NCBI GenBank assembly: GCA_005191425.1
Contig: SUPR01000113.1
Location: 1-9,862, forward strand
Reading direction: 5' to 3'
Source of the DNA: Candidatus Helarchaeota ASGARD archaeon Hel_GB_B
GTDB taxonomy: Archaea; Asgardarchaeota; Lokiarchaeia; Helarchaeales; HEL-GB-B
Length of the DNA stretch: 9,862 nucleotides
Below are positions 1-9,862 of this stretch, in pieces. The translations under genes and the position numbers were made by a program. Position 1 is the first letter of the stretch. Each line of letters begins with the position of its first letter. The notes below the pieces were generated by a model. That model made no database searches. It saw nothing but the letters and a program-made list of their open reading frames with translations, and was not told the origin of the DNA.

Positions 1-59
1 GACGAGAAACACCTGATATATAAAAATTAAAAGAAAATCAATTACTAAATTTTTAGAAA

Positions 60-503
60 ATGTCAGAATTTAATGATTTAATAAAAATTGAAGCAAATGT
101 CCTTAAAAAAATAAACAATCATGCTCTGAAAGGTTATAATGAAAACAAATCAGAAGTAATTGGATATTTAATAGGAATATTTAAAGAAAATTCAATTGAA
201 ATTAAAGATATTATTATCCCTGACCAAATAGCATCAAGTTATCACGCAGAAATTACTGATGAACGAGCACTAATAAATTATATAGAAAATAATAAATCAA
301 ATTATGTCCATGTTGGATGGTATCATTCGCATCCAAATATAGGATGTTTCTTATCAAACATAGATATCCCAACTCAAAAATATTGGCAACATATAAATAA
401 TAGGATGATTGCACTGGTGATAGACCCAATTAATAATGAATTAAAAGTATTTAGGTTAAACAATAAAGACCAGACCTATGAATTACCTATTAAAAAAATA
501 TAG
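60..503 (+). CDS. JAMM/MPN+ metalloisopeptidase (Rpn11/CSN5-like deubiquitinase), stand-alone MPN domain
   Basis: Complete JAMM motif: E32 (SEVIGYLIG), then H89-S-H91-x7-S99-x2-D102 (GWYHSHPNIGCFLSNID), followed by TQ...Q...ALVIDP. This closely resembles the Rpn11/CSN5 segment GWYHSHP.FGCWLS.VD..TQ...AVV.DP as I recall it. Confidence 0.93.
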   Translation: MSEFNDLIKIEANVLKKINNHALKGYNENKSEVIGYLIGIFKENSIEIKDIIIPDQIASSYHAEITDERALINYIENNKSNYVHVGWYHSHPNIGCFLSNIDIPTQKYWQHINNRMIALVIDPINNELKVFRLNNKDQTYELPIKKI

Positions 504-518
504 GTTCATCAATAAAAA

Positions 519-908
519 TTAGGGAATTGGTATTAATTTATACTTATTAAAACGGTAAAATGTATCATCAGTAAATTGATAAATCATTTTTGTTTTTTTA
601 CAATGCGCATAATGTGTCGTATCAATATGTTCACAATATTCTTTATTTACCCATTTATTTAATATTTTCTTGACCTTAGAATGATAGATTCTAAATTTGT
701 TTTTATTTTCTATTTTTAATTCTTTCATTACTACCTTTGTTATTAATGAAGAAGGAAACACATGAGAATTATATTTATCATTGATGGATAAAACATATTT
801 TTCAATAACATGTTCAATAGCTAACATCTCTTTTATTTCTGGATCCATTAAATCTTTTTTCTCTATATCGTCCTCTTTCTCCTTAGATAATATTTCTTTT
901 TTTTCCAT
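519..908 (-). CDS. Hypothetical protein, possible winged-helix fold
   Basis: 129-aa ORF with an SD-like GGTGG 5 nt before the ATG. It has a charged N-terminal tail, then a helix-helix-helix plus beta-hairpin-like pattern (PSSLITKVVMKEL...YHSKVKKILNKWVNKEYCEH...KTKMIYQF). The fold call is pattern-based only. Confidence 0.7.
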   Translation of the reverse strand: MEKKEILSKEKEDDIEKKDLMDPEIKEMLAIEHVIEKYVLSINDKYNSHVFPSSLITKVVMKELKIENKNKFRIYHSKVKKILNKWVNKEYCEHIDTTHYAHCKKTKMIYQFTDDTFYRFNKYKLIPIP

Positions 909-912
909 ATGA

Positions 913-917
913 CCACC
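913..917 (-). promoter_or_regulatory. Shine-Dalgarno-like site (GGTGG) for the 519..908 gene
   Basis: Minus strand reads GGTGGTCAT-ATG. It is a G-rich island in otherwise very AT-rich DNA. Confidence 0.5.
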
Positions 918-963
918 AATACTTTAATTATTTTTTAGTTCTATAAATACTTTAACATTTATA

Positions 964-971
964 CTTATAAA
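964..971 (-). promoter_or_regulatory. Candidate archaeal TATA box (TTTATAAG) for the 519..908 gene
   Basis: TTTATAAG on the minus strand about 55 nt upstream of the ATG. The identical octamer lies upstream of the divergent E2 gene. The AT-rich background limits significance. Confidence 0.3.
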
Positions 972-1322
972 AAGTTTAAAAAATATCTAAAATTTTTTAA
1001 ACTTTTTTTCGGTTAAATATTCATTATTTAAGAGAGATAAATATTTAAACTAATGGATTTTGAAAATAGATAATTATTCCTATTTTATATATAAATTTTT
1101 AGTCTATTTATTTCTGGACATTTTAAAATTGTTTAAATTCTGATTTTCTTTACTTATATTTCATTTTTATTTGTCATACCTTAATATGAGATTAGACATT
1201 ATTTGGTATCTAATATTAAATTTTATACTTGGAATATTAAATAATTTAAAAAAAATTAAAATATGAAAAAGAATATTCATATTTTAATTATTATTGATAA
1301 TATCATAAATTAAAATCTTTAA

Positions 1323-1330
1323 TTTATAAG
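1323..1330 (+). promoter_or_regulatory. Candidate archaeal TATA box (TTTATAAG) for the E2 gene
   Basis: TTTATAAG about 65 nt upstream of the ATG at 1396. It fits the archaeal TTTAWA consensus, but the background is AT-rich. Confidence 0.3.
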
Positions 1331-1382
1331 GTATACTCTCTAATTAATTAGATAGTTTAAGACCTTTTTTAATGACAATAAT

Positions 1383-1389
1383 GGAGTGA
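1383..1389 (+). promoter_or_regulatory. Shine-Dalgarno-like site (GGAGTGA) for the E2 gene
   Basis: GGAGTGA 6 nt before the ATG at 1396. Its TGA is in frame with the E2 ORF, so the ORF cannot extend upstream. Confidence 0.55.
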
Positions 1390-1395
1390 TTTTTC

Positions 1396-1905
1396 ATGCG
1401 TGAAGAAGTCGATTATTTAGAAGCAAGTAAAAAATATGCCAATGATAAATATGTTATTCTTGAACCTTGGGTAGATAGAGTAGACCACTTAAGATTAACA
1501 ATAATCGGAAAAGAGGGAACTCCCTATGAAGGAGGTAAATTTGTTTTTGAAATTAAATGCGGATCTAATTACCCTTATGCACCACCATATGTCTTTTGTC
1601 AGACTTTAATTTGGCATCCGAATATAGATTCATCGTTACCACCCACAAAATCGAATATTTGTCTTGATTTAATAAACCCAGATTTAGTAGGTAAGGTCGA
1701 CGCGAAAACAGGTGCATCAGGATGGACGCCTGCTAAGACCCTAACAAATATTATCGAATCATTGAAAGGTATGATCCACATGGAACCCCCGTTCTGGAAC
1801 CCATCAGACCCACTAAATAATAAGGCAGGAGAACAAGCATTAAACAATCTAAAAGCATTTGCTAAAGAAGCCAAAAAGTGGACTGAAAAATATGCCAAAC
1901 GATAA
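1396..1905 (+). CDS. Ubiquitin-conjugating enzyme E2 (UBC family)
   Basis: Canonical UBC motifs: TIIG.EGTPYEGGKF, YPYAPP, WHPNI (H74-P75-N76), ICLD with catalytic C89 (nt 1660-1662), W110-TPA, NP.DPLN and a C-terminal AKEAKKWTEKYA helix. Confidence 0.96.
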   Translation: MREEVDYLEASKKYANDKYVILEPWVDRVDHLRLTIIGKEGTPYEGGKFVFEIKCGSNYPYAPPYVFCQTLIWHPNIDSSLPPTKSNICLDLINPDLVGKVDAKTGASGWTPAKTLTNIIESLKGMIHMEPPFWNPSDPLNNKAGEQALNNLKAFAKEAKKWTEKYAKR

Positions 1906-1940
1906 TTTTACATTAGCATTTTCAAATTATCTCATTTAAT

Positions 1941-2029
1941 TTTTAATTTTAAAATACACAAACCGATAGATTCAAAATTCTAAATAAAAAGATTAAAATT
2001 ACTTTTATTTTTTTAAATTTAAAATACAC
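1941..2029. repeat. Imperfect 19-bp direct repeat TTTTAA(T/A)TTTAAAATACAC, copies at 1941-1959 and 2011-2029
   Basis: Read directly: 18/19 identity with starts 70 bp apart. The second copy begins with the perfect palindrome TTTTAAATTTAAAA. Confidence 0.5.
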
Positions 2030-2086
2030 TCCAAATACTAAATTAAAAAATTAAATTTAATCTATCAAAAGAGATGAAGAAAAACA

Positions 2087-3127
2087 ATGAATTCATTTGA
2101 TAGAGTATTAGACGCATTAAAATTTAAGGAAGTTGATAGAGTACCAGTAATACCACAACTAACTTATGCTTCAGCGTTATGGATAAATAAGACAATAAGA
2201 GAATGTATTAATGACCCTGAGAAGCAGTATAAGGCATTAGTATTTGCGTATAAAGAGTGTGGATATGATGCGATTTATGCCGGATGGGAAGGTTCATTTA
2301 ATCTTTTAGCAAATGGAATGGGAGCAGAATTAAAATACCAGGATGAAAATCCACCTTCGGTACAAGAGATTCCAGTTTCAAACCTTGAGAAACTTGATGA
2401 ATTTACCAATAAAAATATCAAGGGAGGAGACATTAATTTTGTCAATTTTAAAGGGATTGACACCAATCTCAAATTGATTAAAAAGTTAAAAGACAATCTT
2501 AATGATGTGCCAATAATGAGCTATGTACCTGGGCCTTTTACATATGTTGGCGTGATAAATGGCTTAACAAATTTGATGATAAGCATTATTAGAAGACCAG
2601 AATTAATTAAAAATGCAATGGAATTGATTTATGATTTTGTATTACGGTTTAGTATTTTAAAGGTAGAAGCAGGGGCGGACTTTATAACGATTGCAGACCC
2701 GTCCAGTAGTTCAAGTATAATTTCGCCAAAAAATTTTCAAGAATTAGGATATCCATTTTTAAAAAGAATGATAAGCGATTTACGAGCAGAAAATAAAAAT
2801 TTGAAGGTGGGAATCCATATTTGTGGAAATACCAAACCAATTCAGAATCTTATTGAATCATTAAATCCAGATTATTTCGAGGTCGATAGTCTTGTACCAT
2901 TGGATGAATCTCGAAAAATTATGGGAAAAACTTGCTTAATTGGTAATATTCCACCTTCAGATTTAAATCAAAAAACAAAATCAGAAATACGGAAATTATC
3001 AGACCAGTGCTTAAATATTCTTGATGATAATGGATTTATTTTAAGTTCTGGATGTGAAATTGTATACGGAACTCCTATCGAAAATATAAAAGAAATGGTA
3101 ATTTCTTCTTTAAACCATAAAATCTGA
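2087..3127 (+). CDS. MtaA/CmuA-family methylcobamide methyltransferase (MT2; uroporphyrinogen decarboxylase superfamily)
   Basis: N-terminal RVLDALKFKEVDRVPV, ITIADP, Zn-binding H244-I-C246 (IHICG) and C323 (LSSGCEI), plus LIGNIPP and TPIENI. It lacks the RQAGR motif of true HemE/UroD. Confidence 0.8.
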   Translation: MNSFDRVLDALKFKEVDRVPVIPQLTYASALWINKTIRECINDPEKQYKALVFAYKECGYDAIYAGWEGSFNLLANGMGAELKYQDENPPSVQEIPVSNLEKLDEFTNKNIKGGDINFVNFKGIDTNLKLIKKLKDNLNDVPIMSYVPGPFTYVGVINGLTNLMISIIRRPELIKNAMELIYDFVLRFSILKVEAGADFITIADPSSSSSIISPKNFQELGYPFLKRMISDLRAENKNLKVGIHICGNTKPIQNLIESLNPDYFEVDSLVPLDESRKIMGKTCLIGNIPPSDLNQKTKSEIRKLSDQCLNILDDNGFILSSGCEIVYGTPIENIKEMVISSLNHKI

Positions 3128-3353
3128 TTTTTAAATATTGAAATATTTTAAAATAATCATTAATTATTAAATCAAAATTTTTTCTCTAATTATTTAGTTT
3201 CAAGAAATATGATTTAAATCATCTAAAAGGATTTATAATGAAAAACAGATTAAAATTCTAAATTCGAGAATTTAATTTATAATTAAAAAAGAGCATGTCC
3301 ACCAAAGATATAATAAAAAAAAGTCTAAAAAATTAAGTTAATTAATAAGGTAA

Positions 3354-4568
3354 TTACCAAACATTTATTTTTCTATGGAGGAATAAATCAGTTAATTTAG
3401 TTATATTAGTTAATTTTTCTTGGACAATATTTTCTGCCTCATGTACAATATTATTCCATGAACTGTCATTTTCAGGTAATATACAGACTGAAGCTATTAA
3501 TGGTTCACTAATAGGTTTACCAATTTGACTAAGAATTCTGATTTCGACTTCTTTTATTCCAGCAACATTATCTGCAATGTCATTTGCACAGATCCCAGCA
3601 AGGACATTATATATTTTCCCTACATGAGAGACTGGGTTTTTACCCGCACTTGCTTCGAGAGACATGGGACGATTTGGTGTTATTAATCCATTTGTTCTAT
3701 TGCCGCGCCCTACCTGCCCATCATCGCCAGATTCTGCTGAAGTCCCCGTCACAGTTATATATATAGACCCTTTTTTTATAATATCGGCTTGATTAACATC
3801 TACATCTACATTATAACTCGGGTCTATTATTTTTGGTATTTGGTTTAAAATTTCTTCAATAATATCGTTTTTTATTGAAACATATGCATCAATATCATCA
3901 ATAAATCTATCAATCATTGCTGTAGCAATTGTTAGTTTGATGTTTTTGTTTTGTCTAAAGCCCATAACTTTAATATCTTCTCCAATCGCGGGGATCCTTT
4001 TAATTGCCTCTTTTTGGAGAAATTGTTCAATTCCCATAACTAATTTTTCGGTATTAGAAAATGGCGCATGATTTACCCCAAATGAAGTATCATTTGCAAG
4101 AGGAATCTCTTTTCTATAATCAAAAAGGCCAACAAGATCAGTGCTTCCAGGTTTAATTTTTGAATCAATGATTATATCAGTCTTCAAATTTAAATATCTA
4201 AAAGTTTCTTCCAAGCTTTCAGTTATTGCTTCTCGAGCTAACCGCTGTATAGGTACTTTCTCAATTTTATTACCTTTTATTACATCACATGCAGCCCTTC
4301 CAATTAATGCAAAGTAAATCGGTTCAACAACTATTCCACCACCGAATTTTGGTTCAGAACGACCACCTACTAGAGCTGCTTTATCGACATTATGGTGTAA
4401 TATTGTATCATATTTATCAAGATACCATAAACTTAATTTTCGACTTAGATTTTCAGCAGCATTATCACACATACTATCAGGATGCCCCGCACCTTTACGT
4501 TCTACCATTTCAATTTCTTGATCTTCAATATATGTTCCGATAAGTTTTTCTACTTTAATATTAGCCAT
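3354..4568 (-). CDS. mat: Archaeal-type S-adenosylmethionine synthetase (methionine adenosyltransferase)
   Basis: Diagnostic archaeal MAT motifs: [78 protein letters not shown] and LSQIGKPI. The 404-aa length is typical. Confidence 0.97.
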
Positions 4569-5099
4569 TCGTGCTCACTTCTTTGTGATTTGAAAATTAT
4601 CGTTATAAAAATTGTGAATTTATTGTTTAAATTTTTTTGTCTTATTAATTAATGTTAAAATTTTGTTTTTAAAAGAAATTTTCCGGATATTTTTTTTAAA
4701 ATAGTTTGTTTAAAATGATTTAGTAAGAAAATCGATTATTTATTAAAAATATTGTAAATTCTTAAGTGAAAATAATTTAAATTAAAATATTTTTAATTAT
4801 TTAAAAAATCAATATTTATTTAAGAACAGATAATTTTTAATTTTAATGGCGTTAAATTTAATATTAATATCCATCAATGGCATAAACTTTTTAAAAATAA
4901 GAGAAAAAAACAAATTATTACCAAAAAAATATATTAGAATTATTTTCCATTGATATTGTTATTTTGTTTTTAATAGAATCGATTAATTTTCAAGAAATTT
5001 AAATTATATGAGAATTTAGACGATTTTAGAACATTTTAAAAAATAATAAAATAGTAAATAAAAATAAGGTTATGACAAAATAAAATTATATTTTTTGAG

Positions 5100-7244
5100 T
5101 TAGCTACCAATCATAGATGCTAATCTTTCCATACCTTTTGCTTTTTCTTCAAGTTCTTTAGCACGCTCAGTTTCTCCTAATTCTTGACTCAGTTTAGCTG
5201 CATCGGCAAATGATTGTGCTGCAATTGCATAATTGCCTTTAGCCATTGCATTTTCTCCTCTTTTTACTAAGTCTTTTCTAAATCGTACCATCTTAAACCT
5301 AGGTAATGCTTTAAAAGTCAATAAACTTTGGACAGCTGTCCGAACTGAATCTACAAAATCGCGGTCTCGATTATATTGAGCATTAATTATTTCTTTAGAA
5401 AATTCGAACCTTTTTACATTATAGCTAATTTTAATTAAATTTTGTATGATTTCCTCTAGATTTAAGTCGATACCATCAATATCCTTTTTTGATTCAGCCA
5501 TTTGTTCTAATGCTTTTTCACCAAGTGCACCAGCAGCCTTAGAAATTGGTAAAGTTGATATTACTAATTTTTTACCTTGAATACCATAATCCCCAATTAA
5601 ATTAATAATAGCTTGACGCACAATGCTATCAAAAGTTATTTGTTGTCTGAATTGAACAGCTTTAATTCTTTCAGTAAACTCTTTTCTTTTTACATTATAA
5701 GAAACATCAACAAGAGAAGATATAGTAAAACCAAGTGAATCTAATTCTGCTCTAGAATCTCGGAAATGTTCAATAACTTCATCACCAGGTAATTTAGCCG
5801 AATCAGCTATTGGGCCTAGTCGGTCAAACACTCTTCTGGTACTTTCGTCATAATCAAGTATTAATTGAGTTATTGCCATTCGGACTAATTGATCAAATTT
5901 GTCATGAGATTCTTTAATAGCATTTTCAGCATTGATTGCAAATTCTGTTTTTTTAATGGAATAAGATGTATCTATCAAAGTTGCCATTACAGATTTATAA
6001 AGTTCATCAATAGCTTCTAATTCACTTTTTCCCTCTTCAAATTGTTCTCGAGTCGATTCTCCAGGTAATACTGCAGATTTTGCGGCACTGTCCAATCGTC
6101 TAAACAGCTGACCTACCTTAAAAGAATATTCCTCTTCTAAATTCTTTACTATAGACCTAACAGTTTCGTCAAAAATATTTTTTGCTATTTGACTGAATTC
6201 AGAAAATCTATCTTCATATCTCTTGATATAGTCAAGTTTTTCTTTATAATTAAGTTTATTATAAAAATCAATTATGCCATCAAATCGTTCTTGTTGTTTT
6301 ATGATCCAATTTTTAGCTTCTCGAACAGTATCAATGATTTCTTTCGATTTATCAAGTGGATAAAGTCTAACTTTTGAAGCTTCTCTCACAACCTTTGCTT
6401 CTTTCAATTGTTTAAGGATCATTTTAATTGAAGGTTGAAGAGAAACGATCATACCACAACGGACATTGTCTATTTTAGCTCTTGGTTCTCTTGAAATAAT
6501 ATCATCTAATACTGACCTTACTTCCTTGAATTTTCTTGTTGCATAATCGGGATTTCCTCGCGTAATTGAAGCCAGACCAGTTGAGTAATTTGAAACTGCA
6601 TTTGCCAGCGCCTTTTTTATTTTAAACCGAGTATAACCGGCTTCTACAGCTTCATTGGCTATATCTGCAGCTTTATTAAAATTTCGAGCTGCTTGGTCAT
6701 ATAATTTGGTTGCTTCAGTATTCTTGGTCGCGCGCCTTGCTTGAATAGTATGGAATGTTCCTAGATGTAGCAATGCTTTAAAATTATTAGTATAATAAAT
6801 ATCTCTAGAATTTGCACCTTCCTCTAATGTCATAGGAAGGGGTAAACAATAATTTTTAGCTAATATTGCAATTTTATTGAATTTTTGCACTAATTCCAGC
6901 ATCTTTCGCGCACTTATACCATATTTTTCAATTGGAGTCGCTACAATAGCATGTTTTTCTATTTCTACTTCTTCCGGCTCTAATTCTTTCATCATTTCAA
7001 TTAGTTTAGATTCTCTTTCCTGTAATGTCGCTAAACGCTGGTTTTGGTCTTCAATAAAATCAATACTTGGTACTTTACCAAAAACATCTGTTGCAATTTT
7101 CTCTAGAAATCTTTGTGATTCTGTAAATGTATTTTCAGTCCCACATTGTAGACACCTCAATGTCACTCCTTCAATTAATTCCGGGATCTCATTTAAACAT
7201 CTTGTACATGGTAACCGTAGCCAAGTTGGTTTCCTTGCCGTCAT
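5100..7244 (-). CDS. Large uncharacterised alpha-helical protein: N-terminal Zn ribbon, TPR/SNAP-like helices, three ~92-aa tandem repeats, C-terminal TPR-like unit
   Basis: 714-aa ORF with a GAGGAG SD and CxxC-x14-CxxC at aa 13-34. It contains TPR-like segments LYDQAARNFNKAA and GNYAIAAQSFADAAKL. An internal repeat can be aligned by eye. Confidence 0.9.
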   Translation of the reverse strand: MTARKPTWLRLPCTRCLNEIPELIEGVTLRCLQCGTENTFTESQRFLEKIATDVFGKVPSIDFIEDQNQRLATLQERESKLIEMMKELEPEEVEIEKHAIVATPIEKYGISARKMLELVQKFNKIAILAKNYCLPLPMTLEEGANSRDIYYTNNFKALLHLGTFHTIQARRATKNTEATKLYDQAARNFNKAADIANEAVEAGYTRFKIKKALANAVSNYSTGLASITRGNPDYATRKFKEVRSVLDDIISREPRAKIDNVRCGMIVSLQPSIKMILKQLKEAKVVREASKVRLYPLDKSKEIIDTVREAKNWIIKQQERFDGIIDFYNKLNYKEKLDYIKRYEDRFSEFSQIAKNIFDETVRSIVKNLEEEYSFKVGQLFRRLDSAAKSAVLPGESTREQFEEGKSELEAIDELYKSVMATLIDTSYSIKKTEFAINAENAIKESHDKFDQLVRMAITQLILDYDESTRRVFDRLGPIADSAKLPGDEVIEHFRDSRAELDSLGFTISSLVDVSYNVKRKEFTERIKAVQFRQQITFDSIVRQAIINLIGDYGIQGKKLVISTLPISKAAGALGEKALEQMAESKKDIDGIDLNLEEIIQNLIKISYNVKRFEFSKEIINAQYNRDRDFVDSVRTAVQSLLTFKALPRFKMVRFRKDLVKRGENAMAKGNYAIAAQSFADAAKLSQELGETERAKELEEKAKGMERLASMIGS
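5313..6173 (-). repeat. Protein-level tandem repeat (92/88/92 aa plus the start of a fourth unit) in the 714-aa ORF
   Basis: Units begin at F358, F450, F538 and F630: FDETVRSIVKNLEEEY / FDQLVRMAITQLILDY / FDSIVRQAIINLIGDY / FVDSVRTAVQSLL. Each unit has a (P/L)G turn and the motif SY(S/N)(I/V)K(K/R)xEF. Confidence 0.85.
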
Positions 7245-7252
7245 TTTTTATT

Positions 7253-7258
7253 CTCCTC
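7253..7258 (-). promoter_or_regulatory. Shine-Dalgarno site (GAGGAG) for the 714-aa gene
   Basis: Minus strand reads AGAGGAGAATAAAAA-ATG, with 8-nt spacing to the ATG at 7244. Confidence 0.65.
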
Positions 7259-7548
7259 TACTTCTAACCATTTTGAGAGGTTTAATTTATTTTTTTGTAT
7301 TAATTGTATTAATATATTCATTATTATATTTTTTACCATTGAAAGGATATTTATTTCTTATGTTTAGAATTTCAAAAAGTTTTTTGATAAATAAATTAAG
7401 AGATTTCATTAAAATTTTTTGAAATCTTTTATAATATTATTCGTTTTATTTTGTATTTACTTAGATAACCTAATTTAAATAATATATTAATATTAAAGTC
7501 TTATGAATGAATAATAAAAGAAATATTAGTAATTTTATAAAATTAGAT

Positions 7549-7941
7549 TTATAATTTAGACCTTAATTCATCTGCTAAATCTTTTGCTTCCTTACCTGCT
7601 CTTTTGATTTTGATTGATGGCCCGCGTCCAGTTATTTTCCGTTCGATTAATACTAATTGTTGGTAAGTTAAACGCTCTTTTAAGATTCCATTGCCAACAA
7701 GTAATTGTATTACCTCTTCAATTAAATTACTTACTCTAATATCCCGTTTTCGTATTTCTCCAAAATATTGATACGCGTCTGGTTGCATCCAAGTTATCAA
7801 TAACCTCTCACGCGGATTATTTTGCATCTTTTCTTCTAATTCTTCCATTTTCCTTTTTTGTTCTTCCAACTTTTTCCGTTCTAATGCTCTACGTTGCAAC
7901 TCCAATAACTTTTTTCTCTTTATTTTTTCTAAATCGTCCAT
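7549..7941 (-). CDS. PDCD5-like (dsDNA-binding / TFAR19 family) protein
   Basis: N-terminal MDDLEKIKRKKLLELQ and a Gln/Glu/Lys helix, then LL..WMQPDAY...I, IEEVIQLLVGNGILKERLT..QL..I and a basic IKIKR. This follows the archaeal PDCD5 pattern (LEAIRRKRLAELQ ... ILTPEA ... LIQLAQSG...KIT.EQL). Confidence 0.75.
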   Translation of the reverse strand: MDDLEKIKRKKLLELQRRALERKKLEEQKRKMEELEEKMQNNPRERLLITWMQPDAYQYFGEIRKRDIRVSNLIEEVIQLLVGNGILKERLTYQQLVLIERKITGRGPSIKIKRAGKEAKDLADELRSKL

Positions 7942-8376
7942 TTTATCATCATTTGAGAATTTAGTTTTTTAACAGATTCTATCAATCAAATAACTAAATC
8001 TATTTATTTATTTTTTTCCCGGAGTATTACCTTTATTTTTTACCTCAAAAATCATTTCTTTTTTACATGTTCAATAAACTTTAAGGGATTATTAAACAAA
8101 TTTTATGAAAAAATTTCTCTGAAGATTATTAATACTTATGTGGTCAAATAATAATTTGTAATCGTGATTTTAAAACATAATTATTTTTAATTGAGTTCAA
8201 ATTAATTTTATTATAAAACAAAAATTCGATTAAAAACATATAAAATAACATATAATTCAAAAACGAAATTCAAAATTGACTAACTTCGATCGTATAAAAT
8301 TGTACTTAGATTAATATTCTAAGTTTGTACTAAATCATTCTAAAAAAAATAAATATAATTAGATATTGATTGAAAA

Positions 8377-8784
8377 TTAAATACCAAAATGAGTCACTGG
8401 TATTGTTTCAAATATTGGCCGGATTATTGCAAACTGCCAGGCGGCTAAAACATATTTAAAGAATATTATAGAAAAAATTATACAGCCTAATATTATTATT
8501 TTATTAATATTTTCGAATTTCTTTAATTTTTTAAGGACGTTCAGTTCATTTTTGTCGTTAATTGGTTTCAGCCCATTATATAGTTTAATAGAATAAATTA
8601 TACCAAAAGCATAAAGACAATAAAAGACTATAAATAAAGAGGTCGGTACACCAATACAGTCTAATATTATGCCGGATGTATAGTCTAAAATTATAACAGT
8701 GGAGGTATATGAGTTGGATACAATAATCCAGCCTTTTCCAGGGACATAATCTGCATCATAAGGGACACCATTAACGCCTAAAGT
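8377..8784 (-). pseudogene. ASST-like gene, C-terminal fragment (last blade plus two predicted TM helices), absent from the ORF track
   Basis: Manual translation in frame after the TGA gives 135 aa with no ATG: TLGVNGVPYDADYVPGKGWIIVSNSYTSTVIILDYTSGIILDCIGVPTSLFIVFYCLYAFGIIYSIKLYNGLKPINDKNELNVLKKLKKFENINKIIILGCIIFSIIFFKYVLAAWQFAIIRPIFETIPVTHFGI*. Confidence 0.7.
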
Positions 8785-9096
8785 TCAAGTCTTTATTATT
8801 TGATTTGTACTTGGATTTATTTCAAGTAATATATCATTATTTGAATCATCAATTAGATAATCACCGTTTGGTAATGGGTCAATATCGCATATCCATTTCA
8901 TAATGCCGCGCCCTTTAGGATATGCATATTGCCAAATAATATTACCCGAACGGTTAATTTGAATACATCGAAAATTCTCTGAATCAGCTATTAGATAAGT
9001 TTCTGAATTATTTAAATAACATGTTCCGTGTTGATGATTCATTAAAGAATGGTCACCGGGTTTTCCTGCATGCCAAACGATCTTTTTACTTGCGTT
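8785..9096 (-). pseudogene. ASST-like gene, middle fragment
   Basis: NASKKIVWHAG...HQH...LIADSEN...DIDPLPNGDYLIDDSNN continues the propeller pattern. The track's ATG at 9117 (MRCHITQ) is an artefact of the shifted frame. Confidence 0.7.
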
Positions 9097-9694
9097 TTGC
9101 GTTATATGACACCTCAATAATCATATCAAAATTACGCAAACTTACTGAAATTATAGGACAATAGACACCAGGTAAATTGCTATTATTAATGAATTGGATT
9201 TCATTAATATGTGTCCAACATCCATGGGCTGGTTTTTGGTTTAATACATATTCTCTGGCATTAGAATTTTTACCCCAACCCCATTGATCCGCATAATCAG
9301 ACCAATTAAATTGAGTCATATTATGAAAATCTAACTCCCAAACAATTTTTTTATTTGTGATATTTACCTCTATTACTCGGTCATTTACTGTATCGGAGAT
9401 CAATATATTTCCATTTGGTAGAATATCAGAATCATGAATAAATATTATACCTCTTTTATCCCCGGAATATTCCCAATCAATTTGTCTCTTAGTTATATTC
9501 CATATTGCAACTCTATTATATTCTGAAATTAATAGATCACCTTTATATTTACCATTATTTATATAATCTACATCTGAATTTGGTACAACCTTTACAAATG
9601 ACGGGACTACAAAATTACTTATGATAAAGACAATTATAAACCCACAAACAAAAAGAATGGCCATATTCTTATATAATTTCATAATTAAACTCAA
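9086..9694 (-). pseudogene. ASST-like gene, N-terminal fragment (signal anchor plus first propeller blades)
   Basis: Hydrophobic N-terminal segment MAILFVCGFIIVFIISNFVV followed by propeller motifs. It ends 3 codons after the frameshifting duplication. Confidence 0.7.
9090..9103. repeat. Exact 7-bp tandem duplication TTGCGTT-TTGCGTT (AACGCAA x2 on the coding strand)
   Basis: Read directly at 9090-9096 and 9097-9103. It coincides with the frameshift between the two ASST-like ORFs. Confidence 0.9.
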
Positions 9695-9862
9695 CTTTTT
9701 AATTTCTTTAATGTTAAATGAATTATATTTATTTTAGTTTTTAAGATAGCGAGTTTTTTTAAAATCATTTGCTTGATAAAAATATATAAACACATAACAA
9801 ATTTTTAGGAAAAATTCATTTCCAATAGAAATCTTTTTTTATCACAAATTTAAATTTTTGAA

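Follow-up and report, generated by a model that had tools for sequence, protein, structure and literature searches.

A Tandem-Repeat Protein Family with Predicted Spectrin-Like Architecture in Asgard Archaea

INTRODUCTION

Eukaryotes build spectrin, alpha-actinin, plakins, and nesprins as rods of three-helix bundles. To our knowledge, bacterial EzrA is the described prokaryotic example. Among archaea, the Asgard lineages are the closest known relatives of eukaryotes, and actin, ESCRT, and ubiquitin systems have already been described in their cells. Our full-text literature search combining Asgard with spectrin recovered no paper on such a protein. The window analyzed here, a stretch of 9,862 nucleotides from the Asgard archaeon Hel_GB_B, contains a gene whose product carries a tandem helical repeat. 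An earlier note on this DNA had proposed that the repeat, which it did not recognize as a named one, forms a stacked helical-bundle rod, and had seen in it the best candidate on this DNA for something undescribed. What is this repeat, what would it look like when folded, and what might the protein that carries it do in an archaeal cell?

RESULTS

The gene belongs to a narrow branch of Asgard archaea. The repeat region (positions 5313 to 6173, minus strand) encodes residues 358 to 644 of the open reading frame at 5100 to 7244 (Table 1). The gene appears to be monocistronic; AT-rich intergenic gaps separate it from its neighbors, 531 bp on the downstream side and 304 bp on the upstream side. We found 32 homologues, the full-length ones being 712 to 744 aa long, and their sources name them Helarchaeota, Lokiarchaeota, or Promethearchaeota, which agrees with the Asgard host suspected from the sequence. 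All seven genomes of the host's order have the gene, while a sample of 301 genomes from the phylum as a whole yielded full-length orthologues in just 4. The gene is core in the order of the window, patchy in the sister order, and rare elsewhere in the phylum.

Table 1. Parts of the gene and of its product, with positions in the window
Feature	Residues	Position	Strand	Basis or remarks
Whole gene	714 aa	5100..7244	(-)	ORF list and translation; soluble, all-helical, N-terminal zinc ribbon
C4 zinc ribbon	8-39	7128..7223	(-)	Invariant C13, C16, C31, C34; short beta strands in model
Helical head	40-272	6429..7127	(-)	TPR-like solenoid, ~7 helices
Cryptic "bundle 0"	273-357	6174..6428	(-)	Predicted helices 273-294, 297-331, first part of 338-389
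Repeat unit 1	358-449 (92 aa)	5898..6173	(-)	Unit HMM i-E 3e-35
Repeat unit 2	450-537 (88 aa)	5634..5897	(-)	Unit HMM i-E 2e-36; 4-residue deletion in middle helix
Repeat unit 3	538-629 (92 aa)	5358..5633	(-)	Unit HMM i-E 3e-35
Partial fourth unit	630-648	5301..5357	(-)	First-helix motif F..VR.A...L again; PSSM scan
C-terminal three-helix TPR/MIT-like module	649-714	5103..5300	(-)	

The repeat is real and belongs to no named family. The three copies of a unit of about 92 aa that had been read from the sequence were borne out, with a mutual identity of 29 to 33%. Local BLOSUM62 scores between units were 108 to 128, compared with 25 to 27 ± 5 for plain shuffles (z 18 to 23). In the coiled-coil control that the earlier note had called for, in which shuffles preserved every hydrophobic and polar position, scores were 29 to 31 ± 6 to 7.5 (z 12.8 to 15.5). 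Furthermore, no other 90-aa helical window of the protein scored above 31 against a unit, and the flanking windows (residues 266 to 357 and 630 to 714) gave chance-level scores. The proposed motif, consisting of FD...VR.AI..L..DY, a PG turn, and an SYxVKRxEF turn, agrees with the alignment. The 4-aa deletion noted in unit 2 is visible in the unit alignments of three orthologues, and in all full-length orthologues unit 2 is some 4 to 8 residues shorter than the other units. As the earlier note had supposed, the unit has no Pfam, NCBIfam, or PDB sequence family match. The protein as a whole had no enzymatic or other family match, and PDB profile searches, run for the rod and for the family as a whole, returned chance matches only, save for a weak match of the zinc ribbon to those of ribosomal protein eS27 (E 0.06).

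A PSSM scan also supports the start of a fourth unit at residue 630, exactly 92 residues past residue 538. With a matrix of the first 16 unit positions trained on the three units, residue 630 of this protein outscored every other site apart from the training units themselves, at a score (1.7, background -33 ± 10) that alone would not reach significance. The site ranked fourth or fifth in four of five other orthologues scanned and was absent from the five sites listed for the remaining one. Within this segment, F630, D632, R635, A637, L641, L642, and F644 are invariant.

There is no DNA-level tandem repeat left in the gene, so the duplication is old. Mapping of copy number gave exactly three units in each full-length orthologue, and a search of 1.84 billion representatives found no forms with more units. 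Apart from the orthologues and a set of paralogues described below, the unit turned up only in P0056 (zinc ribbon plus two units), P0057 and P0058 (about 1.5 units each), and a 46-aa fragment (P0080). In a tree of units, copies cluster by position across both orthologue groups (support for the clade of third units, 97/93), and the single unit of the paralogues is the outgroup (100/99). The triplication is thus older than the split of the orthologue groups. Identity between the groups is 0.66 in the zinc ribbon, 0.66 to 0.67 in two loops of the head, and 0.32 to 0.40 in the rod units (overall, 0.40). The rod is therefore the least conserved part of the protein, and the zinc ribbon and the two head loops are the most conserved.

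The repeat is predicted to fold as a rod of three-helix bundles. Two independent AF2 runs gave a pLDDT of 86.6 for the full-length protein and of 88.4 for the rod alone (pTM 0.69), with nearly identical helix boundaries, from a shallow alignment of 18 to 19 sequences in two clades. The stacked helical-bundle rod that the earlier note had envisaged is predicted with high confidence. Its description of each unit as two long helices proved imprecise, in that the structural unit of the models is a three-helix bundle. The predicted rod would be straight and would comprise four consecutive antiparallel bundles (residues ~273 to 645), the last three of which correspond to the tandem repeat. Each sequence unit would run through a first helix, the PG turn, a second helix, the SYxVKRxEF turn, and the initial portion of the following long helix. 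The unit is offset from the bundle because its start falls midway in a helix of about 50 residues that is common to two bundles. In unit 2, helix 488-514 has 27 aa, compared with 31 aa in units 1 and 3. Helix 612-645 is unbroken in both models, and the partial fourth unit would complete the last helix of the third repeat bundle. Bundle 0, with which the rod begins on its N-terminal side, is predicted to be a fourth three-helix bundle; no sequence similarity to the units is detectable in it. From helix lengths at 1.5 Å per residue, we estimate that the rod would be roughly 15 to 19 nm long. Neighboring bundles would be joined by one continuous helix of about 50 residues, as in spectrin-family rods, so the rod is expected to be stiff.

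Individual bundles of the model resemble known folds. Solved three-helix bundles, including domain I of ribosome recycling factor and designed proteins, superpose on residues ~357 to 462 with an rmsd of 1.7 to 2.8 over 97 to 100 residues, and such bundles superpose on unit 3 (residues 544 to 643) with an rmsd of 2.0 to 2.3 over 98 to 100 residues. In a Foldseek search with the rod, the top-ranked matches were designed helical repeat proteins rather than natural rods, and only the designed proteins reached E < 0.01, natural matches having E values of at least 0.08. A search with the full-length model yielded unspecific large solenoids only (TM about 0.1) and was set aside. The ESM Atlas gave no usable rod match by features, only TPR-like leads for the head (0.79 to 0.82), and by shape gave TM values of at most 0.46.

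It could be argued that the long helices pair between chains in a dimeric or filamentous coiled coil and that the predicted rod is an artefact of modeling. Long amphipathic helices that are modeled as monomers can end up collapsed into bundles, and many spectrin-like rods dimerize. We nevertheless regard this as very unlikely. In every unit and every orthologue, the conserved PG and SY turns coincide exactly with the points where the predicted helices reverse, pLDDT is 85 to 95 through the flanks of the turns, and the pTM of the rod modeled alone points the same way. In addition, the alternation of helices of 50, 30, and 50 aa suits bundles that fold back on themselves better than a long in-register coiled coil.

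The resemblance to spectrin is one of predicted architecture. Among natural proteins, the best two- and three-repeat structural matches to the predicted rod were spectrin-type rods, a group that includes spectrin, alpha-actinin, plectin and the plakins, and nesprin. On the repeat stretch, plectin SR5-6 superposes with an rmsd of 3.9 over 162 residues, alpha-spectrin R15-16 with 5.3 over 183, and alpha-actinin with 6.3 over 217, and beta2-spectrin R14-16 aligns over 253. As in those proteins, the last helix of each bundle is predicted to run on into the next. Because they are the commonest natural multi-repeat matches and appear to share the topology of antiparallel three-helix bundles joined by continuous helices, one might suppose that the family genuinely belongs to the spectrin-repeat superfamily and, though strongly diverged, is homologous to the repeats of eukaryotic spectrin and alpha-actinin. 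We find this highly improbable. A spectrin repeat has about 106 residues and a conserved tryptophan in its first helix, but the unit described here has 92 residues and lacks tryptophan. There is no sequence or profile similarity: the Spectrin profile (PF00435) had no match at E ≤ 10 in the protein or at E ≤ 1 in 18 family members, and PF24531, the sole spectrin-related line, matched one of the 18 at chance level (E 0.082). Instead, the units have motifs of their own (FD at the bundle junction, the PG turn, and the SYxVKRxEF turn). Unlike its eukaryotic counterparts, the protein has only three bundles plus the cryptic one, lives in an archaeal host, and carries a zinc ribbon, a TPR-like head, and a TPR/MIT-like tail in place of actin-binding CH domains or EF hands. 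Finally, the family is limited to a narrow Asgard branch, and rods of three-helix bundles have arisen repeatedly, for example, in bacterial EzrA (PMC4243239) and the stalk of Sey1p.

The same comparisons bear on the vesicle-tethering rods of the CATCHR type or similar (exocyst, GARP, COG, and Munc13-like proteins), a relationship that we consider very improbable. Matches to such proteins were weaker and shorter than those to spectrin-type rods, and CATCHR rods have no internal sequence repeat. A COG4_N match does exist, but it falls on the TPR-like tail rather than on the rod, and no other tether subunits are encoded near the gene.

The rod is flanked by modules that resemble protein-binding domains. 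Both head and tail are predicted to have TPR-like folds. The closest folds to the head are SRP68 and Bro1 domains, and its terminal loop (residues 253 to 272) is highly conserved and poorly modeled. The tail module, of about 55 to 60 aa, recurs five to nine times in other Asgard proteins, among them P0040 and P0047, whose N-terminal arrays have a period of about 75 aa. In 9 of 18 members the TPR_2 profile matches the tail with a sub-threshold score (best E 0.0011), and in this protein it scores 14.9 bits against a cut-off of 27 bits, short of a TPR profile match (clan CL0020).

Together, these ends invite comparison with ALIX and Bro1. In an ESCRT-associated adaptor of that build, the Bro1-like TPR head would bind the tail of ESCRT-III, the rod would replace the V domain, and the MIT-like tail would bind a MIM helix of ESCRT-III. 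The MIT domain is an asymmetric bundle of three helices with some 70 residues, and six such domains fit the tail, four with an rmsd of 1.3 to 1.6 over 59 to 66 residues and the MIT domains of yeast Vps4 and USP8 with 2.4 to 3.2. In the head-rod-tail order and in the sizes of its domains, the protein recalls Bro1 joined to a V domain, and a full ESCRT cluster is present in the host genome, its two ESCRT-III genes ending in MIM1-like helices. On balance, we consider such an adaptor unlikely. The Pfam profiles for Bro1 (PF03097), MIT (PF04212), and the ALIX V domain had no match at E ≤ 1 in 18 members. Across the genome, Bro1 had no match at E ≤ 0.01, and MIT matched nine places at E ≤ 0.1, none on this contig. 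An hhalign comparison of the family with an Asgard ORF that has a sub-threshold Bro1 match was negative (probability 0.6%). Moreover, the recurrence of the tail module in arrays of five to nine copies is behavior more typical of TPR than of MIT, the gene is neither in nor near the ESCRT cluster, and the head falls about 150 residues short of a full Bro1 domain, which is boomerang-shaped and TPR-like, has some 360 residues, and binds the C-terminal helix of Snf7/CHMP4. The V domain of ALIX consists of two arms between which the chain crosses three times, in contrast to the linear tandem rod here, and the zinc ribbon and MIT-like tail are additions to the ALIX plan. A complex prediction of residues 538 to 714 with the C-terminal 46 residues of the Snf7-like ESCRT-III protein encoded in this genome, run twice without controls, gave an ipSAE of 0.00 both times and weighs neither way. 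That the protein is the archaeal counterpart of ALIX-type adaptors, with head and tail both engaging ESCRT-III tails, seems quite unlikely. A Bro1/Alix orthologue was not found in Asgard archaea (PMC10936438), and only weak domain matches were reported, in other Asgard lineages (PMC10307638, supplement). If true, the idea would place a Bro1/ALIX-like regulator in Lokiarchaeia/Helarchaeales, where both studies report no such homologue.

Gene neighborhood offers no cue to function. Neighbors are housekeeping genes, and the gene for S-adenosylmethionine synthetase adjoins in six of seven loci inspected, once with an intervening gene and once on the opposite strand. We read this as retained synteny and rejected the neighborhood as a functional cue. 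On the same contig, genes for a JAB/MPN protease and an E2 lie 3 to 7 kb away, and in G305, a genome of the same genus, unannotated ORFs of matching sizes are arranged in that order too. This arrangement might suggest a scaffold for archaeal ubiquitin-like modification, in which the zinc ribbon or head would recruit E2, ubiquitin, or a JAMM protease. However, in the other genomes inspected the orthologues have no JAB or E2 gene nearby, and the zinc ribbon has four ligands compared with eight in RING, so such a role is very improbable.

DISCUSSION

Our analysis reveals an undescribed repeat family with predicted spectrin-like architecture in Asgard archaea. The protein is probably a non-enzymatic, soluble scaffold of one Asgard branch, in which a zinc ribbon and head, a four-bundle rod, and a tail would together serve as a spacer or adaptor. 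The fold is a prediction, and the role is one that we infer. Since the rod is the least conserved part and the zinc ribbon and head loops the most, a spacer or adaptor of fixed length appears most likely; such a rod would keep a binding site on the head and the peptide-binding module of the tail a set distance apart. The more specific suggestion of a cytoskeletal or membrane-tethering scaffold found no direct support, as the protein lacks a transmembrane segment (the highest Kyte-Doolittle mean over 19 residues is 0.83) and its gene has no informative operon partner. Still, the fixed length, the status as a core gene of one order, and the end modules of protein-binding type make the protein a concrete candidate for an organizing scaffold.

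EzrA of Firmicutes offers the nearest prokaryotic analogy. It is a spectrin-like regulator of cytokinesis with linear repeats of "unusual" triple-helical bundles (PMC4243239). Like the predicted Asgard rod, EzrA is regarded as a prokaryotic analogue of spectrin that lacks sequence similarity to it, and its role is that of a scaffold and not of an enzyme, as is probably true of the Asgard protein. It differs in being anchored to the membrane at its N terminus and in having five bundles arranged as an arch, whereas the Asgard protein has no transmembrane segment and other end domains. Because EzrA appeared neither in Pfam scans nor among the fold-search matches listed, we relate the two by analogy only. 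Given the narrow range of the family and the absence of any sign of spectrin homology, the resemblance points to convergence and not to a forerunner of the eukaryotic proteins. The family is therefore of interest for Asgard cell biology and for the tentative ESCRT lead, and less for eukaryogenesis as such.

In a paralogous Asgard family, the N-terminal part of the protein appears to be joined to a different C-terminus. Six paralogues (P0037, P0041, P0043, P0048, P0050, and P0054; 635 to 722 aa) share the zinc ribbon, the head, and the first unit, and the full-length family profile matches them over query positions 9 to 473 (E 2e-48 to 6e-17). In contrast to the orthologues, they have only one sequence-detectable unit. 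Their C-terminus looks beta-rich and Ig-like by eye, appears to take the place of units 2 and 3 and the TPR/MIT-like tail, and has a weak Transglut_C match; in two of three sequences read, it is followed by an acidic tail. Paralogue and orthologue coexist in one assembly (P0025 and P0083). The paralogue gene lies downstream of a Glu/Gln-tRNA synthetase gene, which we also treated as retained synteny.

The public runs listed as containing this DNA included no RNA run, and at least 0.87 of its words were present in four metagenome runs, from four studies, of hydrothermal vents or marine sediments.

Repeat units

Our verdict is that the repeat of the rod protein (the 714-aa product carrying it) represents an undescribed family with a predicted spectrin-like architecture, in a lineage-restricted Asgard protein that is probably a scaffold. 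The earlier note's observation holds, and its interpretation is partly borne out. The three tandem units proposed in the earlier note (residues 358-449, 450-537, and 538-629) are real: their pairwise local alignment scores were 108-128 versus ~26 +/- 5 for residue shuffles (z 18-23), with 29-33% identity among units. Because amphipathic helices can look alike trivially, we added a stricter control in which residues were shuffled only within the hydrophobic and within the polar class, preserving the helical pattern. Unit-unit scores still lay 12.8-15.5 SD above these shuffles, and among the protein's other 90-residue helical windows, none scored >31 against a unit. With an HMM built on the units of 18 family members, the rod protein shows exactly three units (i-E 2e-36 to 3e-35), and each full-length orthologue likewise has three. 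The 4-residue deletion described for unit 2 was borne out, and unit 2 is the shortest in all full-length orthologues. The suspected start of a fourth unit is likewise present: a position matrix covering unit residues 1-16 has its best site outside the three units at residue 630, exactly 92 after 538. No DNA-level repeat was found. In a maximum-likelihood tree, units cluster by position across both orthologue groups; the triplication therefore predates the split of these groups, which are at ~40% identity.

Features of the window and of related loci
Feature	Location	Strand	Remarks
JAB/MPN (JAMM) protease gene	window 60-503	+	Pfam JAB, E 4.5e-21
Ubiquitin-conjugating E2 gene	window 1396-1905	+	UQ_con, E 1.5e-26
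Rod gene	window 5100-7244	-	714 aa
Repeat region	window 5313-6173	-	residues 358-644
Loop, residues 253-272	window 6429-6488	-	REPRAKID..R.GM.V.L.PS; cross-group identity 0.66
PDCD5/TFAR19-like gene (dsDNA_bind)	window 7549-7941	-	24.4 bits, just below 26-bit cut-off
Two overlapping ORFs, arylsulfotransferase-like (ASST) beta-propeller	window 8785-9694	-	110 and 202 aa
927-aa ORF with tail-type module copies	G000:C112:13723-14541	-	window's genome
ESCRT cluster (L038)	G000:C128:44000-60000		window's genome
Paralogue genes (P0054, P0083)	L017 6001-7908; L018 6001-8079		follow Glu/Gln-tRNA synthetase gene
LAGLIDADG-like ORFs	L002 7303-7857; L078 7779-8264	-; -	other genomes
TPR protein genes (~408 aa)	L029 1453-2679; L037 604-1827	-; +	other Asgard genomes

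Predicted architecture

AlphaFold2, run on the family alignment, returned a confident all-helical model (pLDDT 86.6), and the rod folded alone had near-identical helix boundaries (pLDDT 88.4, pTM 0.69). Long and short helices alternate along it (338-389, 396-426, 432-481, 488-514, 524-569, 576-606, and 612-645). Each unit had been pictured as two helices with PG and SYxVK turns. The turns are as stated, occupied in the model by the conserved PG and SYxVKRxEF motifs, but the predicted structural repeat is an antiparallel three-helix bundle, since exhaustive structural alignment fits both residues ~357-462 and residues ~544-643 onto solved three-helix bundles (rmsd 1.7-2.8 A over ~100 residues). 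In the model, the FD motif opening each sequence unit falls midway along a long helix, adjacent bundles have one continuous helix in common, and the partial fourth unit finishes the last helix of bundle 3. The proposal of a spectrin-like helical-bundle rod stands as a prediction. CATCHR proteins, also suggested, were a poorer structural match.

The protein has no transmembrane segment. Residues 8-39 form a C4 zinc ribbon whose four cysteines are invariant, and the tail (residues 649-714) is a three-helix module that superposes on MIT domains, four of them at rmsd 1.3-1.6 A over 59-66 residues; TPR-type modules superpose equally well. Other Asgard proteins contain five to nine copies of this ~60-aa TPR/MIT-like module. 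One is the 927-aa ORF of the window's genome; two others, P0040 and P0047 (~790-924 aa, from other assemblies), carry seven or eight copies, spaced at ~75 residues in the arrays at their N-termini. Judged by eye, a hydrophobic stretch of P0040 probably spans the membrane, and P0047 gives a weak match to SCP2. Between the two orthologue groups, the zinc ribbon (identity 0.66) and the loops at 56-66 (0.67) and 253-272 are most conserved, and the rod least (0.32-0.40; whole protein, 0.40). Loop 253-272, the worst-modelled part of the protein (pLDDT < 50), is a candidate for an interaction site or a hinge.

Relatives and distribution

As the earlier note had suspected, the repeat matches no named family: Pfam and NCBIfam gave nothing above chance for the rod protein, nor for any of 18 family members in separate scans. 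In profile searches of all PDB sequences, the sole outcome was a weak match of eS27 type at the zinc ribbon. Among 1.84 billion representative proteins, a profile search found 48, comprising orthologues, a paralogous family, three small proteins, and proteins sharing only the C-terminal module; none had more than three units. The small proteins (P0056, P0057, and P0058) have between 1.5 and two units, and P0056 also has a zinc ribbon. Paralogues have in common with the rod protein its zinc ribbon, its head, and a single unit; in the paralogous family, units 2-3 and the tail are replaced by a differing C-terminus. By eye this domain looks beta-rich and is possibly Ig-like; the SY-turn motif is kept directly before it, and an acidic tail follows it in two of three sequences read.

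The rod protein occurs in all seven genomes of the window's order. In an even sample of 301 genomes from across the phylum, only four had full-length orthologues, and four more, of one genus, had the paralogue N-terminus. In a 4.4-Mb genome of the same class, assembled as one contig, the sole match is a weak one, to the tail module. Close homologues are labelled Candidatus Helarchaeota, Lokiarchaeota, or Promethearchaeota archaeon by their sources, which bears out the earlier note's guess that the organism is an Asgard archaeon.

Genomic setting

The window is an entire contig (C17, 9.86 kb); its genome measures 3.5 Mb, at 94% completeness. Downstream of the rod gene, here and at most other loci, the neighbouring gene encodes S-adenosylmethionine synthetase, with varying spacing and once on the opposite strand, and a Glu/Gln-tRNA synthetase gene always precedes the paralogue gene. 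We read both pairings as retained synteny. The JAB protease and E2 genes appear to recur near the rod gene only in a same-genus genome (L079), as judged there from ORFs of equal size and order; they are absent near rod orthologues of more distant genomes. In the window 0.9 kb separates them, and a 129-aa ORF matching no family sits between them on the other strand. The PDCD5/TFAR19-like gene is immediately upstream of the rod gene; at L002, a dsDNA_bind gene lies ~3 kb from the orthologue in inverted orientation. Immediately upstream of the rod gene at L002 and L078, the opposite strand carries a small, free-standing LAGLIDADG-like ORF. The two ASST-like ORFs look like a single gene broken by a frameshift.

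Possible function

The analysis supports a non-enzymatic rod of fixed length whose two ends carry potential binding modules, and this points to a role as spacer or adaptor. Of the specific ideas, the most interesting, an ALIX-like ESCRT adaptor with a Bro1-like head, bundle rod, and MIT-like tail, is improbable. Its basis is structural resemblance at noise-level scores; BRO1 and MIT sequence tests were negative. The literature is divided: one survey did not find a Bro1/Alix orthologue in Asgard archaea (PMC10936438), and another lists weak Bro1-domain matches in other lineages of these archaea (PMC10307638, supplement). The rod protein family is described in neither. A TPR protein at L029 scored 32.4 bits against the BRO1 Pfam model (profile positions 138-310), just below the 35.1 cut-off, and its L037 homologue only 18.8 bits in a genome scan. 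Both are unrelated in sequence to the rod protein.

The genome's ESCRT cluster is on another contig and includes two ESCRT-III genes, Vps4, Vps25-like and Vps28-like genes, a Vps22-like ORF (by eye), and a UEV-Vps23 fusion. A gene for a 923-aa HerA/DUF87-type ATPase lies between the two ESCRT-III genes.
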